Shown here: positions 1 through 64,000 of the stretch, in pieces
How positions within the stretch are numbered: the first letter of the stretch is position 1
Layout: every line of letters starts with the position of its first letter
From: Candidatus Kerfeldbacteria bacterium
Lineage (GTDB): Bacteria > Patescibacteriota > Patescibacteriia > SBBC01
Direction: 5' to 3'
DNA length: 64,000 nt
Assembly: GCA_043799405.1 (NCBI GenBank)
Contig: JAZDNT010000003.1
Location: forward strand, 335,461 to 399,460
Notes under the pieces: model-generated
Databases searched by the model: none
Told to the model about the DNA's origin: nothing
What the model saw: the letters and a program-made list of their open reading frames with translations, nothing else
Position numbers and translations under genes: made by a program

Positions 1-115
1 CTGTTGTTCTTTCATTGAAATATGTTGCGAGGGAGCGGTGACGATCAGCCCCGCACCAAGCGCTTGCGCTTCGGTGCGGGGGATAGGTTTTCCACCCGAG
101 CAACAAAGCTGGGAC

Positions 116-144
116 AGTATACACCTTCTGTCAAGAGGGGTCAA
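116..144 (-). promoter_or_regulatory. sigma70-type promoter TTGACC-N17-TATACT firing leftward out of hairpin module A
   Basis: The reverse complement of 139-144 is TTGACC and of 116-121 is TATACT, with a 17-nt spacer. The -35 lies inside the conserved left arm of the module. Downstream on the minus strand are a 9-bp GC hairpin (49-57/73-81) and an ATG at 15..13 whose ORF leaves the window. Confidence 0.4.
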
Positions 145-230
145 CCCCGTTAGAGAGTCCCTGTATATCAAGCGTATTGCAGAGGTCTCGGTATAGCAGC
201 TTTTCCAAGCTGCTCTCTAACGGGGTCAAG
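139..230 (+). repeat. Hairpin module copy A: GGTCAACCCCGTTAGAGAG - 55 nt - CTCTCTAACGGGGTCAAG
   Basis: The 13-bp perfect inverted repeat CCCCGTTAGAGAG/CTCTCTAACGGGG has GTCAA on both outer sides. The same arms recur at 2714-2803 with an unrelated loop. Confidence 0.8.
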
Positions 231-361
231 GGATATAGAGAGGCCCCCGGGTGCGCGAGCAACCGAGGGCCTATCAGACCGGGCGTATATGTCTTATGGC
301 AGCCTGTGAGCTACCACCTCCTTTCGTGAACGAGCCTTGAAACAGCTGCGCAGTTAGCGAC

Positions 362-1078
362 TCATGAGAAATTGCCGAGCCGATGCTGCTGCAGCAGATA
401 CACCTCCGCTTCGAGTCCCGCGAACGAGGTGAACACATGTTCATTCCACGGACACCCCACATCGTCGGTGAGCCAATTGTACTCGTTCGAACAGCCGTAG
501 ACGTCCTCTACGCCGCCGTCGACTGCGTACCGTCCGTGGTGAACCTTCCACCCGCCGCAGCGCGTGGGGCATGCGCCATGCATGAGGCGCATGAATACCT
601 GGTAGGCGCACACGCAGCACCCGACTGTACAGAGTAGGAGCATGATCCCAAGGAATTCCAGCTTCTCCAGTATCCCCTCCTTCTGCCGGTACGGATTCGT
701 GCCTGATTCGAGCGAGGCGAGAACCTTCTTGCACCGCGGTGTGAGCTGAAGGATGAGCTCGACAGCGTGCCCGCACGTCGTGCACACCTTGTCGCGGATG
801 CACGTTTCGTAGTCCCGCGGGCGCTCACCGTTGTAGGTAAGGTGTCCGCGGCAGCTGGGGTCGGGACAGGTGTCCGCGCTCAGCCGGATGTCGGTGTGTC
901 CTTCGCTGCAGCGACGGACCGCGCTTCCGTCAGCGAACCTGACGAACTTGAGCGGTTTGCCGCAGTGGCAGTCGAGGACGATCTCGCTCTCCTCCACGGC
1001 ACGGCACCGCCGGTGGAACAGAACGATGTCGAAGATGAACAATACAACAACTGCGAGGATCAGCAATGCGGTCATCAT
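362..1078 (-). CDS. Hypothetical Cys-rich membrane protein (N-terminal TM, zinc-ribbon-like CxC/CxxC clusters, central TM)
   Basis: 238-aa ORF and last gene of the minus-strand mini-protein operon. Hydrophobic segments are LLILAVVVLFIFDIVLF and FLGIMLLLCTVGCCVCAYQVF, with many paired cysteines. I recognise no family. Confidence 0.55.
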   Translation of the reverse strand: MMTALLILAVVVLFIFDIVLFHRRCRAVEESEIVLDCHCGKPLKFVRFADGSAVRRCSEGHTDIRLSADTCPDPSCRGHLTYNGERPRDYETCIRDKVCTTCGHAVELILQLTPRCKKVLASLESGTNPYRQKEGILEKLEFLGIMLLLCTVGCCVCAYQVFMRLMHGACPTRCGGWKVHHGRYAVDGGVEDVYGCSNEYNWLTDDVGCPWNEHVFTSFAGLEAEVYLLQQHRLGNFS

Positions 1079-1165
1079 GGCTCACGTCCTTGTTGAGGGT
1101 CACCCGAATTGCCATGAGATGCAGAGCGGGGTGCGACTTCGGGAACTCAGGGTTCGGGAACGGTA

Positions 1166-1303
1166 TCAACGGACGCGCTGACCTCCTTTCGTTCGCGGGC
1201 TGTTCTGACCCGCGTCGTTCTCCTCCAACTTGCCGAGGATCCAGAAGCAGAACGCTGCAGCGGCAAACAGCCCGATAAGGACTACCGGCCAGTTGCGATT
1301 CAT
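1166..1303 (-). CDS. Mini membrane protein, 45 aa (MNRNWPVVLIGLFAAAAFCFWILGK...)
   Basis: Hand-translated, below the ORF-track cutoff. Single TM helix. The ATG lies 4 nt after the stop of the upstream ORF, suggesting translational coupling. Confidence 0.4.
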   Translation of the reverse strand: MNRNWPVVLIGLFAAAAFCFWILGKLEENDAGQNSPRTKGGQRVR

Positions 1304-1307
1304 GAAC

Positions 1308-1451
1308 TCAGCAAATGAGGATTCCACAGGACCCTCCTTGCCGACGGCTCGTCGGACCGAGCATGCGGAGATACTTCACGAACTCCCATCCTCCGTTTGC
1401 CAGACCGATGAGCACGAGACAGCCCAGCATGTACAGCTCATCCGTTCTCAC
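1308..1451 (-). CDS. Mini membrane protein, 47 aa (GTG start; ...MLGCLVLIGLANGGW...)
   Basis: AAGGAGG lies 6 nt upstream of GTG at 1451. One hydrophobic helix. This is the inner part of the 77-aa track ORF 1308..1541. Confidence 0.4.
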   Translation of the reverse strand: MRTDELYMLGCLVLIGLANGGWEFVKYLRMLGPTSRRQGGSCGILIC

Positions 1452-1491
1452 GGCGTGCCTCCTTGGCGGGGCTGTAACATTTACCGCACGT

Positions 1492-1716
1492 TCAGAATCC
1501 CATCTCACGCGACGTTGTGGAAATGAACTCCACGTGGCCACAGCGATCGCATGGGAACCGTGCCGCCTTTCCCTGCGAGGTCGTGACGTAGTCGACGAAG
1601 TGGAGGCGACCCTTCTCGCACGCCGGACACCGGTCGAGGAACGACTGGCAGATCGTCCGAACGATCAGAACGAGGATCGCAACTACTACCACGAGGAACA
1701 GCACAAGTTTCAGCAC
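1492..1716 (-). CDS. Small membrane-anchored zinc-ribbon protein, 74 aa
   Basis: N-terminal TM (LVLFLVVVVAILVLIV) followed by CPAC...CDRC. GAGGAGG Shine-Dalgarno just upstream. Confidence 0.55.
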   Translation of the reverse strand: MLKLVLFLVVVVAILVLIVRTICQSFLDRCPACEKGRLHFVDYVTTSQGKAARFPCDRCGHVEFISTTSREMGF

Positions 1717-1768
1717 CTTCGTGCCTCCTCAAAGACGGAATGACCGTACTACCAACAGGACGTCGTCC

Positions 1769-1939
1769 TTACGACACGAGTGTGCCCCCGACGATCAGCG
1801 CTCCTCCCGTCTTAAGCGCCAGTTCAGCAAGGACGCCGACCGAGCGCCTGAATCCCACCGGACCGAAACCCGTCAGCGCGACGCAGCCGATGCTGGCCAC
1901 GACCGAAACGGCGCCGGCGTTGAACAGCACAATTGCCAT
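1769..1939 (-). CDS. Mini hydrophobic protein, 56 aa (MAIVLFNAGAVSVVASIGCVALTGFGPVGF...)
   Basis: Hand-translated. G-rich Shine-Dalgarno (GGGAAGGGGG) upstream. Gly/Ala/Val-rich with two hydrophobic stretches. Confidence 0.4.
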   Translation of the reverse strand: MAIVLFNAGAVSVVASIGCVALTGFGPVGFRRSVGVLAELALKTGGALIVGGTLVS

Positions 1940-1957
1940 AGCGGCCCCCTTCCCTGT

Positions 1958-2239
1958 CTAGACCATCCGCTCATTCCGCGGCTCGAGGTGAACCGTGCTG
2001 CTGCTTGGCTGGAACGGACAGCTATACATCACCAGGGCGAACAGTCCGCCCACCACGATCACGGCCTCGAGCACGAAGCCGAGCATGTCAATCCGTGCCA
2101 CACGCATCATTGCGTTCCTTTCATGGGCAGCGTTCTCTCCGAAGTACCTGTGCGCTGTTAGTAGGTCTGCTCGCGCTCGCAGCCTGGGCATCGGAACACT
2201 AAACAACGTTTCCTTGAAGATACCCGGTTGAGCGCGCAC
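1958..2239 (-). CDS. Small protein, 93 aa, basic N-terminus plus C-terminal TM (an internal ATG at 2110 would give 50 aa)
   Basis: GTG at 2239 is preceded by AAGGGAG with a 7-nt spacer. The C-terminal helix is LGFVLEAVIVVGGLFALVMY. Confidence 0.4.
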   Translation of the reverse strand: MRAQPGIFKETLFSVPMPRLRARADLLTAHRYFGENAAHERNAMMRVARIDMLGFVLEAVIVVGGLFALVMYSCPFQPSSSTVHLEPRNERMV

Positions 2240-2254
2240 AACACATCTCCCTTC

Positions 2255-2383
2255 TTACCACTCTTCGATCTCGGGATCATCATCCTTCTCGAAGAAGAGG
2301 ATGACCGTGAGCCACAGAAGGACGAAGAACTCGGACAGTCGATTCCGCGGCACATCCATATTCTCGATTGCAGTAACATACAT
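2255..2383 (-). CDS. Mini membrane protein, 42 aa (MYVTAIENMDVPRNRLSEFFVLLWLTVILFFEKDDDPEIEEW)
   Basis: Hand-translated. GAGGGAG Shine-Dalgarno 5 nt upstream. One TM helix and an acidic tail. Confidence 0.4.
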   Translation of the reverse strand: MYVTAIENMDVPRNRLSEFFVLLWLTVILFFEKDDDPEIEEW

Positions 2384-2410
2384 GATGACTCCCTCGCACC
2401 TGGTGTAGGC

Positions 2411-2536
2411 TTACGCGCAGGTGAGCATGAGGAGCAGAACGGCGCCTATGACGATCTTGACGGTCTGCCAAAAGCGTTCGTTCCGAGCAGCCTGTTCCTC
2501 CCATTCAAAGTCGTACCAACCATCGTTCTGATCCAT
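2411..2536 (-). CDS. Mini membrane protein, 41 aa (MDQNDGWYDFEWEEQAARNERFWQTVKIVIGAVLLLMLTCA)
   Basis: Hand-translated. First gene of the operon. GGGAGGA Shine-Dalgarno 4 nt upstream. C-terminal TM. Confidence 0.45.
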   Translation of the reverse strand: MDQNDGWYDFEWEEQAARNERFWQTVKIVIGAVLLLMLTCA

Positions 2537-2593
2537 CGGATCCTCCCTGAATGCGATGCGCCGAAAGCGATACGTTTCGTATGCTTACTATCC

Positions 2594-2618
2594 TTGCACA
2601 ATGCAAAGATACTTTGCA
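2594..2618. promoter_or_regulatory. Operator-like overlapping palindromes TTGCA-caa-TGCAA and TGCAAAG-ata-CTTTGCA in the operon leader
   Basis: There is a perfect 7-bp inverted repeat at 2602-2618 and a 5-bp inverted repeat at 2594-2606 that shares the TGCAA half-site. Both sit in the roughly 150-nt AT-richer leader between the putative promoter and the first mini-ORF. Confidence 0.3.
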
Positions 2619-2689
2619 GATTCGCGTATTTTCAAAGGGCTCCATACCGGCAGCCCTCCATTAGTAAGATCGAACCGGCATCTGCCGCA

Positions 2690-2719
2690 ACCATACTCCT
2701 TAGAAACGACAGCGGTCAA
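2690..2719 (-). promoter_or_regulatory. Putative promoter TTGACC-N18-TATGGT for the mini-protein operon
   Basis: The -35 is the same TTGACC in the conserved left arm of hairpin module B (rc of 2714-2719). The -10 (rc of 2690-2695) is weak and the spacer is long. Confidence 0.3.
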
Positions 2720-2803
2720 CCCCGTTAGAGAGCTACTGTAAATACCTTTCAACCAAAGCATAAACAGCAAACTCCGTTCATTGGACTCTCTAGCGGGGTC
2801 AAG
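2714..2803 (+). repeat. Hairpin module copy B: GGTCAACCCCGTTAGAGAG - 53 nt - CTCTCTAGCGGGGTCAAG
   Basis: The arms are identical to copy A except one A-to-G change. That change keeps pairing as a G-U wobble only if the plus strand is read as RNA. The loop is unrelated to copy A. Confidence 0.8.
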
Positions 2804-2813
2804 CGTCCAATCG

Positions 2814-2822
2814 TGCTATACT
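2814..2822 (+). promoter_or_regulatory. Extended -10 promoter TGcTATACT for uvrC (apparently leaderless)
   Basis: TGCTATACT ends 7 nt before the uvrC ATG at 2830. No Shine-Dalgarno fits in between. Confidence 0.45.
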
Positions 2823-2829
2823 TTTCGTA

Positions 2830-4719
2830 ATGGAATTTCCTAAAAATGTAACAGAAACGCTGCAGAAGCTCCCAGCGAAACCGGGTGTGTACATTTTCAA
2901 AGACGCGACGAAAAACGTGCTGTACGTCGGCAAGGCGAATAGGCTCCGCAGCCGCGTAAAGAGCTACTTCCGGCAGTCCGCAACTCTCGATCCTATAAAA
3001 CGGATCATGGTGGGAAGGATCGCGGAACTTGACTATATCATCGTCAGCACGGAGACCGAAGCGCTCCTGCTTGAATCCACGCTGATAAAAAGGCACCATC
3101 CGCCATTCAACGTCATTTTCAGGGACGACAAGTACTACCAGTACATCCGCATAGCGATTAAAGACGATTTTCCGCGCGTCGACACTGTCCGCCGTATCGC
3201 ACGAGACGGCAGCCGATACTTCGGTCCGTATACATCCGGGCACGCAGTACAACAGACGCTGAAGCTGCTCAAACGGATATTCCCCTACAAGTCGTGCGTA
3301 GAACCGCCGTCGCGCCTCTGCTTCGATGCGCGCCTCGGGCGATGCCTCGGCCACGATTTCGGTCCCGGGAGCAAAAAAGCGTACCGGGATATTATTGATA
3401 AGCTCATACGATTCCTTAAGGGAGACACGGATACCGTTTTACGAGACCTAAAGACCAGCATGAAGCAGGTAGCAAAAGAAAGGCAGTTCGAGCTCGCTGC
3501 GCGCTACCGCGACCGTATCTTCGCGATTCAGAAGGTCGCTGCGGAACAAAAGGTGGTCTCAACACAACAGGAAAATCAAGACACTATCGGTATCGCTCGT
3601 ATAGGCGATGTTGCAGCAGTGAACCTCTTTCAGGTTCGCGCCGGAAAGCTGATCAACCGTCAGTACCACGTGCTCCAACACGTCGAGCCGCTGTCCGATG
3701 CGGAAGTCCTCGCATCGTTCGCAGCACAGTACTACGCCGAATCATCGGATCGGCCGAGATCGGTCGTTACGCGCGTACTCCCCGTAGGCGTATCGAACCT
3801 CTCGACGCTTCTTCGGCTCATCTTCGAAGCGCCGACCCGCGGGAAAAAGCGGAAGCTCGTGCAGCTCGCCGAGGAGAACGCGGCCGACTACCTTGCACAG
3901 CGACAGAAGGAATGGCTCTCAAGGGAGGCGCGGATAAAGCTCGGACTAGCCAACCTTCAGCGAGCACTGCTGTTCCCTGATCCTCCGGAACGTATCGAGT
4001 GTTACGACATCTCGAACGTGCAGGGCGCGAACGCGGTCGGTTCCATGGTCGTATTCGAACACGGGGTCCCTAAAAAAACCGAGTATCGGAAGTTCAACAT
4101 CAAGACGGTCAAAGGAAGCAACGACTACGCAATGCTCCAGGAGGTCATCCGCCGCCGCTTTGACCATCACTCCCCTCCTGCCCGAGGAGGGGTGCCCGAA
4201 GGGCGGGGTGGTGGGAGTTCCTCCCCTGCCCGAGGTCGCCGACGCACTACAGCCGGTATGGCGACGGCGCGGGAGGATGTCGCGAAGCGACAGGAGGGGT
4301 GGGAGGATCCTGACCTCATCATCATCGACGGCGGAAAAGGACAGTTGAACGCCGTCCTCGCAGTACTACGCGAACTAAACATCATGATCCCGACCATCGG
4401 GCTGGCAAAGCGCCTCGAAGAGATCTTCAGGCCGGGCATGAAAGAACCCCTGCGGTTGGCAAAGGATTCCGAAGGGCTCTTCCTCCTCCAGCGTATCCGC
4501 GACGAAGCGCACCGGTTCGCAATCGGCTCATTCCGCTTGCGTCATGAACGGGCAACGAAACAGTCGCTCCTCGACGAGGTGCCGTGTATCGGCCCTGCGC
4601 TTAAGAAAAAGCTCCTCGCGCGGTTCGGAAGCGTCGAGGGGATCAGATTGGCCGATGACAACGACATCGAAACGGTCATAGGAAAACACAGAACGGCGAT
4701 CCTGCGGGAACATCTGTAA
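2830..4719 (+). CDS. uvrC: Excinuclease ABC subunit C (UvrC) with a repeat-derived insertion in an interdomain linker
   Basis: GIY-YIG N-terminus (GVYIFKDATKNVLYVGKANRLRSRVKSYF), UVR region (ELAARYRDRIFAIQ), IIIDGGKGQL endonuclease domain, and a C-terminal HhH region. Confidence 0.93.
   Translation: MEFPKNVTETLQKLPAKPGVYIFKDATKNVLYVGKANRLRSRVKSYFRQSATLDPIKRIMVGRIAELDYIIVSTETEALLLESTLIKRHHPPFNVIFRDDKYYQYIRIAIKDDFPRVDTVRRIARDGSRYFGPYTSGHAVQQTLKLLKRIFPYKSCVEPPSRLCFDARLGRCLGHDFGPGSKKAYRDIIDKLIRFLKGDTDTVLRDLKTSMKQVAKERQFELAARYRDRIFAIQKVAAEQKVVSTQQENQDTIGIARIGDVAAVNLFQVRAGKLINRQYHVLQHVEPLSDAEVLASFAAQYYAESSDRPRSVVTRVLPVGVSNLSTLLRLIFEAPTRGKKRKLVQLAEENAADYLAQRQKEWLSREARIKLGLANLQRALLFPDPPERIECYDISNVQGANAVGSMVVFEHGVPKKTEYRKFNIKTVKGSNDYAMLQEVIRRRFDHHSPPARGGVPEGRGGGSSSPARGRRRTTAGMATAREDVAKRQEGWEDPDLIIIDGGKGQLNAVLAVLRELNIMIPTIGLAKRLEEIFRPGMKEPLRLAKDSEGLFLLQRIRDEAHRFAIGSFRLRHERATKQSLLDEVPCIGPALKKKLLARFGSVEGIRLADDNDIETVIGKHRTAILREHL
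4171..4218 (+). repeat. GC palindromic repeat family A, copy inside the uvrC ORF
   Basis: TCCCCTCCTGCCCGAGGAGGGG ... GGGGTGGTGGGAGTT matches the intergenic copies at 49585-49624, 32538-32576 and 50488-50525 (reverse complement). Here it is translated in frame as SPPARGGVPEGRGGGS. Confidence 0.8.
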
Positions 4720-4820
4720 CAAAATCGCGGCCCCGGGTCACTCTCCTGGTACAGATGTCCAAGTGGGTGTCCCGAGGCCGGAAGAGCTAGCCCGTCACGA
4801 GAGAAGGCCTCCCGCGCGGG

Positions 4821-5234
4821 CTACGTTCGGTCCCCGACGTCGTCGGGCCCGAGCGCGGTGGTGGCGCAGAACTCGCTCATCAGGACCGAGCAGTCCGCGC
4901 AGACCGTATCGCCGTTGGAGCACCCCCGAGGCTCCAGGGTAGGATTGATCGTGCTGTTCACGCAGATGTCGGCGCCCGTGGTCGGGATACCGACGGTGAT
5001 CGAAGTGGCCGCGCAGATGGTCGCGGTGCCCGTGCTCGGCGTGAGCAGGGCCTGACCCGCCGCGTTGGCGCAGGTGCCGCAGATGTCGTCGATCGAATTC
5101 ACGAAATACCCGTTGCCCCCAGTGATGACCTGGGGCGGTGATTTCCCGTGGACCTGACCGATCGCGGCATTGCCGATCACGGCAGCCACGACCATCAGGA
5201 CCGCGAGGAAGATGAACCTCTTCAGAGTACCCAT
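4821..5234 (-). CDS. Secreted Cys-rich hypothetical protein in a small GC-rich patch
   Basis: Signal-peptide-like N-terminus (MGTLKRFIFLAVLMVVAAVIGNA), 8 Cys, Gly/Thr-rich. AAGGAGG Shine-Dalgarno. Confidence 0.6.
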   Translation of the reverse strand: MGTLKRFIFLAVLMVVAAVIGNAAIGQVHGKSPPQVITGGNGYFVNSIDDICGTCANAAGQALLTPSTGTATICAATSITVGIPTTGADICVNSTINPTLEPRGCSNGDTVCADCSVLMSEFCATTALGPDDVGDRT

Positions 5235-5322
5235 TGGGCACCTCCTTTGAAGTCACCTTGTGTGCGGATGGGAACGAACTTCCATGTTTCTGCCTGCCGC
5301 ACACTTCCAAGCAGAACGAAAG

Positions 5323-5351
5323 AAGTTAGCAGAATACTGTTCTCCTGTCAA
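5323..5351 (-). promoter_or_regulatory. Promoter TTGACA-N17-TAACTT upstream of the 4821-5234 gene
   Basis: The rc of 5346-5351 is TTGACA and the rc of 5323-5328 is TAACTT, with a 17-nt spacer. It lies in lower-GC flanking sequence. Confidence 0.45.
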
Positions 5352-5623
5352 GTCCCTTGTACGAAATGTGCCGTGTAACAAGCACAAACTAATGATATAG
5401 TGGGTATGCGGTTCTTATGAAAAAAACGCACGCAATAACAAAAGCCGAACGCCGAGAACGGCGGAAAAAGCCGACCATGAAGGTTTCCGGCGCCTCGGTA
5501 AAGACGCTCCAGAGGATTATTGCGACTCGCAAGAATGTTGACAGAGGGGGGTAACTGTGGTAACGTCCGTGTAGGCCTTGCATGGCCTTTTCAGTTGAAC
5601 GAACATTGAGTACCGCTAGAAGT

Positions 5624-5848
5624 ATGACGAGAGTATTAGAAATCGGACAGATCGTCGTCGCAGCGCTCCTCGTGACGGCTATTTTGCTACAGAGCAAAGG
5701 AACAGGCATCGGCGGAGTGTTCGGCGGCGGCGAGGGTAACATCTACCGGACAAAGCGTGGAGCTGAAAAGGTCATCTTTATCAGCACCATAGTGCTGAGC
5801 GTTCTCTTCTTCGGAATGGCGTTCGCATCCGTGCTCATCCGCCGATAA
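5624..5848 (+). CDS. secG: Preprotein translocase subunit SecG
   Basis: Two TM helices flank LLQSKGTGIGGVFGGGEGNIYRTKRGAEKV, a typical SecG loop. Start chosen at the internal Met of track ORF 5582..5848. Confidence 0.8.
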   Translation: MTRVLEIGQIVVAALLVTAILLQSKGTGIGGVFGGGEGNIYRTKRGAEKVIFISTIVLSVLFFGMAFASVLIRR

Positions 5849-5862
5849 CGAGGCGGAAACAA

Positions 5863-7671
5863 GTGTTCACTCGAATGTTGCATTCGTTACGTACAACCCT
5901 CAACCGGATTTTTCGGCGGAGGGCGTCGGTCGTTCAGGCACCGGATACCCATGCTGACGCTGAACGGCGGATGGTCTACACGCTCGCGAAGTCACGGCTG
6001 CCCACGTTCCGGCAGCTCCGCTACCTCCCGACGGTCGCCTCCTCTACAGAGCGACTTCTGCTGCTTACGCTCAGCGGCTTTGTAATCGTCTCACTGCTCT
6101 TCCTTGGCGCACGGGCGTACGCCCGGAACGTTACCCTTCTTCCCCGCAGCGGAGGCGGGATCGTTGAGGCGATCGTCGGAACGCCGCAGTACTTAAACCC
6201 GATACTCGTCAGCACGAACGATGTCGACCGCGACCTCGTTGCGTTCTTGTATGCCGGCCTCTTCAAGCGAAACGGAGCGCAAAAAATCGAGCCTGACCTT
6301 GCTGAATCATATGAGGTCAGCACTGACAACAAGGTGTACACCGTTCACCTCAGAAAGGGTCTTGCGTGGTCGGACGGAACACCGTTGACATCTGACGATG
6401 TTCTGCTGACGTTCGAACTGATACAAGATTCCCTCTACAAGAGCCCGCTTCGGGGTCAGTTCAAAAACATGAAGGTCGAGCGCCTCGATGAAACCAGCGT
6501 ACGCTTCACGCTCACACAACCGACATCAGCCTTTTTCTCGTCGCTGACGGTCGGCATACTGCCCGCACACATCTGGGGCGACGTGCCGCCACCGAGCTTT
6601 GCGCTCATCGAGTACAACATTAAACCTATCGGTGCCGGACCGTATCAGTTCGAATCGTTGAAGCGCGACGCGAGCACCGGCGCGATCAAAGAGTACCACC
6701 TTGTGAGAAACAAACAGTATCACGGCAGTTGTCCCTACCTCAACGAGTACACGTTCAAGATATTCATGGACACGGAGTCGGCACTGCAGGCCCTCCGTTC
6801 AAAGAAGGTCGATAGCATAAGCGTCGTAACCGCGGAGCAGCGGGCTGAAGCGAAGCAGGTACGGCTCATTGATCTTCAGATTCCGCAGTACACCGCGCTC
6901 TTCATCAATACGAAACGGCCAGTACTAAAAACGATCGAGGTTCGAAACGCGCTCGCTACGGCAGTGGACAGAAACGACCTCGTCTCATCCATACTCCGTG
7001 GCTCCGCGCTCGTGGTCGACGGCCCGATCCCGCCAAACATGCCGGGATACGCAGGCCCGCTACAGCCAGGATTCAACGTCGATGAGGCGAACCGTATTCT
7101 CGAGAATGCGGGCTGGAAACGAACAGACAGCGGAAACGTGCGAAAGAAAGGGAACGACGAGCTCGCATTCTCCCTCAGCGTCTCCGATGTTCCGGAAGAC
7201 CTAGTAATCGCTGAAAAGCTTAAGGCGGCATGGGAAAAAGTCGGAGCGAAGGTCGAGATAAAATCGTTCGATACGTCCCGCATCGCAAAAGAGATCATTA
7301 AACCCCGCAGCTACGATGTGTTCCTCTACGGCGAGATTCTCTCGGTGGACGCCGACCTCTACCCGTTCTGGCACTCAAGTCAGGAACGGGATCCGGGACT
7401 GAACCTGACGAATTTCTACAACAAGGACGCGGACAAGCTGCTCGAGGAACTGAGGACAGCGGTCGATCCTGCCGTCATCGCCGAAAAACGCATCGCTTTC
7501 CAAAAGCTCCTCGCAAAAGACCTGCCGGCAATCTTCCTCTACAGCCCTCTGTATACCTACGGACTCTCGAAGCGGGTAAAGGGTTTCGACGTCGCCTTCG
7601 TTACGAACCCCTCGGACCGGTTCGCAGATATTTCAAAGTGGTACGTAAAGACAAAGATTGCATTCAAGTAG
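5863..7671 (+). CDS. ABC transporter substrate-binding protein, family 5 (peptide/nickel type), membrane-anchored
   Basis: 602 aa with an N-terminal TM anchor and family-5 SBP-like architecture (LNPILVSTNDVDRDL, IKPIGAGPYQF). Confidence 0.7.
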   Translation: MFTRMLHSLRTTLNRIFRRRASVVQAPDTHADAERRMVYTLAKSRLPTFRQLRYLPTVASSTERLLLLTLSGFVIVSLLFLGARAYARNVTLLPRSGGGIVEAIVGTPQYLNPILVSTNDVDRDLVAFLYAGLFKRNGAQKIEPDLAESYEVSTDNKVYTVHLRKGLAWSDGTPLTSDDVLLTFELIQDSLYKSPLRGQFKNMKVERLDETSVRFTLTQPTSAFFSSLTVGILPAHIWGDVPPPSFALIEYNIKPIGAGPYQFESLKRDASTGAIKEYHLVRNKQYHGSCPYLNEYTFKIFMDTESALQALRSKKVDSISVVTAEQRAEAKQVRLIDLQIPQYTALFINTKRPVLKTIEVRNALATAVDRNDLVSSILRGSALVVDGPIPPNMPGYAGPLQPGFNVDEANRILENAGWKRTDSGNVRKKGNDELAFSLSVSDVPEDLVIAEKLKAAWEKVGAKVEIKSFDTSRIAKEIIKPRSYDVFLYGEILSVDADLYPFWHSSQERDPGLNLTNFYNKDADKLLEELRTAVDPAVIAEKRIAFQKLLAKDLPAIFLYSPLYTYGLSKRVKGFDVAFVTNPSDRFADISKWYVKTKIAFK

Positions 7672-7758
7672 GACGGCTGACATTTGACCTTTGACGTGTG
7701 ACACATGACTTGTAACAGTTGTAGGAGATAGAAAGTCAAACATCAAATGTTCTCACAA

Positions 7759-7844
7759 GGGCGAGTGGCGAAATGGCATACGCACTGGCTTCAGGAGCCA
7801 GCGATCGCAAGATCATGGAGGTTCGACTCCTCTCTCGCCCACCA
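7759..7844 (+). tRNA. tRNA-Leu(CAG), type II, CCA encoded
   Basis: Acceptor GGGCGAG/CTCGCCC, anticodon arm CTGGC-TTCAGGA-GCCAG, long variable arm, T-loop TTCGACT, terminal ACCA. Very similar to bacterial tRNA-Leu(CAG). Confidence 0.9.
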
Positions 7845-8702
7845 GAGCGAAGAAGCCGTTGCTTCCGTGAACAGGGAGAACGGCTTGTTCGCTGTGTACA
7901 GCGCTTTTCTCCCGGTGACCCGATAGTTCGACCCGACCACCTCCACGATCTGCCGTTGCTGAACCCGCGTGCCGTCACGGAAGACCTGCGGGGCGTGCAG
8001 CGAGAAGGCGAGGGCCTGGTCCACGCGCTCTAGCAGCGCCTCCGGCGACTCACCGGGTCGGTCGAGCCGTAGCTGCAGCTGCGCGCGGCGGTCCTGAAGC
8101 GCCGTCTTGCGACGCTCGTAGGTCGCGTCGTCGATCGAACCTCGGAGCCGCAGGGTGAGAAGCGTCTCTTCTTCGGCAGCTGCCTGCAGGACGGCATTCT
8201 CCAGCGATTCCCTGGCAGTGCGAAGTTGGCCGACCTCGCCCTCGAGCGAGTGTTTGAGGTTGTCGCGGATCCACCCGGCCGCTTCGGGTGTGAGGCACAT
8301 CCGCTTTAAGTCCTGGGCCAGCTGCTCACGGAGGGTCTCCTCAGGCAACGCCGGCTCGGAGCAGGTCTCGCCGATACGCCTACGGTGACAGCGGTAGTAG
8401 ACGTAGCGCTTGCCGCTCGGCTTGACGTGCGCTTCGGCGACTAACGCCCGGCCGCACGAGGCGCAGTGAAGAAGCCCCGAGAAGGTGAAGTCGTGGTGCA
8501 CCGGCCGGGCTCGACTTGGCCGACCGAGCAACTCCTGCGCGCGTTCGAACTCCTCGGGCGCGACCATCGGCACGTGAGCGCCCTTGTAGGCCTCGCCGCT
8601 GACGTCGGCGTCCTCCTCGAGGAGATGCGCAACGATGGCAGTTGGGTCCGCCAGTGGCGCCGCGCCGCCATCGAGTACGCCAAGTAGCACCTGGTTGTCC
8701 AC
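7791..8702 (-). pseudogene. Large serine recombinase, C-terminal fragment only (zinc beta-ribbon plus coiled coil); catalytic resolvase domain missing
   Basis: FSGLLHCASCGRALVAEAH...KRYVYYRCHRR zinc-ribbon and a long coiled-coil tail. No N-terminal catalytic Ser domain in any upstream frame. The last ~18 codons read through the complement of tRNA-Leu. Confidence 0.7.
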
Positions 8703-8852
8703 TTCCAGGGAGCACGGAGCGCGCCACGCTCGGCTTGCGTCAACGGGACAAGTACTGACTGCACATGTTCGACGCTTTGGCGCTCGCGGTGGCAGCGAGT
8801 CAAGCCGTTCCGCGGGACGCTCGGGAACCCAAAGCCGCTCAGGGATAATAGA

Positions 8853-8881
8853 AGCCCCCGACTCTTCGCAGAGCGGGGGCT
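8853..8881 (-). terminator. Hairpin terminator downstream of the FG-GAP gene
   Basis: AGCCCCC...GGGGGCT is a 7-bp GC stem, followed on the minus strand by TCTATTAT. Confidence 0.45.
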
Positions 8882-8905
8882 TGTTTCCAGAGCGAGGACC
8901 TGTCG

Positions 8906-10959
8906 TCAGTCGAGGACTACGACCTTCACGGTGGCCGTGTGAAGGGTGGACCGAAACGCGATGAAGTACACGCCGCGTGCCACCCGTCCTCCACGGGGGC
9001 TGTTTCGGTTCCAGGAAAGAACGTGCTCACCGACGCCGTACTGCCCTTCGGCGAACGTAGCCACCTCGCGCCCGCTCACGTCGAAGATCGAGATGCTGAC
9101 CCGATCAGCGACCGGCAGGGTGAAGCTGATGTTGACGCTCGAGATCGCCGGATTCGGTGCCGCCCACAGCCTGAATGAAGAGTTGGTGATTGGCGGTGGT
9201 CCATCATCCGGAGGGGCGGGCCGCGCCGAGGAGCCGCCGCCCCAGCCTCCGAGCCAGCCGCTGCTGGAAGGAGAGAATCCCGAGCCGGAACTGGTGGCCT
9301 CGAACCATTGCCCATAGGCTGGCTCATACAGCACGACGTCGCACTTGCCGTCGCCAGTGAAGTCTCCGGAGAGCGCCCGGTATGCGGTTGCATTCGCCCC
9401 CCATGGTCCCATCCAAGCAGACGATGCCGGGGTGAAGGCGCTGCCAGTCGAGGTGGCGACGAACCATCCGCCAGTTGCCATCTCGTACAGGCAGACGTCG
9501 TAGAGCCCGTCGCCGGAAAAGTCGCCGGTCAGGTTCTGGTAGGCGGTAGCGTTGGCTCCCCAGCTTCCGAGCCACCCACTCCCTGAAGGCGAAAAGCTCG
9601 ACCCAGTGCTGCTGGCTTCGAACCACTGACCGTACGCTGGCTCGTACAACCCGACGTCCCAGGCTGCTCCGCTGTTGAACTTGCCAGTGATAGCCCGGTA
9701 CGCAGTGGCATTGGCTCCCCAGTTGGCAAGCCAGCCTTGCGACGTGGGCGTAAACGCTGAACCGTCCGACGTCGCCACGAACCACTGTCCGTAGGCAGGT
9801 TCATACAAACCCACATCGCACTTTCCGTCTCCGTTGAAATCACCGGAGATTGCCTTGTACGCGGTGGCGTTTGCGCCCCAGCCACCAAGCCACGCCGTTC
9901 CGGCAGGCACGAACGCTGAACCGTTCGACGTCGCCACAAACCACCCGCCGGTCGCGGCTTCGTACAAGCATACGTCGCACTTGCCGTCCCCGTTGAAGTC
10001 GCCGGTCAGAGGTTGGTAGGCGGTGAGGTTTGCTCCCCAGCTCCCGAGCCATCCGCTTCCCGAAGGCGCGAAACTTGAACCCGAACTGGTTGCTTCAAAC
10101 CATTGCCCGTTGGCTGGCTCGTACAGCACGACGTCGCACTTGCCGTCGCCAGTGAAGTCTCCGGCGAGCGGCACATAGCGGTCCACGGCGCTGATTTGGA
10201 ATGCTGCTCCCTGCCAGTCTTCCAGGAGTCCTCCGGTTGTGTGGTACGGACGGAAGTACACCCACGTCGTCCCTGACGCGGCATCTGAAGGAACCTTACC
10301 TGTGAAGGTGAATGTGGCCGTTCCTTCGGGCGCAACGCTTGTGAACCCGACGGCGTGTGGTTCTGGATGTAGCTGATCGCGTCAACGAAGCCGTATGTGG
10401 GAAGCGTACCGATGTCGTTGTCCCAGTTCGCTGGAATGGGAGCCCGCCCAAGGTGGCTTGGCAAGCTAATGCTAGGATGGACCCCAAAGTGAAGATGGTT
10501 ACCATCTGACCAATGCCCGATTGTGCCGAACTGAACTCCAGCGGTAACCGTACTATTGACTTGAACAGAAGTTCTTACGTGTCCGTAAAAAGCGAGAAAC
10601 TGTGTGTCGTCAGAGAGGGTGTGCTTCACGACAACGCATACATTGCAATAGCCTTGGTCGTTAGGGCAGCACTGAGTGGAGCCGCCATTGTCACAAGAGT
10701 TGCTCCATCCACCGTCGCTGATGTAGTACACTACTCCATCAGCAATCGCATAGACAGGATCGCCATAGTCCGCAGCGATATCCTTACCGAGGTGGTAGTA
10801 GTTGGGGAAGTACGCAGGCGGCACAGCGAGCCAACCCGCATAGTTGCCAAGGCTACTGGTTCCAGTTGGGTAGTAGAAACCTGTTGAGGTTTGAGCCAAC
10901 CCGAAAGCGTTCGAGCAGACAAGCATGAACAACAACACGAACAACAGCACCCTTGCCAT
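8906..10959 (-). pseudogene. Secreted M23 peptidase - 7x FG-GAP-like repeat - T9SS-type C-terminal domain protein, split by one frameshift
   Basis: Track ORF 10006..10959 has a signal peptide and M23 motifs (YHLGKDIAADYGDPVYAIADG, HLHFGVHP). Track ORF 8906..10261 has seven GDFxGDGKCDV...WF repeats and a tail resembling the T9SS type A sorting or FlgD-Ig domain. The second frame stays open upstream to 10371, so a single 1-nt shift joins them. Confidence 0.7.
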
Positions 10960-11047
10960 TCGTTCCTCCTGCTGTTAGCGAAGTCCGCTGGGTTTCAAAC
11001 CGCGTCGTTCTATATTGTCAGCGAGCCCTTGTCGTAGGCTATGCAAG

Positions 11048-11710
11048 CTATTGTATGTGTATTGAGCTTACGATTTGTTCGAAAACCTGAGTCAAGGTAG
11101 TCTTGCCAACTGTCGCACCAGCCGTCTGCTCCAATGCGTCCCCAACATAGCCGATAGTCACGGACCTTTTGTTGTCAGCCAAGGTAAAGATGTAGAATGG
11201 GCTATGGCCAGTGGTTGAATACGCCTTATATCCTGAATAGCCATTAATTGTTACCCGTGTCTTGTTTGCCGAAGGTAGTGCAGCAACGTAGGCATCGGCA
11301 GTTTGCTGAACGGTGCCAACCGAAACGGGATAATCTACCGAACCTTCAAGGTAGAAGGTGGTGTCTTGTGGAGTAAGCCGCGGTGCTGCTCCCACCTCCT
11401 GAACGAGAGTCCAGGTTGAGGGATAGCGAAGTGAGAAGCCATCGCCAGTGTACTCATGGCTAGTAGAAGTGTTGGCAGTGCTAGTGTCATTGGTTGAGGA
11501 AGTGTCGATAGTTGTGTGGTTAGTGAGTATGGGGGAGGATGTATTCGCATTGTTCGTGTTGTGAGATGTGGTGGTGGGGGGAGTCGGGTGGGGGGTCCGG
11601 CCAAACGCGTACCAAGCGGCGAGGCCGGCGATGACGATGATAACTACGGCGATGACGAGGAGCGGAGCAGAAGAGCGGGGACGGAGTTGGGAAGATGGAG
11701 CAGTAGGCAT
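11048..11710 (-). CDS. Membrane-anchored hypothetical protein with a Thr/Ser/Asn-rich linker
   Basis: 220 aa with a TM (LLVIAVVIIVIAGLAAWYAF), a low-complexity T/S/N linker and a globular C-terminal domain. Lower GC than its neighbours. Confidence 0.55.
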   Translation of the reverse strand: MPTAPSSQLRPRSSAPLLVIAVVIIVIAGLAAWYAFGRTPHPTPPTTTSHNTNNANTSSPILTNHTTIDTSSTNDTSTANTSTSHEYTGDGFSLRYPSTWTLVQEVGAAPRLTPQDTTFYLEGSVDYPVSVGTVQQTADAYVAALPSANKTRVTINGYSGYKAYSTTGHSPFYIFTLADNKRSVTIGYVGDALEQTAGATVGKTTLTQVFEQIVSSIHIQ

Positions 11711-12198
11711 GGTAAGGAGAGGATCAATAATAGATGTAGCTACCTACACCATGGCACGTGCACGGGCGGCGTCAAGAGGGTGTTGAGAGAGAGAGTGTGG
11801 GGCGTGCGGAGCCGGCCATTGGGGCGACGCGCGAGCGGGGTGGCTGGTATTGCACAAGGGGGCGCGCTGCGTGCGCGTGGACCCGCCTACAGTCAGGAGG
11901 CTTTGAGGGCTACGCTTGGTGGTGTTGTCGCACCTCATGCCTCGCGGTGATCCCCGCCCCCTGACAAGGAGGCCTTCCCATGAAGGCCGATCAGCACATC
12001 CGCACGGTGGAAACCCACGACCGCGCCGGGAACGTCGACCACCAGCCGCCTGCCACGTGTGGTTCTCAGCTGCCTGCGTGTGATCCAGTTACTTGACGAC
12101 GACAGCAACACGGTGATCCTCGACACGGCCCGGCAGCAGCTGCGCGGGCTGCAGGGAGCATCGGACGATGCTAGTCCGACTGGCCCGGCTGGGCTACA

Positions 12199-13392
12199 AT
12201 GCAGACATCCATGACTAAACAAGAAGCATACGTCGAGCCAGCGATTCTACGGTGGGCACGAGAGAAGTCCTCGCTGCCTTCTTCTTTGGTCGCCAAGCGT
12301 GTCGGCGTGCCTCCCGAGCGTCTCGACGAGTGGGAGCAGGGCAAGAGCAGACCAACGGTCCGCCAGACGCGCGTCCTCGCCCGCATCTATGGTCACCTCG
12401 CGCTGGCTGTGTTCTATCTACCAGAGCCGCCACGTGACTTCACTCCTCTGAAGGACTTCCGTCGGTTGGCAACCGCAACACCGCAATCGATCTCGCCGGA
12501 GCTGCTCTTTGAGTATCGTTCGGCTCAGGACCGGAGGGAAATCGCGCTAAGCCTGTTTGAAGAGCTCAGAGAAGAGCCACCAACCTTCACTCTGACTGCG
12601 CACGTCGGCGAGAACGTCGCTAGCGTCGCTGCCAGAATCCGGAGTTCCCTCGAGGTCTCGTACGAAACCCAGAAGCGCTGGCACACCAACAACGAAGCCT
12701 TCAACGCCTGGCGTGCTTCACTAGAAGGGGCGGGAGTACTCGTCTTTCAAGCAGTCGGCATCGCTGTAAGGGAGATGCGCGGGCTATCGATTAGCGATCG
12801 CCCGCTTCCTGCTGTGGTGGTCAACCGCAAGGACGCTTATGCCGGGCGGATCTTCAGCGCGCTGCATGAAGTTGCGCACATCATGTTGCGTGGGGGTGGG
12901 GTGTGCGACATGCGTGACGATCGCCGATTGCCCCCAGATGAACTCGCAATCGAGATGTTCTGCAACGCTGTGGCAGGAGAGACCATCGTCCCAAGCGAGA
13001 CGCTAAGCCACGAGCGGATTGTTGCCGCGCACTCCAATCTGGAGTGGACCGACGATGAACTGGCTCGGCTTGCCCAGATCTACTCCACCAGCAAGGAGGT
13101 TGTGCTCCGACGATTGCTGTCCATGCGCCGCACGACGGATGCATTCTACAGACGCAAGCGGGAACAGTTCATCAGGGAATTGGAGGATCAGGAGCGATCT
13201 CGCGGCAAGAAGACGAAGCCCGGCTTCCTGACTCCGGACGTTGAGGTTGTGAGCCAGACGGGGAAGGGTTTCGTCAGGCTGACCTTGGAGGCGTTTCGCC
13301 AAGGACGCATCACGGCAAGCACACTCTCCGACTACTTGGGCGTGCGACTGAAGCACATCCCGTCGATTGAGGAAATGGTCCAAACCCGATGA
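12199..13392 (+). CDS. XRE-family HTH fused to an ImmA/IrrE-type zinc metallopeptidase
   Basis: N-terminal HTH (LVAKRVGVPPERLDEWEQGKSRPTVRQTRVLARIY) and an HExxH motif (LHEVAHIML). The real start may be the ATG at 12211, just after a TACAAT box at 12194-12199. Confidence 0.75.
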   Translation: MQTSMTKQEAYVEPAILRWAREKSSLPSSLVAKRVGVPPERLDEWEQGKSRPTVRQTRVLARIYGHLALAVFYLPEPPRDFTPLKDFRRLATATPQSISPELLFEYRSAQDRREIALSLFEELREEPPTFTLTAHVGENVASVAARIRSSLEVSYETQKRWHTNNEAFNAWRASLEGAGVLVFQAVGIAVREMRGLSISDRPLPAVVVNRKDAYAGRIFSALHEVAHIMLRGGGVCDMRDDRRLPPDELAIEMFCNAVAGETIVPSETLSHERIVAAHSNLEWTDDELARLAQIYSTSKEVVLRRLLSMRRTTDAFYRRKREQFIRELEDQERSRGKKTKPGFLTPDVEVVSQTGKGFVRLTLEAFRQGRITASTLSDYLGVRLKHIPSIEEMVQTR

Positions 13393-13886
13393 GCGAAGTA
13401 GCCCCCACTCCGAAATACAGCATGGACTCCAGCGCGCTGATCTACGCGTGGGGCTATGCCTACCCGCTCGAGGCATTCGGAGGGTTCTGGGAGAACCTTG
13501 AGGGGCTCGGTCGTGAAGGGCGACTCTTGGTCTCGGAAGAGGTGCTCGAGGAAGTCCAGCGCAAGGACGACGGGCTACACAAGTGGTTGAAACAGAGAGA
13601 TAGCTTAGTTGCGAGCCATACAGGTGAAGTGCAGCTTGCGGTCAAGGAGATCCTGAAGTCGCATCGGTTGTTGCTGAATGCGGGAACCGGCAAGTCTGGC
13701 GGGGATCCGTTTGTCGTAGCCGTTGCGCGCGTTCACGGTTGTTGCGTGGTGTCGGAGGAACAAGTAAGCGATTCCCCTAAGCGAATAAAGATTCCCAACG
13801 TATGCCGCGACTACCGCGTGAAGTGTATCCCGCTAGTGAGGATGATTCTGGCCGAGGGGTGGCGCTTCGGTGGTCAGGGGACGTGA
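13389..13886 (+). CDS. DUF4411-like (PIN-like nuclease fold) protein, coupled partner of the ImmA gene
   Basis: ATGA start/stop overlap with the upstream gene. YSMDSSALI N-terminus and GGDPFVVAVARVHGCCVVSEE motif, as I recall for DUF4411. Confidence 0.6.
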   Translation: MSEVAPTPKYSMDSSALIYAWGYAYPLEAFGGFWENLEGLGREGRLLVSEEVLEEVQRKDDGLHKWLKQRDSLVASHTGEVQLAVKEILKSHRLLLNAGTGKSGGDPFVVAVARVHGCCVVSEEQVSDSPKRIKIPNVCRDYRVKCIPLVRMILAEGWRFGGQGT

Positions 13887-15617
13887 TTAACCCGCATCAA
13901 TCTTGTCCGAAGCCGAGCGAGTAGAGCCGGCCAACCAGCCGAGAACTTCAGGCACCGGATCGGGAATTGCGAGGCTTGCATCAGAGGCCATGAGCCGGGC
14001 TCGAGTAGGCTTCCCCATGTTGGGACGCTTCTGACACTCAGCTTGGTAGGTCGTCTCGCCAATCGTCCGTCTGAGATGATCTTCAAAGTTGCGAGATAGT
14101 CGCCAGACCCGCACGGTGCCGTCCGGTCGCTCGAGGCGCTGAAGCTCTGCGTTGAACGTCTTCTCTTCGTCGCGTTTGCCTTCAAAGTCCGACGAGTCTG
14201 AGTCGAACACAATCCCCACAGGGATTCCGAACGACGACGCGATCGCTCCGAACTCAGGCAAATTGCGTTTGCCGCCAACCTCCACGATTGTCGCGCCTTC
14301 GCGATCGAGATCGAGTCCGAGACGCTGTGCGTACTCCGGAAAGGCCAGCTTCTCAGTATCGCCCTCGACGAAGAGCACCTTGGTAGCGAAGAACAACTCA
14401 TTCCGCTCAGGGTCCAGCTCCTTCAAGAGCTTCTCTCTGCGCCTCGAATCGGTCGGCAGGGCAGAAGAGGTGACAGTCGTACCGTTCTTTCCGTTTCGGA
14501 AGAGCACGACCTCGTGATAGTCGGGGACGGCAACGAAGTGAGGCGAATGCGTGGCGTAGATGACCTGGTTGGTTTGGCCAATCTCACGGAGGGTACGGTA
14601 GAGCGACCGCTGCATCTGTGGGTGGAGGAACATCTCCGGTTCTTCGATCAGGATGATCGCGCCTTTCCTTCGGTGCTGCTCAAAGGCCCTGAGGATTGCG
14701 AGAACGATGGCGTTCTGGATACCTTCGCCAAGTTCGGTAGCACTGATCGTGAACTCGCCCTCACGCACCCGAAGGTCGAGAGACTTGTAGAAGTCCATCG
14801 ACTCAAACGGGGAAAAGAAGAAATCAAGCCTTTCCGAGTCTGTCGCAGGATCAAACCCCAACTGTCGAAGTGCATTGTCCTTGATGGTCTTCTCGAGCAA
14901 CTCAAGATCGGTCGTGCGGAGCACGTCGAGAACGTCCTTCATCAGCGATTGAAACCGTTCAGCCCTGGAGGTCTCAATCGGTATGCCGTCAGGACCGGGC
15001 ACGGCAATCGTGCTCTTGGGATCATGTAGAGCACGGTCGATGTCCTCGAGCAGTGGCCGCAGGAGGGAGAAGCGCGCTCCCGGAAGGTGTTCCTTGAGAC
15101 TCCGATTAGTCCCGATGTACACAAGAGGAACTGCATCCCTGACCTCGCTCGGAATGCCGACGACCGGCTCGTACTGATATGCGACGCCCTTCGTCGGCTT
15201 CTTCCCGACGATCAGCGGCTTTGCGCCCTTTGCGTCGCGGCATTCTTGCTCCAATCGCCGTTCGCCCTTCTGGGCACCAATCTTGTAGCGGGTGTACTTG
15301 AACGAGACGCTGTGGATCGCGGCTGGAGGAGTCCCGTAGATCTTCCCGTAGGACACGGGGGAGTCGAACGTAAGCACGATCTCGATGTCGCGGGCGGAAT
15401 CACGCAGGTACACGTCGTCTTCCGAGAACGAGGACGCACTGACCCAATCACGACCCATGACACGTTGAATCGCGTGCAGAAGGTTGCTCTTGCCAGAGTT
15501 GTTTGGGCCGACGAGCGCACAGACCTGTGGCAAGTCGAGATCGACGTTTCGGAGGGAACGGAATCCCTTGATGGTGACGTGCGAGAGCTTCATGCCCATA
15601 GCACACCACCAAATCAC
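13887..15617 (-). CDS. OLD-family ATP-dependent nuclease (ABC-type ATPase plus Toprim), stand-alone
   Basis: Walker A GPNNSGKS, Walker B region ILIEEPEMFLHP, Toprim VLFVEGDTEKLAF and FDSDS. Its stop abuts the DUF4411 stop (convergent). The start is probably at MKLSHVTIKGF near 15593. Confidence 0.8.
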   Translation of the reverse strand: MIWWCAMGMKLSHVTIKGFRSLRNVDLDLPQVCALVGPNNSGKSNLLHAIQRVMGRDWVSASSFSEDDVYLRDSARDIEIVLTFDSPVSYGKIYGTPPAAIHSVSFKYTRYKIGAQKGERRLEQECRDAKGAKPLIVGKKPTKGVAYQYEPVVGIPSEVRDAVPLVYIGTNRSLKEHLPGARFSLLRPLLEDIDRALHDPKSTIAVPGPDGIPIETSRAERFQSLMKDVLDVLRTTDLELLEKTIKDNALRQLGFDPATDSERLDFFFSPFESMDFYKSLDLRVREGEFTISATELGEGIQNAIVLAILRAFEQHRRKGAIILIEEPEMFLHPQMQRSLYRTLREIGQTNQVIYATHSPHFVAVPDYHEVVLFRNGKNGTTVTSSALPTDSRRREKLLKELDPERNELFFATKVLFVEGDTEKLAFPEYAQRLGLDLDREGATIVEVGGKRNLPEFGAIASSFGIPVGIVFDSDSSDFEGKRDEEKTFNAELQRLERPDGTVRVWRLSRNFEDHLRRTIGETTYQAECQKRPNMGKPTRARLMASDASLAIPDPVPEVLGWLAGSTRSASDKIDAG

Positions 15618-15790
15618 CCTCGTGTCTAGACCGAAGAGTCACCTCGGGGTTCAGGACGGAAGGGCACAGCACGAGCTCACGTGCGTGCCTCCACCCCCTA
15701 GGCAGCCGCCTTTGTCTTTGTCATACTGCGTTTGCGTCTCCGGAAACGACGTAAATCCAGCAGGAAGACATCGCGGGTATTGAGCAGCCA

Positions 15791-15821
15791 AGTTCGAACG
15801 TCCTCCGCCACGGTCCACCAA
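15791..15821 (+). repeat. Degenerate tRNA 3'-end-like fragment at the right edge of the GC-rich island
   Basis: AGTTCGAACGTCCTCCGCCACGGTCCACCAA. The last 12 nt (ACGGTCCACCAA) are identical to the 3' end of tRNA-Ala (15967-15978). Confidence 0.55.
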
Positions 15822-15901
15822 CAATTCCCTACTTAATATACTGGTAGGATATAGAAATAATATATTGGCCCTTAGCTTATCTTGTAGACCCGCCTGTTCA
15901 T

Positions 15902-15977
15902 GGGCCGTTAGCTCAGCTGGTAGAGCGCTTCCATGGCATGGAAGAGGTCAGGAGTTCAAATCTCCTACGGTCCACCA
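15902..15977 (+). tRNA. tRNA-Ala(GGC), CCA encoded
   Basis: Acceptor GGGCCGT/ACGGTCC with the G3-U70 Ala identity pair, anticodon arm CTTCC-ATGGCAT-GGAAG, T-loop TTCAAAT. Confidence 0.9.
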
Positions 15978-16039
15978 ATGGCTTTTGCAGGCGGGGCGTT
16001 TCCATGCCTGTCCGCCAAAGCGTAGCGTCGGCGGAGCAC

Positions 16040-16077
16040 GGAAGAGGTGACCGGTTTGAGTCCGGTAGGGTCCACCA
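16040..16077 (+). repeat. Diverged copy of the 3' half of tRNA-Ala (anticodon-stem 3' strand to CCA)
   Basis: GGAAGAGGTGACCGGTTTGAGTCCGGTAGGGTCCACCA compared with the tRNA's GGAAGAGGTCAGGAGTTCAAATCTCCTACGGTCCACCA. The ends are conserved and the T-arm is replaced by a different but still paired stem. Confidence 0.7.
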
Positions 16078-16099
16078 AACATGGTAAAAAGAGGAATCA

Positions 16100-16570
16100 A
16101 TGACAGTGGATGATCTTAAAAGGTTCGTACGCAGTATTGTGGCCGAGGCGCGCCTATTAAACGCAGCACATACTTACGAACATGATGCGCCTGTCAATTA
16201 TGCATGCATTTTCACACAGAATTCAGCTATGTACGAGGAAATCGTAAAAGTTGCCCATCAACTCGGTCAAGTAGCTGAGAATACCTCGATGGGACCTGTT
16301 TTTCATATAGCTCCATTGTCTACTGACGCCGGCACGCTCCGACTTCTTAAAGTCAGGCGCCCAGATCTAAAGCGTTTGGAACGAGGTGATGCGGATTTTA
16401 CGGTATTTGACTATGATTCCTTCAAGAAGAAATGTCTCGGTAAATTTGGCTTCAGCCTTATCAAGCGCGAAAAAATGGAGATGATCGAACTAATCGACCC
16501 TTCGTTCAATGTTCTTGCCTACTACTCGCATCCTACACTCGCTGAAGTTCTCAAGCTGAAGAACGGGTAA
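16100..16570 (+). CDS. Hypothetical protein
   Basis: 156-aa ORF with backbone-like composition. I recognise no motif. Confidence 0.5.
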   Translation: MTVDDLKRFVRSIVAEARLLNAAHTYEHDAPVNYACIFTQNSAMYEEIVKVAHQLGQVAENTSMGPVFHIAPLSTDAGTLRLLKVRRPDLKRLERGDADFTVFDYDSFKKKCLGKFGFSLIKREKMEMIELIDPSFNVLAYYSHPTLAEVLKLKNG

Positions 16571-16695
16571 AACTTCAAGCGTATATTTGCATACGGTGTT
16601 TTCTAGCATCTGTTTTTTTAATAAGGGACAATATCAACGCATGCGCGGCGAATGTTGCATTCAGTACATGGTCATGATACTATATTACTAGTAAT

Positions 16696-16887
16696 ATGTT
16701 ATCAGAGCGCATCAAGAAATTCCGGAAAGAGCGCGAATATACGCAGGAACAGCTCGCAAAAGCTGCTCATATTACGTATGCAACGCTTATTAAGCTTGAA
16801 TCTGGCGTAAATACTAACCCAACCCTAAAAACCCTGAAACGGATATCGCGTGCGCTCAACGTTCCTATTACTAAACTGATCTCGTAA
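16696..16887 (+). CDS. XRE-family helix-turn-helix transcriptional regulator
   Basis: 63 aa. YTQEQLAKAAHITYATLIKLESGVNTNPTLKTLKRISRAL is a typical HTH_3 pattern. Confidence 0.8.
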   Translation: MLSERIKKFRKEREYTQEQLAKAAHITYATLIKLESGVNTNPTLKTLKRISRALNVPITKLIS

Positions 16888-16891
16888 CAAT

Positions 16892-17797
16892 ATGACCTGG
16901 TACTGGTATGCAATTTTCTCTGCAGTCCTGATCTCACTTGTCGGGCTTTTCCAGAAAAAAACACTTCAAAACGAACATTCGCTGCAATACGTCACGATAT
17001 TCAGAACGACGAATTTCCTGTTGTTCCTGCTGATTTTCGCTCCGACGCTCACGATAGGTACAACGAGCACGCAGTTCTTCTTCCTCGGGCTCACCGGTCT
17101 CATCGGCGCGACTGGCCAGCTGTTCGTAGCGCGTTCGCTTCGCGCGCTCGATATTTCGACGGTCATGCCGATCCTGGCGCTCGATCCGGCGCTTGTCGCC
17201 CTGCTCGCATTTGGCGTGCTTGGGGAAAAGTTAGCCGGCTTCAATATCGTTGGGATCGCATTCGTTCTCATCGGCGCATTCGTACTTGAATCTCACCGTA
17301 AGGAGGGCGACGGCCGATGGCGCGACATACTGCACTCTCCGAAACTGCTCGTCCGGCCATTCAGGCGCATGGCACAGGAACGCGGGGGCCGATCGATCAT
17401 CATCGCCCTTTTCGCCTACGCCGTGAGCGGGGTCATCGACCGCTTCCTCTTGAAACAGCTGAACGTTACGACCTACCTCTTCTACGTGTACCTCTTCGGC
17501 ACAACGCTCTTTCTTCTCCTCCTCCTCGCAACGAAACAGAAGGTCCAGCTGTTCCAGCAGGGAAACAGGCTCTTCTTCCCGACGATCATCATTGCGGCGG
17601 TCATGAGCCTCTTCGCGAACATCAGTCAGGCGAAAGCGACGAGCCTCGCCGCCGTTGGGCTCGTCATCGCCGTCAAGCGCGCATCGGTGCTCATCGACAT
17701 CATTCTCGGCGGCCGGCTGTTCCACGAACACCACATTGCGCAGAAGCTCCTAGCATCAGCGATCATCCTGCTCGGGCTGTACCTTATCGTCATATGA
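16892..17797 (+). CDS. EamA/DMT-family transporter
   Basis: 301 aa with about 10 predicted TM helices in two similar halves, which is the EamA-like arrangement. Confidence 0.65.
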   Translation: MTWYWYAIFSAVLISLVGLFQKKTLQNEHSLQYVTIFRTTNFLLFLLIFAPTLTIGTTSTQFFFLGLTGLIGATGQLFVARSLRALDISTVMPILALDPALVALLAFGVLGEKLAGFNIVGIAFVLIGAFVLESHRKEGDGRWRDILHSPKLLVRPFRRMAQERGGRSIIIALFAYAVSGVIDRFLLKQLNVTTYLFYVYLFGTTLFLLLLLATKQKVQLFQQGNRLFFPTIIIAAVMSLFANISQAKATSLAAVGLVIAVKRASVLIDIILGGRLFHEHHIAQKLLASAIILLGLYLIVI

Positions 17798-17844
17798 GCC
17801 GGATTAGATGTCCGTCGTGAGCCGTGATATACTAGGTTTCGGAT

Positions 17845-18303
17845 ATGGAGAACGAGCAGCAAACACCGGTGCCGCAGCAACAGCCGAAAAAAACGAACGT
17901 TGCTCTTATCGTTGTCATCATCGTGTTCGTAATCCTCGGCATCATGGCGCTGAAGAACAACAAGAACGCGAGCAACGCCAATGTCATTGCCAATATCGCA
18001 ACGGGCCCCTACGCAGTCAGCGATTCCGTCCTTATCAATTTCAACTCGAACAAGGATGATACGACAGGGCTTGCAGCGATCGCTGTTGACGAGCAGAGCC
18101 TTTCGGAATTCACTGCAGCCGCGTTCGACGTGAACGGTTCGCTCGATACGCTGTTCGAACAGAACAAGCTCTTCGTCGTACCGAACGGGACAAAGGTCCG
18201 GATCGTCATATCACGATCGGCGGCGTCGAAAGTCCGTGTTCTCGAAGGAAGTTCTGTCGGAAAGGAAGGCTGGGTAAACAACGCATTCCTCTACGAACAG
18301 TAG
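17845..18303 (+). CDS. Membrane-anchored hypothetical protein
   Basis: 152 aa with an N-terminal TM (VALIVVIIVFVILGIMAL). The extracytoplasmic domain is unassigned. Confidence 0.5.
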   Translation: MENEQQTPVPQQQPKKTNVALIVVIIVFVILGIMALKNNKNASNANVIANIATGPYAVSDSVLINFNSNKDDTTGLAAIAVDEQSLSEFTAAAFDVNGSLDTLFEQNKLFVVPNGTKVRIVISRSAASKVRVLEGSSVGKEGWVNNAFLYEQ

Positions 18304-18365
18304 AGAGGGAAAAACCATAGCGCGCACAAACAGTAACGCGTTTGTTCTGTTATACTGACAACACC

Positions 18366-19502
18366 ATGATTTCATTCACGGTAACTAGCAGCTCTAAGCG
18401 CTCACGAGCGCGAGCCGGTATCCTTACAACGCCCCACGGAACAATCGAGACGCCGGCGCTCGTCGGTGTCGCGACACAGGCGACCATCAAAGCGCTTACC
18501 ATGGACCAGGTGCTGGAAACGGGAACGCAGGCCCTGATCTGCAACACCTTCCACCTCCATTTAAAACCCGGCGAGAAAATCGTTAGAGCGCACGGTGGGC
18601 TCCACACCTTCATGCACTGGAACGGTCCCCTCATGACCGATTCAGGCGGATTCCAGGTGTTCAGTCTCGGTTTTGGCCGTGATCTGAACATGGGCAAGAT
18701 ACTAAGAGGGAAACGCACAGAAACGGTGACGGACGGCGTACAGCCTCGGTCTCTCACGATCACAAGGAGCGGCGTCCACTTCCGTTCTCCGATCGATGGG
18801 CGCCCGGTGTTCCTCGGCCCGAAACGATCCATTGCCATTCAGCAGGCGCTCGGCGCAGACATCATGTTCGCGTTCGACGAATGCCCGCCGCCCGTAGCGA
18901 ACATCGCGTACCTACGGCGTTCGCTTGAACGGACGCACCGATGGGCCCTTGCCTCGCTCGAAGCCAGAACGACAAAGCAGGCGCTCTACGGCATCGTACA
19001 GGGCGGTGCGTTCCGAACCCTCCGCAAGCAGAGCGCTTCATACATCACGGCGCTTCCATTCGACGGGTTCGGCATCGGGGGTGAGCTCGGAGGCAATAAG
19101 AAGAGAATGGCGTCGATGCTCGGCTGGATGGGTAGACTGCTTCCGCACGACAAACCGCGCCATCTCCTCGGTACTGGACATCCGGAGGATCTCCTCGGCA
19201 TTGTGCGGTCCGGCGTAGACACCTTTGATTCGATCGCGCCGACGCACTACGCTCGGCACGGTATCGCCTTTACGTCAAAGGGACGGCTTGATCTTACGAA
19301 GAGCGCATTCCTCAGAGACCGTAAGCCGCTCGATCCGTCCTGCGCATGCACTGTCTGCGCGCGCTATACAAGAAGCTACATCGCTCACCTCTTTAGGGCA
19401 AAGGAGATAACCCCATTATCCCTCGTGAGTTTTCATAACCTCTTCTACTACAATGCACTGTTGACGAAGCTCCGTCAGAACATTAAAAAGGGGACGCTAT
19501 GA
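18366..19502 (+). CDS. tgt: tRNA-guanine transglycosylase (queuine tRNA-ribosyltransferase)
   Basis: TPHGTIETPALVGVATQATIKALT, LMTDSGGFQVFSLG, FDECPP, zinc site CACTVCARYTRSYIAHL. Start taken at the ATG 9 nt after TGTTATACT (18348-18356). Confidence 0.9.
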   Translation: MISFTVTSSSKRSRARAGILTTPHGTIETPALVGVATQATIKALTMDQVLETGTQALICNTFHLHLKPGEKIVRAHGGLHTFMHWNGPLMTDSGGFQVFSLGFGRDLNMGKILRGKRTETVTDGVQPRSLTITRSGVHFRSPIDGRPVFLGPKRSIAIQQALGADIMFAFDECPPPVANIAYLRRSLERTHRWALASLEARTTKQALYGIVQGGAFRTLRKQSASYITALPFDGFGIGGELGGNKKRMASMLGWMGRLLPHDKPRHLLGTGHPEDLLGIVRSGVDTFDSIAPTHYARHGIAFTSKGRLDLTKSAFLRDRKPLDPSCACTVCARYTRSYIAHLFRAKEITPLSLVSFHNLFYYNALLTKLRQNIKKGTL

Positions 19503-19679
19503 ACTTCGAAGTATCCTTGCGTCAATGACACAAAAAAACAGCTAAACGCTCCACGTGGAACAATACAAAACCGCGTAAATAAAGGGGGTTTTACGTCCTG
19601 TAGTTATCCACAGGCACTACAAGTAGCACGTGCACGATAGATTTCAATGCTTCTGTTACGGAGATGGTATGCTGATACT

Positions 19680-20396
19680 ATGAAATATAAAACGCTACAT
19701 CGACCTGCCTCATTCTTTGGGAAAAAGCTCTTTGTCATTGTCGCGCATCCGGACGACGAGAGCTACACGGTCGCAGGAACGGTCGACCGCAACCGCCGTG
19801 CTGGCGGCTCGTGTGTCCTCTTCTGCGGAACTGCCGGTGAGAAAGGGGCATCACACCTCGACAAGCCTATATCGGAACGATCGCTCGCCGCGATCCGTAG
19901 GAAAGAGCTTCGTACGGCGTGCAAACTTCTCGGCGTGAACAAGCTTCATCAATGCTCGTTCCCGGACGGTATGCTCCGTCGCCATGAAGCCCGCGTGTTA
20001 AAGAAAGCAGAACGCGTCGCCAGAATACATACGCCTGACATCATTCTTGGATTCGGACCTGACGGAATTTCCGGACACTGCGATCACATCACTGTTCACC
20101 GCATTGCGAAACGGATCGCTAAACGGATGCGCATACCGTTCTACCAATGCTCTCTCCCGCCGAACGCACTACGCACTGCCCACCGCTGGCTCACTAAGCG
20201 CCGTCATTCCCGTGCGTACCGCCCAAACATCAAACGAACAGTGCCCGCGTTCCGTATCCGGATCGATCCAAAAATAAAACTCAGGGCGCTCCGTTGCCAT
20301 CCATCACAGCTCGATAAAGGCAACCCATTTTCGGGGTTCCCTAAAAAGGTTATCGATTCACTCCTAAAGTACGAATACTTCTCATTGGCACAATAA
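19680..20396 (+). CDS. PIG-L/LmbE-family deacetylase
   Basis: VIVAHPDDESYTVAGT and GHCDHITVH motifs. Start taken at the ATG 6 nt after TGGTATGCT (19665-19673). Confidence 0.75.
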   Translation: MKYKTLHRPASFFGKKLFVIVAHPDDESYTVAGTVDRNRRAGGSCVLFCGTAGEKGASHLDKPISERSLAAIRRKELRTACKLLGVNKLHQCSFPDGMLRRHEARVLKKAERVARIHTPDIILGFGPDGISGHCDHITVHRIAKRIAKRMRIPFYQCSLPPNALRTAHRWLTKRRHSRAYRPNIKRTVPAFRIRIDPKIKLRALRCHPSQLDKGNPFSGFPKKVIDSLLKYEYFSLAQ

Positions 20397-20399
20397 CGG

Positions 20400-20879
20400 A
20401 TGGCTCAATCCAAAATAAAGTTACAACACCAATTCGAACTCGTCCTCGTTAATGTCAGGAGCCGCTTCAATGTCGGTGCCATGTTCCGTACTGCTGATGC
20501 CGTCGGCATCACGAAGATCCACCTCTGCGGATACACGCCTTCCCCGCCGCACCCGAAGATCGACAAAGTAAGCCTCGGCGCAGAAAAGACCGTACCGTTC
20601 GAAACACACCGTACTGCCGTGGAGCTCCTGAAAAATCTTCAAAAACAAGGGTACGCCGTCATTGCGGTTGAACAGTCGCGCGGGAGCATACCTTACTACC
20701 GTTATTCAAGACCGAAAAAACCGATCGCGATCGTCATGGGCAGCGAAGTGAAAGGTCTCTCGTGTTCCGTACTGGAATACTGCGACGTCTCCGTCGAAAT
20801 ACCAATGCACGGAAAAAAGGAATCTCTGAACGTCGCCATTGCGTTCGGAATAGTTGCCTATCGGCTCGCGTTCCCGTAG
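20400..20879 (+). CDS. SpoU/TrmH-family RNA 2'-O-methyltransferase
   Basis: NVGAMFRTADAVGI, IVMGSEVKGLS, ESLNVAIAFGIVAY are the three SPOUT motifs. Confidence 0.8.
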   Translation: MAQSKIKLQHQFELVLVNVRSRFNVGAMFRTADAVGITKIHLCGYTPSPPHPKIDKVSLGAEKTVPFETHRTAVELLKNLQKQGYAVIAVEQSRGSIPYYRYSRPKKPIAIVMGSEVKGLSCSVLEYCDVSVEIPMHGKKESLNVAIAFGIVAYRLAFP

Positions 20880-20901
20880 TATTGCAGTGCCTTCACAACA
20901 C

Positions 20902-20988
20902 GCCGCGGTGGTGGAATGGTATACACGGAGGACTTAAAATCCTCTGGTCCAAAAGACCATGTCGGTTCGACTCCGACCCGCGGCACCA
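20902..20988 (+). tRNA. tRNA-Leu(TAA), type II, CCA encoded
   Basis: Acceptor GCCGCGG/CCGCGGC, anticodon arm GAGGA-CTTAAAA-TCCTC, long variable arm, T-arm GTCGG-TTCGACT-CCGAC. Confidence 0.9.
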
Positions 20989-21056
20989 CGTATACAGGAC
21001 TTTCCGGCGGAGCCGGATCCTGCCCACCATAGAAATTTGAAATCAAGGTGGCGGGA

Positions 21057-21131
21057 AAAATCCTCTGGTCCAAAAGACCATGTCGGTTCGACGGAGTTTA
21101 TCCCGCTGAAGAGCGGGAACCCGCGGCACCA
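21057..21131 (+). repeat. Copy of the 3' 53 nt of tRNA-Leu(TAA), interrupted by a 27-nt hairpin-bearing insertion in the T-arm
   Basis: 21057-21092 is identical to 20936-20971 (36 nt) and 21120-21131 is identical to 20977-20988 (CCCGCGGCACCA). TCCGA is replaced by GGAGTTTATCCCGCTGAAGAGCGGGAA. Confidence 0.8.
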
Positions 21132-21287
21132 ACCTACGCTAAAGCTTCGGTTGGCAAGCCAGTCGTCCAACGATAAACCAGTACCATGACCTTCATCTGA
21201 CGAAGCCTTGGCGAAGTCAGACCACCTCCGGCACCAAGTAGGGTTGACGCTCACATCGTGCACTAAGGTGTGGACGACAGACGAAAG

Positions 21288-21310
21288 AGCCGCCGACGAG
21301 GCGGCTTTTT
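21288..21310 (+). terminator. Rho-independent terminator (AGCCGCC-gacga-GGCGGCT-TTTT)
   Basis: 7-bp GC stem followed by a T-tract. It closes the tRNA-Leu/fragment region on the plus strand. Confidence 0.55.
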
Positions 21311-21450
21311 CGTTCTCAGCCGGGAGAGTGGAGACGAAACGATAATCAACGAGAGGAGGCTTTACCAAGAAAGGAGGGTGGTTGCACCATTAGCAGGAGT
21401 TCGAATCTTAATCCCCATATTTCTTAACGGAGCGCGGTCCCTGTACCGTT

Positions 21451-22044
21451 TTATTCAATTTGCTTTTTGGATCTCGTGCGTCTCCGGATAATCATCGTGA
21501 CAACCGCACAGATGGAAACGACGCCGATTACTCCTGCCGCAGGCAGCAGAATGTCTTTTTGACCGTTTCCGGTCCATGGCGTAATCGCGCCGCGTGTACC
21601 AATCAACGTATCCGATGCTAGAGTAAGGCCGAGCTGCGTGCAGCAGTCCTTTTGATGATTAATGGCATAGACGCACTCCCCGACCGGCGTAATGATACGA
21701 AATGATGCGCAGGTCGCATCACTAACGCAGTCCTCCATCGAAGAAAAACATTGTCCGTATTTCTGCGGTGATGCGCATTTATACATCGGGGCCCCGATTT
21801 TTAGACACGGGTCATCGTCTGCGGCGATAACGCACGTACCCGGTATACGTTGGTCTTCAGCATAGTAATCCTTCCATCCAACAGGCAGTGTATAACTTGT
21901 ATTCTCGTCCCCGGCCCAATACGCGCCACATTCCCTCGTCGTTTCGTTGATCGCGATGCCGTTGCGCTTGGGTGAGGCTACAGTAGGCATTGCCAATGAT
22001 GCGATCGTAATAAACGCGGCAAGAAATACAATACGTTTCAACAT
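21451..22044 (-). CDS. Secreted Cys-rich protein with a C-terminal TM anchor (hypothetical)
   Basis: Signal peptide MLKRIVFLAAFITIASLAMP, about 14 Cys in the ectodomain, C-terminal TM plus RRRTRSKK stop-transfer. Confidence 0.55.
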   Translation of the reverse strand: MLKRIVFLAAFITIASLAMPTVASPKRNGIAINETTRECGAYWAGDENTSYTLPVGWKDYYAEDQRIPGTCVIAADDDPCLKIGAPMYKCASPQKYGQCFSSMEDCVSDATCASFRIITPVGECVYAINHQKDCCTQLGLTLASDTLIGTRGAITPWTGNGQKDILLPAAGVIGVVSICAVVTMIIRRRTRSKKQIE

Positions 22045-22281
22045 GTAGTTACTATACTCCCTCAGGCGATACCAACAAGGCATCTCCTTCGTTTCCACCC
22101 ACTAGCCAGTCCGTCGCTTTCGTGGCACAGTATCCAACGTATCGAAGGAATAGGTGGGAATCTAAAAGTTCCGCCTAAGAATCCAGGTTCGAATCTGTTC
22201 ATATAAGCCGTACCAATTCGGAAATAAGCGAAAAAGCCCGGCCACTGTCTTCTCAATATGAGAGGATCGTCTGTATTAAAA

Positions 22282-22527
22282 TTACCGCGCCCTATCAGCG
22301 ACCGCGTGGACGATCACGGTCACGAACACGAGCGTGATCGGCGCAACAACGAAGCAGAGCAGAAGGCTCGTTGTCGCAGCGAGAAGCCCGAGCGTTAGAA
22401 TGAACATCGCGAACGCCCCGACCGCGAGGCTGAACAGCCAGTTCTTGCCCTGTGCATGGTGCGGAGAAGGAAGCTCGGGAGGTTCGGGCGTCGTCGATAG
22501 TTCATGCTTTGTATCGAGTACTTCCAT
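22282..22527 (-). CDS. Small two-TM membrane protein (hypothetical)
   Basis: 81 aa with two hydrophobic helices. Confidence 0.45.
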   Translation of the reverse strand: MEVLDTKHELSTTPEPPELPSPHHAQGKNWLFSLAVGAFAMFILTLGLLAATTSLLLCFVVAPITLVFVTVIVHAVADRAR

Positions 22528-22533
22528 AGGATT

Positions 22534-23133
22534 CTATTCTATCATACTTCCACGTTTTCTGATGACCGTTTCTCTGCTCGCCATTAACGCATGGTATTTC
22601 ATGCTGTCGCGGATCGCGTCGCGGTGCTTGTACGCGATGTGCCGCGGCAGGCGATCCGGACGAAAGTATCGGGATCCCGAATGCTCTTTCGAGAGCACAG
22701 CCGACGCAGAAACGCGCCCTTCGTAGATGATGTCGATATGAATCCCCCGGGGATCGTTATCGATCTGATATGCTCCGATGATCCTTGTTATCTTGGGTCT
22801 TTGGCCGATCTCCTCTTTTGTTTCCCTGATTACAGCCTGTTCTGGAGTTTCGTTATAACGAATGAACCCGCCGGGCAACACCCAGTAACCTTTCAGTGGT
22901 TGATGAGCACGCTTTAGCATAAGTATATTGCCTCTGCGATCTTTAATGAGCAGGCTCACAACGGGTTTGGGATTCATCCAATAGTGAAAGGTGCACTTCG
23001 GACATACTTGTACCAACTCATCCTCTTCTTTGCGGAAGATCAGCGCCGTCGTACACTTCGGGCAGTATCTGTATGGGTCGAAAGATTTGTGTATCTTTTG
23101 CTTCGGCATACCGTTATATTTATAATATATCAC
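22534..23133 (-). CDS. NUDIX hydrolase with an N-terminal zinc ribbon
   Basis: Nudix box GGFIRYNETPEQAVIRETKEEIG. CPKC...CPKC precedes it. Confidence 0.8.
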   Translation of the reverse strand: MIYYKYNGMPKQKIHKSFDPYRYCPKCTTALIFRKEEDELVQVCPKCTFHYWMNPKPVVSLLIKDRRGNILMLKRAHQPLKGYWVLPGGFIRYNETPEQAVIRETKEEIGQRPKITRIIGAYQIDNDPRGIHIDIIYEGRVSASAVLSKEHSGSRYFRPDRLPRHIAYKHRDAIRDSMKYHALMASRETVIRKRGSMIE

Positions 23134-24212
23134 ACAACCATGTCCTTGAGATTTTTCGGGATCTTTTTCGTCAAAACGTCAATGCCGTTCTCAGTGACGA
23201 GCGCCATATCCTCGATACGGACGCCTCCCCACCCTTTTCGATAGACACCCGGCTCGATCGTCACAACGTTGCCGGGAAGCAGAAGGTCGACGCTCCGTGG
23301 TCCGAGCGTCGGTGGTTCATGGATCTTCCTGCCAACGCCATGTCCGGAGCCATGAATGAACAGGTGCCCAAGATTCCGTCGCTTAAGCTCAGAGCGGACG
23401 AGGCCGTCAATGGATCGACAGGAAACAAACGGAACAAGTGCGTGTAAACCTCTTTTGTTCGCCGATAGAACCGCGCCGTATATCCTGCGTTGCATTGTGT
23501 TTGGTTTCCCTAAAAAGAATGTTCGAGAAAGGTCTGTACAGAACCCATCAACGACAATGCCAAAATCAACGATGACGGTGTCGCCGTACCGTAACTTCCG
23601 GCTCGTCGGTACGTGGTGCATATGCGCTCCGTTCGGCCCGCTTGCGATGATCGTCGGAAATGAAGTCGGAAACGATCTGAAGATCGAGGAGAGATTCTTC
23701 ACGATCTCGACCTCGCTCCGTCCGACTCGAAGCATTGAACGAACATCCTTGAATCGCTGCGCTACCACTTCGACACCGCGACGAATGGAGCGGATCTTTA
23801 CTTCTTCCTCTTGCTCAACGATCCGAAGTTTTAACAGAGCAATACGTTCGTCTTCGGCAATACGTTTTTTTAGAAGCGCGATGCTTTTATAGCGCCGAAG
23901 CGGCCGTATCCTTTCGATAAGCTCGGCTGTGAGCGTTTTTCCGTATAGATTACCGGAGAATCTTGGAATGTACACCTCAACCTTGCCGCTCGGTCTCCTG
24001 CGGCCCGGAACGCCGATGATCGCAAGCGCACGGTGCAATCGGCTCCCGATCCAGGTACGAGCCGCAAACACGCCCTTCTTCTGCGGATTCTCCCTAAAGT
24101 AGCGCTGGTCGAGGTTCGCCGTCGGGTATCCGAGTTTTCTGCCGACCCCCTCTCCGTGAATGACAGTACCGCGTATGACCGTTTGGGTCTTCATGTCCCC
24201 TTTGGCGGCCAC
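23130..24212 (-). CDS. Fusion protein: riboflavin kinase domain plus M24-family (Xaa-Pro/Met aminopeptidase-like) peptidase domain
   Basis: The N-terminus GTVIHGEGVGRKLGYPTANL...VEVYIPRFSGNLYGK is RibF C-domain-like. The C-terminus has VIVDFGIVVDGFCTDLSRTF, HGSGHGVGRKIHEPP, VVTIEPGVY and GVRIEDMALV, the M24 metal ligands. Confidence 0.7.
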   Translation of the reverse strand: MAAKGDMKTQTVIRGTVIHGEGVGRKLGYPTANLDQRYFRENPQKKGVFAARTWIGSRLHRALAIIGVPGRRRPSGKVEVYIPRFSGNLYGKTLTAELIERIRPLRRYKSIALLKKRIAEDERIALLKLRIVEQEEEVKIRSIRRGVEVVAQRFKDVRSMLRVGRSEVEIVKNLSSIFRSFPTSFPTIIASGPNGAHMHHVPTSRKLRYGDTVIVDFGIVVDGFCTDLSRTFFLGKPNTMQRRIYGAVLSANKRGLHALVPFVSCRSIDGLVRSELKRRNLGHLFIHGSGHGVGRKIHEPPTLGPRSVDLLLPGNVVTIEPGVYRKGWGGVRIEDMALVTENGIDVLTKKIPKNLKDMVV

Positions 24213-24868
24213 GCTATCGACGCTTTATCGTTGAGAACGACTACGTTGCATCCCGGAACTGAAAAGGACCGCAGTTCATTCTCGTCGATCGGGTACATTT
24301 TCGTGTTCGTATAGTGCATAGGGATCGCAAGCTTTGGTTTTACGATTCGTATCATCTCCCGAGCCGTCGTAAAGTTCATGTCCGGACCTGCGACAGGTAC
24401 GAACAGGACCGGTGCCTCCGGCATATCCTCGAGAACGACGGAGTCGCCGGGCGTGTAGAACGTGCTGTCGATGATAAATCCGATATCTTCCGGTATCGGG
24501 CGTCCGCCGGACAATGTGCCGTGGCGCTGTAATACTCCGTGAACGTGGAATCCTCCCGCGTGCGTGCTTTCGCCCGGCTTCATCATTCGAGCAGTAATGC
24601 CCTGAGAGGAGAGCTTTGAAACGAGCGAACCGTTCGTAATGATCAGGCACTGATCGCGCGAAACGATCGCGCGAATGCCGTTGATGTCAGCGTGGTCAAG
24701 GTGCTCGTGCGTCACGAGGATGAGGCCGATCTTCGGCCAGTCCGTTGGCTTGATCGCATCTAGCTCGTAGACGAACCTCCCAGGATCGATGAGGCATCGC
24801 ATGTTGTCCTTCTGTATGAGGAAACAGGACTGGGCGTATTTAGTGATGGTATAGGTCATCGTAAGCAA
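24191..24868 (-). CDS. MBL-fold metallo-hydrolase
   Basis: LVTHEHLDHAD (HxHxDH) motif, 225 aa. Confidence 0.75.
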   Translation of the reverse strand: MLTMTYTITKYAQSCFLIQKDNMRCLIDPGRFVYELDAIKPTDWPKIGLILVTHEHLDHADINGIRAIVSRDQCLIITNGSLVSKLSSQGITARMMKPGESTHAGGFHVHGVLQRHGTLSGGRPIPEDIGFIIDSTFYTPGDSVVLEDMPEAPVLFVPVAGPDMNFTTAREMIRIVKPKLAIPMHYTNTKMYPIDENELRSFSVPGCNVVVLNDKASIAWPPKGT

Positions 24869-24941
24869 TCCCGAGCCCTTCGACGACGAATCGTCTCAGG
24901 GTAAACTTCGCGAGGGATCTCCTATAATCAATGGTCAATAA

Positions 24942-25787
24942 TCAGCTGTTTCTTAATCTTTTCAATATCCTCACATCATCCTGCGCGCCATCCGGCGGCG
25001 TTTCTACGATCATGTCGAGGTTTTTCCACGATGTCGTGTGGAGTAAAGTCCTGAATGCCTCAGAACCAATCAAACCCTTGCCGATATGCTCGTGCCGGTC
25101 TCTATGTTCGTTAAGACCGAATTTCGAATCGTTCGCATGGATAAGTTTCACCCGAGATACGCCAACGGTCGCCGAAATAACTTTCATCATCGTATCAAAA
25201 CCTTTTTTACTGCTCATATCGTACCCGGCGGCGAAGGCATGGCAGGTGTCAAGGCAGACGCCCATCTTCCCTTCGTACTTTTTTGCACTCTCGGAATGCT
25301 TTAAAAGATCAGCGAGCTGCTCGAAGGATCCGCCGACAAGATCGCCGGCTCCGGAAGAAAGCTCCAAAAGCAACTTCGTCGTACCTTTGTAGCCATCGAG
25401 GATACGCTGAAACGAGCGCCATGTTTTATAGAATCCGAGCGTCGCACCCGCGTCCTTCGTCGAACCAAGGTGTGTAACAACATATGATGCGCCAAGCAGC
25501 GTTCCGCGCTCGAGCTCATCGCGAACGACGCCGATCGATCCGTACCGGATCCTCGGGGTAGTAGAAGCGAAGTTGATATAGTACGGCGTATGAATGACAA
25601 AACCCTCGAATTTCTTCGCTTTCATGTTCGCCCTGAACTGCTTTACGATGTCAACGGTGAGCTTCGGTGCTGGTCCGCCCTGCGGACTGCGCGAAAACAC
25701 CTGGAACGTTTCGCAGCCAATCCGAGCCGCGTTCAAGGGAGCATTGAATATTCCTCCCGCAGCTGACACATGTGCGCCGATCTTCAT
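24942..25787 (-). CDS. nfo: Endonuclease IV (AP endonuclease, Nfo)
   Basis: MKIGAHVSAAGG start, CLDTCHAFAAGYD, HANDSK...RHEHIGKG. Confidence 0.9.
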   Translation of the reverse strand: MKIGAHVSAAGGIFNAPLNAARIGCETFQVFSRSPQGGPAPKLTVDIVKQFRANMKAKKFEGFVIHTPYYINFASTTPRIRYGSIGVVRDELERGTLLGASYVVTHLGSTKDAGATLGFYKTWRSFQRILDGYKGTTKLLLELSSGAGDLVGGSFEQLADLLKHSESAKKYEGKMGVCLDTCHAFAAGYDMSSKKGFDTMMKVISATVGVSRVKLIHANDSKFGLNEHRDRHEHIGKGLIGSEAFRTLLHTTSWKNLDMIVETPPDGAQDDVRILKRLRNS

Positions 25788-25799
25788 ATAGCAATAATC

Positions 25800-25895
25800 T
25801 TACGCGGCGAGTCCCGAGCCTGTCGAGGGATCTGCAGCATTGAGCGGGGCGTTGAAAATGCCACCTGCGGCCGATATATGTGCGCCGATCTTCAT
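25800..25895 (-). pseudogene. 31-codon remnant of a second nfo 5' end directly upstream of nfo
   Basis: It encodes MKIGAHISAAGGIFNAPLNAA+10 aa, and 20 of the first 21 aa match Nfo. The first 18 nt are identical, after which almost every codon differs at a synonymous position. Confidence 0.65.
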
Positions 25896-25980
25896 GACAG
25901 TAGTGTATCAAAAAAAACAACAAAAAACACCTTGTATCAAAATACCTGCACGCGACATGTCTGAAGTGCGAGGAGGCTTT

Positions 25981-26054
25981 GTCATCCTGAACGAAGTGAA
26001 GGATCTCCAAGCTAATCCGTCTTGGAGATGCCTCGCCTTCGGCTCGGCATTGCG
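25981..26054. repeat. Repeat family B long imperfect hairpin (GTCATCCTGAACGAAGTGAAGGATCTCCAAG ... CTTGGAGATGCC...)
   Basis: Central stem ATCTCCAAG/CTTGGAGAT. Its antisense translation gives MEILHFVQDDK. A related copy lies at 55145-55228, with arm-like pieces at 25811-25832 and 44301-44325. Confidence 0.65.
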
Positions 26055-26197
26055 ATTCGGAGCGCGCTTGATTCTCTTTCTACCGCTTTCTCTCATCAAG
26101 GAAAGAAAGCGACAATAATTAAATCGAGCCCCGGGGTGACGAATCCCAGGGCTCACGAGCGACGTCAGTGAGTTCTCAACTACACTGACGGTTGATT

Positions 26198-26860
26198 TCA
26201 GGAAAAGAGCAGGAATGCCAGGGCGCAGGCTACTGGGATGGTCAGGTTGTCGTCGATCCGATCGGACCAGATTTCGGCCAACGTAGTTGCCGCAGCACCG
26301 ACTAGCGACAGTTTCCACCACACTCCTCCCTTGATCAGGAGGAAGAACAGCAGATATGTGGCCAAGCTGACCGTAAAGCAAGCAGCCAAGCCAGCCAGGG
26401 TTTTTCGACCTATCCCGACCCTAGGTGACATAATCGTGCGGCCAAACACTTCGGCCGTGGGGTCGCCGAACGTCCAGCCTACGAAGCAGGCAGCCGCCAG
26501 GGTCGGGTCGCGAACGCAGGCGGTGACGAACACCGCGGCAGCGGCGAACCAGGTGTTTCCCACTGGGCGTCGACGTTCCTGACGTCTTACGAACAGTCGA
26601 AAGGTCCTGAAAAACAACCGATTAAAGCGCCGATCAGACTGGCGCCAAAACTCGATCAGGAACCAGACGATCAGCCACGCCACGGCTTGATACAGCGGCC
26701 ATGGTCGCTCAACAGACAGAACAACCGTAATGCTGTAGAGGCCAAAGAACACATGAAACACCTTGCGCCACCATGGAACGAGCGCAATGCGATCCCAGAT
26801 TGTTGCCGCCCGAGGATTTCGGGGGCCGACGACTTCAGCAACTCTGTCGCTGGAAGACAT
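26198..26860 (-). CDS. Polytopic membrane protein, CTP-transferase-1 / dolichol-kinase-like (GC-rich patch)
   Basis: FGDPTAEVFGRTIMSPRVGIGRKTLAGLAACF resembles the GD..A...G......KT..G motif of the CdsA/dolichol kinase family. About 6 TM helices. Confidence 0.45.
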   Translation of the reverse strand: MSSSDRVAEVVGPRNPRAATIWDRIALVPWWRKVFHVFFGLYSITVVLSVERPWPLYQAVAWLIVWFLIEFWRQSDRRFNRLFFRTFRLFVRRQERRRPVGNTWFAAAAVFVTACVRDPTLAAACFVGWTFGDPTAEVFGRTIMSPRVGIGRKTLAGLAACFTVSLATYLLFFLLIKGGVWWKLSLVGAAATTLAEIWSDRIDDNLTIPVACALAFLLFS

Positions 26861-27079
26861 CCGTATCACCCCCCTGTTCGGGTTTGGTTGTGAAACGACC
26901 GAGAAACACTAGATTTCTGTCATCCGGATACTAGCAGACAGGGAAAAATTTGCAACTTAAGCTTTATTCTTGGACAATCAATAACAAGATTCCGGATCGG
27001 TGTCCGGAATGACATTATTTGAGACGGCGTTACGCTACCTATTCCCCCATCACCTGGAACATGGCTCTTTAATTTTTGA

Positions 27080-27111
27080 AAAACTATCGGCCGAGTGCAG
27101 CGAGGCCGATT
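27080..27111 (-). terminator. Rho-independent terminator after the yjbQ-like gene
   Basis: ATCGGCC...GGCCGAT is a 7-bp stem (27087-27111), followed on the minus strand by AGTTTTTCAAAAATT. Confidence 0.55.
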
Positions 27112-27230
27112 GAAAACAATCTGACATGGCGCAGCGACGAGGATTAGGGTGTCCAAAGGACGGGACCCTAGCCGAGGCGCAAGCCACATCACCTTGCAAG
27201 GGAAAGAGTGGTATCGGACGAGGAAACCGC

Positions 27231-27689
27231 TTAGGTTTCCTCGCCGAATATTTGGAACACTACCTCGCGTTTTCGCGGGGAACATAGTTCCACCAAAAAC
27301 ACGCGTTGCCACCTGCCGAGATCGAGCTTACCGTCTACGATCGGAATGGTCTCGGACGCGCCAAGCAGCATGTGCTGGCAGTGTGCATGCCCGTTCTTCG
27401 CGCAGTGTTCGTCTTCGCAGTCGAGGTTCTCGGTCCTTATCTTCATATCATTATGCCGGTAATACTGGAACGGCGGGAATTGCTTCTTCAGGTAATCTTT
27501 GAAGTCTTCGATGAACCCCTTTTCCTTCTCGTTAATGCGGATCGCTGCGGTCGTATGCTTTACGTACACCGTAACGATTCCGGTCTTCACACGACTCTTC
27601 GTCACCGCGGCTTGCACCTCGTCAGTAAGGTCGACGAACTGCGGGGCTTCTTTCGTACGCAACGTGTGGGTGACGCGGACGATCTTCAT
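27231..27689 (-). CDS. YjbQ/UPF0047 family protein (secondary thiamine-phosphate synthase type)
   Basis: GIVTVYVKHTTAAIRINE and GHAHCQHMLLGASETIPIVDGKLDLGRWQRVF match the family signature. Confidence 0.8.
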   Translation of the reverse strand: MKIVRVTHTLRTKEAPQFVDLTDEVQAAVTKSRVKTGIVTVYVKHTTAAIRINEKEKGFIEDFKDYLKKQFPPFQYYRHNDMKIRTENLDCEDEHCAKNGHAHCQHMLLGASETIPIVDGKLDLGRWQRVFLVELCSPRKREVVFQIFGEET

Positions 27690-28969
27690 ATGTGTTGCTG
27701 TTTTGACTTAAGGAAATCGATCGCCTTCCGGTTCATGAGCACGGTCTCGACGTATGCGCGGAACTCTTCACCCTTCATCATCTCTGCCCGCTTCTCGTCA
27801 TTGACCGACTCTACGGCTAACTGCACTTCAGTATCGATCTCCTTTTCGCTCACGGAGACGTTCTGGTTCCTTGCGATCTCGCGGATCACGAGCGTCGATT
27901 TAACGCGGTTTAAGGCTCCTTGATGGAGGTCCTTCTTGAGCGTTGCCTCGTCCTTCTTCATGCTCGCGAGGTAGTCTGCGAACTTCATGCCCCGTTCCTC
28001 GATATCGTGCCGTATCTCGGCGAGCATTCGATCCGTCTCATTGTCGATCAAGGGGTCAGGAATTTCACCAAAGGCCGAACGTTTCACAATTTCCTCAATG
28101 AGCTTCGCCTCGTATTCCCGCTCTGCTTTCTCCTCATGCTCCCCGATGAGGTTCTTTCGTATCTGTTCCCGTAACTTCTCGACTGTATCAACCCTCGCAA
28201 CACGCTTCGCGAACGCATCATCGAGCGACGGAAGCGTCCGCTCCACGATCGAGTGCACAGTAACCTTGAAGGTAGCCAATTTTCCCGCGAGGTTCTTCGC
28301 ATGGTACTGCTTCGGGAACGAGAGCGCGAATTCCTTTGACTGATCCTTGGACATGCCGACAACGTGATCCTCAAATCCCGGTATGAAAGCGCCGTCCCCA
28401 AGAACGACCGGATGTTTCCTGGTCCTTCCGCTCTCGATCGCGATCCTGTCGATTGAAACGTCAACGTCAATCTCGACCTTGTCGCCTACCGTAGCCGGCC
28501 GGTCGACTGGCTTCTCTTCTGCGATGAGCTTTCGAAGCTGCTCAATGGTCTTCGTAACCTCGTCGTCATTCACCTGCTCAACGTGTTTGTCGACCTTGAC
28601 CGATTCAAGTAATGGCATCGAAACTGTCGGGAGGAGCGATACGGTCGCTGTGTATACGACAGGATTACCAGGAGCGATCTTTTCCACCCTGATCTCCGGC
28701 TGACCGACCGTCATGAGGTTATGCTCCTTTACCGCCGCAACAAATGAGTGACGAACCGCGTCTTCAAGCGCTTCCTCCCAAACAGATGCTTCACCGATGC
28801 GCTTCACGACGACGTCGTAGGGAACCTTGCCAGGCCTGAACCCGGGGAACGATGTTCTCGAAGACAGCCGCGTTGCGACAGCGGTCAGGTGAGGCAGCAT
28901 TTCGGACGGCGTTAGTTCGACGCGTACCGAAACCTTGCTTTTCAGAAGTTTTTCGACAAGAATCTGCAT
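27686..28969 (-). CDS. tig: Trigger factor
   Basis: N-terminal ribosome-binding region with FPGFRPGKVPYDVV, a central PPIase-like region and a C-terminal arm. 427 aa. Confidence 0.88.
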   Translation of the reverse strand: MQILVEKLLKSKVSVRVELTPSEMLPHLTAVATRLSSRTSFPGFRPGKVPYDVVVKRIGEASVWEEALEDAVRHSFVAAVKEHNLMTVGQPEIRVEKIAPGNPVVYTATVSLLPTVSMPLLESVKVDKHVEQVNDDEVTKTIEQLRKLIAEEKPVDRPATVGDKVEIDVDVSIDRIAIESGRTRKHPVVLGDGAFIPGFEDHVVGMSKDQSKEFALSFPKQYHAKNLAGKLATFKVTVHSIVERTLPSLDDAFAKRVARVDTVEKLREQIRKNLIGEHEEKAEREYEAKLIEEIVKRSAFGEIPDPLIDNETDRMLAEIRHDIEERGMKFADYLASMKKDEATLKKDLHQGALNRVKSTLVIREIARNQNVSVSEKEIDTEVQLAVESVNDEKRAEMMKGEEFRAYVETVLMNRKAIDFLKSKQQHI

Positions 28970-29654
28970 ACGACGACTTGACGAAGTGTAGCACGCCGTG
29001 ATAGTTTTGTCACTTCCTTACCCGATCAACCGATCAAGTTCGTTTACGCCGGTACGACGGAATAATCACCGCGCACAGTTCCGGTACGGCAGCCCACCAA
29101 GGAAAGGAAAAGGCATGGCAACCCGAACCCGCGTACTCGTCGAACTGCTCCAATTCAGTCGAGACAGGTGCACCAGCTGCTCCTCGAACGCGCTCTAGCA
29201 AGCGGCGCAAAGACCAAGTTCGCCGGTTCCAGGCTCCGAGTCGACGGTGAGGAGGGACTGATTTACCTCCAGCAGAACGTCGGCAGCGACCTGAGACCGA
29301 GATGGGAGGATGTGGCGGTCGATCCCGTGCCGCTCCGAGAGTACGTTCTGCAAGGAACGTAAACACTGCTCTTTCCGGACAGCTTAAGTTCGGACCACAA
29401 CCACAAGAAGGGGCGGGCGCACAGTCGTTCCGCCCCTCATATGTTACCCAAGCCGTCGATATTGATGTTTGTCTAATCCTCCCCCGGGGGATTCATATAA
29501 ATAGGCAACGGACACGGTATCAAGCCGGATAATCCGCTAAGATATACACATTTTTTGCACTTGACCGGATAGTATAGCAGGAGTACATTCGAATTACTCC
29601 ACCTCAAAAAGAGTTCGCTGACACCTCGCTCTACCGCGAAAGGTGGTGTTTGTC

Positions 29655-30080
29655 ATGTCGCACAAGAAGAATAGTTTCGTACACCGCATCGTCTGGTGGT
29701 GTGCGGTCCTCTATCTCATGGTAGAGGCGTACGCCACGATCGGTGCGACGTTCCCGGGACATAGGAACGGGGATTGGTACAACACCCTGGGTGAGTATGC
29801 AGAGATCCCAGGGTGGATCATGATTGCAATCATCATGATCAGGCAGGAGGCTAGACGCTGGATCAGCAAAGAGTTCGCCCACAAAGATGCGGAGGAACTC
29901 TGCATCATGTGGTTCGAGTTCATCGTGCTGCTCCTCGTCATCGGCCACTTTGCCGCTGTCCAGATCACGTGGTCCAAGTCGACCATTGATACGTCCGTAT
30001 TCCTCGTCACGGCATTCCTGGCAGGACGGGCGTCTCGGTGGATCAACGGGCTGAAGGCGCTCGTTCACGCCAAATGCTAG
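29655..30080 (+). CDS. Four-TM membrane protein (hypothetical)
   Basis: Hydrophobic helices. AAAGGTGG Shine-Dalgarno before the ATG at 29655. Confidence 0.5.
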   Translation: MSHKKNSFVHRIVWWCAVLYLMVEAYATIGATFPGHRNGDWYNTLGEYAEIPGWIMIAIIMIRQEARRWISKEFAHKDAEELCIMWFEFIVLLLVIGHFAAVQITWSKSTIDTSVFLVTAFLAGRASRWINGLKALVHAKC

Positions 30081-30328
30081 GACCGCACCGTTGCGAAAAG
30101 GCCCCTACAAGCATGGAGGATCCGGGCCATGCATCATTCACAGTCGGTAGAGCGACAAAAAGTATCTGTCAGCGAGCTTACGAGGTGGTGAAGGGGAGCA
30201 ACGCGACAGCGCCGCTCCCCTTATCCTATGCAGCGCGCGCATGGTTTTATGAATAACGCCACACACCCCTGAGGGGGTCAGAGGTGTGTTGCACGACGGC
30301 GAGGTATCCAATGTGGGCTAACCGGCAG

Positions 30329-30805
30329 TTAGAATCCGGGGCCGTGATGGAACCCTCGTCCCATTCCAAAACCCATGCCGAACATCGGCATGTTCTGGCT
30401 GTTATCCTGGTACTGCTTCAGCATCGTGTTAGCCTCATCCTGTGTGAGGAACCCGACCTTCACCATGTCATCGAGCCTCGCCTTGAACTTAGTCTCGGCG
30501 TCGCTCTTCAGCTTATCGTACGTGACGCCGTTGCTAGCCGCGATCTGGTAGAACTCCTTTCCGCTTTCTAGCTTGCTCTTGAGCTCATCCGCGGTAATGC
30601 CGAGGAGTTTTGCCATTTCATCGAGCTTCTGCTGATGGCGATCGACGACGGTCGGCGTGATCGACAACGCGGCACTCGTCGTCGCAGCTGTTACCGCAGT
30701 ATCGACTCCGGTCGATTCTGCCGTTACCTCCTTCATCGCGAGGAAACCGGTCGTTGCCAGTCCTGCTCCCGCTATGAACAACGCAATTTTAACTGGTAGT
30801 TTCAT
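30329..30805 (-). CDS. Secreted hypothetical protein
   Basis: Signal-like N-terminus (MKLPVKIALFIAGAGLATTGFLA), a helical K/E/D-rich body and a Gly/Met/Phe-rich tail. Confidence 0.5.
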   Translation of the reverse strand: MKLPVKIALFIAGAGLATTGFLAMKEVTAESTGVDTAVTAATTSAALSITPTVVDRHQQKLDEMAKLLGITADELKSKLESGKEFYQIAASNGVTYDKLKSDAETKFKARLDDMVKVGFLTQDEANTMLKQYQDNSQNMPMFGMGFGMGRGFHHGPGF

Positions 30806-30911
30806 TAATCTCCTTTTCTTACTTGGTAAGATATCCCGATCGGGATATCCACAGCATAAAACGGCGTCCTGAAAAAACGCTTAATACACGGTTAGCGCTA
30901 TCTTGCGTTCG

Positions 30912-32465
30912 CTACCGTCTGATTATACTTGGTTTTAACGTTACTGTTTTCTTCAAAATCGTTCTTTCCACGAACCGTGCTTCAATGTTCACTGAGTACT
31001 TCTGGTACTTAGCACTTTTTGGTGAAGTGATGCGCACGACGTACGTTTTCGACTCATTGGGCAGAAGATCGAACGTCTTTTTCTTCTGCTTGCTGATGGT
31101 GACAGTCCAGCCCGAAGGCTTCTTGGTCGTGCGCAACTCTAGCGCCTGCTTTCCGCAGAGCGTCGCACCGTTCTTCACGGTCAGCTTGTACTGCAGTTCC
31201 TGGCCTGGTTTCGCTCTGCTCTTCAACGCTTTCACTGTCACGGCCGGCGCTTTCCACTGGCAGAGCGATGTGGTGCCGAACTTCACGCGAATGGTCATCG
31301 ACGACGCGGTCCGCGATACCACGCCGAAGCTGACATCGGCGACCGGATCCAAGCACGAAGAACCCACTTGCAGCGCAGGTTCAAAAATGTCGTGCGCACT
31401 CTCACGCGATCCTGGCGTCATGTCGAGAAGCGTCGTGGTCAGATCGTCCCCGGCAGGCCCAAGATGCACCAGGGCTCCGTTCGGAACACCGAGTTCTTGC
31501 AAGGTAGGCGTGTTCGGCACATTGTCGAAGCCGACGGGCTGACGGTACTCGAGATAGTACCATCCGGTAATATTCCCGGCTGTGTCGCGCTCCTGCGGAA
31601 TTTTTAGGACTTTCGGTCCGGCATTGGCAAGCTCGTACGTGTTGATCACATACTCACCGTCAACGGCGGCGGTCGTGATTTCGGACGGTCGCAGCCAGCC
31701 CATGCGTTCCTTCAGAGGAGCGGGCAGCAGCAGCATCCGCGAACTTGAACCCATGATACCGTACCGGTCCGCATACTCCACCGCACGGCAGTTCGTTCCG
31801 GTGAGCACGCCCGGCGGATCGCACTGCCACGAATTCGCGTGGCCGAAACCGATGATGTGCCCGAGCTCGTGGTGCGGGTACGTATTGAGGATGCCGTTGA
31901 TCACTGCGGCGCGGTAGGCCTTCCCGCCGGTATCAGGGACGTTCGGAATGGTCGTCGCCAACCCGCCGCTGTCGCAGGCATACTGCGGCGTGAACACCAT
32001 AATCGTGTTATAGCTCCTGAAATCGACGTCCGCGTCCGCCGCCGCAAGAACGTCCGAAAAAAACGTGTTCCAGTTGCAAGAATCGCCGTCCGCGGTCGGC
32101 CGGTTAATCGTGTACCATGATGCTCCGTTGTCGTACACATCGCCGCTCACTGACACCGCTCCTTCGGATTCTTCCGCGTAGTAGGCGGCCATTGAATTGG
32201 AGTTTGCGAACAGCACGCCGTTCAGGTACTGCTTTGTCCATGGCCCGCTCCTGTCATCCGCGATCGGCTTTGCCGGATTGTCCGAGAACGTCACCATGAG
32301 CGCTGCGATCTTGTAGTTCGGATAGGCAACCACGGCGGTCGTTGTCATGCGCACGGTGCTCGCTGATACAAAAACTGGAAATAACACAATCATTGCCATT
32401 ACACACGCGCATATCAAGATGGTCCGGTGCATGATTGGTTGCGCGTTCATGCGTTCAGTATACAC
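30912..32465 (-). CDS. Secreted zinc metalloprotease (HExxH) with a C-terminal Ig-like/NEW3-like domain
   Basis: Signal/TM region at the N-terminus. HHELGHIIGFGHAN zinc site. The C-terminal ~100 aa are beta-rich (QYKLTVKNGATLCG...YVVRITSPKSA). Confidence 0.6.
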   Translation of the reverse strand: MYTERMNAQPIMHRTILICACVMAMIVLFPVFVSASTVRMTTTAVVAYPNYKIAALMVTFSDNPAKPIADDRSGPWTKQYLNGVLFANSNSMAAYYAEESEGAVSVSGDVYDNGASWYTINRPTADGDSCNWNTFFSDVLAAADADVDFRSYNTIMVFTPQYACDSGGLATTIPNVPDTGGKAYRAAVINGILNTYPHHELGHIIGFGHANSWQCDPPGVLTGTNCRAVEYADRYGIMGSSSRMLLLPAPLKERMGWLRPSEITTAAVDGEYVINTYELANAGPKVLKIPQERDTAGNITGWYYLEYRQPVGFDNVPNTPTLQELGVPNGALVHLGPAGDDLTTTLLDMTPGSRESAHDIFEPALQVGSSCLDPVADVSFGVVSRTASSMTIRVKFGTTSLCQWKAPAVTVKALKSRAKPGQELQYKLTVKNGATLCGKQALELRTTKKPSGWTVTISKQKKKTFDLLPNESKTYVVRITSPKSAKYQKYSVNIEARFVERTILKKTVTLKPSIIRR

Positions 32466-32520
32466 GAAAAATAGCTTGTTCGTTTTATCAAAACAGGTCT
32501 ATGGATTATAGTACATACAT

Positions 32521-32589
32521 ACACCGCGGGTTTTATCTCCCCTCCTGCCTGAGGAGGGGCTTGGGGGAGGAGGGAGAAACCCGCGGTGT
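32521..32589 (+). repeat. Repeat family A copy enclosed by a 13-bp outer stem
   Basis: ACACCGCGGGTTT ... TCCCCTCCTGCCTGAGGAGGGGCTTGGGGGAGGAGGGAG ... AAACCCGCGGTGT. Confidence 0.8.
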
Positions 32590-32736
32590 AGTAGTAAAAC
32601 ATAGACTATCTTCATCACTTGACATGTTGCACTATTTCCGGTTAAGTACCCGCGCTGTTATCCCTGCTGCACCATCGTAAACATGTAGCGCGGTCCGGCT
32701 GCTCGTTATCCATCGCCGACCAAAGGAGGCATCACC

Positions 32737-33144
32737 ATGCCAAAGGCGCTCATCTTCTTCGCCAATCCCCAAGTTAGCGGTCTATGGAAGGTCCTTCTCC
32801 AATACGCTCCTGGCGTTATGGGGTGGAATCCGTTCATTGCCACGTCCATGTCGCATGCGCTCGAGTCCCTCAAAGGCCACGAAGAGGAGACCGCCGTCGC
32901 GGTCATCGAGTGCAGCGAAGCCGGATTCAGGCTCGGAGAGAAGATCCGCATGACAACGGCCTCCCAACACATCGGTGTCGTCTATGTTGGGACTGTAGAG
33001 GATGATGAGTACCACGCCAGAGCGCTCAGCATTGGCAGTGGCAACGCGTACTTCGCGGATGAGCCGGATCGCGTCACCAACGATCCACTCGCGGCGATCA
33101 GCCGCGTCGCCTTCCTCCGGGAGCCTGCCCCGCGCGGCGCGTAG
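32737..33144 (+). CDS. Hypothetical protein, possibly receiver-like fold (GC-rich patch)
   Basis: 135 aa with AAAGGAGG Shine-Dalgarno. Alternating beta/alpha-like pattern (ALIFFANP...AVAVIE...IGVVYVG), but I cannot confirm the canonical Asp pocket. Confidence 0.4.
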   Translation: MPKALIFFANPQVSGLWKVLLQYAPGVMGWNPFIATSMSHALESLKGHEEETAVAVIECSEAGFRLGEKIRMTTASQHIGVVYVGTVEDDEYHARALSIGSGNAYFADEPDRVTNDPLAAISRVAFLREPAPRGA

Positions 33145-33446
33145 GACCGGCCCGATGTTCGATACTGACGGCATCGTGTGCGCCGCACGAAGCCGCCCAA
33201 TCCGAAGCCCGAGCGTTCCCACGCCCGGGCTTCAATCTTTGTATAAAAATGATGCCGCTATTTCTTCTCTTTCCCCGCTCTTGAGAACAAGAAAATCATC
33301 CCGCCCAAGAACACAAGGAATAGTCCCGTACCGATCGGCGAGCCCCAGCCGAGCACCAAGTTGATATCTCCGGTCATACGATCACCTCGCTTTCACAACT
33401 GTTCTGGTATTCATACACAGAACCCTAAACTACGCCGTACACAAGC

Positions 33447-33890
33447 TCACTTCCTGATCACCGGCGGTTCAATAAGGTACAGTTGCAGGAAGCGCTGTAC
33501 CGCCTTCACGGTTACATCCTTGAGCCGGGGATTGCTCGAGGCAACCCACTTCGCAAAATTGAAGAGCTCCTGATTGTCAACCCTCATCCATTTCCGGTTT
33601 TTCGTGAGGAACAGCATGAGCGTCGTCACGGCAATACGCTTGTTGCCGTTTTGGAACGGGTGGTTTTTGATCATAAGATAGAACAGGATCGCTGCTTTAT
33701 CGATCAATGATGAATACAGACGTTTTCCACTAAATCTCTGAAAGGGAACCGCGAGACAGCTCTCGAGCGCATTCGGAAATCTTGTTCGGAATTCAGGAAT
33801 CGGCTCATCCCACGTCATGAGCTCCTTCGCGAGCCGATGCGCGACGTACTCGACTTCCCCGATGGTAAGCGGTCGGATCTCACGCGGCAT
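33447..33890 (-). CDS. doc: Doc/Fic-family toxin (death-on-curing type)
   Basis: HPFQNGNKRIAVTTLMLFL is the Doc-type Fic motif. The ATG overlaps the upstream stop (TAATG). Confidence 0.8.
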   Translation of the reverse strand: MPREIRPLTIGEVEYVAHRLAKELMTWDEPIPEFRTRFPNALESCLAVPFQRFSGKRLYSSLIDKAAILFYLMIKNHPFQNGNKRIAVTTLMLFLTKNRKWMRVDNQELFNFAKWVASSNPRLKDVTVKAVQRFLQLYLIEPPVIRK

Positions 33891-34171
33891 TACTCGCTCC
33901 CGAGAAGGCGTAGCGCTTCGCCATACTCCTTTACCGTACATCGGACAGCGTCTCGTATGGTCGCTTTTTGTTCCTCGGTCACCGTGCGGTTGTGAATTCC
34001 GCCAAGATCAGTCTTCAGTATCACGAAGTTTCTTCCGACCCTTTGAGCCGGAATCTCGCCGCGCTTGATTTTTTTATAGACCGCAATCCTGCTCATGCCT
34101 AGCAATGATGCAGCTTCTACTGTCGAGAGATATTGATTATTCTGACGGGGGACAACTTCTTTGTTAACCAT
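33890..34171 (-). CDS. Excisionase/MerR-type HTH protein, putative antitoxin of Doc
   Basis: LSTVEAASLLGMSRIAVYKKIKRGEIPAQRVGRNFVI is an excisionase-family HTH. It is translationally coupled to doc. An alternative start lies at 34207. Confidence 0.7.
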   Translation of the reverse strand: MVNKEVVPRQNNQYLSTVEAASLLGMSRIAVYKKIKRGEIPAQRVGRNFVILKTDLGGIHNRTVTEEQKATIRDAVRCTVKEYGEALRLLGSE

Positions 34172-34248
34172 ATTATCAAAGTTAACACATGTTAACTTTA
34201 TTGTCAATAGTTAACATTACTAAATGCTTATCCTATATTTTTACCTCC

Positions 34249-34404
34249 CTACGCCTCTAAAAAGAACCCACCGATGAAGATCCAGAGCGCTGTGACGCCG
34301 ATCAGAATCGCGAAGTATGTAAGCACGCTCCGCTCCCTCTTGAAGAGCGACACAACGCCGAGAATTACGCCAAGAATGAATCCGGCGAATATCGAATACA
34401 GCAT
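34249..34404 (-). CDS. Mini two-TM membrane protein, 51 aa
   Basis: Hand-translated: MLYSIFAGFILGVILGVVSLFKRERSVLTYFAILIGVTALWIFIGGFFLEA. Confidence 0.35.
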   Translation of the reverse strand: MLYSIFAGFILGVILGVVSLFKRERSVLTYFAILIGVTALWIFIGGFFLEA

Positions 34405-34446
34405 TACGTACTCAAGCGCGCTCGTATCGGAACAATAAACGCTACG

Positions 34447-35064
34447 CTACTCTACCGGCATTCGTTCGACCCATTCAATTTCACACTGGCCTTGTATACA
34501 CCGTGGCACGGCCTGTTTTTCGTTATAACAATCGAAAATAGGACATTCGACATTGGCGCACTCTTCCCCTCCGCGCCTTGCCCTTCTTGCCTCCTCCGCT
34601 TTCTTGCTTATTGCTTCACTGCCACATGTCGTACAGCAGGGCTTGTTAGTGTCCAATGACGCGGTTGTAACACAATCGCTGTCGGAGCTGCAGGCAGTGT
34701 CATATATCCCGCTCGGGGCAGCATCGTGGTCGTTATTGAACGCGTCCCCGACGAATATCGTAAGCGCAACGAGCCCGAAAAACGCTGCAAGCCATACAAC
34801 GATCGCGCGTTCGTGTTTAATCAACGCAATGATACCGACAATGCCGCCGGCAATGAGCAGGAAGAACACCAAGAACATCGTGTTGAGTGCCATTGGGCCG
34901 TTATTGATGGTTCCGACGATCTCCTGGCCGGTGTCCGTGTTGGCGACCCGCTGCGACGTTTTCATGAACAGTATCGTCCCCGCAAAGATCAGCAATCCGA
35001 TCGCTGACAACCACATTGACCAGCGTCCGAGCCGTGTTGAGGGAAGGAACTTTCCTGTGTTCAT
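34447..35064 (-). CDS. Membrane protein with a C-terminal Cys-rich domain (hypothetical)
   Basis: 205 aa with four TM helices followed by about 10 Cys (CSSDSDCV...CCTTCGSE...CANVECPIFDC...CIQGQC). Confidence 0.55.
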   Translation of the reverse strand: MNTGKFLPSTRLGRWSMWLSAIGLLIFAGTILFMKTSQRVANTDTGQEIVGTINNGPMALNTMFLVFFLLIAGGIVGIIALIKHERAIVVWLAAFFGLVALTIFVGDAFNNDHDAAPSGIYDTACSSDSDCVTTASLDTNKPCCTTCGSEAISKKAEEARRARRGGEECANVECPIFDCYNEKQAVPRCIQGQCEIEWVERMPVE

Positions 35065-35480
35065 GTTCGTGGTTGTTGTGGGTTACTGATGCTCCCTTTA
35101 CGCACACCAAGCCACGCCCCAACAATGATTGTAATATACGGAAGGTCCATTGCCCACGCGCGCAACACTTTTGTTGTCCCGTTCGGGATCATAATGAACA
35201 GCTGGAATGCGACGAGTATGACGACCCACAACACGCCGGCGATAAGCGCGTCGCGCTTCGTGTCGAGGCGAAGCTTTCGGCAGAACAAGTACGCGACGAT
35301 TCCCATGAGCGCGGCAACGACGACGCCCGAGATCACCATTTTCGTTGAATTAAAATCAATATCGGTCATTCCTTCCGTTCCGTTCACCATCGAGGTAATG
35401 AACAACAGCGCCATCCATACAAGGAACATGAGCAGTCCGTAGCCAATTGCCTTTCCTTTAGTTTGTGCAAATTTTGCCAT
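35061..35480 (-). CDS. Four-TM membrane protein (hypothetical)
   Basis: 139 aa. 4-nt overlap with the downstream gene. Confidence 0.5.
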   Translation of the reverse strand: MAKFAQTKGKAIGYGLLMFLVWMALLFITSMVNGTEGMTDIDFNSTKMVISGVVVAALMGIVAYLFCRKLRLDTKRDALIAGVLWVVILVAFQLFIMIPNGTTKVLRAWAMDLPYITIIVGAWLGVRKGSISNPQQPRT

Positions 35481-35515
35481 AGAGGTTTCCTTTCGTTAAT
35501 ACTATTAATATTATA

Positions 35516-35899
35516 CTACTCCGATTTGCTCTTCCAGATTGTCGAGCAATCACCAAAAAACTCAGGTATGTATGATGGGCAATCTGTCGGCGTCAGCTGC
35601 TTTGCTACATAGCTGCAGAGGTGGTCGCCGCTCTCGGAGTAATATTCGGTACTACCTGCAATCGTCAGCGCATAGTAGGTGATGCCTTGCGATGCACACT
35701 TATCAGCAGTTGACCCAACGAATACGCTTACCATCGGATTATCATTAACGATCTTTGGCTGTTTTGCGATCCATTCGCGCACGAATTTCGGCGTACCCGG
35801 CAGCACCGGATTCACGTTCCACCACACAAGGTACACTGCAACGATGACAGCTACTAAGATACCAAATGAAATCCCGAGAATTTTATAGGTGCGTTTCAT
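35516..35899 (-). CDS. Membrane-anchored hypothetical protein
   Basis: 127 aa. N-terminal TM and an ectodomain with 4 Cys. Confidence 0.5.
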   Translation of the reverse strand: MKRTYKILGISFGILVAVIVAVYLVWWNVNPVLPGTPKFVREWIAKQPKIVNDNPMVSVFVGSTADKCASQGITYYALTIAGSTEYYSESGDHLCSYVAKQLTPTDCPSYIPEFFGDCSTIWKSKSE

Positions 35900-35920
35900 G
35901 TTTTCGGACGATTGTCGATC

Positions 35921-36271
35921 TTATGGTAATACTCGATATGGTATAGCGTCCAGGGTCGGCATCTTGATATATTCGCTACACTCCCCAGAAGTCGCATTTT
36001 GGAACTTTCGCGCTGCACCTGGGATATTTGTATCGCCGATATACACTAGACAAGAACCCTGACATTGCTTGGAGGCTGTGCAAGCCCTCCCCTTATCAGT
36101 TGTTTTTATTAAACACTCGTATGCTGTACCGCCCCATTTCACGCTCACACCACCGATCACGGACCATGTTCCTCCTCGCCGTACGCAGTCCGCCCCTTCA
36201 CGTTTGGAAACCTTGTCGGCAATGAACCTGCGAGTGACCGGCATGAAAAACACTATAATCCCGACTGCCAC
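35921..36271 (-). CDS. Membrane-anchored Cys-rich hypothetical protein
   Basis: 116 aa. N-terminal TM and an ectodomain with 6 Cys. Confidence 0.5.
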   Translation of the reverse strand: MAVGIIVFFMPVTRRFIADKVSKREGADCVRRGGTWSVIGGVSVKWGGTAYECLIKTTDKGRACTASKQCQGSCLVYIGDTNIPGAARKFQNATSGECSEYIKMPTLDAIPYRVLP

Positions 36272-36313
36272 TAAAGCCTGCCACTAAAGCAAGAACAGCA
36301 ATCAATATACGTT

Positions 36314-37777
36314 TCATGTTTTTGGACGATTATCCACAATCCTCTTCTCCTTCAGCTCCGTCTCCATCCCCATCTTTTCCAGAAGCTTATGCATTGATTC
36401 CTGCTTCACGTTCGCGGTAATGAAGATCTCGTTGTGGATCGCGCGCTCGAGCTTTGTTTTCACGTCTTCGAAGTTCGCGCCCTGCTTTGGCGCGACGTGC
36501 ACTTCGATCTCGTCGAGGTCGTTCGGATCGTCGTTTACTTTTTTTATGACAACCTGCCACTCTTCGATCTCGGGCACACCGGAAAGGAGCGGGTAGAATT
36601 CGTTCAGGTTCACGAGCTCGCCCTTGATCTTCGTCAAATGGAACTCTTTCACGTCGCTACTGCGCTGGATGTCTGGAATAATCCGAGGCGTCGTTTTTCC
36701 GCATACCTCGCACGGCCCGAACTCAATGCCTTTGCATAGGTCGCCGGTACGATACCGCACCACTGCTGACCCGCGCCAGTCGAGCGCCGTGTACACGAGC
36801 TCACCCGGAGAACCGTTAGGTTTCACGTTCCCGTCCTTGTCGATCACCTCGATGATCTCAAGGTCGGGCATGAGGTGATAGCCGGTCGTCTCGCTGCATT
36901 GGATCCACGCGGTCTTCGATTCGGTGAGTGCATACGTTGCAAGGACTTTCACGTCAGGTGCCTTGAGCTGCGCTGCAAGCTCCTTCACCTTCTGCCTGAA
37001 TCCCTCGCTTACGCGCTCTCCGCCGAACACGAGGTACTTTAAGTTTGAAAAGTCTCGTCCCTGCTTCACTGCTTCGCGCAGCAGGTGGTAGCAGTAGCCG
37101 GGGATGAACGCGGCGAGGTTCACCTTAAGCCGTTCCATCGCGTCAATGATCTTCTGTGTGCCCATGACCTTTCCTCCGCCGGTCGCGAGGTTCGTCATGC
37201 CGACGGTCACGGTCGCGTAGTACATGAGCCAGAACGCGAGGTGCGGCGAGTACGGAAAGCCGTTCAATGCCATGAGGTCCTTCGTGAATCCACCGACGTC
37301 AAAGAGCCGCTTCGCCGTTTCCTTGAAGAGTTCGAGGTCACGCGATGAGTACACGAACGGTGTCGGCAGCGCGGTTCTGCCGGTCGTGAAGTGCATATGT
37401 ACCGGCTTGTACTCCCACTCGAGCTTGCGCGTAACGTCCTGTTTCATGAATTTGCCCCAGACGATCTTCGCGAGTGTGCCTTTCGACGCGTACTTTTTAA
37501 TGAGGTGCTCGTCCGGCTGGAGAATGAACTTCCGCGGTTTTGTGTGGTCTTCCTCTGTCGGCGCTAAATCCGCCTTCGTTGTGAAGGGGATGCGTTTTAA
37601 ATCATCGACTGTCTCGATATCGCTGAAATCGATCTTGTTCTTCGCAAAGAGCTCCCGATAGTACGGGGAATAGGGCAGCTGATGACTAACGAATTTATTC
37701 AATAGCTTGTTCTGGAGCTTTTTCCGTTCGTCGCTCCGGAGCTGCGCGATCTGTTCCCACTGTTTGAATAACGCCAT
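36314..37777 (-). CDS. Phenylacetate-CoA ligase / coenzyme F390 synthetase-family adenylate-forming enzyme
   Basis: HFTTGRTALPTP (P-loop-like), YALTESKTAW and YRTGDLC are the PaaK-type (COG1541) pattern. Confidence 0.7.
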   Translation of the reverse strand: MALFKQWEQIAQLRSDERKKLQNKLLNKFVSHQLPYSPYYRELFAKNKIDFSDIETVDDLKRIPFTTKADLAPTEEDHTKPRKFILQPDEHLIKKYASKGTLAKIVWGKFMKQDVTRKLEWEYKPVHMHFTTGRTALPTPFVYSSRDLELFKETAKRLFDVGGFTKDLMALNGFPYSPHLAFWLMYYATVTVGMTNLATGGGKVMGTQKIIDAMERLKVNLAAFIPGYCYHLLREAVKQGRDFSNLKYLVFGGERVSEGFRQKVKELAAQLKAPDVKVLATYALTESKTAWIQCSETTGYHLMPDLEIIEVIDKDGNVKPNGSPGELVYTALDWRGSAVVRYRTGDLCKGIEFGPCEVCGKTTPRIIPDIQRSSDVKEFHLTKIKGELVNLNEFYPLLSGVPEIEEWQVVIKKVNDDPNDLDEIEVHVAPKQGANFEDVKTKLERAIHNEIFITANVKQESMHKLLEKMGMETELKEKRIVDNRPKT

Positions 37778-37870
37778 AGAATCAATCCATCTGTTTACGG
37801 TACTAGTGTACCGTGTTTTTCAGCAAAAAAACAGCCCGGCTGAGAGGCATTTGGCGTATGTGTCTCGTAT

Positions 37871-38482
37871 CTAACCGACGTAGACCTTTTCTGCGAGCGG
37901 TACAACGCCCCGCATGATCTCTTGTGTCGCTTCCTGTAAAACACCGTAATCAAGCTGCTTTCCGCGGAACCGCTCAAGGTCGATCGCTGGTCCGAAACGT
38001 ATGCTGAGATTCTTCCGCATAGCGACAAGGTTCGTCAAAGACTGTACGAAGTTCCTGCCCGTCAATCCGAAGAGGCCTACGGGGATGACGGGAATGCCCG
38101 CGAGGAGAGCCAACCGTGCGGTCCCGGTCCTCCCCTTGAGAAGGTGCAGCATCGCGTTCCGCGAACCCTCGATGAAGTTGCAGATGATCTTGCCCTGACG
38201 AATATACCGGAGCGCATCGTCGACGCTCTCGGATTTTCGGTCCGGGTTGATGCGAAGCGCCGCCCGCGTCCACCAGTAGTTGTTCGATTTGGTGAGAAAG
38301 TACACTTCGTGACCGTTGATCTCATGGAGCGCCATTGCGATGTAGAACCCGTCGAGGTAGTCGATGTGATTCGCCGCGATGAGGTATGGGCCATGTTTCG
38401 GTAGATGTTCGCCGCCGCTGATATCGGAAAAAATGCCCTTGAAGAGCGGATAGAGGATGTTCCTGACGGTTACGTACACCAT
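37871..38482 (-). CDS. Lysophospholipid (1-acyl-sn-glycerol-3-phosphate) acyltransferase family, paralog 1
   Basis: AANHIDYLDG (HX4D) and FIEGSRN motifs. Start at MVYVTV; the upstream part of track ORF 37871..38971 is out-of-context R-rich junk overlapping paralog 2. Confidence 0.7.
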   Translation of the reverse strand: MVYVTVRNILYPLFKGIFSDISGGEHLPKHGPYLIAANHIDYLDGFYIAMALHEINGHEVYFLTKSNNYWWTRAALRINPDRKSESVDDALRYIRQGKIICNFIEGSRNAMLHLLKGRTGTARLALLAGIPVIPVGLFGLTGRNFVQSLTNLVAMRKNLSIRFGPAIDLERFRGKQLDYGVLQEATQEIMRGVVPLAEKVYVG

Positions 38483-38484
38483 GC

Positions 38485-39147
38485 CTAGTAAGGATACGCC
38501 TTGCCGCAGAGCCGTGCTATCTCGCGCATGACCGCGTTCGTGACCTCTACGAGCCGTTCTTTCGTCACAGTGGTCAAGTCTTCCTTGGCAAATATCATCG
38601 GTTTGCCGAACCTGACGATCGCCTCCTGCTTCCGTCGTAAAAAATTGACGATCGCCTGCCATGCGGAAAACCCTTTCGGCGCAATAATGCCTGCCGGGAT
38701 CACGGGTACGCCCGTTGCAAGCGCGAGCCGTGCTATGCCGGTCTTTCCGCGCAGCATCTCTGTTTCCCATGCTGGATTCACCGAGGGTTTGTTGCGTCCG
38801 CCTTCCGGGAAGATCCCGATAACACCGCCGTTGTTCAACATCTCGATTGCGGGGCCGAGCGCGTCCGCCTTTCGGGAACTCATGATCGGGATCATACCGA
38901 GCCAACGTAGTAACCGCGAACCTCCGAATGAACCGAAGGACCTCCATACGTGTTCGGTCGTCAGGTACCACGCCTTCCGGTCACGGTGCTGAAGAAGTGA
39001 AAGGGTAACTTGGACCCCGTCTGTGTAGCTCTGATGGTTTGCCGCGACGATAAAAGCGCCGGATACGGGCACGCGTTCAATCCCTTCGACCGTGGTCCTG
39101 CTGCCGAATAACGGGAGGACGATTTTTCTCCAGATACGGTACTCCAT
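38485..39147 (-). CDS. Lysophospholipid acyltransferase family, paralog 2
   Basis: AANHQSYTDG and FPEGGRN motifs. Start taken at MEYRIW, 1 nt after the stop of paralog 3. Confidence 0.7.
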   Translation of the reverse strand: MEYRIWRKIVLPLFGSRTTVEGIERVPVSGAFIVAANHQSYTDGVQVTLSLLQHRDRKAWYLTTEHVWRSFGSFGGSRLLRWLGMIPIMSSRKADALGPAIEMLNNGGVIGIFPEGGRNKPSVNPAWETEMLRGKTGIARLALATGVPVIPAGIIAPKGFSAWQAIVNFLRRKQEAIVRFGKPMIFAKEDLTTVTKERLVEVTNAVMREIARLCGKAYPY

Positions 39148-39148
39148 G

Positions 39149-39781
39149 CTATGTAACATACGGTTTACCGCTGAGGGCTGCGATGCGATGCATAAGGTCA
39201 TCGGTCAAAGAACGGACGATGGTGTGATCATTTGCGTCGCCTTTTGGCGTATACGGTTCTCCGAACCGGATCGTGATTCCCTCTTGCCGGTGGGCAAAAC
39301 GGCGGCCGATGATTGTCATGAGACGGACGTTCGTGTTCTCGATCCCGACCGGCAAGATCGGAGCTCCCGACAGAAGGCTCATGCGTATTGCGCCGGTATG
39401 TCCGGGGAGGAGCGCCGTTCCCGGACTCGCACGACCCTCGGGAAACACTCCGATACTGTCTCCGCGCTTGAGCGCTACTACCGCGGTCTCAACGACGTTT
39501 CCCGGCTTCCTTTGGTTGACCGGAATGGTGTTCGTCCAGTACTGGAGGAAAAATCCGAGAAAGTACCAGAACTTATTGCTTGTATCGACGAGGTACCGCA
39601 GTTTCCTTTTTGTCCGACGGACGTACACTGCGCCGATGAACAACGGGTCGAGCAGACCGAGATGGTTCGATGCAACGATCACGGGACGACTGTCAGGAAT
39701 ATTCTCAACCCCCTCGATCGCCTTCGCGAAGATGCTCACAAAGGGAAAGAAGCTTCGACGTGCAATAGGGTATGCGGTCAT
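39149..39781 (-). CDS. Lysophospholipid acyltransferase family, paralog 3
   Basis: ASNHLGLLDP and FPEGRAS motifs. Confidence 0.7.
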   Translation of the reverse strand: MTAYPIARRSFFPFVSIFAKAIEGVENIPDSRPVIVASNHLGLLDPLFIGAVYVRRTKRKLRYLVDTSNKFWYFLGFFLQYWTNTIPVNQRKPGNVVETAVVALKRGDSIGVFPEGRASPGTALLPGHTGAIRMSLLSGAPILPVGIENTNVRLMTIIGRRFAHRQEGITIRFGEPYTPKGDANDHTIVRSLTDDLMHRIAALSGKPYVT

Positions 39782-39852
39782 GCTAATGGGTACCGTTCAC
39801 GTGATGCAAATGGATCCTCAGTGCTAAAGGTAACCAAAAAATCGGAATGCTA

Positions 39853-40557
39853 CTATTGTACGATGATCTTGTATGGGCCGTCGGTCCAGACAAGAGTTGA
39901 AAGCGTTCCGTTACACGCTTCTGTAACCCACTTATACAAGACCCATACGGTACCATCGGTAAGCGTAAATCCAGCAGACGTCCAGGAATCACCGCTGTTC
40001 GGATAGAAATCGGGGGTATACGGCCCACCAATATAGCTCGCTTTCCAGTATACGTGAACGTCAGAGATAGGACTTAGTTTCACTTCAGGAACCGAAATTG
40101 ATTTCCAGTGGTAGTACGTCGCCTTCGTAACGGCACAAGGACTTGGGGATGCGTATGTCGCGATATACTCTCCGCTCGCTGCCGTATCAATCGTCCCGCC
40201 GTACTCTTTCCCTCCACTCACCGGAAGATTGTTAACGGTTAGGGAACTTGCTGTAAGCGTCCCTGCACTTAGGTTATTTGCTGTAACGATGTTCCCTTTT
40301 ACCTCAAGGTTATCGTTGATGATGAAGGGTTTTGTATCGCCCGATCCAGCTTTCGTACCGCGGTATGCGTACCCGTCAAGGCGAAAATTGCCGGTAACGC
40401 GCAGTTTGCTCGCGAAGAATTCTCCGACCAGCTTAAAGACGTCTCCTGACTTTCCCCCGAGTTTTCCATTAATGGTACGCTGTGTTGCGGCGGAAACGCT
40501 ACTGGCAAGGATGATGAGAACCGCGACTGTGACGATGGCAATCTGTCGATGTTTCAT
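39853..40557 (-). CDS. Secreted hypothetical protein (beta-rich)
   Basis: Signal peptide MKHRQIAIVTVAVLIILASSVSA. Repetitive G/N/T-rich beta-like segments. Confidence 0.5.
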   Translation of the reverse strand: MKHRQIAIVTVAVLIILASSVSAATQRTINGKLGGKSGDVFKLVGEFFASKLRVTGNFRLDGYAYRGTKAGSGDTKPFIINDNLEVKGNIVTANNLSAGTLTASSLTVNNLPVSGGKEYGGTIDTAASGEYIATYASPSPCAVTKATYYHWKSISVPEVKLSPISDVHVYWKASYIGGPYTPDFYPNSGDSWTSAGFTLTDGTVWVLYKWVTEACNGTLSTLVWTDGPYKIIVQ

Positions 40558-40677
40558 ATAATTCTTCCTTTGATTAGTGTATTTTATGACACTCCTTCAT
40601 TGTACCGTTACGTTAGAACAATAACAAACGCCGCTCTTCGGAATTCCGGAGAGCAGCGTTTGAGGTAGTCCACAAGG

Positions 40678-42747
40678 TTACATGAATAACGGTGCTAAGA
40701 CGAGGGTCAACGTTGCGAGGAGCTTGATGAGAACGTGAAGCGAGGGACCAGCCGTGTCCTTGAACGGATCGCCGACGGTGTCGCCGACGACCGCGGCGGC
40801 GTGGATCGGGGTTTTCTTGCCCTGTACTACACCTTTCGAATCGATGAACTTCCCGCTCTCGATGAACTTCTTCGCGTTGTCCCACGCGCCGCCTGCGTTG
40901 TTCATAACAAGAGCCATGAGGATGCCGACGATCGTCGCGACCATAAGGAAACCAGCAGCCGCTTCGGCGCGAAGGATGAGACCGGTCGCGACCGGTACGA
41001 CGATCGCAATGACGCCCGGGAACACCATGTTCCGAAGGGCGCCGCTCGTTGTGATATCAACGGCTCGTCCATAGTCGGGCTTCTCGATACCTTGCATGAT
41101 CCCCGGCTTTTCTCTGAACTGCCGTCTGACCTCCTCGATGATGTAGCCGGCCGTCTTTCCGACGGCGCGGATCGCGAGCGCAGAGAACAGGAAGACGAGC
41201 ATCGCGCCGAGCATCGCGCCGATGAACACCGGCACCTTTGAGAGGTTCACGATCTCGATGTTCGCGACCTTCGTGTATGCAGAGAAGAGAAGGAACGCCG
41301 CGAGCGCTGCCGATCCTACGGCATATCCCTTCGTGAGCGCTTTCGTCGTATTTCCGACGGCATCGAGCCGGTCAGTTATCTCGCGCGTTTCGTCGGACGC
41401 GCCTGACATTTCGACGATACCGCCGGCATTATCGGTGATCGGCCCGAAGTTGTCCATCGCGAGGATGTATGCGGCGGTCGAGAGCATGCCCATGGTCGCG
41501 ATCGCGGTCCCGAACAATCCGCCGTCCGGCAGCCCGCTCGCCTCGCCGAGCTTGAACGCACCGAAAAGCGACGCAGCGATCGCGATGATCGGAAGCGCGG
41601 TGTTCTCAAAGCCGACCGCGAGCCCGGCGATGATGTTCGTCGCCGGTCCCGTCTCCGACGCGCGCGCGATCTCGCGTACCGGCCGGTACTTGTGGTCCGT
41701 GTAGTACTGCGTGAGCCAGACGAATACCATGCTCATGGCGAGTCCGACCATGCCGGCGCCGAAGAACCAGAGGTACTCCTTGCCGAGGAAGCTCTGCGTG
41801 ACGAAGAACATGACCGCAGTTGCGAGAGCGAGCGAAATGTAGAAGCCGCGGTTCAAAGCTTTCATCGGATCCTCGTTCGATTTCACCCTGACCGTCATGA
41901 CGCCGATCACGGACGCGATCAGTCCGAACGCGTTGATGATGAGCGGTACGAGGATGCCCTTCTCCTGGAAGAACGGGTAGAGCGCTACGCCGAGGATCAT
42001 CGCCCCGATGCTTTCCGCGGCGGTCGACTCGAAGATGTCCGCTCCGCGGCCTGCACAGTCGCCGACGTTGTCACCGACGAGGTCGGCGATGACCGCCGGG
42101 TTCCTCGGGTCGTCTTCGGGGATCCCCGCTTCGACCTTACCGACGAGGTCGGCACCGACGTCAGCCGCCTTCGTGTAGATGCCACCTCCCAATTGCGCGA
42201 ACAGCGCGACGAACGATGCACCGAAACCGAATCCGACGATGATATTGGGAACTTCGCGGGCATCGAAGTGCAGGATGGAGGTGTACAGAACGTAGAGCGC
42301 GGTCACGCCGAGCATCGAGAGGGCCGTGACCATGATGCCCGATACGGCCCCGCTCCGCAGCGCGATCTGCAGCGCGCCGTTCATGTCCTTACGGTCAGCG
42401 GCAGCAGCGACCTTGCTGTTTGCGCGGACCGATACCAACATGCCGGTAAACCCAGCTATTCCCGAACAGAGCGCACCAAAAAGGAACGCAGCGCCCGTCT
42501 GCGTACCAATTGCGAGCTTTCCCGTCAGCGCATAAACCGCAAAAATGACAATTCCGAGGACGATGGTGAGAATTCCAATCGTCCGGTACTGCCGCCTTAA
42601 GAACGCTTTCGCGCCTTCACGGATCGCCATTGCGACATTCATCATGCCCTCAGTTCCTTCGGGCGTCGCGTTCACCTTCATTATGAGCCACCAGGAAAAC
42701 AGTAAACCAACGATGCTGATACCGAGCGGGTAAAAGACAATGTTCAT
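40678..42747 (-). CDS. hppA: Membrane-bound proton/sodium-translocating pyrophosphatase
   Basis: GDNVGDCAGRGADIFES, DAVGNTTKA, GGAWDNAKK and GDTVGDPFKDTAGPSLH signatures. 689 aa, polytopic. Confidence 0.95.
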   Translation of the reverse strand: MNIVFYPLGISIVGLLFSWWLIMKVNATPEGTEGMMNVAMAIREGAKAFLRRQYRTIGILTIVLGIVIFAVYALTGKLAIGTQTGAAFLFGALCSGIAGFTGMLVSVRANSKVAAAADRKDMNGALQIALRSGAVSGIMVTALSMLGVTALYVLYTSILHFDAREVPNIIVGFGFGASFVALFAQLGGGIYTKAADVGADLVGKVEAGIPEDDPRNPAVIADLVGDNVGDCAGRGADIFESTAAESIGAMILGVALYPFFQEKGILVPLIINAFGLIASVIGVMTVRVKSNEDPMKALNRGFYISLALATAVMFFVTQSFLGKEYLWFFGAGMVGLAMSMVFVWLTQYYTDHKYRPVREIARASETGPATNIIAGLAVGFENTALPIIAIAASLFGAFKLGEASGLPDGGLFGTAIATMGMLSTAAYILAMDNFGPITDNAGGIVEMSGASDETREITDRLDAVGNTTKALTKGYAVGSAALAAFLLFSAYTKVANIEIVNLSKVPVFIGAMLGAMLVFLFSALAIRAVGKTAGYIIEEVRRQFREKPGIMQGIEKPDYGRAVDITTSGALRNMVFPGVIAIVVPVATGLILRAEAAAGFLMVATIVGILMALVMNNAGGAWDNAKKFIESGKFIDSKGVVQGKKTPIHAAAVVGDTVGDPFKDTAGPSLHVLIKLLATLTLVLAPLFM

Positions 42748-42772
42748 ACGCGTTGTATGTTAACGGATACGA

Positions 42773-44209
42773 TTAGTTCTCTTTGGGAGTATTAGGATCC
42801 GCTTCTGCTGTGGGCGCTTCACCCTTGGGTGCCTGTTCCGCTGCGGATTCTGCTTCGGCAACAGCCGGAGCAACCTCGTCAGGCGTTGAATCCTTTTTCT
42901 TCTCTTCGGGGGCGGCCTCTGCTCCCTTTACGTCTTCAGATTTTTCCTCGGTCGCAGCTTCGGTACCGCCGTCCTCCTTCTTCGCCGCGATCGCCTCACG
43001 TTCCTTCATTCTGTCCTCGAGGTTCTGGCCTTCGCCGACGATATCGATACGCCATCCGGTCAGTTTTGCGGCAAGACGAACGTTCTGGCCGTTACGGCCG
43101 ATCGCAAGCGACATCTGATCCTCACGAACCTCAGTGATCGCCGAGTGCTCATCGACGTTCGTTTTGATCGACAGGACCTTCGCTGGGGAAAGCGCGTTCG
43201 ATATGAACTTTACGGGGTCATCCGACCATTCGATGATGTCAATCTTCTCGCCGCCGAGCTCGCTGATGACAGTCTGTACTCGCGTACCGCGCTGGCCGAC
43301 GCAGGAGCCGACAGGATCGATGTTCTTCTGATTGGAAAAGACGGCGATCTTCGTTCGCGAACCGGCCTCACGGGCGATCGCCTTTATCTCAACCGAAGCC
43401 GCGCTGATCTCGGGAACCTCTATTGCGAAGAGTTTCCTGACTATTTCGGGATGCGACCGTGACACGACGAGTTCGGGGCCCTTCGGCGTTGTATTGACCG
43501 AAACGAGGTACACCTTCTGACGCTGACCAGACTGGTAGTGTTCGGACGAGATCTGTTCTGGCGGCGGCATGATCGCTGAGGCGTGACCGAGATCGATGAA
43601 GACCATGCGTCCTTCAACGCGCTGGACCGTCCCCGTAAGGATCTCGCCTTCCCTGCCCTTGTACTCCTTGAACAGGGTGTCGCGCTCTGCTTCGCGCAAC
43701 CGCTGAATGATGACCTGCTTCGCGGTCTGGGCTGCCATGCGTCCGTACGCGGCAGGTGGAAACAGCTCGGTCCTGATCTCATCGCCAATGTTGACATCTG
43801 GTTTCTTTTCTTTTGCGACCTTGAGCGGTACCATGGTCTTTGGATCGAAGCGGTCTTCTTTCGCTTCCTCGGTTTCCGGCGACTGCTGCGATATTACCGC
43901 AGCCTCAGGGACGGGAGAATCTGCCGTCCTCGCTGCTTCAGCTTCTGCCTCACGCTGCGCCTCGCGCTCTGCCTGCTCTTTTACGTACGCCTCGTACAGT
44001 TCATCGTCAGCGACGGTCTTTACGTCAAAGACGCGCGATGTCCCATCGTCAGCACTGAACTCAACCTTGATATTCTGATTCTTCTCGCCGAAATCCTTCC
44101 GGTATGCAACAGCGAGCGCCGCCTCGATCGTATCGATGACGGAATCGTATGGGATGTTCTTCTCTTCGGTGATCTGTTGGATCGCTGCCTTGAGCGGAGA
44201 TTGTGCCAT
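42773..44209 (-). CDS. nusA: Transcription termination/antitermination factor NusA with a long acidic C-terminal tail
   Basis: NusA N-domain, S1-like region (GTVQRVEGRMVFIDLG), KH regions (IGRNGQNVRLAAKLTGWRIDI), and an E/K/A-rich tail. Confidence 0.88.
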   Translation of the reverse strand: MAQSPLKAAIQQITEEKNIPYDSVIDTIEAALAVAYRKDFGEKNQNIKVEFSADDGTSRVFDVKTVADDELYEAYVKEQAEREAQREAEAEAARTADSPVPEAAVISQQSPETEEAKEDRFDPKTMVPLKVAKEKKPDVNIGDEIRTELFPPAAYGRMAAQTAKQVIIQRLREAERDTLFKEYKGREGEILTGTVQRVEGRMVFIDLGHASAIMPPPEQISSEHYQSGQRQKVYLVSVNTTPKGPELVVSRSHPEIVRKLFAIEVPEISAASVEIKAIAREAGSRTKIAVFSNQKNIDPVGSCVGQRGTRVQTVISELGGEKIDIIEWSDDPVKFISNALSPAKVLSIKTNVDEHSAITEVREDQMSLAIGRNGQNVRLAAKLTGWRIDIVGEGQNLEDRMKEREAIAAKKEDGGTEAATEEKSEDVKGAEAAPEEKKKDSTPDEVAPAVAEAESAAEQAPKGEAPTAEADPNTPKEN

Positions 44210-44350
44210 TGTGACGTTTACGTTAGTGAGTAGATCCTACGTTTTCCGCTCCCTCTCCTCTCCGAGGAGAGGGTGTCACGAAGTAACAGGTGAGGTATAT
44301 TCGAGAGGGTGTCCCGAGCGCAGTCGAGGGACAGGTGAGGTTTTACATTC

Positions 44351-44377
44351 AAAAAAGGCGAGGTTATTAACCTCGTC
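44351..44377 (-). terminator. Promoter-proximal intrinsic terminator/attenuator in the nusA leader
   Basis: On the minus strand, GACGAGGTTAATAACCTCGCC is followed by TTTTTT. It begins about 8 nt downstream of the predicted start site of the 44384-44411 promoter. Confidence 0.5.
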
Positions 44378-44383
44378 ATACGG

Positions 44384-44411
44384 AGTATACCACAGAAGAA
44401 AATCCTGTCAA
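44384..44411 (-). promoter_or_regulatory. Promoter TTGACA-N16-TGgTATACT upstream of nusA
   Basis: The rc of 44406-44411 is TTGACA and the rc of 44384-44389 is TATACT, preceded by TGG (extended -10). Confidence 0.55.
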
Positions 44412-44418
44412 CCAATTA

Positions 44419-44772
44419 TTAACACAAATCACGAATGTGTCGCGTGGAGTATCCGCTTCCAGACATTTCAATAATCACAAGATCGATACGATACTGCCCA
44501 ACCTCCGGATATCGGCGTTGGTATTCAGCTGCTGCCATAGCTAATTTGTCCAGCTTCTTCTCACCGACCGACTCTTCGGGCGCCCCAAATGAACGATCCC
44601 TCCTCGTTTTTACCTCGATGAACGCGGTTGTTTCACCGTCCCGCATGATGAGGTCGATCTCTCCGTACCGTGTGCGAAAATGTCTTTCGATGAACACAAG
44701 GCCGCGTCGCTCAAGAAAGCGCTGCGCAACCTCTTCCCCGCGCCACCCGAGCTGTGTTGCTCGGGTCACCAT
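44419..44772 (-). CDS. yraN: YraN-family (UPF0102) endonuclease
   Basis: GEEVAQRFLERRGLVFIERHFRTRYGEIDLIMRDGETTAFIEVKTR is the family signature. Confidence 0.85.
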   Translation of the reverse strand: MVTRATQLGWRGEEVAQRFLERRGLVFIERHFRTRYGEIDLIMRDGETTAFIEVKTRRDRSFGAPEESVGEKKLDKLAMAAAEYQRRYPEVGQYRIDLVIIEMSGSGYSTRHIRDLC

Positions 44773-44775
44773 TGT

Positions 44776-45339
44776 TCACCCCGCCTTAACGACAACGAGA
44801 CCGTAGTGGTACTGTCCTGCCTCGAACTGATCGAACGGTGCGAGACCGACCTGACTGCAGAGCTCGAGTATGCGTTGCAGCGGAACGACCTGTTCGCGTT
44901 TCGGTCCGAACGCTTCGCCGCCCTTTGTCCATTCAATAATGAGGAGACGCGCGCCTGATTTCAGCATACGCGCGCACTCGGTCAGGATCTCCTTCTGCTT
45001 CTTCGAACTGTGGAGTACGTTCACGAGGATGCCGAAGTCGAGCGATCCGTCCCGTACCACGCGCGCGCCACCGACGATCTCAAGGTCAGACCAGACAGGC
45101 TTGAAGTTCATGCACCCTTCGAGCCGGGCTTTCCCAAGGGCGCTCGAAAGCGCCGGCTTGAAAACGTCGATCGCGAAGACGACGCCGCGGTCGCCTATCA
45201 TCTTCGATGCCTGGATCCCGAAGTATGCGGCACCTCCGACGCCGAAATCCCCGACGTGCATGCCAGCGGACAACCCTGACCGTTCGAGCAGCTTTACTGG
45301 ATCGAGGAACGACCTTCCGGACGGTACGATTTCGTTCAT
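44776..45339 (-). CDS. Class I SAM-dependent methyltransferase
   Basis: VGDFGVGGAAYF (motif I-like) and RLLIIEW (motif IV region). Confidence 0.65.
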   Translation of the reverse strand: MNEIVPSGRSFLDPVKLLERSGLSAGMHVGDFGVGGAAYFGIQASKMIGDRGVVFAIDVFKPALSSALGKARLEGCMNFKPVWSDLEIVGGARVVRDGSLDFGILVNVLHSSKKQKEILTECARMLKSGARLLIIEWTKGGEAFGPKREQVVPLQRILELCSQVGLAPFDQFEAGQYHYGLVVVKAG

Positions 45340-45345
45340 AAGCCT

Positions 45346-45954
45346 CTACCTCATGTGTTTCATCGGGACGAAACTCCGACGATGTATTTTCGATAGGCCA
45401 AGCTTCTTGAGTTTCTTGCGGTGGTCCGCGGTCCCGTACCCGACGTGTTTCCAGAATCCGTAGCCGGGATGCTCCCGATCGAACCCTTTCATAAGTGTAT
45501 CACGAACTACCTTCGCGACAATAGATGCCGCGGCAATGCTTAAGACCTTAACGTCGCCCTTGATGATCGCCTTCACGGTTTTCTTCCCGAACTTCACCTT
45601 AACCGCATCGATGAGAACAGCGTCCGGTTCGACGTGGAGCTTTTTGAGCGACTGTTCAATGGCCTTCGTGTTCGCTTTTTGGATGCCGATACGGTCGATC
45701 GTATCGTGCGAAACGACGCCGACAGCCCAGCTTAACGCGTTCTTCGTGATCCGAACGAACAGCCTCTCCCGTGCCGCGGGAGAAAGCTGTTTCGAGTCCC
45801 GAACTCCCTTCACAGAAAAACGTTCCGGAAGGACGACCGCTGCGGCAACGACAGGGCCGGCCCACGCCCCTCTCCCAACCTCGTCACAACCGGCAATGGT
45901 AACGTGACCTGCCTTCCGCAGTGCCTTTTCTTCTCTTGTGTGGGGGAATAGCAT
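45346..45954 (-). CDS. rnhB: Ribonuclease HII
   Basis: IAGCDEVGRGAWAGPVVAAAVV and DSKQLS motifs. Confidence 0.88.
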   Translation of the reverse strand: MLFPHTREEKALRKAGHVTIAGCDEVGRGAWAGPVVAAAVVLPERFSVKGVRDSKQLSPAARERLFVRITKNALSWAVGVVSHDTIDRIGIQKANTKAIEQSLKKLHVEPDAVLIDAVKVKFGKKTVKAIIKGDVKVLSIAAASIVAKVVRDTLMKGFDREHPGYGFWKHVGYGTADHRKKLKKLGLSKIHRRSFVPMKHMR

Positions 45955-45966
45955 ATACCGATGTGT

Positions 45967-45995
45967 AGTGTACGCTCCCCATTAATAAAAATCAA
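45967..45995 (-). promoter_or_regulatory. Promoter TTGATT-N17-TACACT for rnhB
   Basis: The rc of 45990-45995 is TTGATT and the rc of 45967-45972 is TACACT. It lies immediately downstream of the ncRNA terminator. Confidence 0.45.
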
Positions 45996-46010
45996 AACAG
46001 TGCTTTCCTG

Positions 46011-47473
46011 AATAACAAAAACGGGCAGTCTCGCAAGTGCAAGACCCCGTCAGGAATGGTGAAAAGGTGCAAATGGTGCCAAGAACGGCACCGGTGAAAG
46101 AACGGCTCGGCGAGCCCCGTTGAAAGCTTTGCTTTTTTACGGGGCGAGCGCCGAGAGTGCGTGACCCCTTGTGGCCGCACAGCCCCACGCACAACTGCAG
46201 CGCTCGCCTGCCGTTACTCCAGTTGTCTCTGGATCAGCCCGGGTGGAACCGGCCGGTCCAGATGGGTGACTTCACGAAGCCCCTGCCGTTGTAGTGCTCC
46301 GTCGCGGAGCGAAGTCCGACGAAATACGCCGTTTGAGGAGGCGCGATCTCGTCGCACAGGCCCCAAGGATTCAGAGGCAATACCCGACAACTTGGCATGA
46401 GGCACTTCCTCACGATGAGGAACGAGAAACCCATGGCCGCGGGAAAGGGCTCCACTACGAGGTGGAGACACGGGTGCTTCTTTGCACACCGGGCGTGGAG
46501 CCCTCCCGCAGAGGATGAGAGTTGGAACCAGCTGCTTACTGGTGTAGTTCGGCAGTCCGTGCCTCCGGGATTCGGGCTCGTACCGCTTGTGGACTCGCCG
46601 GTCACAAGTCCGGTGATCACCCGAAAGCACGGCTGCCGCCCGAGTTCGGAAGATTCCGAGTCACTTCTTGACCACGGGTCGTGTGCGCTGAACGTTCAAC
46701 GCGATCTCTTCCACGATTCAGCGCGTGAACGGCGCGCCCGTGGCCTCAGTCACTTGCCGCAGTGCTGCTTCCTCACACGTCTCATGCGAACCCTCCTTGG
46801 GTTCTCACGATTGGGGGTGGTGACGTTGTGGGATCAGGGACGACTCCCGCGTGCAGAGCCCGGCAGTGTTTCGTGGACTCTTCGCTTCGCTTACTTCCTG
46901 TTGCGTTGGTACCTTCGACAGTTACCTGCCGGGACCCTGCACAACGGGGAACAGCTCCGTGAGCAGTGGGTTCTACTGGATTTTGCGCGCCGAGTCATCG
47001 ATCGCGCTCATGAACCGACTGCTTACGGTCGGCGTGCTCCGCTCAAAGGGGCGGAGCTCTCTCGTGGGGCATGCAGCAGTCCTTCCTTTGGATCTGTGCA
47101 ATCGAGAGCTGTGCGGCGCAAGTCGCGTCGCGGCCAACGGGTTGGAGGGGATGCGGATCTCGGGGGGACCCGCGCGGACCCAGGCAAGCCTTACTCCCCG
47201 AACGAAGAAGTTTCCCTGCATGCACGACCACGGTCGTGCAACCTTTGTTCTGGTCAATGAGGGATGGTCTTCGTGTTCAGGTTTCTGGGCTAGCCCAGGC
47301 AAACCAGAAACCGTTCGTGGACAGGCTTCTACTCCTTAGTTGCCGTACTCCTTTCCGTGTGTCCTCGGCGGTTCCTGAAAGCCTCACCATGCCGGTGAGG
47401 GGGAGCGAATATGCTGCAGTATTTACTTGTCAGGTTGCTATCTAGACGACGAAAAATACCGACTTCTTTATCT
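46011..47473 (-). ncRNA. Candidate very large (about 1.46 kb) structured non-coding RNA of unknown class
   Basis: No credible ORF in any frame. GC-rich and dense in perfect short hairpins. Own promoter (47480-47507) and an intrinsic terminator (hairpin 46021-46050 followed by TTTTGTTATT on the minus strand). Confidence 0.5.
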
Positions 47474-47479
47474 ACCAAA

Positions 47480-47507
47480 ACAATACTCCCGTGATAATAC
47501 TTGTCAA
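47480..47507 (-). promoter_or_regulatory. Promoter TTGACA-N16-TATTGT upstream of the candidate large ncRNA
   Basis: The rc of 47502-47507 is TTGACA and the rc of 47480-47485 is TATTGT. It sits in an AT-rich spacer between the truncated CoA-binding ORF and the GC-rich block. Confidence 0.45.
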
Positions 47508-47538
47508 GATGAGAGTACTTGGCTAATGTTAGCGAATT

Positions 47539-47778
47539 TTATATGTTACACTGCCTTCTAACGACCATTATACACGCCCCAGAAGCAACAATTCTGAGCC
47601 CGATCTGCTTTGCGTGAGCGACAATTGCAGGAGATTCTGCGCCGGGCTGGAACCACAGCCGTTTTACCCCTGCTTTCTTCGCATCATTAAGTACAGAAAT
47701 ACCGATGCTCGGGGGAACTATAACGACTGCGATATAAGGCGGGACAGCGACGATGACCTCCCCATTGCCTGTCGGCAT
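47539..47778 (-). pseudogene. CoA-binding domain protein, C-terminal half only
   Basis: 79 aa ending in GVKRLWFQPGAESPAIVAHAKQIGLRIVASGACIMV. The N-terminal Rossmann half (about 55 aa) is absent and its place is taken by a roughly 150-bp multi-hairpin element. Confidence 0.6.
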
Positions 47779-47931
47779 TTCCCCTCCTACCGCCCCCTCC
47801 CCCTCTTAAGTTTAGGAGGGGTGCCGCCTGGCGGCGGGAAGGTAGGAGGGAAAACCGCGGCGTAAAGCCGCGTTGCGGCCACGCCGCTTTACGCGGAGCG
47901 GAGAGGGGGTTGTTTTCCACTCCGGCTGACT
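47779..47931. repeat. Composite GC-rich multi-hairpin element (family A variant)
   Basis: CCCTCCTACC...GGTAGGAGGG is a 10-bp outer stem enclosing CCCCTC/GAGGGG. Hairpins CGCGGC-gtaaa-GCCGCG and CCGC-tttac-GCGG follow. Confidence 0.65.
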
Positions 47932-49206
47932 TTAAACCCCGCGTGCGACTATCGCTTCTGCAATCCGGCTTGTCGCGACGACCCACGCCGCTGTCCGGAG
48001 GTCGACACCGAGTTTTTCGTGTGTTGCCCAGACCGTTGTGAACGCTTCTGTCATCGTTCTCGAAAGCTCCCCGCGGAATTTCTTTTCGGACCAGTATGAG
48101 TTCGTCGTGTTCTGCACCCACTCGAAGTACGAGCCGACGACGCCTCCGCTGTTGGCAAGAATGTCAGGGGCAACGTACACCTTCCGCTTCATGAACCTCA
48201 TGTCGGCTTCCGGCGTAACGGCGCCGTTCGCCATTTCGAGTACGACCTTTGCCCTGACGCTCCCGGCATTCCCAGAGGTTATCGCACTCTCGAGCGCGGC
48301 CGGGACAAGGACATCGACCGGCAAGGACAGCAGCTGCCTGTTCGTTACTGATTTGTAATTCTTCGAGTCGCATACGGTCCCGACGCAGTACATACCCGCG
48401 ATCGTACCGCGCTCCTTCTTCGTTGCCAGGATGTTAACGGGATCCATTCCCTTCTTTCGAAGATCAAAGATGCCCCCGCGTGAATCAGATACTGCCACGA
48501 TGCGGTACCCGGCGTCGTGCATCAGCTTCGCAATGAAGTACCCGACGTTGCCGAATCCCTGTACGGCGACCGTTGTCTCTTTCGGCTTCTTTCCGAGCTT
48601 TGCCATGAGAAGGTCGAGCACGTGCAGTCCGCCTAAGCCCGTCGAGTATTCGCGGCCGACCGCTCCTCCGAGGTTCACGGGTTTACCAGTGAACGCGCCG
48701 GGCTGCCACGATCCCGTCAGTCGGCTGTACTCATCGACCATCCATGCCATGATCTGCGGCGTCGTGTAGACGTCGGGTGCCGGAACGTCGACCGAAGGCC
48801 CTAAATACTTATAGAGAGCGCGCACCCAGCCCCGCGACAGCTCTTCGAGCTCGCGAGGGGAGAGCGCCTTCGGATCGACCGTAACGCCTCCCTTGCCGCC
48901 GCCGAACGGGATGTTCACGGTCGCGCACTTCACCGCCATCCAGAACGCGAGCGCCTTGACCTCGGAAAGGTTCGTTTTTGGATGGAACCGAATACCGCCC
49001 TTGAATGGGCCCCGGGCGTCGTTGTACTGCACGCGGTACCCCTCGAACACCCTGGTCGAACCGTTATCCATTCGGACAGGGATGCCGACCTGTATGATCC
49101 GCTGCGGACGCTTTAGGATCTCAACAGCTCGATCCGGAAGCGAAAGGTGAGAAACCGCGCGGTTGAGCTGCGTAAGTGCGTTTCGGAAAGGATTGCTCTG
49201 TGCCAT
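47932..49206 (-). CDS. gdhA: Glutamate dehydrogenase (Glu/Leu/Phe/Val dehydrogenase family)
   Basis: GGIRFHP, KCATVNIPFGGGKGGV and VAVQGFGNVG (NAD(P) fold). Confidence 0.9.
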   Translation of the reverse strand: MAQSNPFRNALTQLNRAVSHLSLPDRAVEILKRPQRIIQVGIPVRMDNGSTRVFEGYRVQYNDARGPFKGGIRFHPKTNLSEVKALAFWMAVKCATVNIPFGGGKGGVTVDPKALSPRELEELSRGWVRALYKYLGPSVDVPAPDVYTTPQIMAWMVDEYSRLTGSWQPGAFTGKPVNLGGAVGREYSTGLGGLHVLDLLMAKLGKKPKETTVAVQGFGNVGYFIAKLMHDAGYRIVAVSDSRGGIFDLRKKGMDPVNILATKKERGTIAGMYCVGTVCDSKNYKSVTNRQLLSLPVDVLVPAALESAITSGNAGSVRAKVVLEMANGAVTPEADMRFMKRKVYVAPDILANSGGVVGSYFEWVQNTTNSYWSEKKFRGELSRTMTEAFTTVWATHEKLGVDLRTAAWVVATSRIAEAIVARGV

Positions 49207-49238
49207 AGGTGTTATTGTTACTTTCTATCGGTTAACCG

Positions 49239-49565
49239 TTACTTCAGGCTATCCTTAAGTATGTCGTCGAGCTGCTTCTTGCTGTGCATGCCGACACCCT
49301 GCCAAACAGGTTTTCCGTTCTTGAAGAGCATAAGCGTCGGGATCGAGAGGATGCTGTACTTCATCGTTGTCCGCGGGTTCCCGTCGACATCAACACCGCC
49401 AACTTTGACCTTACCGTCATACTCCTTCGCGATCTCATTGATGATCGGTGCCTGTGCTTTACATGGGCCGCACCACGTCGCCCAAAAATCAACGAGAACC
49501 GGCATCGCGGCCTCCTTCATGACCTCAAGTTCGAAATTCTGATCGGTGAGCGTGAGCTCCGCCAT
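49239..49565 (-). CDS. trxA: Thioredoxin
   Basis: WATWCGPCK active site, 108 aa. Confidence 0.95.
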   Translation of the reverse strand: MAELTLTDQNFELEVMKEAAMPVLVDFWATWCGPCKAQAPIINEIAKEYDGKVKVGGVDVDGNPRTTMKYSILSIPTLMLFKNGKPVWQGVGMHSKKQLDDILKDSLK

Positions 49566-49584
49566 ATGGTCTCCTTCTAAACCC

Positions 49585-49624
49585 TCCCCTCCTGCCCGAG
49601 GAGGGGCTGGGGGTGGTGGGAGTT
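49585..49624 (+). repeat. Repeat family A copy in the csoR-trxA spacer
   Basis: TCCCCTCCTGCCCGAGGAGGGGCTGGGGGTGGTGGGAGTT. It overlaps the csoR-like stop codon by 2 nt. Confidence 0.8.
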
Positions 49625-49889
49625 ATGTTTTTCCGATGAATGTCTTCGTGAGTGAAAGGATGTCGTGGGGATCGATGTGTCTCTTTCGCGCGAGGCGGGC
49701 GAGTTCTTCGTTTAACAGTATTGCGGCGACGCTCGCAAGTCCGCTCCTCACGGCCTCTATCTGCGCGAGGATCTCAACGCATGAACGGCGACCCGAAACC
49801 ATGCGGTTCACCGCAGTAAGCTGCCCCGACAGTTTATTGATGCGCGCCGCGATCGTTCGGGAGGCGCGTTTTGTTGCCACAGAAGCCAT
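49623..49889 (-). CDS. CsoR/RcnR/FrmR-family metal-sensing transcriptional repressor
   Basis: 88 aa. RINKLSGQLTAVNRMV...CVEILAQIEAVRSGL is the DUF156 pattern, with the conserved Cys. Confidence 0.8.
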   Translation of the reverse strand: MASVATKRASRTIAARINKLSGQLTAVNRMVSGRRSCVEILAQIEAVRSGLASVAAILLNEELARLARKRHIDPHDILSLTKTFIGKT

Positions 49890-50012
49890 ATATACCCCTA
49901 GGGGGTATATTAGGGTGCCGTAAACGCGTTGTCAAGGGAGAGGGGGCTCCGGAACGGCGAAGGTTGAGTTTCAAGCTCACATTTGCTACCATGACGGAGC
50001 TTTCGGCACCTT

Positions 50013-50135
50013 GATACGTGCGGCCACGTAGCCAAGTCCCCGCCATACGGCGGGGTAAAGTCCAGGCAAGGGTCTGTCCCGCCCTCGATGGGCGGGATCC
50101 CGCAAGTCCTTTCGCGAGAATAAAAAAGGAGCGGG
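50013..50135 (+). other. tRNA-Cys-like degenerate 5' fragment carrying GC hairpin insertions
   Basis: GCGGCCACGTAGCCAAGT...GGTAAAG...GGGTCTG parallels the D-arm and anticodon-stem 5' side of the adjacent tRNA-Cys (GGTAGCCAAGTAGTAAGGCGGAGGTCTG). It carries inserted hairpins CCCCGCC-atac-GGCGGGG and TCCCGCCC-tcgat-GGGCGGGA. No acceptor 3' strand is present. Confidence 0.35.
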
Positions 50136-50167
50136 ACAAAACCTTTCTATGCCTTCTTTAAAAATAT

Positions 50168-50242
50168 GGCCTGGTAGCCAAGTAGTAAGGCGGAGGTCTG
50201 CAAAACCTTTATACGCGGGTGCAATTCCCGCCCAGGCCTCCA
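50168..50242 (+). tRNA. tRNA-Cys(GCA), CCA encoded
   Basis: Acceptor GGCCTGG/CCAGGCC, anticodon loop CTGCAAA, T-arm GCGGG-TGCAATT-CCCGC. Confidence 0.88.
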
Positions 50243-50243
50243 T

Positions 50244-50318
50244 GCGGGCGTAGTTCAGCGGTAGAATGCTTCCTTGCCAAGGAAGAGGTCGCCGGTTCGA
50301 ATCCGGTCGCCCGCTCCA
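50244..50318 (+). tRNA. tRNA-Gly(GCC), CCA encoded
   Basis: Acceptor GCGGGCG/CGCCCGC, anticodon arm CTTCC-TTGCCAA-GGAAG, T-loop TTCGAAT. It starts 1 nt after the CCA of tRNA-Cys. Confidence 0.9.
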
Positions 50319-50436
50319 GTCCCACAACGTGGGACAATCAAAATATAGAATACGGACGAGAAGGGCGAGGACATGATTGCCGGTGGCGATCATTCCCGCA
50401 GCCCGGGCCCGGAGCGACGACGACGTTCGTCGCGAA

Positions 50437-50463
50437 GTGGCGAGTCCGCTCGCCCGCTCCAGT
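50437..50463 (+). repeat. Minihelix-like copy of the tRNA-Gly(GCC) 3' end
   Basis: TCGCCCGCTCCAGT (50450-50463) is identical to 50307-50320. It is preceded by a substitute T-arm-like hairpin GGCGA-gtccgc-TCGCC. Confidence 0.6.
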
Positions 50464-50476
50464 GATTCAACAAAAT

Positions 50477-50539
50477 GCGCCCCGCCGCTCCCACCTCCCC
50501 CAACCCCTCCTCGGGCAGGAGGGGAGAACGGCGGGGCGC
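50477..50539 (-). repeat. Repeat family A copy (reverse orientation) enclosed by an 11-bp outer stem
   Basis: GCGCCCCGCCG ... rc(TCCCCTCCTGCCCGAGGAGGGGTTGGGGGAGGTGGGAG) ... CGGCGGGGCGC. Confidence 0.8.
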
Positions 50540-50663
50540 TTTCATGATTGTTTGTCGCGAGTCATGCGCGAGCATCGAATTCACTTCGTGCGAGCGCAGG
50601 CGAGCGACTCAATAGAGGGAAAGGGAGGCGTGGGAAGGGGAAACCGTAGGTTTCCACTCCCGG

Positions 50664-51164
50664 TTATAGTATTTCCATCCTTACCCTTCGGACGCCCCAG
50701 TCGAGCGCTTCGTGTTTCGTATGCATCCAGATATCGATACGGTTCTTTCCTCCCCGTCCCATGCGGTCGAGCACGATAAAAACCTTATCTCCGAAGTAGT
50801 CAGGGATACGGACCTTTGTCCCGAACGGATAGCCGTTCGCTGCAATGACGCCGTCCGCTGTCTTTGCGCCTGAAGCCGTTGTGAACGGATCGCTGTCGCA
50901 TTCACTGACCGAAGACGTGTATGCCGTTGCAGTGACGAACACTGTTCGTTTTGCAGGAACGACAGGGATCACTGGTAGCACCACTATCGCTGCATGCTGT
51001 GTTGCTGCATCAACAACTGCCTGTATCGGTTGCGTGGCGGAATCGGATTGTGGCGCAAGTGCCGCTGCGGCAGGATGAGGGTAGACGATGTTGAGAAGCG
51101 ACAGGAGCGACAAGACTATGTACAGTTTTGGTTTGCGTCGTAAGAATCGATACAAACGTTTCAT
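50664..51164 (-). CDS. 3D-domain (MltA/RlpA-like double-psi beta-barrel) secreted protein
   Basis: Signal/TM N-terminus. VTATAYTSSVSECDSDPFTTASG...VRIPDYFGDKVFIVLDRMG...IDIWM is the 3D-domain pattern. Confidence 0.75.
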   Translation of the reverse strand: MKRLYRFLRRKPKLYIVLSLLSLLNIVYPHPAAAALAPQSDSATQPIQAVVDAATQHAAIVVLPVIPVVPAKRTVFVTATAYTSSVSECDSDPFTTASGAKTADGVIAANGYPFGTKVRIPDYFGDKVFIVLDRMGRGGKNRIDIWMHTKHEALDWGVRRVRMEIL

Positions 51165-51342
51165 ACGTACCCATTAATGCTCTTCTAGTTCGGCGGACTT
51201 TTCGTCAACACGCCGAAGTACCTAAAAACATGCGTGTTTGACGCATGCTTGAAAGGATTCGCGACCTTAGCACTATAGGCGGGATCCTGTCAATCCCCTC
51301 TGTTCCTTACGTACGTATTTTTTCCCGAAGGTTAGCGGTTTT

Positions 51343-52995
51343 TCAGCGTATCCGATAGAGCGAAAGACTGGCGGAATCCTTTATGTGCTCAAGTCGGTCT
51401 GCGGTGTCCCCGGCAAAGCCCCTCTGGCGCTCGAAAACGACGAATGCGCCGGTCTTAACACTGATAATCTCTTGTAAAGACGCTTCATTTTCCTTCAACG
51501 CAACGACAGCGCGTTCTCTGTGCTGTCCTACGAGGTAGATCGACGTGAGCGGGCTCGGGTAAATGCCGTTGTCAAAGATGTAGACGTCGGCTTTCGAGTC
51601 GCGCGTAACAATCTCGTTTCTGAATACCCGGAGAGGGCTTTCGGCATCTTTCCGAATGTACCGCGAGTATACGACAACGCTCATGAGCGCGATAAGGACG
51701 AACAACGTCGTCGTCATGAGATTAAGCGTTCTGTCGCCAATGGAACGCGAACGCCTGTAGGCAAAAAACAGTATCGCAAGAGCGACTGCGACGACAAGGG
51801 CTAGCGCTACGTTCGGATTGAGGAATGCGAGCGTCATGATCCTCGAGATGCCGGTACGATACTGATGGAACGAATCGTAGAAGTATCCGATAGCCGAGAT
51901 CGCTGTCAGTCCCTGCAGCCAACGGGGTAACCTCGAGAGCGGATCGACTATGAACCTCGCGACGAGAAGTACGAAAGCCGGAAAGGCCGGAGCAACGTAC
52001 CACGCGAGCTTTGTTGCGGCGAGCGAAAAAAGTACGACCGTTCCGAACCCCCACAGCAAGAGGAATGTCGCCGGAGCCGGGTCCTGTTCATCACGACGGC
52101 GTAGCCGGAACAACGCAAACGCTGATGCCGGTATGATCAGGAACGACCATGGGAACATCGCCTGGCTCACATCGCGGAGGTACCACCACATGTCGTGCTG
52201 CTGCGGCGTGACGTGCAGCTTCGTTTCAACGCGCTGGATGATATGGAATCCGACGTACTCGTCCCAGAACGATTTTCCGTACTTAGCGAGCTCGTATATG
52301 TGCCACGGAAGAGCGACGGCAAGGAAAACTACAACGGAAACGACAACGTGCTTCCACCGGTACGGCCACTTACGTAATACAAGGAGCGTCAGCAGGAAGG
52401 CAATCGGCACAACACCAGCGGCAACCGACTTCGTCATGAACGCGAGTGCGGTCGTAAGCGCCGCGCCGACGAGGTACCACGGTTTCTTGAGACTCAACCA
52501 AAAGAGGAGCGCGGAAAGCGTCGTAAGGAAAATAAGCAGTCCGTCCGCCTCGCCCGTCCTGAACGTGTGGATGAACGTTGACGGGAGTAAAGGATAGATC
52601 ATGCCGGCGATGAGGGTGACCGATGTCCGTTTCGTCCATCGCCACGCCCAGAATGCGACGAGCATCGTCGTCCCGACGCCGGCGAGCGCGGATGGCAACC
52701 GGTCGGTGAACTCGTTCTCCCCAAAGACGTTCTGCGTTACCGCGCGGATCCAGAACGAGAGCGGAGGTTTCCGGAAGTACAGCTCGTCCTGAAAGCGCAT
52801 GGTCAGCCAGTTTCCGTCCTCGCGCATCTGCCTTGTCACAAGCGCGTGTATCCCCTCGTCGGAATTGCCGATCGGGGCCTTCCCAAGCTGCCAGAAGAAC
52901 GCGATAGTTGCAACGATGAACACTATTGCAAAAACAAATACCTTCTTGTTGTGGTGGTCGACACTGCTTCCGTTCATGGTGCTAGTGGGTTGCAT
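51343..52995 (-). CDS. GT-C fold glycosyltransferase, family 39/83 (ArnT/PMT-like)
   Basis: SDEGIHALVTRQMREDGNWLTMRF...YFRKPPLSFW N-terminal loop motif. About 12 TM helices and a C-terminal soluble domain. Confidence 0.8.
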   Translation of the reverse strand: MQPTSTMNGSSVDHHNKKVFVFAIVFIVATIAFFWQLGKAPIGNSDEGIHALVTRQMREDGNWLTMRFQDELYFRKPPLSFWIRAVTQNVFGENEFTDRLPSALAGVGTTMLVAFWAWRWTKRTSVTLIAGMIYPLLPSTFIHTFRTGEADGLLIFLTTLSALLFWLSLKKPWYLVGAALTTALAFMTKSVAAGVVPIAFLLTLLVLRKWPYRWKHVVVSVVVFLAVALPWHIYELAKYGKSFWDEYVGFHIIQRVETKLHVTPQQHDMWWYLRDVSQAMFPWSFLIIPASAFALFRLRRRDEQDPAPATFLLLWGFGTVVLFSLAATKLAWYVAPAFPAFVLLVARFIVDPLSRLPRWLQGLTAISAIGYFYDSFHQYRTGISRIMTLAFLNPNVALALVVAVALAILFFAYRRSRSIGDRTLNLMTTTLFVLIALMSVVVYSRYIRKDAESPLRVFRNEIVTRDSKADVYIFDNGIYPSPLTSIYLVGQHRERAVVALKENEASLQEIISVKTGAFVVFERQRGFAGDTADRLEHIKDSASLSLYRIR

Positions 52996-53527
52996 CAGCC
53001 GTTAGATTGTACACCCACCCCGGCTGCCACTGCCACGGTGCGGTCACCGCTTCCTCAAGTGGAACACCGTTGATCCAGTGCTCGAGGCCGTACTGGGTTG
53101 CCCGGTGCCCTATGATCATGACCGTCTGTCCGTCGTGCTGCCGTATACAGTCCCGCAGAAAATCCTTCATCCGCTTCGCGCACTGCCGGTAGCTCTCGCC
53201 GTTCGGGAACGGGGTGATGACGTGTGCGCCTCGCTGCGACTTCACTTCCTGCTCCGTATGCCGGGTCAGATCACCGTAGTCGCACTCTGTGAGACGCGGG
53301 TCTTTTACGATCCTGACGCCGGAACCGAACGCAAGCTCCGCGGTTTCGTAGGACCTTTTAAGGTCCGAGCAGTACACGATGTCGGGCAGCTGCCAGCGGT
53401 ACCGTTCACCGAGTCCCCGCGCCTGCTGTATCCCGAGGTCAGATAATTCAACATCAAAACGACCCGATGAGAGTTCTGCCTCGTTATCGAGCGACGTGCC
53501 GTGGGATTCGAAGATGATACTGACCAT
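52982..53527 (-). CDS. Histidine phosphatase (phosphoglycerate mutase-like) family protein
   Basis: IIFESHGTSLDNE N-terminal catalytic His region and IIGHRATQ second His motif. Confidence 0.7.
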   Translation of the reverse strand: MVSIIFESHGTSLDNEAELSSGRFDVELSDLGIQQARGLGERYRWQLPDIVYCSDLKRSYETAELAFGSGVRIVKDPRLTECDYGDLTRHTEQEVKSQRGAHVITPFPNGESYRQCAKRMKDFLRDCIRQHDGQTVMIIGHRATQYGLEHWINGVPLEEAVTAPWQWQPGWVYNLTADATH

Positions 53528-53577
53528 TATTGAATGATACCATAAAAACTACTGAGCTCCTGAAACATCCGATGATT

Positions 53578-53880
53578 CTACTTTAGACAATCAAAAATCG
53601 TGACGTCGCCTTTTTCATACTCGCCCATTTCAAAACCGTCGTACTTAAAATGATCACCGTCCTGATAGAACCACAGGCTCGTCTTGCCATCAAGCACTAT
53701 CATGAAACCGCGGGAATTACTACCGTTCAGAGGAAAGAGATCGATTCGTTCTACCTTATCAAACAGCTCATGGGCTTGTTCGAACGCTGGGTTGTTGATG
53801 CCAATCTTTCTGGCAAATTGGTGAAAGAACAGCTGCGGCCACAATTTAAAAAGTAATTTCGAATATCGTGTAATCTTCAT
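53578..53880 (-). CDS. Hypothetical protein
   Basis: 100-aa AT-rich ORF next to the transposase. I recognise no motif. Confidence 0.4.
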   Translation of the reverse strand: MKITRYSKLLFKLWPQLFFHQFARKIGINNPAFEQAHELFDKVERIDLFPLNGSNSRGFMIVLDGKTSLWFYQDGDHFKYDGFEMGEYEKGDVTIFDCLK

Positions 53881-53901
53881 TGTTTTTCATATATAAGTTG
53901 A

Positions 53902-54354
53902 TTATTTTAACTGGTAGCCTGCCGATTTATCGGAATGGACAAGATTTATTGAATGATCAAATTTCATTATTTCCATCGCAGGATTATTCATGATGTATTC
54001 CCGAATCCGATGCAATGCCCGTTCATCACGAATGACGTGCTCATAATAGTTTGATTGCCATAGTCTTTCTTTGAACAGGTACGATGATTTTGCCTTGAAT
54101 CTCCTTATCACCTCGCCCAAGTGCATCGTACTATTGTCTATCACTACGATGACATGAACATGGTTCGGCGTCACGACCAATGTATCTATAGCAACGCCGC
54201 GTATCGGACTGACGACATCCTTGAACAACGCTTCAAGTATCCACTCTCGACCCTTCAGCAGTTCCATCCGTTGTTGTGTAACGAACGTGATAAAATAATA
54301 TCCATTGGATCGATAATCGTAGTGTCGCAGCCGCAGCCTGTTGAAATTGCTCAT
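53902..54354 (-). CDS. rayT: IS200-like Y1 (HUH) transposase of the REP-associated RayT type
   Basis: YFITFVTQQR, HUH motif PNHVHVIVVI, catalytic Tyr region SNYYEHVIRDERALHRIREYIMNNP. No partner tnpB and no obvious IS ends. Confidence 0.75.
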   Translation of the reverse strand: MSNFNRLRLRHYDYRSNGYYFITFVTQQRMELLKGREWILEALFKDVVSPIRGVAIDTLVVTPNHVHVIVVIDNSTMHLGEVIRRFKAKSSYLFKERLWQSNYYEHVIRDERALHRIREYIMNNPAMEIMKFDHSINLVHSDKSAGYQLK

Positions 54355-54587
54355 AGCACTATTAACAATTTTCCAAGCCCATAAATGGGCAAGCCACCGA
54401 GGATATCTGAAATAACATAACAAAACGAGGCGGTGCGCCGCCTTCTACAACTTATTATCAAAGTTACTAGCTCAATACTACCAAGCGCCTCTGTTGCTGT
54501 CAAACTTATTATATTTATAGTATCGAGGTCCGCGGGACGATTGATTTTCTCCCTTCTTACTGTTAGAATTGCAACCGTCATCGTCGC

Positions 54588-54661
54588 GCGGGTATCGTAT
54601 AATGGTAATACCTCAGCTTTCCAAGCTGATGCCGGGGGTTCGATTCCCCCTACCCGCTCCA
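54588..54661 (+). tRNA. tRNA-Gly(TCC), CCA encoded
   Basis: Acceptor GCGGGTA/TACCCGC, anticodon arm TCAGC-TTTCCAA-GCTGA, T-loop TTCGATT. TGTTAGAAT extended -10 lies about 18 nt upstream. Confidence 0.88.
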
Positions 54662-54666
54662 GTGGA

Positions 54667-55014
54667 TCATTTTTTTATGCTGTCTGTTTCCGGCTCCCAG
54701 CCGAATTTTTTCAAATCGACCCAAAAATTGCCTTCGCGCTCTGTAACGTCAACGCCCTCCGCCCGCAAGAGCGCTGCTTGCTGCTCTTTTGGCGCGTTCA
54801 TGTTCTCAATCGAGATCATGCCGTCCTTGTTGATGACGCGCTGCCACGGCACGCTCGATTTCGGGGCGACCGTGCGGAGCGCCCAGCCAACAACCTGTGC
54901 GCCACGCGGACTACCGCAGAGCGCAGCGATCTGCCCGTAGGTCGCGACCTTGCCGCGCGGGATACGCCGGACGACGTTGTAGATTTTGAAATAAAGATTC
55001 TGACCTCGAGGCAT
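54667..55014 (-). CDS. MGMT-family DNA-binding protein lacking the acceptor Cys (alkyltransferase-like)
   Basis: IPRGKVATYGQIAAL...VPWQRVIN. PWQRV replaces the PCHRV active site. Confidence 0.8.
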   Translation of the reverse strand: MPRGQNLYFKIYNVVRRIPRGKVATYGQIAALCGSPRGAQVVGWALRTVAPKSSVPWQRVINKDGMISIENMNAPKEQQAALLRAEGVDVTEREGNFWVDLKKFGWEPETDSIKK

Positions 55015-55144
55015 TGTAGATTCATTTTACCATTTCGGAAGCGAAATCCGAAGGACGCAGCCCCGCACCCAACGTGGTGCGGGGTTGAGATTTTGACCTC
55101 TTGACATACATTGAATCAATATTGAAATCTACGCCGCCCACCGC

Positions 55145-55228
55145 ATCCCTGAGCGTAGCGAAGGGTCTCCAAGAAGCTGCAGCTGCTTGGAGATTCCTCC
55201 CCCGTCATTCGATAGGGTCGGAATGACA
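55145..55228. repeat. Repeat family B copy
   Basis: ATCCCTGAGCGTAGCGAAGGGTCTCCAAG-loop-CTTGGAGATTCC, followed by hairpin GTCATTC...GAATGAC. It shares the TCTCCAAG/CTTGGAGA core with 25981-26054. Confidence 0.65.
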
Positions 55229-55247
55229 GCAACAGCGCGGGGCATGT

Positions 55248-55499
55248 TTAATCGGGCACACTAACCGGCGGCAAGGGTTCAACAGCCGGGCCCTTGATCA
55301 CGTGCCCGTCAGCCGTGAACCGCGACCCATGGCACGGGCAGTCCCAGGTTTTTTCGCCGCCGTTCCATGTAACTTCACATTCCTTATGCGTGCACATCGA
55401 GCTCACGGCATGGAGGTTTCCCTGTTCATCACGGTATATCGCAGCGCGTTCTTCCTTCAATACCCTTCCTTCACCGGGTTTGAGGCTATCGTTATTCAT
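55248..55499 (-). CDS. Rieske [2Fe-2S] domain protein (short)
   Basis: CTHKECEV...CPCHGSRF cluster ligands. Confidence 0.8.
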   Translation of the reverse strand: MNNDSLKPGEGRVLKEERAAIYRDEQGNLHAVSSMCTHKECEVTWNGGEKTWDCPCHGSRFTADGHVIKGPAVEPLPPVSVPD

Positions 55500-55508
55500 G
55501 TGTTTATT

Positions 55509-56537
55509 CTACTCTGGCAGCTTCAGGCGTGCCAGCACAGCCTTTGCCTCGGCGCCGGTCAGCACCCTCGGCTGGGCATAGTTCTCGATCTGTACCGGCG
55601 TATAGTCGATTCTGGAAACGCCCTCTTTCGTGAATATGATTGACGCCATAACGCCCTGCCGCGTCGGCACAGACCACATCTGGTCGAACACGAAGTTGCC
55701 GAGGCTGTAGATGATCCACTTTCCTTTGTATTTCTCTACGGACTGTACGACGTGCGGGTGGTGGCCGATCACGATCACTGCGCCGGCGTCGATCGCAGCG
55801 CGCGCGAACCGCTGCTGGCGAGCGTTCGGTGTCGCTTTGTACTCAGTGCCGGAATGCATGGAGACGATCACGATATCGCTCGTCTTTTTGGCTGCCTTTA
55901 CCGCGTTGACCATAGCCGTCACGTCCATGAGGGCGGTTCCTGCTCGTTTCTCGGTCGCGCCGTACGATGCCGGCACGACGTCTGAATCGTTGTACGCGAG
56001 GATTGAAAACCGAACATCATTGACTGTCATTGTTGCCGCTTTAAGCGCTTGCTTTACGTTCGCGCCTGCGCCGACGTGGGCAATGCCTGCCTTATCAAGG
56101 TACTTCAACGTATCAGCGATCCCCTTTGCACCGAAGTTCGGAACGTGGTTGTTCGCGAGCGAAACGACCGTAAAACCGGCGTCCTTCATCGCTCGTGCGA
56201 CCTGTACATCGCTCCGGAACGACATTTCCCCGGTCTTGATCGGACGCCCGGGGAATATCGCGGTCTCGAGGTTGCAGAACACGATATCGCCCTTCTTCAA
56301 GAGATTCCTCGTCTTCAGGAATGGGTAGTTGTAGTCATTGCGCTTCGTCATTGCCGTTCCGACGTTTCTCGAGAGCATAACGTCGCCGACCGCGACCATT
56401 GTCACGGTGTGGTCGGTCGGCAACAGTACCATTGCCTGAACCTTTTCGGTACATAAAGAAACGGCGCAGACGACACCTAACATGAAGGTTATAGCAACGC
56501 TCACGCACGGCGCTCCGACGGTCTTTTTCGACAGCAT
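55509..56537 (-). CDS. CapA/PGA_cap-family metallophosphatase-like protein
   Basis: TM anchor, then VGDVMLSR, NLETAI, SLANNH and GHHPHV motifs. Confidence 0.8.
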   Translation of the reverse strand: MLSKKTVGAPCVSVAITFMLGVVCAVSLCTEKVQAMVLLPTDHTVTMVAVGDVMLSRNVGTAMTKRNDYNYPFLKTRNLLKKGDIVFCNLETAIFPGRPIKTGEMSFRSDVQVARAMKDAGFTVVSLANNHVPNFGAKGIADTLKYLDKAGIAHVGAGANVKQALKAATMTVNDVRFSILAYNDSDVVPASYGATEKRAGTALMDVTAMVNAVKAAKKTSDIVIVSMHSGTEYKATPNARQQRFARAAIDAGAVIVIGHHPHVVQSVEKYKGKWIIYSLGNFVFDQMWSVPTRQGVMASIIFTKEGVSRIDYTPVQIENYAQPRVLTGAEAKAVLARLKLPE

Positions 56538-56550
56538 GTCGCGTCCTAAA

Positions 56551-57072
56551 CTATGTAACCTCAATCCACTGCCTAACATAGTCATCCCACGAATAGAGCG
56601 TCGCTCGGTCAACGGTAAAAGAACCTTTTACCTCGTGTTTTTCGACCTCCTTCTTGAGTGATTCAAGGAGCTCGTTCGGGATACGGCTTGCGACGGTTAC
56701 GTGGTACGAGGAATCGTCGCGTTCCGGTGCCGGCAATGTCGGCACGGCGTCGTAGATCGCTTTCCGCAGTTCATCGAAACTCTTATCGGGGAGCTTGTAG
56801 AATAAAACGCTCGTGTACTTCCGTATGATCGCATCGAGCCCGATAAACGATGCGGTGCACTGAACGGACAGCTCACAAATGACTTGCTTATCAGCGCGGC
56901 TCAAGAACATATCGAACGGCGGGACGAGCGTCACGTGCGGGGGAAGCCACTGACGGCAGAAGGTGTCGTACTGGCGCCGCATCGCGGCAAACTGCGATGC
57001 GAACGGTTCCGGTACGAGCGCGACGATGGTGAAACGGTTCTGAATTGTATGAATGCGGTCACTATTGAACAT
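56551..57072 (-). CDS. 2H phosphoesterase (LigT / 2'-5' RNA ligase-like) family protein
   Basis: Two HxT motifs, PHVTLVPPF and YHVTVASR. Start at the ATG preceded by AAGGA. Confidence 0.7.
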   Translation of the reverse strand: MFNSDRIHTIQNRFTIVALVPEPFASQFAAMRRQYDTFCRQWLPPHVTLVPPFDMFLSRADKQVICELSVQCTASFIGLDAIIRKYTSVLFYKLPDKSFDELRKAIYDAVPTLPAPERDDSSYHVTVASRIPNELLESLKKEVEKHEVKGSFTVDRATLYSWDDYVRQWIEVT

Positions 57073-57526
57073 TGTTGTTTCCTTCATCCTCGAATAGTAG
57101 TACGAACGATAGTAATATAACGAGAATACCCGATATGCCGGCAACGAGATACCCGAGTCGGCCAAGCGACCGCGTCTTTAAGAACACGATCCCGACAGTA
57201 ATGATGCCGAGCGTGCCGATGAACAGTATCATCGGCACGGTCAACTTTCTCTTTCCTTCATCTGGCACCGACGGAGCGGGATGTGGGTTTAGGAACACCG
57301 AGAGCGTACCGGATACGATCACGACCCACAACAAGATGTTCATATCGAACTGCTGCGATACGAACGATCCGATGAGCGAATCAATGAGGAAAAAGACGAG
57401 ATAAGTCACAAGCGACGCTACAAAAAATTCCTGAATAGCCCAGATGGCGATTCCGGTAATCTGCACCCGGAACTCGCGTGGTTCGGGGAACGCATGATGG
57501 CGATGAATGTGCAGTGGGTTATCCAT
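57062..57526 (-). CDS. Four-TM membrane protein (hypothetical)
   Basis: 154 aa, hydrophobic. Confidence 0.5.
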   Translation of the reverse strand: MDNPLHIHRHHAFPEPREFRVQITGIAIWAIQEFFVASLVTYLVFFLIDSLIGSFVSQQFDMNILLWVVIVSGTLSVFLNPHPAPSVPDEGKRKLTVPMILFIGTLGIITVGIVFLKTRSLGRLGYLVAGISGILVILLSFVLLFEDEGNNNVQ

Positions 57527-57531
57527 ATCGG

Positions 57532-59043
57532 TTATGAACCCCTGTTAAGCAACTTATCGACACCCTTCCGAATATCCTGCATGCTGAACGGTCCGCCGTA
57601 GAGCTTAAGGATGAGTTCTTTAACACGCAACGCTTCGTTGCCTGGTCCGAGAGGGGGATCGAATGAGATTGAAAAGTGCGGGGATCTACCGAGGTCGGCT
57701 TTGATTGTCGTATCGACAATATACCAGTTGCCCTGTTGTTTGATTGGCATGTACTGCGCAACCACGTAATCGACAATACTTGGATCGCTCCCGCCATTCA
57801 GCATCACGATGTTTTTCGTCGGCACCGTGAATGATTCGTCCTTCGATAGAACAAATACGCCGTCGCTAAGCAGATTCACATCAGACAACGGTACGGTAAT
57901 CGGAATGAATTCGTTCGATTTCGTCAGAGAAGTCGTGAATTCAGTGTGCGCCGCGTTGACGTCCAGCTTTTTCTCACCGACCATGATTGTTTGTAGCATC
58001 GATTCATGCGCCGTTGTTGCGGTGAGGTACGAGGCGTCCTTTAGATACACGGTGACCGGTTTATCCTCCACGGAGCCGAGCGCCTGATATTCCTTACTTC
58101 CAGCAAGGTATAGCTTCTTTTGCCACATGAAATATCGTTGCCGTGTTGTTATCGAACGTATGAACTGATCATCGGTCGTCGAAACAACAATCTGGTAGGT
58201 TCCGAGGCCAGGATGCGGAACGGTCACCCTGACGTCGCGCGCTGGGGAGGGCCTCCCGTTACCCTTACCGGACCCGTTGTCATTCACGGTCTGCGTTGCC
58301 ACACGGTCAATACCTCGGTAGACATCGATGGTTGCGTTATCCTTGCCGTCGTTTCGATTGCTGTTCTGCATGGTCAACGTTACGTCAAGGTCCTCGCTCT
58401 TCCCGATGTAGGTCACAAACGTCTGCGAACCCCGCGTGCTGAGCGTAATCGTCTGCGATGATGGTGCCGGAGTATACGAAGGAAGCTCGACCCGCGCACC
58501 AACATCGACCCGGTATGCGCCGATTTTCCGTGATAACGGTAGATTATTGAAAAATGTATCGACGTCGTCATACCGAGGCGCATCACCACCCTTTTTTTGG
58601 AACAACACAACGCCGTCCTTCCGAACCGAATCCCACGAGCCAGCAAGGGTCGCCATCAACGGGGACGAATCGCCAAGCGCAACAACCTCTTCCTTTCCGG
58701 TCCGCGTCGAGTATGCGATCGAAAGGCCGTTACCGTTCATGCCGCCGGTAAACACAAGATGAATGACCGCCATGTTAATAGGCCTGAACAGTTCCGCACT
58801 GAACGTGAGCGGGTTTCCCGAATAGAGACGATACCTCGTCTTTGCATTCTTCGCCGTACCGATGAGCACCTCACGTTCACGGGCATTGAGACTCTTGATA
58901 CGCTGATCACAATGATCCGCTGTACAGGAAAGGGTCGTCGGACCGAATACGATGAAGTTGCGGTTGACGATCCATAAAAAGAGCAGTACCGGCAATGTCC
59001 AGATACAGACACGAAGGATTTTTGTTGTTTTTTCGATAGTCAT
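57532..59043 (-). CDS. Membrane-anchored large extracytoplasmic protein (hypothetical), coupled to the upstream GT-C-like gene
   Basis: 503 aa with an N-terminal TM. 4-nt overlap with 59040..60683. Confidence 0.55.
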   Translation of the reverse strand: MTIEKTTKILRVCIWTLPVLLFLWIVNRNFIVFGPTTLSCTADHCDQRIKSLNAREREVLIGTAKNAKTRYRLYSGNPLTFSAELFRPINMAVIHLVFTGGMNGNGLSIAYSTRTGKEEVVALGDSSPLMATLAGSWDSVRKDGVVLFQKKGGDAPRYDDVDTFFNNLPLSRKIGAYRVDVGARVELPSYTPAPSSQTITLSTRGSQTFVTYIGKSEDLDVTLTMQNSNRNDGKDNATIDVYRGIDRVATQTVNDNGSGKGNGRPSPARDVRVTVPHPGLGTYQIVVSTTDDQFIRSITTRQRYFMWQKKLYLAGSKEYQALGSVEDKPVTVYLKDASYLTATTAHESMLQTIMVGEKKLDVNAAHTEFTTSLTKSNEFIPITVPLSDVNLLSDGVFVLSKDESFTVPTKNIVMLNGGSDPSIVDYVVAQYMPIKQQGNWYIVDTTIKADLGRSPHFSISFDPPLGPGNEALRVKELILKLYGGPFSMQDIRKGVDKLLNRGS

Positions 59044-60683
59044 GACGATGATAAACTATAGAGATCTCTGACGGTAAACAATCGATCGTAATCTGCAAGG
59101 TTGATCTGTTCCGAAATACCGAATCCCCGTTGCTCCCATGCTGCTGTCACCGTGATCGGGGATTGTGCCGCATGAACGTAGAGGTATACCGGAACCTTCG
59201 TGATGAGTTCTCGCAATTCACCGTACTGCTGCGGTGTCACGACGTCAACGATTACGCGCCGCTGAGGAAAAAAGATCTTATCGCCCGTACCGGCAATGAT
59301 GACGGCGTTGGGCGGTGTAGCCGCCACAGCGGCGTCCGCGAGCATCTTGTATTCTATGGTAGCTGTCCGCATACTCGCAAGACCCTCGTCCTTATCGAGC
59401 ACCACGAGGGCGAGCGAACCGATCGTAATAGCCCCGATTATTATGACTCGCATCATTGCGCGATTTCGTCTCACGTTCTTCAGGAAGTATTCGATGAAAT
59501 ACGCAGCATATGGAATCATCACGGCATAGAGAGGAAGCCAGTAACGCGTATATGACGTCCCGATGCTCACGGCATTCGGATCGGGGTTGTCCTGAATGAT
59601 CCACGAACCGTAGTACACAACAAGCCACGCGCCAATAAACAACGCGATCGTAAGGTAGAGCCACTCAACGCTCGTTTTTTTCTGCCGGAACGCATACAGT
59701 AAACCAAACATCGAGAGCAATGCCGGCATCCAGACGAGCCGGATGCCATAGTTCCAGATATTCACCGCAATCGTTGTAATATGAACGCCGAACGGGAAGA
59801 ACAACTGGCCCATTCTGGTCACGATGTCGGATGCTGCAGCAGAAACGGATGCAGTTGATGCCATTACGGGCGAGTAGCCGAATGACAGGGCGTTACCGAA
59901 CAGCTGGTGGTTATAGTACAACACAACGGACATCGGCAGCGCAGCAGAAAACACCATCGCCCATACGGCGTGCTTGAAATCGAACGACCGATGGAACGCA
60001 ACGACAAGCATGATAATAATGATACCGAGCCAAACGACCTCCGAAGTCCGTACAGCAATGGAAAATCCGAGCGAAAAACCGGATAGTACATACCATGCGA
60101 TGATCCGCATTCGTCCTTTACTATGCGTTGCATCGAATGACTTGAACATAGCGGATAGGCCGATCACCATAAGATCGAAGAACAGGACATTGTGAAACAT
60201 GCCGCGCGACGAGAAGTACCAGAACGCCGGATGGACTGCGAGCAGTATGGTCGAAAGCAGCGATACGCGCACCGACATGAACCGTTTCAATATCGAGAAG
60301 AATGCGATAAGTGCCAGCGCTGAAAAGAACGGAGTGAGAAACGGTATGACCCAGACCCCGACGATGCGTGCAATCGAACCGTAGAGTATCGGCAAACCGA
60401 GAAAGCTCGTAGGCAGCAATGCGCCGTCGACGGCCATAAAACTCCGAGGAACTACGATTCCGTCAGATTCCGACAGTGAAGACGGGAGCGCAAGCCCTTT
60501 TCCCGACGCATACTGCTTCGTGACGAGGTAATTTGCGGTTTCGTCAGGCGAAATGAACTTTTGAGTGCCGTTATATGAAAAAATCGAGCACGTAATAAAA
60601 AAAACAATCGCTAGCAACAATACCGCTGCCAAAGCCCTTCTGTCCGATGGTATCGAAAACAACGCGTGTTGCATACCCTTCAA
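59040..60683 (-). CDS. Polytopic membrane protein, putative GT-C fold glycosyltransferase
   Basis: 547 aa with about 13 TM helices. The first periplasmic loop has an SPDETANYLV (DE..Y-like) motif, as in ArnT/PMT-type enzymes. Confidence 0.55.
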   Translation of the reverse strand: MKGMQHALFSIPSDRRALAAVLLLAIVFFITCSIFSYNGTQKFISPDETANYLVTKQYASGKGLALPSSLSESDGIVVPRSFMAVDGALLPTSFLGLPILYGSIARIVGVWVIPFLTPFFSALALIAFFSILKRFMSVRVSLLSTILLAVHPAFWYFSSRGMFHNVLFFDLMVIGLSAMFKSFDATHSKGRMRIIAWYVLSGFSLGFSIAVRTSEVVWLGIIIIMLVVAFHRSFDFKHAVWAMVFSAALPMSVVLYYNHQLFGNALSFGYSPVMASTASVSAAASDIVTRMGQLFFPFGVHITTIAVNIWNYGIRLVWMPALLSMFGLLYAFRQKKTSVEWLYLTIALFIGAWLVVYYGSWIIQDNPDPNAVSIGTSYTRYWLPLYAVMIPYAAYFIEYFLKNVRRNRAMMRVIIIGAITIGSLALVVLDKDEGLASMRTATIEYKMLADAAVAATPPNAVIIAGTGDKIFFPQRRVIVDVVTPQQYGELRELITKVPVYLYVHAAQSPITVTAAWEQRGFGISEQINLADYDRLFTVRDLYSLSSS

Positions 60684-60776
60684 TGACGTGATAACACCGT
60701 ACTAGTATATCATAACGACAATCAAGACGTTCAATTTTGACAATAACGTTTAAAAACTCTATAATTTTTACGAATT

Positions 60777-61145
60777 ATGAAGACGCCGCATGACTTCAAA
60801 CGTGGTGTTTCGATTGGCACAGGTACCCTCTGCGTTTGTGTTATGGTCCTTACGTTCATGCCTGCCATCCCATCACTTTATAGAATCATCCTCGGAACCA
60901 TCGTTACTGCGATGCTTCCGGGATATCTCTGGACATTCGTCTTTTTCCGCGACAATTCCATATCTTCACTAGAGCGGTTCGCTATGGGCATTGCGCTCTC
61001 GATCGCCGTTACGGCGGTCACCGTGTACGCCTCGAACGTCTTCCTCCATATCCGCTTTACCAATCACACAATCCTTGGAGAGGTTTGTGTGATATCCTTA
61101 GTCGGGACCGGTATCGCACTTACGCGATTTAAAACAACAGGATAA
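60777..61145 (+). CDS. Small polytopic membrane protein (hypothetical)
   Basis: 122 aa with 4 TM helices. TATAAT box 11 nt upstream. Confidence 0.5.
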
Positions 61146-61150
61146 CCCTT

Positions 61151-62188
61151 ATGGCGACAAAAGCGCTCATCACCGGCATCACAGGACAAGACGGCTCATA
61201 CCTGTCGGAGTTTTTGTTAGAAAAAAACTATGAAATTCACGGGATAGTCCGGCGCGCGAGCTCGTTCAACCGGGAACGCATCGAACACCTGCTCAATGAC
61301 CCGAGTAACCGTAACAAGCTCAAGCTGCACTATGGTGATCTCAGCGACAGCAGTTCCATCAACCAGATCATCAAGACGGTCAAGCCGGATGAGATCTATC
61401 ACCTCGGTGCGCAAAGTCACGTTCGTATCAGTTTCGATATTCCGGAATACACCGGCGATGTAACGGCGCTCGGGACGCTCCGCATTCTCGACGCCATTAA
61501 AGAGTCGGGGATCAACACGAAATTCTACCAGGCATCCTCAAGCGAAATGTTCGGTAAGGTTACAGAGATCCCACAGAAGGAATCAACGCCATTCCATCCA
61601 CGTAGCCCCTACGGCGTCGCGAAAGTCTACGCCTACTGGGCAACCGTCAACTATCGAGAAAGCTATAATCTCTTCGCATGCAACGGAATCCTCTTTAACC
61701 ATGAATCTCCGCGCAGAGGCGAGAATTTCGTCACACGAAAGATCACGATATCGCTTGCCCAGATCAAGGCGGGTAAAATGGAATCATTTTCGCTCGGTAA
61801 CCTCGATGCGAAGCGTGACTGGGGATTCGCCGGCGACTACATAAAGGCAATGTGGATGATGCTCCAGGCACCGAAGCCCGACGACTACGTCATCGCAACC
61901 GGAGAAACGCACACGGTTCGGGAATTCGTCGAACTCGCCGCGCAGCATCTCGGCATCGAGCTGACGTGGGAAGGTAAGGGACTCAAAGAACGTGGCATCG
62001 ACAAGAAAACTGGCAATACCATCGTCACCATCGATCCGCGATTCTTCCGTCCAGCCGAGGTCGATCTGCTCATCGGTGATGCAACGAAGGCGAAGGAACA
62101 ATTAGGGTGGAAACCCGAGGTGAGCTTCACTACGTTGGTTGAAATCATGATGAAAGCCGACCTTAAACGGTTCGGCACAACTCACTAG
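61151..62188 (+). CDS. gmd: GDP-mannose 4,6-dehydratase
   Basis: [62 protein letters not shown]. Confidence 0.93.
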
Positions 62189-62192
62189 GGTC

Positions 62193-63098
62193 ATGCGCGC
62201 CCTTATCACTGGAATCAACGGATTCGTCGGCCACCACCTCGAAACCGAGTTACGCACCCGCGGTTGGGAAGTGTTCGGCATGTCCGTGGAGCCGCCGTTC
62301 AACGAGACGGTGCGAAAAGGCGACCTACTCGACGCGCCGTTTTTAACCTCGTTGGTCAATGATCTACATCCAAACGTCGTGTTCCATCTGGCGGGCATCT
62401 CGTCCGTCAAACGGAGCTGGGAGCAGCCCGAACTGACCATGCGCGTGAACCGCGACGGGACTGATTCGCTCTACCGAGCCCTCGTGTCACTGGCAACGCC
62501 TGTCACCATGATCCTCGTTAGCTCCGCCGAGGTGTACGGCGTCCCAAAGCGCGTACCGCTAACCGAACTTGATCCCCCAAATCCCACGAATCCCTACGCG
62601 AAATCAAAATTCGCCGCCGAGAAGGTGTCTCGCGTCTACCCATCGATCAAAACAGTCATCACGAGAAGTTTCCTCCACATCGGACCCGGACAAAGGCCAG
62701 GATTCATCGTACCTGACGTTGCACAGCAGATCGTCGCGATCGAGCGTGGCAACGCCAAAGAACTCCTCATCGGAAACACGCGAGCACAGCGCGACTTCAC
62801 GGATGTCCGCGACATCGTCAAGGCATACATCCTCCTCGCCGAACGGGGCACACCTGGACAGATCTACAACGTATGCTCGAACGTCGCATATCGAATCTCC
62901 GAGATAGTTGACATGCTCATATCAAAATCGATGGCGAAGGTTAGCGTACGCCAGGATCCCTCCCGCATGCGCCCCTCCGACATTCCCATACTCCAGGGCG
63001 ACAACATGAAGCTCCGAACCGCGACTGGATGGACGCCGCGCATCCCCCTTGGACAGACCATCAACGACGTGCTCGCCTACTATCGCTCGCTACCATGA
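62193..63098 (+). CDS. NAD-dependent epimerase/dehydratase, GDP-4-dehydro-6-deoxy-D-mannose reductase / GDP-fucose synthase-like
   Basis: ALITGINGFVGHHL Rossmann motif and YAKSKFAAE (YxxxK). Located directly after gmd. Confidence 0.65.
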   Translation: MRALITGINGFVGHHLETELRTRGWEVFGMSVEPPFNETVRKGDLLDAPFLTSLVNDLHPNVVFHLAGISSVKRSWEQPELTMRVNRDGTDSLYRALVSLATPVTMILVSSAEVYGVPKRVPLTELDPPNPTNPYAKSKFAAEKVSRVYPSIKTVITRSFLHIGPGQRPGFIVPDVAQQIVAIERGNAKELLIGNTRAQRDFTDVRDIVKAYILLAERGTPGQIYNVCSNVAYRISEIVDMLISKSMAKVSVRQDPSRMRPSDIPILQGDNMKLRTATGWTPRIPLGQTINDVLAYYRSLP

Positions 63099-64000
63099 AA
63101 CACTGTTTCATACTCGGCACCAGACCTGAGATCATCAAGCTCAGCCCGCTCATCCGCGTCGCCCAATCGCGCAAGCTTGATTATTGCATCATCCATACCA
63201 ACCAGCACTACACCGCGAGTATGGATGAGATCTTCTTCCGCGAGCTTAAGCTCCCGACGCCGCACTTCAACCTCCACATCGGTTCGGAATACCACAGTAC
63301 GCAGACCGGAAAGATGCTTATCTCACTCGACGAAACGTTTAGGAAATGCTGGCCTGACGTCGTCTACGTCGAAGGAGATACGAACACGGTCATGGCTGGA
63401 GCGCTCGCCGCGAGCAAGGAACAGAACGTTACGCTCGCGCACGTCGAAGCTGGTCTTAGAAGCTACGACCGCACCATGCCGGAGGAATTCAACCGGATCA
63501 TCGCCGACCATTTATCCGACCTTTTATTCGCACCGACAAAATTGCAAGCTCAAATTCTTACTACAGAGGGGATCGATCCAAAAAAAATATTCGTAACCGG
63601 CAACACGATCGTCGATGCCGTAACACAGCACCTCGAGATCGCCGAACAAATGGTAAACCCACTGGACAGATACGGGCTCAAGGCGAAATCCTACGCCGTA
63701 CTGACCATGCATCGCCCCGGGAACGTCGATGACCCTCGGATCCTTCTACGCCTCATCAATGCGATCAACACATTTGCCGAACGAATGCCGGTTCTTTTCC
63801 CTGTCCACCCACGGACCCGTGGCGCGCTCGATGCCCTTAAACCGACAATTCACCGTAACCTCCACCCCGTCGAACCTATCGGCTACCTCAAAATGCTCCG
63901 CCTCATGAAGCAGGCAAAGCTCATTGTCACCGATTCGGGAGGAATACAGGAAGAAGCGTGCGTACTCCGCGTCCCTTGTATCACCATCAGGGAAAACACC
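63095..64000 (+). CDS. wecB: UDP-N-acetylglucosamine 2-epimerase (non-hydrolysing), 3' end outside the window
   Basis: Hand-translated: MKHCFILGTRPEIIKLSPLI...GDTNTVMAGALAA...AHVEAGLRSYDRTMPEEFNR...TDSGGIQEEA. ATGA overlap with the preceding gene. Confidence 0.88.
   Translation, partial: MKHCFILGTRPEIIKLSPLIRVAQSRKLDYCIIHTNQHYTASMDEIFFRELKLPTPHFNLHIGSEYHSTQTGKMLISLDETFRKCWPDVVYVEGDTNTVMAGALAASKEQNVTLAHVEAGLRSYDRTMPEEFNRIIADHLSDLLFAPTKLQAQILTTEGIDPKKIFVTGNTIVDAVTQHLEIAEQMVNPLDRYGLKAKSYAVLTMHRPGNVDDPRILLRLINAINTFAERMPVLFPVHPRTRGALDALKPTIHRNLHPVEPIGYLKMLRLMKQAKLIVTDSGGIQEEACVLRVPCITIRENT

Follow-up and report, generated by a model that had tools for sequence, protein, structure and literature searches.

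Gene content and composition of the island

The window analysed here, a stretch of 64,000 nt, belongs to a CPR bacterium that resembles Kerfeldbacteria and whose genome measures about 1.1 Mb. Between tRNA-Leu(CAG) and tRNA-Ala(GGC), whose gene calls were both borne out, lies an island that is horizontally mobile in character, with a truncated large serine recombinase (LSR) gene and mosaic content; on these points our analysis supports an earlier sequence-only reading. A second island, on contig C4 of the same assembly, is used below for comparison. The features are as follows:

7759–7844, plus strand: intact tRNA-Leu(CAG), its 3' half identical to that of the relative G005
7839–7898, unstranded: exact 60-nt repeat found by alignment, common to the C4 island (CCACCA plus the element's first 54 nt)
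7845–8601, minus strand: 3' part of an LSR gene, 252 codons (zinc ribbon, coiled-coil region, C-terminal region); nominal ORF 7791–8702
8715–8799, unstranded: intergenic repeat of 85 nt, present twice more within the C4 island at 82% and 77% identity
8906–10381, minus strand: FG-GAP repeats and a C-terminal T9SS-type A / FlgD-Ig-like domain; downstream frame of a disrupted gene
10345–10959, minus strand: signal peptide and Peptidase_M23 (PF01551, E 9.3e-13); upstream frame of the same gene
11048–11710, minus strand: membrane-anchored protein with a Ser/Thr/Asn-rich linker, no family assignment, host-like composition
11955–11988, plus strand: 34-nt stretch with RBS and start codon, matching the beginning of a 230-aa gene of the C4 island at 97% identity
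12199–13392, plus strand: XRE helix-turn-helix fused to an M78 (ImmA/IrrE-type) metallopeptidase (profile match)
13389–13886, plus strand: DUF4411 protein (E 7e-35)
13887–15617, minus strand: OLD-family ATPase-TOPRIM nuclease (AAA_15 3.1e-34, AAA_21 4.8e-23, OLD-like_TOPRIM 5e-20)
15776–15820, minus strand: element half of attR, formed by the P arm of attP, with 87% identity to the C4 island's far end
15821–15901, plus strand: host spacer, host half of the tRNA-Ala(CGC) attR; in relatives it sits between tRNA-Ala(CGC) and tRNA-Ala(GGC)
15902–15977, plus strand: tRNA-Ala(GGC), not the integration target of the island (gene call and relatives' loci)

Just past the CCA of tRNA-Leu the GC content rises, as had been noticed, from 0.54 (7501–8000) to 0.65–0.67 (7751–9000; 500-nt windows); the genome mean of 0.54 serves as the reference for the island's 0.65. 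The segment 7845–10000 has a GC content of 0.647, a value that 1.6% of 2-kb windows across the genome reach or surpass. Foreign composition had been claimed for the full 8 kb. This holds for the first 2.4 kb or so, which is strongly atypical, whereas the remainder has a GC content of 0.56–0.60, equalled or exceeded by 6–30% of genome windows. By tetranucleotide distance, 3-kb windows wholly or mostly in the island (7541–15540) fall between the 87.5th and the 94.5th percentile, those wholly outside between the 4th and the 69th, and the two lying across the left edge at the 54th and 84th. The gene at 11048–11710 is backbone-like, as first described: its GC content is about 0.50 and it has a homologue in G005, of the same family (55% identity, E 2.5e-59).

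As to the cargo, the XRE-M78/DUF4411 pair and the OLD nuclease are present as initially proposed, but the supposed M23-FG-GAP protein consists of two overlapping ORFs in different frames, 10006–10959 and 8906–10261 (stop-to-stop to 10381). Single-chain homologues of 738–792 aa cover both frames, and the named relatives of this M23-FG-GAP-CTD gene belong to the Zixibacteria. The downstream frame is 43% identical to residues 274–755 of homologue P0002, and homologues P0004 and P0006 match frame -1 at 10905–10477 and frame -3 from 10342. This places the frame change at about 10345–10380, a stretch with no long homopolymer; some 110–130 aa in the middle region of the homologues lack a counterpart in the disrupted gene. 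M23 peptidases are defined by two metal-binding words, HxxxD and HxH. Both are present in the translated M23 domain, within a gene that is disrupted as a whole.

The C-terminal tail does resemble a T9SS type A sorting domain (TIGR04183, 33.6 bits, cut-off 23; PF18962, 26.6 bits as protein and 29.7 bits in a six-frame search, cut-off 27). Its use as a sign of foreign DNA proved a weak argument: among 121 genomes sampled from the host's class, 40 have such tails (32 above cut-off), and a second protein of the host genome carries one, so foreign DNA cannot be recognised by the tail alone. SprA_N matched none of the 121 class genomes, the host included, in a search where no control genome matched either, leaving it without a positive control. 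No intact T9SS substrate gene is found at this locus, the signal peptide and M23 domain being in one frame and the FG-GAP repeats and tail in another.

The XRE-M78 and DUF4411 genes overlap by 4 nt, stop on start, and therefore likely form one operon. They might act as a toxin-antitoxin-like pair, a guess at function; the XRE-M78 protein gives weak PADLOC matches to RmrA and CapP. The OLD protein has an ABC-type ATPase followed by an OLD-type TOPRIM domain, which is the architecture of the family. It shares these domains with P2 Old, class 1 OLD nucleases and Gabija GajA (PADLOC: GajA 1.5e-52, Old 8.6e-52), and its relatives reach 84% identity, the best named one being in an Eisenbacteria MAG (76%). 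Despite the GajA match, we rejected an assignment to Gabija (GajA-GajB): the neighbours of the OLD gene are DUF4411 and the island end, and no GajB-type (UvrD-like) helicase occurs among the island ORFs, so this is not a Gabija system as defined. The stretch at 11955–11988 is a remnant linking the window and C4 islands.

The recombinase fragment and the junctions

ORF 7791–8702 had been read as the C-terminal part of an LSR without its catalytic domain, and profile searches agree. The only match is to the zinc beta-ribbon (Zn_ribbon_recom, PF13408; E 1e-11, 45.5 bits, residues 74–132); neither Resolvase (PF00239) nor Recombinase (PF07508) is matched in this ORF, and the Resolvase domain is found genome-wide only on C4. 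The final 17 codons, rather than about 18, are the complement of tRNA-Leu. The intact C4 copy has the order Resolvase, Recombinase, zinc ribbon, coiled coil. Homology of the fragment to this copy begins at residue 239 of the latter, and on the window side it breaks off abruptly at 8601. Over C4:132229–132985 the DNA identity is 92.6%, and 235 of 252 amino acids are identical with a dN/dS of 0.19, so the two genes diverged while functional. The 93% identity in the region after the zinc ribbon suggests that the window copy, too, contains a coiled-coil insertion there.

The repeat common to both islands measures 785 nt (92.6% identical) and is the longest of the whole genome. Divergence within it is uneven: 7845–7958 contains only two mismatches against about 8.7% further in, variant bases of the window being found at 7899, 7913 and 7959, among others. 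The exchange between the islands, be it by crossover or by a path switch of the assembler, is most likely to have taken place in the 60-nt exact repeat at 7839–7898. Its point thus falls on the assembly's longest repeat, which is the easiest place for an assembler to swap paths. As a substrate for homologous recombination, a segment of 92.6% identity with at most 60 exact nt is poor but usable.

The last six bases of tRNA-Leu(CAG), CCACCA (7839–7844), are the sole bases common to the left and right junctions, so the crossover point lies within them. The left end is an attL at tRNA-Leu, composed of the tRNA arm and the P' arm of the element; the 54 nt that follow the CCA here are identical to those that follow the CCA of tRNA-Ala(CGC) on C4. 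The right edge shares its last 12 bases with tRNA-Ala(GGC), as had been observed, and was taken for a degenerate tRNA 3' end. This interpretation did not stand: the edge is the P arm of attP. It resembles tRNA-Ala(CGC) more than tRNA-Ala(GGC), holding the T-loop word and the last 16 nt of the former with five extra bases between. From this P arm, a 40-aa tail with the conserved word EDVRTW starts on the minus strand in the recombinase frame (to 15698). The P arms of both islands lead in frame into EDVRTW tails, collinear with the uninterrupted C-terminus of a 54%-identical LSR from an Eisenbacteria MAG. On this alignment, the tail at the right edge is the original C-terminus of the recombinase, and attP lies inside the LSR gene. 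In a Gammaproteobacteria MAG, an LSR with 56% identity runs into tRNA-Leu(GAG) at the same codon.

The junctions thus have the B-P' / P-B' form: two tRNAs are followed by the same 54 nt of P', and the P arms of the two far ends agree at 87%. No dyad symmetry beyond the chance level is seen in the reconstituted attP. The host arms match empty sites in G001 and G002, and those of the window island come from two different attachment sites. The 27 nt beyond the right end of the C4 island match those after tRNA-Leu(CAG) in G002 at 26 positions.

These junctions bear on the idea that the high-GC stretch is DNA of another organism, for instance an Eisenbacteria-like one, brought in by a binning or assembly chimera. 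The GC contrast with the genome mean would fit, as would the best named relatives of the OLD nuclease and recombinase (Eisenbacteria MAGs) and the named ones of the M23-FG-GAP-CTD gene (Zixibacteria). Against it, the island meets host tRNA and host spacer in att junctions exact to the base at both ends, which makes a two-organism chimera unlikely; one gene within the island is of the host's family; 23 of 41 host relatives have members of the recombinase family (best identity 57%); and the same type of element is present three times in the host genome, always at tRNA 3' ends. We regard this explanation as very improbable. The suspicion of a chimera retains some ground only as a possible intragenomic swap between two related islands.

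Ancestral gene order and a probable exchange between two islands

The sequence-only reading expected tRNA-Leu(CAG) and tRNA-Ala(GGC) to be adjacent in sister genomes free of the island. Genomes without the island were indeed found, but in no relative examined do the two tRNAs stand side by side; they mark two separate loci. In four of the five relatives examined for downstream DNA (G001, G003, G004 and G005), SBP–tRNA-Leu(CAG) is directly followed by gene X, the orthologue of C4:88026–89786 (71–85% identity). The contig of the fifth, G002, ends about 1.1 kb past the tRNA. In G003, synteny beyond tRNA-Leu(CAG) extends to C4 at 76 kb. Both same-genus genomes have the order Y – tRNA-Arg(CCT) – tRNA-Ala(CGC) – tRNA-Ala(GGC) – EamA, with Y and its upstream genes mapping to C4:133.8–146 kb and the downstream genes to 16.9–20.9 kb of the window; the two Ala tRNAs are close together, 98 nt apart in G001 and 124 nt in G002. 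On C4, the ancestral neighbour of tRNA-Leu and the pair tRNA-Arg(CCT)–tRNA-Ala(CGC) flank a 43-kb high-GC island with the intact LSR.

A single 8-kb insertion between neighbouring tRNAs, with a decayed tRNA 3' end as the right direct repeat, was the original picture. The two tRNAs do flank the island, and the final 12 bases of the right edge are those of tRNA-Ala(GGC). However, each tRNA has another conserved neighbour in the relatives, both neighbours are on C4, the two junctions share only six bases, and the right edge is homologous to the far end of the C4 island beside the tRNA-Leu flank and encodes the recombinase tail. Such an insertion is highly improbable.

Since the ends of the island belong to different tRNA sites and the LSR segment is common to both islands, the islands exchanged halves within the shared 0.76-kb segment, in the chromosome or in the hands of the assembler. 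We observed directly both ancestral adjacencies, the exact junctions, the segment in common, and the truncated and frameshifted genes. For the rest, we favour the following history, at a probability of roughly 55%, in which a decayed LSR element underwent an intragenomic half-exchange through a real inter-replichore inversion. The segment 7845–15820 would be the decayed remnant of an element moved by an LSR. A small decayed element, with only the last 252 LSR codons left, would have entered tRNA-Ala(CGC), just upstream of tRNA-Ala(GGC); a 43-kb element with an intact LSR and defence and transfer cargo would have entered tRNA-Leu(CAG). This assignment is the probable one, although which element first occupied which tRNA is beyond what sequence alone can tell. 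The two sites being opposite in chromosome orientation, a crossover in the shared segment, most likely in the 60-nt exact or 114-nt near-exact stretch beside the tRNA, would have inverted the chromosome between the elements. On this contig it would have joined tRNA-Leu(CAG) to the small element and tRNA-Ala(GGC), and on C4, tRNA-Ala(CGC) to the large element and the old neighbour of tRNA-Leu. We infer three parts of this history: the succession of events, the role of homologous recombination and the reality of the exchange. The island is no longer able to move by itself; besides the lone OLD nuclease and the XRE-M78/DUF4411 pair it carries a membrane protein of host type and a broken gene for a cell-wall hydrolase.

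Chromosomal inversions occur between prophages or repeated elements on opposite replichores. The proposed event would resemble these as a reciprocal exchange between related inverted elements that keeps GC skew polarity, but the substrate here is a short one with 7% divergence. All four flanks agree in the sign of their GC skew, which fits an opposite-replichore inversion and equally fits an assembler swap. The same elements and junctions could in fact reflect an assembly artefact, namely a path switch in the 60-nt exact repeat after both tRNAs. The real layout would then have tRNA-Leu(CAG) and gene X on either side of the 43-kb island, and tRNA-Ala(CGC) and tRNA-Ala(GGC) on either side of the 8-kb remnant: two canonical single-site islands, with both adjacencies of the relatives restored. 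The switch point would be the 60-nt exact core of the genome's longest repeat, the GC skew is compatible, and contig ends C1/C2 have a 22-nt inverted overlap that hints at a graph-based short-read assembly. Yet such a core, in a 92.6% repeat, is shorter than ordinary reads or read pairs and so would normally be resolved correctly. Moreover, the relatives are distant (64–66% identity in the flanking SBP protein), so there was ample time for a real rearrangement, and both contigs run on for hundreds of kb on each side with even skew. Against a real inversion, no independent assembly carrying the tRNA-Leu/element junction was found. On balance the artefact is the less probable alternative, and the real inversion is the reading we favour.

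A recombinase family found mostly at tRNA and tmRNA 3' ends

Relatives of the window and C4 recombinases abut tRNA or tmRNA 3' ends at 16 of 21 loci: 12 of 16 full-length relatives, and four of five more from the host's kin, are convergent to the RNA gene. In the first 12, the LSR gene overlaps the tRNA or tmRNA or ends at most 122 nt from its 3' end. All three zinc-ribbon LSR genes of the host genome are likewise convergent at tRNA 3' ends (Leu-CAG, Ala-CGC and Arg-CCG), tmRNA being a target only in some relatives. The rule of the family would be for attP to lie within the 3' end of the recombinase gene and for attB to be the CCA terminus of a gene for tRNA or tmRNA.

The ssrA-specific islands of Dehalococcoides with the serine integrase DsiB, as far as their description in PMC3146451 extends, are alike in several respects: a gene for an LSR of about 540 aa lies on the reverse strand directly at attL by the tmRNA 3' end, a repeat of the target is embedded in the integrase gene, and the islands are mosaic, mobilizable and prone to decay. 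The parts of that source used here (McMurdie et al. 2011) place the DsiB crossover in the T-loop with a direct repeat of 20 bp, whereas the window element has its crossover at the CCA end with a repeat of 6 bp. The present targets are tRNA genes, the host is a CPR bacterium, and no DsiA-like small recombinase was seen beside the window fragment.

Phage-type large serine integrases (A118/LI, Bxb1, phiC31), in the portion of Rutherford et al. (2013; PMC3783163) drawn on here, share the domain order of the C4 copy and the short junction identity. That portion describes a shift in spacing between attP and attB; here also, the distal B-arm word recurs in the P arm at a distance from the crossover that is 5 bp greater, and this shift may have the same structural meaning. 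The present elements differ in targeting tRNA 3' ends, not protein genes, and in having attP in the coding end of the integrase itself, so that integration exchanges its last 40 or so codons. tRNA islands of tyrosine integrases, as outlined in part by Hudson et al. (2015; PMC4383910), likewise abut an intact tRNA 3' end and have a tRNA-like stretch at the other end. The far end here, however, is not a displaced copy of the target tRNA but element DNA resembling another tRNA, and the junctions share 6 bp. A profile search found no Phage_integrase domain in the island ORFs, which therefore do not show the Islander signature.

We tentatively propose that this LSR clade, which would be widespread, common in CPR bacteria and present in other phyla too, targets the universal 3' end of tRNA and tmRNA (T-loop to CCA) and keeps attP in its own coding end, so that integration would replace the last 40 or so residues (EDVRTW) with residues encoded by the tRNA complement. 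Two such elements may have driven an inter-replichore inversion in a CPR genome of about 1 Mb, and the nearest named relatives of the defence genes they carry come from Eisenbacteria. If true, the tail swap could be a built-in switch between the integrated and free states.

Gene content and composition of the island

The genome studied is represented by 1.03 Mb in four contigs (C1 to C4, 88% complete), and the window lies on C2; positions without a contig name are those of the window. ARAGORN places tRNA-Leu(CAG) at 7759-7844 and tRNA-Ala(GGC) at 15902-15977. Pfam searches of the interval between them gave the following features.

Features of the window island (position, strand, content)
7791-8702, minus: large serine recombinase (LSR) fragment, with the recombinase zinc ribbon as sole domain
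8906-10261, minus: FG-GAP repeats and a Por_Secre_tail / FlgD_ig tail
10006-10959, minus: Peptidase_M23
12199-13392, plus: XRE domain and M78 peptidase
13389-13886, plus: DUF4411
13887-15617, minus: OLD-type ATPase-TOPRIM nuclease

The XRE-ImmA/DUF4411 pair and the OLD nuclease, named as cargo by the sequence-only reading, are thus confirmed by their domains. The OLD protein fits the PADLOC GajA and Old profiles equally well, and no helicase gene was found beside it. The secreted M23-FG-GAP protein with its C-terminal tail had been read as one gene; its domains are all present, but they fall in two ORFs of different frame with a 255-nt overlap. In the best homologues of the FG-GAP part, M23 (or CHAP) and FG-GAP are joined with the same C-terminal tail in a single protein of 738-792 aa. 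Two of these homologues (P0004 and P0006) align in frame -1 (10905-10477) and then in frame -3 from 10342, while a third (P0002) aligns from 10369 on. The frame change therefore falls at about 10345-10380, where a long homopolymer is absent, and some 110-130 residues from the middle of the homologues have no counterpart in the window. Unless an assembly indel accounts for the frame change, the gene is disrupted. The ORF at 11048-11710 encodes a membrane anchor with a Ser/Thr/Asn-rich linker and has a homologue with 55% identity in G005, a genome of the same family, so that the proposal of a mosaic island holds.

The island had also been described as compositionally foreign over about 8 kb. A GC jump after tRNA-Leu is indeed seen in 500-nt windows (from 0.54 at 7501-8000 to 0.65-0.67 at 7751-9000); further in, GC falls to 0.50-0.55 around 10250-11750, rises to 0.56-0.65 as far as 15750 and is 0.41-0.50 past that point. 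The genome-wide mean is 0.544 (sd 0.039, 2-kb windows).

GC of island segments and share of the genome's 2-kb windows that equal or exceed it
7845-10000: GC 0.647, 1.6%
10000-12000: GC 0.559, 30%
12000-14000: GC 0.598, 6%
13800-15800: GC 0.58, 12%

Tetranucleotide distance reaches the 87.5th-94.5th percentile in 3-kb windows wholly or mostly inside the island (7541-15540), the 54th and 84th percentile in two windows straddling its left edge, and the 4th-69th percentile in windows wholly outside. By these segment profiles the island is odd in composition, strongly so only over its first 2.4 kb. In composition the genome deviates most at C2:88000-94000 (GC 0.34-0.42), outside the window. Next to the island, a low-GC patch (0.41-0.47) holds a 156-aa ORF (16100-16570) lacking a family match and lacking a counterpart among ORFs of at least 100 aa in the corresponding loci of the same-genus relatives G001 and G002.

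The solute-binding protein (SBP) gene upstream of tRNA-Leu (5863-7671) has its closest named homologues, at 58-63% identity, in Candidatus Kerfeldbacteria MAGs, and all genomes of same-class relatives measure 0.6-1.6 Mb. The host is probably a Kerfeldbacteria-like member of the CPR/Patescibacteria. The C-terminal tail of the M23-FG-GAP protein, which scores 33.6 bits against TIGR04183 (cut-off 23), had been taken as a sign of horizontal acquisition or of a chimera. Of 121 genomes sampled from the host class, 40 contain its Pfam domain (32 above cut-off, at most five matches per genome), which a second protein of the genome studied (1009 aa) also carries; for this reason the tail alone does not mark foreign DNA. 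Nor does it prove type IX secretion: the SprA_N profile matched none of the 121 genomes, nor any control genome, so that it had no positive control. The class that carries these T9SS-type domains belongs to the CPR, bacteria believed to have no outer membrane. What does point outside the host lineage is the kinship of the OLD nuclease (best homologue at 84% identity; 76% in an Eisenbacteria MAG) and of the hydrolase (named relative from Zixibacteria), together with GC far above that of the host. The recombinase family itself is at home in CPR genomes.

Two islands with apparently exchanged ends

A near copy of the LSR fragment lies on C4, at the edge of a 43-kb high-GC island (C4:90000-133200, outside the window). 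In the window, the CCA of tRNA-Leu is followed by 54 nt that also follow, without a difference, the CCA of tRNA-Ala(CGC) on C4; with CCACCA they make a 60-nt exact repeat. Over a longer span (7817-8601 against C4:133013-132229) identity is 92.6%, with two mismatches in 7845-7958 and about 8.7% further in; among the window's variant bases are 7899, 7913 and 7959, and homology stops abruptly at 8601. On C4 this stretch belongs to the gene for a 534-aa recombinase with Resolvase, Recombinase and zinc ribbon domains, of which it covers the 3' part, starting with residue 239; this bears out the view of the first island ORF as the C-terminal part of an LSR. From the 235 identical residues in 252 and a dN/dS of 0.19 it follows that the two copies diverged under selection and that the truncation in the window is comparatively recent.

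The far ends of the two islands are also related (15776-15822 against C4:90427-90381, 87% identical). Past the C4 copy, 26 of 27 bases agree with the sequence after tRNA-Leu(CAG) in G002, and the bases past the window copy are the spacer preceding tRNA-Ala(GGC). By these junction comparisons at both ends, the window island runs from the attL of the tRNA-Leu site to the attR of the tRNA-Ala(CGC) site, with the C4 island as its reciprocal counterpart. Left and right junctions have only CCACCA in common, which places the crossover there; tRNA-Leu itself is unchanged, its 3' half being the same as in the same-family genome G005.

Gene order in relatives agrees with this arrangement. At 10 of 11 loci tRNA-Leu(CAG) follows the SBP gene, the eleventh being cut by a contig edge. 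The next gene downstream, in G001 and in the same-family genomes G003, G004 and G005, is the orthologue (71-85% identity) of gene X (C4:88026-89786), and in G003 synteny with C4 extends beyond gene X down to 76 kb. At the other locus, G001 and G002 share the order tRNA-Arg(CCT), tRNA-Ala(CGC), tRNA-Ala(GGC), EamA gene (window 16892), with the two Ala tRNA genes 98 and 124 nt apart. Their upstream genes, beginning with gene Y, map to C4:133.8-146 kb, and those downstream of tRNA-Ala(GGC) map to window 16.9-20.9 kb. In the genome studied, tRNA-Ala(CGC) and tRNA-Arg(CCT) lie at C4:132986-133177, separated from gene X by a 43-kb region with GC of 0.57-0.69. Because the relatives' neighbours of both tRNAs map to C4 and to the window in this way, an order A-B and C-D in relatives corresponds to A-island-D on C2 and C-island-B on C4. 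The two tRNAs thus sit in separate loci in the relatives examined, and the earlier idea of an insertion between neighbouring tRNA-Leu and tRNA-Ala genes is abandoned.

The window tRNA-Ala(GGC) is flanked by apparent displaced 5' and 3' pieces of an older tRNA-Ala(GGC), the displaced 3' piece being equal to the working 3' end in G002, and two short inverted words enclose the gene (positions involved: 15867-15888, 15889-15896, 15988-15995 and 16040-16077). The same nested pattern, with a different inverted pair, occurs in G001 (locus L036, Ala-GGC) and G002 (locus L037, Ala-CGC); a small element carrying a tRNA, or other integrases, may have left it as a scar.

Genes of the partner island (C4:90-133 kb)
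Intact recombinase (C4:131513-133117)
TIR-domain protein
Three tandem tyrosine recombinases
Type I-like restriction-modification pair
TrwB/TraG-type coupling protein
Serine recombinase-XRE fusion, 791 aa (second serine recombinase)
Pycsar-type effector domain
SMC-like ATPase

The partner is a defence-rich integrative element, possibly mobilizable. Between their ends the two islands share a 0.76-kb recombinase segment, an 85-nt intergenic repeat (8715-8799 against C4:127883-127967 and C4:126317-126386, 82% and 77% identity) and a 34-nt remnant. A tblastx comparison brought out no similarity other than the recombinase segment, the 85-nt repeat and the P arm (the element arm at the far end); many short linked matches were rejected as noise, and a 230-aa gene of the C4 island has no protein-level remnant in the window. 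With the 0.76-kb segment as nearly the only shared DNA, the exchange between these two related islands must lie within it.

The recombinase segment is also the longest repeat of the genome, precisely where an assembler could have switched path and produced the same arrangement by an assembly swap. The sign of the GC skew does not differ among the four flanks. This would suit two sites on opposite replichores and an inversion around the origin or terminus, and it suits a path switch equally well, so that skew was dropped as a discriminator. The exact core, however, measures just 60 nt, less than the length of ordinary reads, and the relatives are far enough removed to allow many rearrangements. 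On these grounds a real inversion is favoured, at a probability of about 0.55, with an assembly swap as the less likely alternative. Exact-pattern scans of metagenome contigs gave no match to the tRNA-Leu/element junction, and hence no independent assembly containing it; the first 35 nt of the element arm had no match in metagenome or viral contigs. Near their ends C1 and C2 have a 22-nt inverted overlap, and the end of C4 shares 10 nt with the start of C3, hints of a graph-based assembly and of possible joins. One junction of the assembly is provisional, which bears on the use of these contigs for synteny. Whether by inversion or by assembly swap, the 8-kb remnant historically belongs to the tRNA-Ala(CGC) site, and the tRNA-Leu side alone is "foreign" to it.

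Altogether, the window island is a decayed, horizontally mobile serine-recombinase island, one of two reciprocal hybrids. This much of the initial interpretation survives; the simple insertion between neighbours does not, nor does the degenerate tRNA end considered below.

An attachment site inside the recombinase gene and its tRNA targets

The right edge had been seen as a degenerate tRNA 3' end. Read on the minus strand in the recombinase frame, this P arm encodes a 40-aa tail starting WWTVAEDVRTW, and its C4 counterpart a 39-aa tail starting WWTIAEDVRTW. An Eisenbacteria MAG recombinase (54% identity) has an uninterrupted C-terminus with EDVRTW at the collinear position, and one from a Gammaproteobacteria MAG (56% identity) crosses at the same codon into the tRNA-Leu(GAG) complement. 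Given these tails and the two MAG proteins, attP lies inside the recombinase gene, and integration would swap the last ~40 codons for codons from the tRNA complement. A tRNA-like stretch at an island end can therefore belong to attP and to the integrase gene, as opposed to being a displaced piece of tRNA.

In the window P arm, five extra bases stand between the T-loop word (7 nt) and the final 16 nt of tRNA-Ala(CGC). For a Listeria A118-family integrase, the zinc-ribbon motif has been described as displaced by 5 bp between attP and attB (PMC3783163), which the five-base spacing may echo. Dyad symmetry of the reconstituted attP was not above chance (best 11 of 30 positions, reached by 1565 of 2000 shuffles); an apparent second T-loop-like word in the P' arm (the opposite element arm) was dropped for that reason.

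Sixteen full-length relatives of the recombinase (28-56% identity) were compared, from Saccharibacteria, Peribacteria, other CPR, one Gammaproteobacteria and one Bdellovibrionales. At 12 of the 16 loci a convergent tRNA or tmRNA gene is present, and the recombinase match overlaps it or stops at most 122 nt from its 3' end; three of the remaining four loci end 144-211 nt past the match. Within the recombinase's coding end, ~60-70 nt past the tRNA/tmRNA 3' end, most of the CPR loci L049-L058 share a conserved word that resembles a T-loop (GGTTCTAAC or GGTTCGAAC). A recombinase match (E at most 1e-10, best 57% identity) is present in 23 of 41 genomes from the host's kin, and a tRNA is again abutted in four of five loci taken from them. 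In the region C4:39796-44000, outside the window, a third zinc-ribbon recombinase gene of the genome studied (452 aa, C4:40112-41470, minus strand) borders a low-GC patch (0.44-0.49), and 128 nt separate it from two tRNA-Arg(CCG) genes in tandem.

The closest case we found described is DsiB, the ssrA-specific serine integrase of Dehalococcoides (PMC3146451). A keyword search of the open-access literature, covering recent island-mapping papers in part, returned no report of serine recombinases targeting tRNA 3' ends in CPR. In CPR genomes, serine-recombinase elements aimed at tRNA/tmRNA 3' ends seem to be common. A 2015 paper on a standard tool took serine integrases not to use tRNA genes (PMC4383910); tRNA-island finders that seek only tyrosine integrases may therefore miss the serine-recombinase islands of the CPR.

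Follow-up and report, generated by a model that had tools for sequence, protein, structure and literature searches.

[quoted passage not shown]

Characterized relatives and layout of the locus

Crystal structures of VapBC52 from Mycobacterium tuberculosis (Rv2515c/Rv2514c) are available as PDB 9VZY and 9VZZ (Singh et al., NAR, June 2026, PMC13273310). VapC52 is a PIN tRNase that inhibits growth and is neutralized through direct binding of the antitoxin, and its antitoxin VapB52 is a Zn-peptidase that undergoes self-cleavage upon binding single-stranded DNA (ssDNA), a trigger which together with a CapP-like cysteine switch is common to VapB52 and a CBASS phage sensor (PMC13273310). Copper tolerance and virulence both depend in part on the locus, and an anti-phage effect was reported (PMC13273310). 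Over-expressing the toxin by itself gave the phage protection, which co-expression of the antitoxin abolished (PMC13273310); thus, the defence demonstrated for the archetype is that of the over-expressed toxin and not of the intact pair. ImmA-antitoxins have also been associated with PIN-like toxins in the ImmA/Rosmer zone of the NetFlax network (PMC10440598). Class 1 OLD-family nucleases are able to defend without a partner, the demonstrated case being Vc OLD (PMC12392090).

The window analysed here is a stretch of 64,000 nucleotides from a Candidatus Kerfeldbacteria (CPR) MAG. An earlier note on this DNA, made from the letters alone, had described three ORFs at 12199-13392 (+), 13389-13886 (+) and 13887-15617 (-). 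All three were found at those coordinates, as was every one of the motifs HEVAH, GPNNSGKS, VEGDTE and FDSDS, and the assignments to the XRE-HTH/ImmA, DUF4411 and OLD families were upheld by Pfam HMM matches. The defence and toxin-antitoxin character attributed to the genes was upheld as well. The features are collected in Table 1.

Table 1. Positions of the features discussed, numbered from the first nucleotide of the window
Feature	Coordinates	Strand	Basis or remark
VapB52-type antitoxin ORF, 397 aa	12199..13392	+	Pfam; aligned over its full length with PDB 9VZY chain A
DUF4411 PIN-like toxin, VapC52-type, 165 aa, predicted tRNase	13389..13886	+	Pfam; PDB 9VZY chain D; AlphaFold/Foldseek
Class 1 OLD-family ATPase-nuclease, 568 aa	13887..15593	-	Pfam; PADLOC; 6P74 alignment
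Tail-to-tail junction of convergent genes, TGA/TTA, spacer zero	13884..13889	.	Sequence reading
tRNA-Ala(GGC)	15902..15977	+	ARAGORN and Rfam; 309 nt upstream of OLD start
tRNA-Leu	7759..7844		ARAGORN and Rfam
Large serine integrase remnant, C-terminal part only	7791..8702	-	Pfam; PHROG

Both features of the junctions that had been pointed out, the overlap at ATGA and the abutment of the stop codons, were read in the sequence. The overlap is formed by the toxin start ATG (13389-13391) lying over the antitoxin stop TGA (13390-13392), and the toxin stop TGA (13884-13886) touches TTA (13887-13889), which is the OLD stop TAA on the minus strand. The promoter and terminator scan, with counts close to the shuffled expectation, predicted neither a promoter nor a terminator at this junction. 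A search for operator-like inverted repeats upstream of the antitoxin and OLD genes returned two short palindromes without evident significance.

The region, a putative island, is flanked by tRNA-Leu on one side and tRNA-Ala on the other, as the earlier note had described. The 3' end of tRNA-Ala is repeated at 15804-15821 and 16036-16078, repeats which by appearance are att-type scars, and its 10-mer occurs three times against an expectation of 0.11. Abutting tRNA-Leu is the integrase remnant, for which Pfam matched Zn_ribbon_recom only and PHROG matched phrog_95 integrase over profile positions 334-561 of 651; it may mark the left end, now decayed, of a mobile element. The remnant together with the repeated tRNA-Ala ends makes an old mobile-element insertion plausible. 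The GC content of the region is just slightly over the window mean. PADLOC returned only a generic HTH among the flanking genes and no more defence genes, indicating that the region is not a rich defence island.

The antitoxin-toxin pair

[quoted passage not shown] A single end-to-end alignment joins residues 12-396 to residues 2-389 of PDB 9VZY chain A with 36% identity (E 3e-59). Residue roles were taken from PMC13273310. The zinc site comprises H223-E224-V-A-H227 and E252, with Cys236 as the "cysteine switch"; H223, H227, C236 and E252 align with H216, H220, C229 and E245 of VapB52. The DFRRL sequence aligns with DFRRL of VapB52, the "FR" motif at the NTD-MD junction, and is probably the self-cleavage site (F87-R88). 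Among 40 aligned antitoxin sequences D86, R88, H223, E224, H227, C236 and E252 never vary, and conservation of F87 is at least 90%. The PHROG label for the family is "transcriptional regulator", and PADLOC gave a weak, partial match to RmrA (best E 2.2e-10, 38 bits) and a match to capP (E 1e-5).

The toxin matched the entire DUF4411 profile of Pfam (positions 1-159 of 159, E 7e-35) and aligned over its full length with chain D of PDB 9VZY at 30% identity to VapC52 (E 8e-19). In the alignment with PDB 9VZZ, the D6A mutant (E 1e-17), D13 stands opposite the mutated aspartate, VapC52 D6. The earlier note had proposed modelling the structure as a check on the PIN active-site acids: an AlphaFold (AF2) model (pLDDT 79.8) predicted a PIN fold, with top Foldseek matches in the PDB that were all VapC/PIN toxins (probability 1.00), and the acidic quartet of D13, E55, D106 and E124 is conserved, D106 and E124 being invariant and D13 and E55 at least 90% conserved in 61 sequences. 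NCBI places the start at Met12, with which the ATGA overlap would vanish. The start at 13389 is favoured because the alignments of homologues already begin at query residues 9-10 and Tyr10 shows at least 90% conservation. PADLOC yielded no matches for the DUF4411 protein at E <= 0.1, the 2023 version being without a model for this toxin.

Judged by sequence, the pair is a VapBC52-type toxin-antitoxin system in which every published functional residue is kept. The earlier note had regarded this two-gene module as lacking experimental characterization, a statement overtaken by the homology of both proteins over their full length to VapB52 and VapC52, for which structures, tRNase activity and self-cleavage were published in June 2026 (PMC13273310). 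Toxicity, the ssDNA trigger, tRNA targets and an anti-phage role in the Kerfeldbacteria host are predicted by homology at 30-36% identity. Since identity to the M. tuberculosis antitoxin and toxin is only 36% and 30%, the trigger and RNA targets may differ.

The OLD-family nuclease

The mechanical OLD ORF runs to GTG 15617 (576 aa). ATG 15593 (568 aa, MKLSHV...) is the most likely start because it is the NCBI call and the family alignments begin there. The earlier note gave the longer protein of 576 aa and placed it correctly in the OLD family with an ATPase and a Toprim domain. The single polypeptide carries an ABC ATPase followed by Toprim, with Pfam matches to AAA_15, AAA_21 and OLD-like_TOPRIM (E 5e-20). 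PADLOC scored it with GajA (1.5e-52) and Old (8.6e-52). The best solved relative is 6P74, the class 1 OLD of Thermus scotoductus (E 8e-58), whereas class 2 gave E 3.5e-21 for GajA and approximately 1e-7 for Toprim domains.

Residues were mapped by the 6P74 alignment onto roles given in PMC7049728. The ATPase residues are K35 (Walker A), E317 (Walker B), H324 (D loop) and H349 (H loop); the Toprim residues are E410, D464 and D466 for metal A and E414, N502 and E504 for metal B, N502 standing where the T. scotoductus enzyme has S478. The ATPase and metal residues are invariant or at least 90% conserved among 40 homologues. The neighbours of the gene are the convergent DUF4411 gene and tRNA-Ala. 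The flanking ORFs yielded no UvrD, RT or DUF4435 domain, and no retron ncRNA was detected, Rfam matches being to tRNAs only. The proposal of a solitary, P2 Old-like class 1 enzyme thus held, with 6P74 as the nearest relative, catalytic residues intact and helicase, RT and AriB neighbours absent. Gabija, a class 2 OLD system, was rejected in the absence of a GajB UvrD-like helicase, the downstream neighbour being the convergent DUF4411 gene; a class 3 retron and class 4 PARIS were rejected with neither a reverse transcriptase and ncRNA nor AriB (DUF4435) adjacent.

In 19 of the 80 loci sampled for this OLD subfamily the gene lies inside a type I R-M operon, an arrangement not seen in the window, and the type I R-M genes of those 19 were the only conserved partner found across the 80. 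A literature search for papers joining "OLD family" with hsdR and embedded found none. This frequent embedding qualifies the textbook view of class 1 OLDs as solitary and is perhaps more useful than the main finding.

Independence of the two modules and comparison with known systems

In order to collect related VapB52-like loci the antitoxin alignment was used, the antitoxin being better conserved than DUF4411, for which a word-indexed search returned 6 relatives and an exhaustive representative search 2770. DUF4411 lies directly downstream in 156/160 of these loci (79/80 genome, 77/80 viral), and no third conserved neighbour of the pair was found. An OLD gene was present in none of the 160 VapB52-like loci, and neither ImmA nor DUF4411 in any of 80 OLD-subfamily loci, counts that describe sampled loci, many of them short (at least 1.8 kb downstream of the pair in only 56/80 genome loci; at least 1.7 kb to one or both sides in only 61/80 OLD loci), and that remain compatible with a rare conserved triad in lineages not retrieved. 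ImmA and DUF4411 were also absent from the loci of four distinct close OLD homologues (P0002, P0005, P0008 and P0017). The closest OLD homologue has 84% amino acid identity; at the nucleotide level its locus is similar (78.8%) over 13924-15612 only, which is the OLD gene alone. Contexts of the closest homologues included serine-recombinase elements and integrase cassettes as well as type I R-M operons. The earlier note had named an adjacency unique to this contig as grounds for refutation, and the adjacency was seen in this contig only. The idea of one co-inherited immunity locus, possibly a functional three-gene combination, is not borne out. The triad is two separate known systems, adjacent only in this genome among the loci sampled, an ordinary defence-island juxtaposition; it illustrates that abutment within a defence region gives no evidence that genes form a functional unit.

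The explanation we propose, with a probability of roughly 0.8, is that the locus consists of two defence modules, independent of each other and each acquired horizontally, placed tail to tail: a VapBC52-type toxin-antitoxin system and a solitary class 1 OLD. The 397-aa antitoxin would bind a dimer of the 165-aa PIN nuclease via its N- and C-terminal domains, holding the toxin inactive, and its Zn-peptidase would, by homology with VapB52, be auto-inhibited by C236 sitting on the zinc. Displacement of C236 by ssDNA from phage replication or DNA damage would free the peptidase to cut its own NTD-MD linker at DFRRL, upon which the complex would disassemble and the released PIN toxin would cleave the anticodon or variable loop of tRNAs, leading to growth arrest or aborted infection. 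The OLD enzyme would act alone, probably as a dimer, nicking or degrading invading DNA.

It is conceivable, if unlikely, that addiction or stress response is the main role of the ImmA-DUF4411 pair, which would stabilize a mobile element or modulate growth when DNA is damaged or metals impose stress, and would not be a dedicated anti-phage system. The layout with translational coupling is that of a classic type II toxin-antitoxin system, related pairs are often found beside integrases or on prophage-like contigs, and the integrase remnant and att-like scars within the window are consistent with such a role, as is the contribution of the M. tuberculosis locus to copper tolerance and virulence (PMC13273310). 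However, the ssDNA trigger and CapP-like cysteine switch are common to a CBASS phage sensor, and the RosmerTA systems with ImmA-antitoxins are validated phage defences; furthermore, addiction or stress and anti-phage roles are compatible with each other.

Another proposal, which we regard as a long shot, is that nicks or ssDNA made by OLD on phage DNA arm the antitoxin switch, providing a DNA-targeting first line and an RNA-targeting abortive second; separately, the convergent layout with a spacer of zero could allow mutual antisense control of the two transcripts. No more credible is the general form in which the three genes are one system, either because OLD nicking or resection yields the ssDNA that triggers the antitoxin or because convergent read-through couples expression. 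Such cross-talk is biochemically conceivable, in that ssDNA activates VapB52 and OLD enzymes nick and resect DNA (PMC13273310, PMC7049728, PMC12392090), and the spacer of zero with no terminator predicted between the convergent genes would suit the coupling; nevertheless, the adjacency is found in 0/160 and 0/80 loci, the closest OLDs are in unrelated contexts, homology to the nearest OLD locus ends at the gene borders, and characterized relatives of each module work alone. Least credible of all is an ImmA/ImmR-type anti-repressor switch of a mobile element with the DUF4411 protein as an accessory nuclease, for although the family takes its name from ImmA of ICEBs1, where it cleaves the HTH repressor ImmR, and the HTH is fused within the same protein in a family labelled "transcriptional regulator" by PHROG, intact integrase or element genes are absent beside the pair in the window, the DUF4411 pairing is near-obligate (156/160 loci) and the homologous PIN protein is growth-inhibitory and neutralized by antitoxin binding (PMC13273310).

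On the preferred reading of two independent modules, the locus supplies two known defence families with a representative from Candidatus Kerfeldbacteria (CPR), and its direct value is limited. The functional residues of VapBC52, the single characterized system of its type (FR motif, cysteine switch, Zn ligands and PIN acids), are kept across many bacterial and archaeal lineages and viral contigs, which supports the idea of a general ssDNA-triggered self-cleavage mechanism.

The window pair has in common with VapBC52 the gene order, antitoxin first with the genes coupled, the three-domain antitoxin plan with an HExxH + Glu zinc site, cysteine switch and DFRRL/"FR" motif, and a DUF4411 PIN toxin with the same catalytic aspartate and acidic quartet; it differs in its CPR host as opposed to an actinobacterium and in the absence of the disordered N-terminal extension of approximately 23 residues found in VapB52. 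The OLD protein resembles the class 1 enzymes P2 Old, Thermus scotoductus OLD (6P74) and Vibrio cholerae Vc OLD in being a single-gene ABC-ATPase plus Toprim of similar length, with all ATPase and two-metal residues conserved and a dedicated partner gene absent, but belongs to a distinct, highly conserved subfamily with at least 60% identity across many phyla. GajA of Gabija has the same domain architecture and its PADLOC model scores as well as Old, whereas the GajB helicase that adjoins GajA is missing beside the window OLD and the similarity is far weaker than to the T. scotoductus enzyme. RosmerTA (RmrT/RmrA; Millman et al. 2022) likewise combines an antitoxin of HTH and ImmA-type Zn-peptidase with a swappable toxin, although its validated toxins are of other kinds, for example membrane-depolarizing, in contrast to the DUF4411 PIN here; membership was rejected, the RmrT model being unmatched by the DUF4411 protein. 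Finally, CapP of the CapP/CapH pair of CBASS is an IrrE-family peptidase with a cysteine-switch loop released by ssDNA, features also predicted for the window antitoxin; CapP cleaves a separate repressor, CapH, inducing transcription, whereas the window antitoxin is predicted to be its own substrate with toxin release as the output.

Gene structures and genomic surroundings

The three ORFs of the triad, the antitoxin and DUF4411 genes (the pair) and the convergent OLD gene, were intact at the positions proposed in the earlier note, and the domains proposed for each protein were confirmed by Pfam. Direct reading of the sequence likewise verified the ATGA overlap of the antitoxin and DUF4411 genes at 13389-13392 and the abutting stop codons of the DUF4411 and OLD genes (TGA 13884-13886; TTA 13887-13889). 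The NCBI annotation starts the DUF4411 protein at Met12; however, ATG 13389 with the ATGA coupling is favored because Tyr10 is conserved and alignments with homologues begin at residues 9-10. The OLD protein most likely starts at ATG 15593, giving 568 aa. No terminator was predicted at the zero-spacer junction between the OLD and DUF4411 genes, which we read as tight packing of convergent genes and not as design.

Coordinates of features in the window
Feature	Positions	Strand	Details
Large serine integrase remnant	7791-8702	-	303 aa; Pfam Zn_ribbon_recom; phrog_95 positions 334-561 of 651
FG-GAP repeat protein	8906-10261	-	159-nt tandem repeat units; GC 0.63-0.67; Por_Secre_tail
Antitoxin ORF	12199-13392	+	397 aa; Pfam HTH_3/HTH_31 and Peptidase_M78
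DUF4411 ORF	13389-13886	+	165 aa; Pfam DUF4411, E 7e-35, entire profile covered
OLD ORF	13887-15617	-	576 aa; Pfam AAA_15/AAA_21 and OLD-like_TOPRIM
156-aa ORF	16100-16570		no Pfam, PADLOC or PHROG match
XRE-family HTH protein	16696-16887		63 aa; follows 156-aa ORF in low-GC patch

The interval around the triad is bounded by tRNA-Leu and tRNA-Ala, in agreement with the tRNA-flanked island described earlier, but neither an intact integrase nor an island boundary was found, and GC content is only slightly raised. The 303-aa integrase ORF, matched only in the C-terminal part and overlapping at its 3' end the 3' end of tRNA-Leu 7759-7844, is probably the decayed integrase of an old mobile element. 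Three occurrences of the tRNA-Ala(GGC) 3' end are packed into 270 nt (15804-15821, 15961-15978 and 16036-16078): besides that of the gene itself, one of 18 nt precedes the gene, and another, 58 nt past it, repeats the T-arm and acceptor end over 43 nt at 72% identity; the 10-mer GGTCCACCAA is common to the repeats (3 observed against 0.11 expected). These repeats look like att-site scars of repeated integration and excision, and together with the integrase remnant they make earlier mobile-element traffic plausible. The locus of the nearest OLD homologue is itself an element bounded by serine recombinases. The genes from the integrase remnant up to the pair encode the FG-GAP repeat protein, an M23 peptidase and a membrane protein, and PADLOC detected no defense gene among them. 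The T9SS-type C-terminal sorting domain of the FG-GAP protein seems odd for a CPR genome. A low-GC patch at 16001-17000 (0.444 against about 0.55), directly after the tRNA fragment, may be a small module acquired recently. Upstream of the antitoxin gene, about 490 bp (11711-12198) are without a convincing gene or an operator-like inverted repeat, and include a 38-aa ORF (11980-12096) with a strong Shine-Dalgarno sequence, AAGGAGG, ahead of it.

The pair as a VapBC52-type toxin-antitoxin

By homology, the ImmA-DUF4411 pair belongs to the toxin-antitoxin systems of the VapBC52 type. In PDB sequence searches the antitoxin aligned over its full length with 9VZY chain A (E 3e-59) and the toxin matched chain D (E 8e-19) and also the D6A mutant 9VZZ, with identities to the Mycobacterium tuberculosis proteins of 36% and 30% respectively. 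The top Foldseek matches in the PDB for the toxin as modelled by AlphaFold (pLDDT 79.8) were exclusively VapC/PIN toxins. The module was predicted earlier by comparative genomics (Matelska et al. 2017, PMC5499597; NetFlax, PMC10440598). The view that it lacks experimental characterization is outdated, since 9VZY is the complex of its M. tuberculosis homologue VapBC52 (Rv2515c/Rv2514c), published in June 2026 (NAR; PMC13273310). In that system VapC52, a tRNase with a PIN fold, cleaves within anticodon or variable loops, and VapB52 is a three-domain antitoxin of unusual size that binds the toxin dimer 1:2 (PMC13273310). Zinc in the IrrE-type peptidase of VapB52 is coordinated by H216, H220 and E245, and C229 keeps the enzyme blocked through a 'cysteine switch' like that of CapP; ssDNA triggers the antitoxin to cleave off its own N-terminal domain within or close to a conserved FR motif, and the toxin should thereby be released (PMC13273310).

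Every residue reported as functional in M. tuberculosis VapBC52 is also present in the proteins of the window. Those of the antitoxin, DFRRL (F87-R88), H223-E-V-A-H227, C236 and E252, are invariant in 40 homologues save F87, conserved at 90% or more, and those of the toxin (D13, E55, D106 and E124) are invariant or at least 90% conserved in 61 homologues, D13 aligning with the Asp mutated in 9VZZ. The mechanistically akin RosmerTA was matched weakly by the antitoxin and not at all by the toxin in searches with PADLOC Rosmer models.

Over-expressed VapC52 protected M. smegmatis from phage D29, and protection was lost once VapB52 was co-expressed (PMC13273310). Phage protection is thus known for the over-expressed toxin only, and defense by the native pair is putative even in M. 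tuberculosis. A chiefly addiction or stress-response role of the pair, compatible with the main explanation developed below, is unlikely, though the strongest of the alternatives.

Class and genomic settings of the OLD nuclease

The earlier assignment of the OLD protein to class 1 withstood comparison with solved structures: the best relative was the class 1 OLD of Thermus scotoductus (6P74, E 8e-58), against 3.5e-21 for the GajA proteins of Gabija, and the OLD gene has no adjoining gene for a helicase, a reverse transcriptase or AriB. An Rfam search returned only tRNAs. Mapping through the 6P74 alignment onto the assignments of Schiltz et al. 2020 (PMC7049728) gave ATPase residues K35 (Walker A), E317 (Walker B), H324 (D loop) and H349 (H loop), with Toprim ligands E410/D464/D466 for metal A and E414/N502/E504 for metal B, all conserved across 40 homologues. 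Judged from sequence, the protein is therefore a class 1 OLD. The nickase Vc OLD of V. cholerae is an example of a class 1 OLD defending alone (PMC12392090).

The subfamily is highly conserved, with more than 100 relatives of 59-84% identity in distant phyla. Class 1 OLDs are usually described as solitary genes, a description qualified by this subfamily: in 19 of 80 metagenomic loci its gene is embedded in a type I R-M operon (L098, L100, L101, L103-L105, L108, L110, L112, L136, L137, L141, L147, L153, L156, L164, L167, L173 and L176); L011-L014 are additional loci of this kind. Most of the embedded loci have the order hsdM-hsdS-OLD-hsdR, co-directional and tightly packed, the R-M genes being verified by Pfam (N6_Mtase, Methylase_S, type I R subunit). 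A literature search found no paper on the OLD family embedded with hsdR.

Probable independence of the pair and the OLD gene

The VapB52-like alignment yielded 80 loci from 80 different genomes, spanning many bacterial phyla and methanogenic archaea, and a further 80 loci were kept from 119 confirmed matches on IMG/VR viral contigs (L187-L266); every six-frame ORF was searched with HMMs. A DUF4411 ORF lay directly downstream of the antitoxin in 79/80 genome and 77/80 viral loci, and no conserved third neighbor was found. The pair is unambiguously a tight, self-sufficient two-gene unit. None of the 160 loci had an OLD gene up to about 6-7 kb from the antitoxin, flanks extending at least 1.8 kb past the pair in 56/80 genome loci and power being somewhat limited. 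A weak OLD match in L030 was an AAA_21 ATPase fragment without Toprim.

The pairs are common on the viral or prophage contigs of IMG/VR, so phages or prophages carry the VapBC52-type module too.

From the OLD side, neither a DUF4411 nor a VapB52-like protein occurred in 80 metagenomic loci, 61 of which had one flank or both of at least 1.7 kb, power again being somewhat limited. Both were also absent from the loci of four close homologues (P0002, 84%; P0005, 76%; P0008 and P0017, 65% each), in which the OLD gene lies between serine recombinases, beside an integrase or within a type I R-M operon. Nucleotide similarity to the locus of the 84% homologue (78.8%) was confined to 13924-15612, the OLD gene alone. 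The earlier note had named adjacency unique to this contig as evidence against its proposal, and the adjacency was seen only here. The combination of pair and OLD gene is incidental.

Gene structures, family membership, residue conservation and absence of linkage were observed directly, and two independent modules, each acting like its characterized relatives, are the preferred explanation (probability about 0.8). By homology, the DUF4411 protein would be toxic and held in a 1:2 antitoxin:toxin complex, ssDNA would trigger the antitoxin to cut itself at DFRRL, the freed PIN toxin would cleave tRNA, and OLD would nick DNA. Incidental cooperation, in which ssDNA made by OLD arms the VapB52-like sensor, is improbable. 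Slightly less probable still is a genuine three-gene system; the proposal of one co-inherited locus with a three-gene combination drew on the abutting genes and does not stand against the absence of OLD from 160 antitoxin loci and of both partners from 80 OLD loci. That the HTH and ImmA domains mark an ImmA/ImmR-type element switch is the least probable alternative.

Neither the modules nor their combination will surprise a specialist, and interest is modest, lying in the CPR host and in how widely the apparatus for VapB52 self-cleavage is conserved. Each module adds a new member to a known family that has by now been characterized experimentally.

Follow-up and report, generated by a model that had tools for sequence, protein, structure and literature searches.

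The large RNAs OLE (RF01071), GOLLD (RF01998) and ROOL (RF03087) are long stand-alone units, GC-richer than their surroundings and densely structured, with conserved helices backed by covariation and a distribution confined to a narrow set of organisms. A locus sharing these properties lies in the window analysed here, a stretch of 64,000 nucleotides from a Candidatus Kerfeldbacteria bacterium. Unlike these RNAs, however, the Kerfeldbacteria RNA has no covariance-model match in its block even at permissive thresholds, shows little primary-sequence conservation in its interior, contains SD-preceded ORFs under protein-level selection, and occupies a fixed syntenic position in the chromosome rather than being phage-associated. 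At 1.46-2.0 kb it is also about twice as long, as a preceding sequence-only reading had suspected in placing it above their size range.

Small ORFs of about 26-55 codons are carried within highly folded RNA by the hok/mok type I systems and by the dual-function RNAs RNAIII/hld, SgrS/SgrT and SR1/SR1P, which have in common with the present RNA a locally occluded SD, upstream mini-ORFs and a stable terminator domain. The Kerfeldbacteria RNA differs from them in being 3-5 times longer, and a single transcript can hold as many as four or five ORFs; it has no sequence homology to them, and no antisense partner was detected by a simple consensus scan.

RAPP-type arrest peptides usually have an N-terminal secretion or membrane segment. 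Bacterial proteomes are depleted of the arrest-prone motifs RAPP and RGPP, which are found close to the C-terminal ends of small regulatory ORFs located 5′ of diverse genes (PMC12992588, PMC10951233, PMC7897499). ApdA, ApdP and ApcA, which are SecM-like monitoring substrates, are encoded by short ORFs ending in R-A-P-P (PMC10951233, PMC12992588). Likewise, a mini-ORF of the present RNA (mini-ORF2) ends in R-A-P-P in the window and in the relative L005, whereas other relatives have R-P-P-P or R-P-P; further ORFs follow it in the structured RNA, and its motif codons are within a hairpin. Unlike those of ApdA, ApdP and ApcA, the mini-ORFs are of 7-11 codons and encode neither a signal nor a transmembrane segment, the target 3′ of mini-ORF2 is not Sec/YidC machinery, and its motif is followed by one more residue and the stop codon. 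The leader-peptide attenuators trpL, hisL and pheL provide a further likeness: very short ORFs with strong SDs, whose ends lie inside alternative hairpins and which are enriched for one amino acid (here 2-3 Pro codons). They are followed by a biosynthetic operon, whereas here there is none, about 1 kb separates the mini-ORF from the terminator downstream, and rnhB is served by a conserved promoter of its own.

From sequence comparison we propose that positions ~46012-47473 (minus strand) are transcribed independently as one predicted folded RNA of about 1.46 kb, which contains several small ORFs, is gated by upstream ORFs (uORFs) and represents a new family confined to a single Kerfeldbacteria (CPR) subclade, a proposal to which we give about even weight. 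It is best read either as a dual-function RNA or as a micro-protein mRNA under translational gating. The genomes of CPR bacteria are tiny and dense in genes. With such gene density, one would not expect a mostly non-coding, strongly folded syntenic transcript of 1.5-2 kb to be kept across lineages saturated at synonymous sites, and its presence implies that the RNA itself is under selection. A single RNA would join ornate size and structure, arrest-motif mini-ORFs, SD-masked micro-protein genes and swappable small-ORF cassettes, features that are normally studied separately.

The locus and its transcription signals

The gap between rnhB (45346-45954, minus strand) and the CoA_binding_2 ORF (47539-47778, minus strand) is 1,584 nt long (45955-47538). 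The latter ORF had been taken as truncated, and it indeed is, because its profile match covers only positions 54-114 of 116 and it lines up with approximately residues 64-148 of a relative's 148-aa protein, which is intact. The block had also been described as visibly GC-richer, and this amounts to a modest excess only (GC 0.59-0.62 versus 0.549 for the whole window). A gene-poor gap between the CoA-binding gene and rnhB is found in L001, L004, L005/6, L007/8, L009 and L165, its length being 1.45-2.0 kb in the seven relatives with both flanking genes; in L002 and L010, the contig end is reached upstream of rnhB. The 3′ domain of the RNA is located immediately 5′ of rnhB in 10 of the 10 independent related Kerfeldbacteria assemblies examined that include the locus. 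Such recurrence of an identical locus architecture in independent assemblies rules out an assembly chimera, against which the sequence-only reading had advised a check. The remaining genes at the relatives' loci are mostly tightly spaced. The relatives come from the samples SRR22387954, SRR22388232, SRR22387846, SRR31245166 and JGI 3300009873.

A scan of genome contigs with rnhB yielded one useful Kerfeldbacteria locus, the other matches being mostly from Chloroflexi, and a scan of metagenome contigs with an rnhB alignment, in which the peptide patterns were over-general, returned no Kerfeldbacteria. Viral contigs scanned with the 3′-domain pattern gave only chance matches in GC-rich phages; one of them, L171, was rejected as a homologue, being phage coding sequence.

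The promoter on the minus strand (47480-47507) consists of TTGACA (47507-47502), a 16-nt spacer and TATTGT (47485-47480), with 10 of 12 consensus matches. It is the sole sigma-70-like site that a consensus scan found within 45300-48000, and it would place the transcription start at about 47473. TTGACA-N17/18-GGAGTATGTTTT is kept in L001, L002, L004, L007, L009 and L165, and with the variant form of L005 the promoter is present in seven of the seven relatives that cover the 5′ end. Just upstream of the -35 hexamer, the alignment reveals a palindrome, GCTAAnnTTAGC (47522-47533, minus strand), which is found in the window, L002, L004, L005, L007, L009 and L165. Since its sequence itself is conserved and does not covary, it is presumed to be a DNA-level regulator site. 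At the other end, the terminator hairpin (46021-46050) is followed by a U-run, and this terminator/3′ domain is present in all 10 relatives. Directly after the RNA and outside it, a separate promoter of rnhB (45967-45995, minus strand) is formed by TTGATT (45995-45990), a 17-nt spacer and TACACT (45972-45967), and it is conserved as TTTTGATTTT...GCGTACACT in nearly all loci. The hexamers, their spacing, the hairpin and the U-run, all conserved in relatives, are those of an independent sigma-70 unit with an intrinsic terminator. These three signals had been pointed out before, together with the prediction of an independent minus-strand transcription unit, and all of this agrees with the conservation of promoter, terminator and position across independent assemblies. 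A plus-strand promoter-like site was not detected within 45300-48000, which, from a simple consensus scan, is weak evidence.

Folding and covariation of the predicted RNA

A search of the window against Rfam 15, whose families include OLE, GOLLD, ROOL, HEARO and raiA, at gathering and permissive thresholds found nothing at the block and only tRNAs elsewhere. The best match in the block reached 20.5 bits (E = 0.13), where the gathering score is 44, the homologous gaps of seven relatives gave no match, and weak matches to Twister-P5 and Bp1_684 were rejected as chance. The earlier judgment that the block belongs to no known class (rRNA, RNase P, tmRNA, SRP RNA or group I/II introns) is in line with these searches of the window and seven relatives, and no large RNA described from CPR or Kerfeldbacteria was found in the literature.

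All ten hairpins listed in the sequence-only reading fold as described. The z-scores of minimum free energy are -3 to -4.5 within the block, whereas the coding sequence on either side scores about 0. Because L001 and L004 are the only two loci that can be aligned from end to end, the whole-length statistics rest on two sequences: in this single pair the consensus-fold z-scores are -2 to -6 relative to column shuffles, but they rise to about -1 at ORF B and approach zero both at ORF C and in the variable stretch next to it (1034-1228). In the same pair, conserved blocks of the gap are 90-100% identical as against 45-68% at flanking four-fold degenerate sites. Conservation of some non-coding blocks exceeds that of the small-ORF coding sequence, which suggests an RNA-level function beyond translational control. 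Beyond very close relatives, primary-sequence conservation of most of the interior is little to near-random.

In the 5′ leader, the motif YYGACAW (47427-47433, minus strand) is located 71-76 nt downstream of the -35 hexamer in every locus. It is followed by a hairpin, CCUCACC/GGUGAGG with a 5-nt loop (47382-47400, minus strand), whose helix differs in sequence among relatives, CCGCAC/GUGCGG in L004, GCUCCC/GGGAGC in L002 and L010, CCCAG/CUGGG in L165 and GGAGCG/CGCUCC in L007, with the 5-nt loop mostly retained. The best-conserved interior non-coding block common to the window, L001 and L004 is a long helix (46838-46948, minus strand; 31 predicted pairs), which is irregular, measures about 23 bp and varies in its apical part.

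Toward the 3′ end, helix P1, GGCGAGCGC/GCGCUCGCC (46143-46208, minus strand), encloses a variable inner hairpin. Its core pairs in nine of nine sequences; of its eight pairs, seven are standard in 8-9 sequences, and an A-U pair is replaced by G-C through a double change in three. After P1, the window has an inserted hairpin of its own, CCCCGU/ACGGGG (46115-46144, minus strand), which is absent from the other loci. A conserved element of about 105 nt (46009-46117, minus strand) then comprises a linker, GUUCUUUC, the P2 hairpin (46075-46092), a UUCACCA motif, the terminator hairpin with a conserved UG bulge on its 3′ side, and the U-run. A covariance model of this 3′ element built from five loci recovers six further loci with E values of 3e-6 to 0.1. 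In an alignment that was itself fitted to the covariance model, 96.3% of cells are paired, as against 36-52% in slid controls, and double changes occur in 10 of 14 pairs, values that none of 500 shuffles reaches. The covariation that the earlier reading had wished to see in collected homologues is thus supported, and the helices are kept by compensatory changes beyond controls, as in a conserved structured RNA. G.U pairs favour the minus strand in the 3′ element and in the helix 46838-46948, where one-sided changes are retained as G.U on that strand. For the single-stranded GUUCUUUC and UUCACCA, no long-range partner was found at a consistent position across loci. A helix closing the 5′ and 3′ ends through CTGCAG copies was rejected, since the palindrome accounts for it trivially and other lineages do not have it.

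Small open reading frames within the RNA

Is the block devoid of coding frames, as the sequence-only reading had held? Its dismissal of the long ORFs as non-coding, the 287-aa one on the plus strand included, appears sound: Pfam matches none of them, nor any of the six full-frame translations of the block, comparable ORFs occur in all frames, and the synonymous share of codon differences between L001 and L004 is 16-20% in all six. The six-frame Pfam search and the lack of coding bias in this pair also speak against a decayed known gene, for which that reading had asked a check, and stop-codon reassignment is excluded by the presence of all three stop types in all six frames. The wider claim that the block is ORF-free is refuted, by the protein-level conservation of a micro-protein gene (ORF A) and by a conserved 9-codon uORF, mini-ORF2 (47043-47072).

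ORF A (46234-46398, minus strand) encodes a 54-aa micro-protein, MPSCRVLPLNPWGL...GRFHPG in the window, with the C-terminal motif W-[ST]-G-R-[FY]-[VH]-P-G. Protein-level conservation is seen in six lineages: the six homologues have eight invariant residues and conserved start and stop positions, and synonymous codons differ in 10 of 15 invariant residue columns, a pattern that clearly points to selection at the protein level. Its ribosome-binding site would be masked by an anti-SD/SD hairpin, UUCCUCA...UGAGGAA (46406-46422, minus strand); equivalent masking is found in L009, L010, L165 and L167, and for ORF B in L004. No hydrophobic or transmembrane-like stretch is present in ORF A of the window, and the L002 and L165 variants have a hydrophobic N-terminus. 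An AlphaFold2 model from a 3-sequence alignment (pLDDT 58) was too poor for a fold search. A word-indexed protein search with ORF A gave no candidates, and an exhaustive HMMER search returned no true relatives beyond two, its two further matches, eukaryotic tandem-repeat proteins, being spurious. The small ORFs have no match in NCBIfam, Pfam, PHROGs or PADLOC. The locus adds unannotated micro-protein families to a phylum whose biology has mostly been inferred from annotation.

ORF B, which is extremely basic, and ORF A are alternative cassettes whose distribution departs from the flanking-gene tree; L167 has an L001-like upstream part together with ORF A. In the fully conserved C-terminal 14 codons of ORF B, the differences are almost all at third positions and the stop changes from TGA to TAG, while its last 20 codons show 14 synonymous and 17 non-synonymous changes. 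ORF C of relatives (about 35 codons) shows five synonymous changes versus one non-synonymous, and a 6-nt indel. It is lost from the window, where an 11-codon ORF, MRRVRKQHCGK* (46750-46785, minus strand), with a strong SD (AAGGAGG) within the hairpin 46788-46804, occupies its position and is probably a truncated remnant. Also lost from the window is mini-ORF1, of 9 codons in relatives, by a change of ATG to CTG. Because both have been lost, the small ORFs appear individually dispensable.

The mini-ORFs carry strong SDs. Mini-ORF2 (minus strand), MPHERAPPL* (9 codons and the stop), is preceded by AAGGAAGG at about 47080-47087. It has RAPP/RPPP-type counterparts in five relatives, MNTERAPPS in L005, MTTSGRPPPN in L001, MARPPPQ in L009, MFSGPKRIRPP in L165 and MPTPREFYPP in L004; the C-terminal RAPP core of the window and L005 varies to RPPP in L001 and L009 and to RPP in L165. 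Its Ala-Pro-Pro codons form the 5′ strand of a hairpin (47036-47057, minus strand) with its stop codon in the loop, and a hairpin over the Pro codons and the stop recurs, differing in sequence, in L005, L001 and L009. Mini-ORF2 is accordingly a candidate arrest-prone uORF of the RAPP type, although at 7-11 codons the mini-ORFs fall short of the exit-tunnel-length nascent chain of RAPP arrest peptides.

Readings of the locus

The sequence-only reading had classified the block as a giant structured non-coding RNA of unknown class. It is structured and covarying and belongs to no Rfam family; the conserved SD-preceded small ORFs, however, make a pure non-coding RNA doubtful, as do the hairpins placed around SDs, proline codons and stops in the manner of translational control, and the block is probably not one. 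Sequence-only calls of ORF-free structured RNAs may thus hide conserved small ORFs.

If the RNA is a uORF-gated mRNA, ribosomes would load on the leader mini-ORFs, and a pause at the R-[AP]-P-P end of mini-ORF2 might depend on translation capacity, EF-P or prolyl-tRNA. A paused ribosome would melt the local hairpins and re-route downstream folding, which, judging from geometry only, could gate the masked SD of the distal ORF A. Stability would come from the large folded spacers together with the terminator domain and its bulge, which would also hold the small ORFs in a silent default state. Were the uORFs indeed to gate folding, the locus would be a natural example of a kilobase-scale RNA fold under the control of ribosome stalling. 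Against such gating, the 9-residue peptide is much shorter than any characterised RAPP arrest peptide, GC-rich hairpins would be expected to have CCN-rich strands by chance alone, some non-coding blocks outdo the small ORFs in conservation, and the window has dispensed with mini-ORF1 and ORF C. The RNA may instead form a new class of 1.5-2-kb structured RNA, specific to a lineage of ultra-small CPR bacteria and with a primarily RNA-level function, in which the arrest-type mini-ORFs couple ribosome traffic to folding, that is, a giant translation-sensing riboregulator or scaffold; this we offer tentatively.

A large RNA that, like OLE, GOLLD or ROOL, works as scaffold, assembly or catalyst, with accessory or incidental ORFs (an RNA-dominated dual function), is unlikely, if still deserving of attention. 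It would account for the retention of 1.45-2.0 kb in streamlined CPR genomes despite saturated synonymous sites, for non-coding blocks that outdo the small ORFs at 90-100% identity, for consensus folds significant over most of the length with covarying helices, and for RNA ends that persist while small ORFs are lost or swapped (ORF A for ORF B). Known ornate RNAs, however, have many invariant nucleotides, whereas identity in this interior is near-random beyond very close relatives, and neither the protein-level selection on ORF A, nor the many hairpins exactly on SDs and stop codons, nor the failure of Rfam to match fits this account. The conserved hairpin that masks the SD and the leader ORFs, reminiscent of mok/hok coupling, could also belong to a type I toxin-like or competition-peptide locus, in which a stable SD-occluded mRNA silences a toxic or secreted ORF A or B and the cassettes diversify under selection. 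The mosaic L167, the cassette distribution off the flanking-gene tree, the hydrophobic N-terminus of ORF A in L002 and L165 and the basic ORF B would suit it. It is nevertheless improbable, since the simple scan of 45300-48000 detected neither a plus-strand antisense promoter nor an antitoxin RNA, ORF A of the window has no transmembrane-like segment, 1.5-2 kb is several times any type I toxin mRNA, and PADLOC, PHROG, Pfam and NCBIfam give no match.

Lastly, the block could be spacer without function, left by the decay of a gene or by an element once inserted and retaining GC-rich hairpins and chance ORFs, an account that is largely refuted and that we hold very improbable. Low interior conservation between most lineages and comparable ORFs in all frames would agree with it, as would a TGTTTTGATTT-like direct repeat that flanks the unit and the REP-like GC-rich palindromes that are mobile in these genomes. 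The block itself does not resemble a REP, MITE or other mobile element: terminal inverted repeats and notable internal repeats are absent, the interior is single-copy, and so is the 3′ domain within the window. Six frames hold no trace of a protein domain, ORF A is conserved as a protein, and the gap blocks far exceed four-fold sites in identity. Relatives retain the promoter, the terminator, the 3′ domain and several helices, with covariation, and the size persists in strongly streamlined genomes.

Locus, transcription signals and distribution

The unit occupies about 1.46 kb on the minus strand (window 46012-47473) between a CoA_binding_2 ORF (79 aa, 47539-47778, minus) and rnhB (45346-45954, minus; RNase_HII, E 7e-41), and it is GC-richer than its surroundings (0.59-0.62 vs 0.549 for the whole window). 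A sequence-only reading had taken it for an ORF-free giant structured RNA of unknown class, and the compositional and promoter features on which that reading was built have been borne out. The promoter TTGACA-N16-TATTGT (47507-47480, minus) is the sole sigma-70-like site within 45300-48000, and the hairpin at 46021-46050 (minus) with its U-run scores as a terminator. Alignment of the gap sequences of relatives with MAFFT has revealed conserved features at both ends. The 5′ end is marked by a palindrome, GCTAAnnTTAGC, followed by TTGACA-N17/18-GGAGTATGTTTT. In the window this palindrome (GCTAAnnTTAGC/GCTAACATTAGC, 47522-47533) lies about 15 nt upstream of the -35 element; it is sequence-conserved and non-covarying in seven loci, and is likely an operator or activator site of a DNA-binding protein. 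A YYGACAW motif is found about 72-76 nt after the -35 element, and downstream of it comes a hairpin, mostly with a 5-nt loop, the stem sequence of which varies by lineage. At the 3′ end, the terminator is directly followed by the separate rnhB promoter that had been proposed, conserved as TTTTGATTTT...GCGTACACT.

The protein encoded by rnhB is identical (100%) to one annotated on a 495-kb contig of a Candidatus Kerfeldbacteria MAG, and many relatives at 63-88% identity are present in Logan, ENA, JGI and NCBI assemblies. In all fetched loci with both flanking genes on the contig (L001, L004, L005 = L006, L007 = L008, L009 and L165), the gap from the CoA-binding gene to rnhB is 1.45-2.0 kb with no substantial called gene inside, and most of the remaining genes are closely spaced. 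The contigs of L002 = L003 and L010 stop 1.5-1.7 kb upstream of rnhB, in a stretch likewise free of substantial called genes, and the 3′ part is present both in L166, with just 185 nt upstream of rnhB, and in L167, a 772-bp contig. The element is absent from a more distant Kerfeldbacteria genome (L168, rnhB 63% identical), where other genes are found at the site; it has therefore been gained or lost within the phylum. Since the gap or the 3′ part recurs in relatives (about 11 loci in the homologue set, to which genome and metagenome scans contributed little) and is absent from L168, the unit is real and restricted to one subclade, and the assembly artefact or chimera that had been considered is ruled out.

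In L168, the interval from the GDH gene to rnhB (5121-8000) contains three minus-strand genes in place of the RNA unit, including that of a DnaJ-domain protein, and an additional apparent uncalled minus-strand ORF. In the window, the CoA-binding ORF is truncated, as had been noticed: it matches only profile positions 54-114 of 116 and aligns with about residues 64-148 of a relative's intact 148-aa protein. In place of the missing 5′ end of the gene (47539-47931 region), corresponding to about 63 N-terminal residues, there are GC-rich hairpins of very high stability (z -6, minus strand) that span about 150 nt, directly follow the GDH gene and include one REP-like palindrome. The gene is probably a pseudogene resulting from insertion or deletion.

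Structure and conservation of the RNA

Conserved structure supported by covariation characterizes the 3′ domain. Helix P1 (GGCGAGCGC/GCGCUCGCC, 46143-46208), which encloses a variable hairpin and has undergone a double change from A-U to G-C in three lineages, is followed by a GUUCUUUC linker, hairpin P2, a UUCACCA motif and the terminator, the 3′ side of which has a conserved two-base bulge (UG). With five loci as input, a covariance model recovers the other six at the expected place (E values: L002, 3e-6; L010, 8e-6; L165, 4e-4; L166, 3e-3; L005, 0.07; L007, 0.1), and it detects a single copy in the whole 64-kb window and no copy in L168. In the 11-sequence alignment, which was fitted to the model, 96.3% of cells are paired and both sides change in 10 of the 14 pairs; these values are matched by 0 of 500 shuffles, and sliding of partners lowers pairing to 36-52%. 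At one pair, four sequences have G-C and another four have G-U, a pattern compatible with the minus strand alone.

Between the conserved ends, nucleotide similarity is patchy. Only L001 and L004 can be aligned end to end, and the whole-length statistics refer to this single pair, with 70% identity in the unit and 89% in the flanking proteins. Blocks of 40-160 nt are 90-100% identical, as against 45-68% at four-fold degenerate sites of the neighbouring genes; purifying selection therefore acts on them. In this alignment, synonymous changes account for 16-20% of codon differences in all six frames, tblastx matches are equally frequent in all frames, and Pfam gives no match for any of the six complete frame translations or for the long ORFs, including the 287-aa plus-strand one that had been dismissed as nonsense. 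No decayed known gene was found in these comparisons. All stop-codon types are present in all frames, so that a reassigned stop codon cannot rescue a long ORF. Rfam gives no match in the block at gathering thresholds and only chance-level ones at E up to 10.

Sliding MFE z-scores are -3 to -4.5 in the block vs about 0 in the flanking genes, the minus strand being slightly better, and the ten hairpins listed by the sequence-only reading all fold as described. The L001/L004 consensus fold is stabler than column-shuffled controls in most 200-column windows (z -2 to -6), with z about -1 at ORF B and about 0 at ORF C and in the variable stretch 1034-1228 next to it; both of these small ORFs are discussed below. 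The window shares a helix of about 23 bp (46838-46948) with L001 and L004, and its one-sided changes stay G.U on the minus strand. The comparisons show a conserved, mostly non-coding, strongly structured minus-strand RNA of 1.46 kb that represents a new family and is predicted to be independently transcribed. In these respects the initial proposal stands, but the RNA also carries small ORFs, including ORF A and mini-ORF2.

Small ORFs and possible function

The block had been thought to have no credible coding frame, which turned out to be incorrect: tblastx, singling out one frame, and a Shine-Dalgarno (SD)-aware ORF scan detected a conserved ORF A and further small ORFs on the strand of the RNA. 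ORF A (54 aa, 46234-46398, minus) has homologues in L009, L010, L002, L165 and L167 (47-55 aa across the six); eight residues are invariant, and the C-terminus is conserved as W-x-G-R-[FY]-[VH]-P-G-stop. Of 15 columns with an invariant residue, 10 use differing synonymous codons, and third codon positions have an excess of the differences. When 1.84 billion representatives were searched exhaustively with HMMER, just two further true members came up; the family is tiny and unannotated. Structure prediction for the ORF A product gave no informative model. In L001 (5770-5871), L004 (4993-5100), L007 (9567-9671) and probably L005, ORF A is replaced in the equivalent slot, upstream of the conserved 3′ domain, by ORF B, a highly basic ORF of 33-35 aa without kinship to ORF A that ends in RRRHGGGHRPRDHT (C-terminal end HGGGHRPRDHT). 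Differences in its fully conserved C-terminal 14 codons are nearly all third-position, with a stop change from TGA to TAG, and the last 20 codons have 14 synonymous vs 17 non-synonymous differences. The distribution of ORFs A and B conflicts with the flanking-gene tree, and L167 has an L001-like upstream part joined to ORF A; they therefore behave as alternative cassettes, which suggests recombinational exchange. ORF C (about 35 aa; L001, L004, L007, L009 and L010) differs between L001 and L004 by 5 synonymous changes, 1 non-synonymous change and a 6-nt indel, and its place in the window holds only an 11-codon ORF (46750-46785). No small ORF has a match in Pfam, NCBIfam, PHROGs or PADLOC. L165 also has paralogous small ORFs at 993-1100 and 1219-1344 (MSARMLFDSCAYAAR...ETEYFAKK... 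and MSAIIVFGRIAFDSCVYKAR...ETEYFTKKK...), the window counterpart being just a 12-codon remnant with the same MSAI codons at its start (about 46973-47011, minus).

The leader contains two mini-ORFs. Mini-ORF1 (9 codons) reads MSWSFKIGT, MSWSFKLGT, MPRSFKFGN or MTCSLKFPS in four relatives and has CTG in place of ATG in the window. Mini-ORF2 (MPHERAPPL, 47043-47072, minus) has a strong SD, as does each of its counterparts (L005, MNTERAPPS; L001, MTTSGRPPPN; L009, MARPPPQ; L165, MFSGPKRIRPP; L004, MPTPREFYPP). Ribosomes stall robustly at RAPP and RGPP motifs, and the arrest is refractory to EF-P. Bacterial proteomes are depleted of these motifs, which turn up repeatedly close to the C-terminus of small regulatory ORFs that precede a variety of genes (PMC12992588; discovery, PMC7897499; structures, PMC10951233). 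The analysis shows that the RNA carries at least one gene for a micro-protein and one upstream ORF with an arrest motif. Hairpins coincide with translation signals. Hairpin 46406-46422 (UUCCUCA/UGAGGAA) has the SD of ORF A as its 3′ strand, with equivalent anti-SD pairing predicted in L009, L010, L165 and L167 and for ORF B in L004, and hairpin 46788-46804 contains the 11-codon ORF's strong SD. In hairpin 47036-47057, the 5′ strand consists of the Ala-Pro-Pro codons of mini-ORF2 and the loop holds its stop codon, a layout of Pro codons and stop also seen, with other sequence, in L005, L001 and L009.

How might these elements cooperate? We give about even credence to a model in which ribosomes would load and pause on the leader mini-ORFs, the paused ribosomes would remodel the RNA fold, and the remodelled fold would gate the masked SD of the distal small ORF. 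Stability and silence by default would come from the terminator domain with its bulge and from the large folded spacers. The main rival, that the RNA itself is functional and the small ORFs are accessory, is a weaker though serious candidate: conservation of the non-coding blocks exceeds that of the small ORFs, two of which are lost in the window, and streamlined genomes keep a length of 1.5-2 kb. A toxin-like or competition-peptide locus is unlikely, and a functionless spacer is a slightly more improbable explanation still.

In size class and structure the RNA resembles OLE, GOLLD and ROOL, but it fails their covariance models, is poorly conserved in its interior and carries predicted translated ORFs. 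Mini-ORF2 shares its motif with RAPP arrest peptides but differs in length and context. SD occlusion and embedded small ORFs recall hok-type structured mRNAs and dual-function RNAs (RNAIII, SgrS and SR1), whereas the Kerfeldbacteria RNA is several times larger, with multiple ORFs and no antisense partner seen. Therefore, it is a structured, small-ORF-bearing RNA of the dual-function type, outside every described family.

Repeats around the unit

A GC-rich intergenic palindromic repeat, CCCTCC...GGAGGG, often CCCTCCTGCCCGAGGAGGG, is found at 4173-4191, 32540-32558, 47795-47820, 49582-49605 and 50505-50523 (six matches, two overlapping, at five sites vs 0.05 expected) and in L004 (about 5300-5390) and L167 (about 680-760), where the copies are inserted between the RNA terminator and the rnhB promoter. 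By its appearance, the repeat is a REP- or MITE-like element of these genomes. Two ordinary tRNA genes are adjacent at 50168-50315, 5 nt apart. The whole unit lies between the copies of a 19-nt imperfect direct repeat (45993-46011 and 47476-47494; 74% identity; minus-strand core TGTTTTGATTT). The -10/start region of the RNA promoter overlaps with one copy, the -35 element of the rnhB promoter with the other, and several relatives have a similar TTTTGAT core at both ends of the unit. The repeat may be due to chance or be left over from an ancient insertion into a region of tandem promoters.
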